This document shows positions 1 to 330 of a stretch of 330 bases of DNA, in pieces. Origin of the DNA: Escherichia coli (GTDB lineage: Bacteria > Pseudomonadota > Gammaproteobacteria > Enterobacterales > Enterobacteriaceae). A model generated the notes under the pieces. The model was not told where the DNA came from and searched no databases. It saw only the letters and a program-made list of their open reading frames with translations. Numbering within the stretch: position 1 is the stretch's first letter; every line of letters begins with the position of its first letter. A program made the position numbers and the translations under genes. The stretch is taken from the NCBI RefSeq assembly GCF_003334765.1, contig NZ_QOWT01000140.1; one strand, written 5' to 3'.

Positions 1-67
1 GGGCGTACTCATCGATTAATGACGTCGCAAGCTTTGTGGTTTTAGTTGACGTTGCAGGCATCGACAT
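1..67 (-). CDS. citG: Triphosphoribosyl-dephospho-CoA synthase CitG, N-terminal 22 codons; continues beyond the window start
   Basis: In the third minus-strand frame, an ATG at 67..65 opens a reading frame that translates to [22 protein letters not shown] and runs off the window at position 1. An in-frame TGA at 73..71 lies immediately upstream, so the ATG at 67..65 is the first possible ATG in this frame. The peptide matches my recollection of the E. coli CitG N-terminus, and citG follows citX in the citCDEFXG operon. It is absent from the ORF track because too little of it lies in the window. Confidence 0.75.
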
Positions 68-330
68 CGTTCAGCAGCGCCTCCATGCGGTTGAGTAAAT
101 CGGTCAGTTGATGGGTTTTTCCACGCGCGCAAACAGCTGCGCTTTGCTCGCACAACAGGCAGCGGCGAGGCGGCAGTGAATAATCGCGGCGGGAGAGAAT
201 GTCGCCTTCGGGCGTCAGGACATCGATATCCCATAACCGCCCGAGAGGATGATTATGTTCAAGCTCAATGGTGGCGAGCTTGAGGTCGCGAGCCGGGGCG
301 GCAATGCTCAACATGCCCTCCGGCCCGCTG
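42..330 (-). CDS. citX: Apo-citrate lyase phosphoribosyl-dephospho-CoA transferase (holo-ACP synthase) CitX, C-terminal portion; 5' end lies beyond the window
   Basis: The minus-strand ORF 42..314 from the six-frame track translates to [90 protein letters not shown], which I recognise as the C-terminal half of enterobacterial CitX. The stop codon TAA is at 44..42. The frame stays open upstream of the Met at 314 through position 330 (codons read ...S-G-P-E-G-M), so the Met at 314..312 is an internal methionine and the gene is truncated by the window. Recognition is from memory; no database search was possible. Confidence 0.9.
80..84 (-). promoter_or_regulatory. Shine-Dalgarno-like GGAGG upstream of the citG start, embedded in citX coding sequence
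   Basis: The plus strand reads CCTCC at 80..84, which is GGAGG on the minus strand. It lies 12 nt upstream of the citG ATG at 67..65, which is longer than the usual 5-9 nt spacing, so assignment as the ribosome-binding site is tentative. Confidence 0.35.

Follow-up and report, generated by a model that had tools for sequence, protein, structure and literature searches.

A citG start and a conserved Shine-Dalgarno-like motif within the 3' end of citX in Escherichia coli

CitG makes triphosphoribosyl-dephospho-CoA, and CitX transfers the same compound to apo-CitD. In the window – the whole 330-nucleotide stretch of Escherichia coli DNA analysed here – the genes for these two enzymes lie on the minus strand, and the start of citG falls within the end of citX. 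The question raised by this locus is whether the overlap ties the translation of citG to that of citX, as a sequence-only reading of the window had suggested, or whether citG is served by a ribosome-binding site of its own. A literature search found no discussion of the citX/citG overlap or of its translation.

Gene identities and layout of the junction

Both genes were assigned by comparison with family models: NCBIfam NF007503 / TIGR03125 and Pfam PF01874 (triphosphoribosyl-dephospho-CoA synthase) for CitG, and NCBIfam NF002383 / TIGR03124 (citrate lyase holo-ACP synthase) for CitX. Full-length CitG scores 641 bits against the equivalog model NF007503 (cut-off 477), with residues 1-291 matching profile positions 1-291 of 292, and CitG residues 1-22, the part encoded in the window, are identical to the annotated protein. 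Full-length CitX scores 265.7 bits against NF002383 (cut-off 158), and the 95-residue CitX fragment encoded in the window scores 118.8 bits against TIGR03124 (cut-off 105). The identities citX and citG given by the sequence-only reading are thus borne out by NCBIfam matches above the cut-offs, for the full-length proteins and for the CitX window fragment. CitX has the same sequence as the E. coli CitX chain in PDB 7DCM/7DCN; a literature search found no paper on the 7DCM CitX structure, and no solved structure was found for CitG.

The window sequence is present at at least 95% identity, under citX and citG features, in 5422 of 5426 complete E. coli genomes, and RefSeq/PGAP places exactly these citX/citG boundaries in E. 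coli Santai (100% identity), in a K-12-type strain and in LF82. The E. coli K-12 operon citCDEFXGT contains the same genes (citX, b0614; citG, b0613) with the same 26-nt overlap. The window is 97.9% identical to the K-12-type chromosome and 99-100% identical to that of many other E. coli, and its junction shows no difference in kind from that of K-12. The citX-citG overlap is a known, ordinary operon feature annotated in E. coli RefSeq records, and the earlier description of it as an operon feature already known is correct, the same boundaries being annotated by RefSeq/PGAP.

Two places in the Santai record match the window. One of these, 100% identical to the window, lies in the segment that we refer to as L001 (NZ_CP007592.1 4975960-4988289), where the window corresponds to L001 6001-6330. 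In this O157:H16 strain the segment is an accessory cluster of an amidohydrolase, an MFS transporter, citCDEFXG and a second acnB, followed by IS66 and pseudogene debris; unlike the canonical citCDEFXGT-rna locus, its citXG copy is not beside citT. The CitG of the accessory copy ends in ...LASLTGR in place of ...LAQI, and the citG-acnB junction was found at at least 99% identity in 21 records only.

The features of the junction are listed in Table 1. Read on the minus strand, the junction is CGC ATG GAG GCG CTG CTG AAC GAT GTC GAT GCC TGC AAC GTC AAC TAA, and citG occupies the +1 frame relative to citX, the two sharing 26 nt (67..42). The citG frame runs from the TGA at 73..71 through ACG to the ATG at 67..65, and in the E. 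coli citG frame Gopen is 32 codons before the EVNL motif. The coordinates given by the sequence-only reading stand throughout: sequence and RefSeq boundaries agree on a 26-nt overlap in different frames, sequence and translation agree on a citX TAA (44..42) lying 23 nt downstream of the citG ATG, and the TGA that shuts the citG frame just before that ATG is seen in the citG-frame translation. The other open reading frames in the window (16..234 on the minus strand, 72 aa, and short plus-strand frames) are alternative frames of citX and have no support. A scan of the window for promoters and terminators found nothing on either strand.

Table 1. Features of the citX-citG junction, in window coordinates
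Feature	Position	Strand	Basis or remarks
3' part of citX	42..330	minus	CitX residues about 89-183 and stop; CDS runs past position 330
citX stop TAA	42..44	minus	Translation and RefSeq citX end; L001 6289 = window 42
5' part of citG	1..67	minus	CitG residues 1-22; CDS runs past position 1
citG start ATG, annotated and best supported	65..67	minus	L001 6264 = window 67
Second in-frame ATG, CitG Met3	59..61	minus	Possible alternative start; 20-nt overlap
TGA closing the citG frame upstream of the start	71..73	minus	Translation
Shine-Dalgarno-like GGAGG inside citX	80..84	minus	Met170-Glu171-Ala172 codons; 12 nt upstream of citG ATG
26-nt dual-coding overlap	42..67	minus	CitX Asp176-Asn183 and stop / CitG Met1-Lys9, +1 frame

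Conservation of the overlap and choice of the citG start

The junction was compared among relatives using one genome per species and the best 80 loci, which are those closest to enterobacterial CitG and not a random bacterial sample. Overlaps were called from the most upstream ATG giving an overlap of 8-35 nt or, failing that, from any canonical start up to 60 nt. Directly upstream of citG lies citX in 78 of the 80 loci, and 72 loci, two E. coli references included, have a +1-frame citG start inside citX. The overlap is 14-32 nt long in 70 of these 72; the lengths are 23 nt (23 loci), 26 nt (14), 20 nt (12), 29 nt (7), 32 nt (6), 14 nt (6), 17 nt (2), 38 nt (1) and 50 nt (1), and overlaps of -8 or -11 are absent from the proteobacterial loci. 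The overlapping genes are found in Enterobacterales, Vibrio, Aeromonas, Betaproteobacteria (Paludibacterium, Rhodoferax, Rhodocyclales), Alphaproteobacteria (Azospirillum, Rhodoplanes) and Caloramator, and 56 of the 72 loci have no alternative canonical start from the citX stop to the first CitG helix. A rough neighbour-joining tree of CitG has a uniform overlap length inside each clade and many changes between clades, always in steps of 3; the overlap sequence itself is not conserved between genera. The arrangement is not due to chance and, on the evidence of these alignments, is ancient and conserved across Proteobacteria and in some Clostridia.

Five loci – Pasteurellaceae L045, L064 and L079, and Clostridia L080 and L082 – have a single fused citXG reading frame with no internal stop. 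The fused proteins contain the same two modules in the same order as E. coli. The C-terminal helix of CitX passes straight into the N-terminal helix of CitG, and the stretch that joins the conserved CitX Glu/Met to the CitG PKPG motif has about 10 residues fewer than the two E. coli tails together. The fused modules are in frame 0, whereas those of E. coli are separate polypeptides encoded in frames offset by +1. Among three closely related Clostridia metagenome-assembled genomes (L063, L066 and L072), two have an ATGA (-4) junction preceded at about 7 nt by GGAGG, and in the third the genes overlap by 14 nt in the +1 frame; overlap phase can thus shift between close relatives.

Two further observations concern individual genera. 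In Citrobacter sp. R56 (L010, around 2000-2015) citX ends early, at ...MEALLHDAQ* (179 aa), and the overlap is 14/11 nt, where other Citrobacter have 29-32 nt; the final four residues of CitX can therefore vary or be dispensed with. Citrobacter werkmanii (L007/L037), Lelliottia (L038/L068) and Budvicia aquatica (L030/L071) each have two divergent citX-citG pairs, whose CitG proteins are about 45-55% identical to that of E. coli in one pair and about 80% in the other, and both pairs keep the +1-frame overlap; these are presumably the two cit loci described in Salmonella.

The length of the overlap depends on which citG start is used, and the only canonical starts from the TGA to the conserved CitG core are the ATG at 67..65, the ATG at 61..59 and the codon for Met29. 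A start at Met29, which would leave no overlap, was rejected, as it truncates the first predicted helix (15-33) and the conserved WRAML segment; half of that helix would be removed. With any start that is plausible the overlap is thus 20 nt or more. When 14 enterobacterial junctions are aligned, the ATG at 67..65 stands in a conserved ATG column, its counterpart in Citrobacter, Hafnia, Edwardsiella and Pluralibacter being the second half of ATGATG. It is clearly unlikely, in our view, that the true start is instead the second ATG, with an overlap of 20 nt, or that both are used, readings that need not exclude the other explanations considered below. The second ATG is in frame and just two codons past the first, overlaps of 20 nt are common in other genera, and relatives often have ATGs in tandem at this junction; it is, however, confined to E. 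coli and E. albertii in the 14-junction alignment (Citrobacter has ATT there), the Shine-Dalgarno motif is 18 nt away from it, the anti-Shine-Dalgarno duplex in its 22-nt upstream window is -5.6 kcal/mol as against -9.3 kcal/mol for the first ATG, and both PGAP and the NF007503 profile begin at 67..65.

The start named by the sequence-only reading, 67..65, therefore matches the conserved column, the alternative being Escherichia-specific. The same reading had looked to conservation of the 13-residue N-terminal peptide of CitG, and this expectation failed: the peptide is not conserved outside Escherichia, where the only recurring elements are the position of the Met and a Pro close to it. The lack of peptide conservation does not refute the start, since a disordered tail is predicted here and the position of the ATG and the Shine-Dalgarno motif are conserved.

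At 68..70 (minus strand) the triplet in most E. coli is ACG, and its counterpart in Citrobacter, Hafnia and Edwardsiella is the first ATG of a conserved ATGATG. The divergent E. coli SCPM-O-B-8794 (L003 1990-2010) has ATGATG right after the TGA, with a possible 29-nt overlap and a Shine-Dalgarno spacing of 9 nt.

A probable ribosome-binding site in the codons of the last CitX helix

When junctions are anchored on the citX stop, most of the 72 loci show a GGAG, GAGG or AGGA core that precedes the overlapping ATG by 6-12 nt. Within CitX this core corresponds to the Glu171 codon and its neighbours (Met/Ile-Glu-Ala/Glu/Arg). Glu171 is invariant in an alignment of 32 CitX sequences, and the residue is Glu in 62 of 69 loci of the wider set. 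The codon used is GAG in 55 of these 62 (89%), compared with 34% at Glu92 and 55% at Glu112, which are other conserved Glu columns. Pooling of all Glu codons gives 73 GAG and 15 GAA in the Shine-Dalgarno window versus 332 GAG and 364 GAA in the rest of citX, an enrichment with a p value of about 1e-10 by Fisher's test with loci counted without phylogenetic correction. Where the codon is GAA, as in Serratia, AGG comes next and the motif is regained as AGGA. All 14 enterobacterial junctions share an unchanged ATGGAG, which together with most of the ATGATGCCGA start region is the most conserved stretch of the enterobacterial junction.

The E. coli citG duplex given above comes close in strength to that of citE, the strongest gene start in the cluster at -10.2 kcal/mol. 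The spacing from GGAGG to the ATG at 67..65 is long in E. coli, at 12 nt, whereas most other genera have 6-10 nt. The usual optimum is 5-9 nt, and a canonical site of this kind has its purine-rich anti-Shine-Dalgarno complement about 5-10 nt ahead of an AUG, GUG or UUG; the E. coli spacing exceeds this, so the site may be weak alone, which leaves room for a coupled contribution.

A second GGAGG is present in the window at 321..317 (within 312..321, minus strand), 2 nt upstream of an in-frame citX ATG at 314..312 (Met94). It lies in Gly-Pro-Glu-Gly codons, of which those for Gly90 and Glu92 specify invariant residues. This motif is probably a by-product of coding, as its spacing is too short for a Shine-Dalgarno sequence and the Glu92 codon is GAG in only 34% of loci.

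What the shared bases encode was assessed with AlphaFold2 models of the two proteins. The CitX model has a mean pLDDT of 95.8, and residues 163-182 form one C-terminal helix, the last two turns of which are encoded by the overlap. The CitG model has a mean pLDDT of 90.4, but residues 1-9 fall below 50 and the first helix spans residues 15-33. Dual coding is cheap here because the CitG tail is predicted to be disordered and is poorly conserved. With the CitX frame structurally constrained and the CitG frame nearly free, dual coding is tolerated, and the sequence drifts while the arrangement stays.

Coupling and independent initiation

The sequence-only reading had called the overlap a classic arrangement for translational coupling, and this part of it does not hold. 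Classic coupled pairs have stop/start overlaps of -4 or -1 nt, ATGA or TAATG (PMC12548453). The citX/citG junction resembles such pairs (PMC6728339, PMC12548453) in being co-directional, functionally linked and carried on one mRNA, and in having the downstream start inside the upstream reading frame with a Shine-Dalgarno motif embedded in the upstream coding sequence. It differs from ATGA (-4) and TAATG (-1) pairs in that the stop is 23 nt downstream of the start, and by the definition used in PMC4538824 its distance is d = -26, outside the range of about -4 to +3. The 26-nt overlap is real, yet it does not automatically amount to translational coupling, since it lies outside the -4/-1 class and has a conserved Shine-Dalgarno motif of its own.

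In its tight form, coupling would have a ribosome or 30S subunit end at the citX TAA, scan back 23 nt and restart at the AUG at 67..65, so that CitG is tied to CitX output. CitX and CitG act consecutively, the natural CitXG fusions of Pasteurellaceae and some Clostridia point to selection for co-expression, the overlap is deeply conserved and its lengths fall in a narrow range, the nearby Shine-Dalgarno motif could capture a back-scanning 30S subunit, and a spacing of 12 nt, as in E. coli, is not optimal if initiation is unaided. Against this, a review concludes that coupling peaks at -4 to +3 nt and drops faster with overlap than with spacing, and reports that one systematic study saw no coupling at -25 (PMC12548453); that study reports that an overlap of 25 nt lowered the probability of re-initiation 11.6-fold in synthetic operons in E. 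coli (PMC4538824). The length of the overlap is not strictly fixed either, as the switch between -4 and -14 in the Clostridia relatives shows. Moreover, Klebsiella pneumoniae and Enterococcus faecalis have the same pathway and enzymes as E. coli, but in K. pneumoniae citWX is unlinked from the citG of citCDEFG (PMC2735749), and in E. faecalis the two genes are apart, in citCDEFX-oadA-citMG (PMC3198936). As citX and citG are not adjacent in these organisms, overlap or coupling is impossible there; coupling is thus not obligatory for the pathway, and the overlap is not required for function. We consider tight coupling rather unlikely: the indirect evidence is mixed and, on balance, against it, and independent Shine-Dalgarno-directed initiation of citG is at least as likely as coupling, given the conserved motif.

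Coupling could also act through RNA structure, if local folding hid the citG Shine-Dalgarno motif and AUG until ribosomes reached the end of citX. The minimum-free-energy fold of the E. coli junction pairs GGAGGC with GCCU(GC) just after the start and leaves the AUG at 67..65 at a loop, and a small local hairpin is possible. The 101-nt junction region is nevertheless less stable than 177 of 200 shuffles (z = +1.07), the alifold consensus of 14 enterobacterial orthologues consists of 3 pairs at -0.64 kcal/mol with no covariation, and no Rfam family matched the window even at a permissive E-value; masking of this kind is very improbable. Programmed +1 frameshifting inside the overlap, which would yield some CitX-CitG fusion protein like the natural CitXG, would fit the +1 frame of citG at every overlapping proteobacterial locus and the existence of natural single-frame CitXG fusions. 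The chance of it is exceedingly small, however. A prfB-like site comprises a slippery P-site codon followed by a poor or stop zero-frame codon, with a Shine-Dalgarno motif about 3 nt upstream, and no such slippery site was seen here: the codons GAT GTC GAT GCC TGC AAC GTC AAC TAA disallow P-site re-pairing in the +1 frame, GGAGG is 35 nt from the stop and not about 3 nt upstream of a shift site, and the overlap sequence differs between genera. Selection may also act on the overlap itself, and its narrow, deeply conserved range, with no -8 or -11 in Proteobacteria, could reflect this. A stronger version, decidedly improbable in our view, would make the 14-32-nt, always +1 overlap with its Shine-Dalgarno motif fixed in Glu171 a selected feature and not a frozen accident, one that either fixes the CitG:CitX ratio, probably at a sub-stoichiometric value, by ribosome occlusion or by back-scanning re-initiation of low efficiency, or serves as a one-nucleotide 'hinge' toggling between split and fused CitXG.

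We favor the explanation that citG is translated from its own Shine-Dalgarno motif and AUG inside the 3' end of citX, with citX translation contributing at most modestly; this is probable, though far from certain. The Glu171 codon of the last CitX helix (the GAG in ATG-GAG-GCG) supplies the GGAGG motif and the Asp176-Val177 codons (GAT-GTC) supply the citG AUG, with the CitX helix continuing for seven more codons to the TAA. By this account Shine-Dalgarno-directed initiation at the AUG at 67..65 on the polycistronic cit mRNA would be the main route to CitG, and ribosomes finishing citX may add at most a modest coupled part, whether they scan back over 23 nt or hold the site open. The respective shares of de novo initiation and re-initiation are ones that we infer from synthetic-operon studies made in other sequence contexts. 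A ribosome-binding site embedded in CitX codons would cost CitG nothing, and the overlap would not be a special stoichiometry device. It would persist because the Shine-Dalgarno motif and AUG are anchored in constrained CitX codons on which citG expression depends.

The annotated citG start is confirmed by this analysis, although the practical value of the result is limited and it opens no major question; it is of use for start-site annotation of citG homologues and for re-engineering of the cit operon. It also carries the lesson that a 26-nt overlap should not be read automatically as translational coupling. As judged from sequence, the conservation of the embedded ribosome-binding site across phyla is a modest comparative observation and does not represent a new kind of element. 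The junction offers an example of how overlapping genes may persist, with a ribosome-binding site placed in the conserved terminal helix of CitX where the same bases encode a disordered CitG tail.

Follow-up and report, generated by a model that had tools for sequence, protein, structure and literature searches.

The 330-nucleotide window (the whole stretch of DNA analysed, from Escherichia coli contig NZ_QOWT01000140.1) contains, on its minus strand, the citX/citG junction of the E. coli citrate lyase operon (citCDEFXG). Of 5,426 complete E. coli genomes searched by megablast, 5,422 contain the window, always under citX and citG annotations. The RefSeq annotation of the matching loci gives citrate lyase holo-ACP synthase as the citX product and triphosphoribosyl-dephospho-CoA synthase as the citG product, so an earlier sequence-only reading of this DNA had both the genes and the strand right. 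The orthologue products match PF03802 (CitX) and the CitG homologues match PF01874. The two genes are adjacent and lie downstream of citCDEF, as expected for the pair that closes a citrate lyase operon. A PDB sequence search with CitG returned no solved relative.

Table 1. Features of the citX/citG junction, in window positions
Feature	Position	Strand	Remarks
citX, 3′ part	42..330	-	Stop TAA at 44..42; based on translation, E. coli annotation, and PF03802 in orthologues
citG, 5′ part	1..67	-	Poorly conserved N-terminal extension; based on translation and PF01874 in homologues
Putative Shine-Dalgarno (SD) element of citG, GGAGG	84..80	-	Made by citX codons ATG-GAG-GCG (Met-Glu-Ala)
Spacer from SD to first ATG, 12 nt	79..68	-	Holds TGA (73..71) in the citG frame and ACG (70..68)
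First ATG (ATG1), annotated and conserved citG start	67..65	-	PGAP, gene callers, orthologues
TCG codon between the two ATGs	64..62	-	Minus-strand reading
Second in-frame ATG (ATG2), Met3 of CitG	61..59	-	18 nt from the SD (spacer 79..62)
Out-of-frame citX/citG overlap, 26 nt	67..42	-	d = −26 in the convention of Tian & Salis

The citG ORF is in the +1 frame relative to citX and opens with ATG-TCG-ATG-CCT. The M-S-M-P-A-T-S... encoded from both ATGs is the annotated N-terminus of E. coli CitG, and the whole initiation site is embedded in the last 15 codons of citX. The positions of GGAGG and of the two ATGs, the M-S-M start, and the spacers of 12 and 18 nt that the sequence-only reading listed are exact when the minus strand is read. 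Absent from that reading are a TGA codon in the citG frame and the ACG that follows it, both within the spacer. The TGA closes the citG frame upstream, so ATG1 is the first possible start and the ORF cannot extend further in that direction. In every E. coli record inspected, PGAP places the citG start at window 67 and the end of citX at window 42, and all products from independent gene callers in the protein collection begin with MSMP.

The first ~20 residues of CitG are variable in the CitG alignment. Because the two candidate N-termini differ by two residues within this non-conserved extension, no functional consequence is expected from the choice between them. We also considered a programmed frameshift that would yield a CitX-CitG fusion and rejected it by eye, given the in-frame TGA and a 26 nt overlap that contains no homopolymeric or slippery run.

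The duplex of GGAGG with ACCUCCUUA at the 3′ end of 16S rRNA has a free energy of −9.3 kcal/mol. GGAGG is a 5 nt complement of the 16S rRNA 3′ end upstream of the start, where an SD-led site calls for at least 4 nt, and is the sole anti-SD-complementary site from −40 to +30 of ATG1; in this range there is no closer SD-like element at or below −3 kcal/mol for either ATG. The window contains two copies of GGAGG compared with 0.51 expected from shuffles, and two copies were reached in 17 of 200 shuffles. The occurrence of GGAGG alone is not significant; its significance stems from conservation. The second copy (321..317, minus strand) is inside citX, where it encodes part of Pro-Glu-Gly, and ends 2 nt before an in-frame Met codon (314..312), a spacing too short for initiation. 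It served as a negative control: 28 of 36 orthologues have GAA for this Glu, and the motif is not conserved.

Conservation and history of the citG start

A scan of one genome per species provided the citG locus with its flanks from 35 Enterobacterales species. Together with five further loci that were fetched individually (Yersinia, Providencia, Cedecea, Atlantibacter, and S. enterica) and two complete E. coli genomes, the comparison includes 43 loci; 38 are tabulated as genome loci, and the other five are those fetched individually. Junctions were anchored on the Met-Glu codons of citX. The anchored orthologues share a near-invariant junction module, ATGGAGGCNCTGCTGCATGATGCCGATT.

All 38 genome loci have GGAG(G), each with an ATG 9 and/or 12 nt after the 5-mer. 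The ATG is at spacer 9 in 30 of these loci, at spacer 12 in 29, and at both in 21. An ATG at spacer 18, the ATG2 position, occurs in eight. When the five further loci are included, GGAG(G) or GAGG is found at the same aligned position, with an in-frame ATG 9 and/or 12 nt downstream, in 43/43 loci (spacer 9 in 35, spacer 12 in 31, and spacer 18 still in 8). The SD-like core is GGAGU in Yersinia and Cedecea, GGAGA in Atlantibacter, and GAGGU in Providencia, and GGAG or GAGG is kept in S. enterica, in each case with the ATG at the same aligned spacing.

Five of the spacer-18 ATGs belong to Escherichia and the other three to unrelated lineages; in most of the remaining loci the codon is ATT (Ile). 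In four taxa outside Escherichia (Salmonella arizonae, two Edwardsiella species, and Intestinirhabdus) the 12 nt ATG is the sole candidate, with none at 18 nt, so a 12 nt spacer must be usable.

Relative to the consensus, two changes mark the Escherichia junction. In citX, His-Asp (CAT GAT) is replaced by Asn-Asp (AAC GAT), a change that replaces the 9 nt ATG by ACG and gives rise to the TGA immediately before it. A citX Ser (TCC) is replaced by Ala (GCC), and the same change turns the citG ATT into ATG2. The ACG at 70..68 thus stands where 35 of the 43 loci have their spacer-9 ATG. From this comparison of sequences, ATG1 is the conserved citG start and ATG2 a recent Escherichia substitution of Met for Ile, with spacer-18 ATGs also present in the three other lineages. 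The view that the Met in use is undecidable from sequence holds for a single sequence. It does not hold once orthologues are included, since these favor ATG1 (an ATG at spacer 9/12 in all 43 loci, at spacer 18 in 8/43). The sequence-only reading had also named a pattern that would count against it, orthologues that lack both GGAGG and the first ATG and retain the second. The opposite is found: GGAG(G) or GAGG is kept throughout, and it is the spacer-18 ATG that is missing from most loci.

The locus resembles genes with tandem ATG-ATG starts in that ATGATG, placed 9 and 12 nt from the SD, is the usual form among relatives. E. coli differs in having ATG-TCG-ATG: the upstream member of the ancestral pair is mutated to ACG, and the additional ATG further downstream is a new codon unrelated to that pair.

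Within E. coli, three 65 nt junction haplotypes account for 4,122 of ~5,421 genomes (698 + 3,115 + 309). All three have GGAGG, ACG, ATG1, and ATG2, and they differ solely at window 78 (the second base of the spacer and third position of a citX Ala codon, GCG/GCA) and at one downstream site. This statement covers the 4,122 genomes; the other ~1300 have one to three differences over the 65 junction positions.

Spacing, RNA structure and coupling to citX

The optimal distance between SD and start codon is reported as 5–9 nt (PMC7264876) or, measured as DtoStart, as 13–14 (PMC9841429). Osterman et al. describe more than 15 nt from SD centre to AUG in only rare E. coli mRNAs (PMC3592434). By our own calculation, DtoStart in the convention of PMC9841429 is 8 plus the spacer for an SD that ends in ...GGAGG. 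The ancestral 9 nt ATG has a DtoStart of 17 and is 13 nt from the SD centre (to AUG), the E. coli ATG1 has values of 20 and 16 nt, and ATG2 has values of 26 and 22 nt. Both spacings are longer than optimal on either published scale, as the sequence-only reading had said. The 12 nt spacer to ATG1 falls at the margin of what occurs naturally in E. coli, and the 18 nt spacer to ATG2 lies beyond it. De novo initiation at ATG1 may be very weak given the 12 nt spacer, and other routes could contribute.

We find no RNA structure that would hide the start region. A 111 nt junction fold has a minimum free energy of −20.5 kcal/mol compared with a shuffle mean of −24.1 (z +1.19), and a 61 nt junction fold is no more stable than shuffles (z +0.32). 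The RNAalifold consensus of 20 orthologous junctions contains 0 pairs, and an Rfam scan of the window at E ≤ 1 gave no match. A masking hairpin, or a “split RBS” that would shorten the spacer, was rejected on the basis of this pairless consensus fold. As in systems coupled by RNA unfolding (rpmI-rplT and MS2 coat-lysis, reviewed in PMC12548453), citX ribosomes traverse the downstream RBS. Unlike those systems, the citX/citG junction has no stable or conserved structure that sequesters the SD or AUG. With no predicted or conserved structure, there is nothing for citX ribosomes to unmask.

Distances between stop and start are given as d = xstart − xstop − 3 (Tian & Salis), which is −26 for ATG1 and −20 for ATG2. 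In the measurements of Tian & Salis (PMC4538824), re-initiation falls off linearly once d is below −10, and the authors advise overlaps of at least 25 nt to eliminate it. A 2025 review summarizes that there is no coupling at −25 (PMC12548453). Among the orthologues the citX stop is 20 to 38 nt after the SD, varying by species, and the ATG stays at 9/12. The corresponding stop-start distance ranges from about −11 to −32, and the SD-ATG spacing is fixed. Because the stop-start distance varies while the ATG stays put, selection acts on the SD-ATG geometry and not on the stop-start geometry.

Initiation at both ATGs, with SD-bound ribosomes using ATG1 and ribosomes that re-initiate from the citX stop using ATG2, would produce two forms of CitG, one longer than the other by Met-Ser. 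In favor of this model, ATG2 shares the citG frame and lies just 17 nt before the citX stop. At its d of −20 the Tian & Salis fit predicts roughly 40% of plateau re-initiation (our own calculation with the parameters of PMC4538824). The junction is unstructured, and three other lineages independently gained an ATG at this position. Against this, ATG2 has no SD in range and is absent from 35/43 loci, and the first ~20 residues of the protein vary, which makes it unlikely that a difference of two residues is selected or important. We therefore regard the use of both ATGs as unlikely. It is similarly improbable that, on top of a shift of the Escherichia start by one codon downstream, ATG2 came to be used as well by re-initiating ribosomes, giving two N-terminal CitG isoforms by two routes. 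Some re-initiation may occur as a minor contribution, and in such a model it would favor ATG2, which is nearer to the stop.

It is also doubtful that the SD is too distant to matter much and that CitG is made mainly by ribosomes that end citX at the TAA, scan back, and re-initiate upstream at either ATG. Both spacers are beyond the optimum, the genes overlap, coupling is common for the second gene of an overlapping pair (PMC12548453), and an SD can promote coupled initiation too. However, the d of −26 for ATG1 is in the range where re-initiation declines and beyond the overlap advised to eliminate it (PMC4538824), the review gives no coupling at −25 (PMC12548453), and the orthologues conserve the SD-ATG spacing and not the stop-start distance. 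The citX/citG pair shares several features with termination-reinitiation pairs (ATGA, TGATG/TAATG, and −8 motifs), including co-directional overlap within one operon and a downstream RBS inside the upstream gene. It lacks the enriched coupling motifs (−4, −1, and −8) and has no short positive distance. Its overlap is 26 nt and not 1, 4, or 8 nt, which is a range where measured re-initiation nears zero, and the overlap length is not conserved between species. The suggestion in the sequence-only reading that citG relies more on coupling to terminating citX ribosomes is thus unsupported, given the value of d, the variable stop distance, the nucleotide-level selection on the SD, and the lack of inhibitory structure.

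Synonymous constraint and the probable mode of initiation

When citX and citG from 36 loci are aligned by codon, 146 columns have an amino acid that is invariant and has synonymous codons. Two of the 146 are codon-invariant, and the Glu codon of the SD, GAG in 36/36 loci, is one of them. Both GAA and GAG occur in each of the other eight invariant Glu columns, and GAA is the more frequent of the two overall (540 vs 383). Four of the five bases of GGAGG are set by the Met and Glu codons and the first base of the Ala codon, and the choice between GAG and GAA is the sole free site. Because this GAG is codon-invariant, as one of only two such columns, GGAGG at 84..80 is selected at the nucleotide level, as expected of a functional SD. 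The invariance of GAG and the presence of the ATG at every locus indicate conservation of SD and start beyond the need of the overlapping coding sequence.

It is very improbable that GGAGG is conserved merely for Met-Glu-Ala of CitX, with citG translated independently of the SD: the MEALL motif of CitX is conserved and the protein fixes four of the five bases, but the GAG/GAA site does not vary in seven further loci either, every other invariant Glu column does vary, GAA is the more frequent codon in these genes, and the Ala is replaced by Thr, Arg, Trp, Ser, Met, or Val, yet GGAG or GAGG is kept.

The reading that we favor, and consider fairly likely, is an ordinary SD-led citG start with a stretched spacer, located at the first ATG and inside the end of citX. 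The 3′ end of 16S rRNA would pair with GGAGG and position ribosomes, which would initiate at ATG1 across the 12 nt spacer. The conserved enterobacterial module may be described as GGAGG-N9-ATG(ATG). Escherichia would have lost the 9 nt ATG (now ACG, with TGA before it), leaving the start to the downstream member of the ancestral tandem pair, at spacer 12. ATG2 would be a lineage-specific codon change from Ile to Met and at most a minor start. The long spacer would make initiation weak, which may suit an enzyme needed in catalytic amounts to make a prosthetic-group precursor. We infer weak initiation, mainly de novo and directed by the SD, with ATG1 encoding the in vivo N-terminus. A search of the searchable literature found no experimental N-terminus or initiation-site mapping of CitG.

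The citG start is already known as a standard RBS embedded in the upstream operon gene, and it is annotated in thousands of genomes. It resembles other SD-led sites inside an upstream gene in having a 5 nt anti-SD complement before the ATG, an SD within codons of the preceding gene, and a constrained synonymous site. It differs from the usual SD-led sites in that the E. coli spacer is 12 nt, compared with an optimum of 5–9 nt and with 9 nt in most relatives. The comparative data confirm the annotated CitG start (MSMP...) as the conserved one, which is of use mainly for annotation quality. On a small scale, the locus cleanly illustrates measurable synonymous-site constraint on an SD that lies within an upstream gene, and it illustrates a start codon that moves by one codon within a tandem ATG pair.

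Variant junctions and the accessory cit island

An Escherichia genome labelled E. coli SCPM-O-B-8794 (L004:2470-2534) has AAT for AAC and CCG for TCG at the junction. In-frame ATGs thus stand at all three spacers, 9, 12, and 18 nt (M-M-P-M), in a junction apparently intermediate between Citrobacter-type and E. coli-type starts. The three-ATG haplotype has no exact match in 5,426 complete E. coli genomes, where the best match has two mismatches.

Two loci have a damaged citX beside an intact citG start. In E. coli XL10-Gold (L003, NZ_CP081008.1), citX is annotated as a 5′-truncated pseudogene and the locus adjoins slp instead of citF, which indicates a deletion or rearrangement that removed citCDEF and the 5′ end of citX; citG and its start region are intact. 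In Citrobacter koseri NCTC10786 (L039), the citX frame seems disrupted, with multiple stops upstream of the conserved ...MEALLHDADSSHIN* tail, and citX could be a pseudogene or the product of an assembly error. The SD and the tandem ATGs of citG are intact in this genome despite the disruption.

The window has a 100.0% match in 19 E. coli records, every one of which carries two cit clusters. In the three records inspected (L092, NZ_CP007592.1 4968000-4996000; L093; and L094), the exact copy is in an accessory island flanked by IS elements, with the gene order amidohydrolase, MFS transporter, citCDEFXG, and a second acnB. In Santai, where more of the upstream flank is covered, a GntR-family regulator precedes the amidohydrolase. 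The window most probably comes from this accessory island copy, and the analysis of the start site is unaffected. In B2 strains such as CFT073 and Nissle, the canonical locus shows 99.7% identity. The CitG encoded in the island has 295 amino acids and a C-terminus different from that of the 292 amino acid K-12 protein, and the island acnB is 96–98% identical to the core acnB. Two copies of the window occur in about 46 of 5,422 genomes, with two copies located on plasmids. About 20 genomes have the citG-acnB junction at ≥99% identity.
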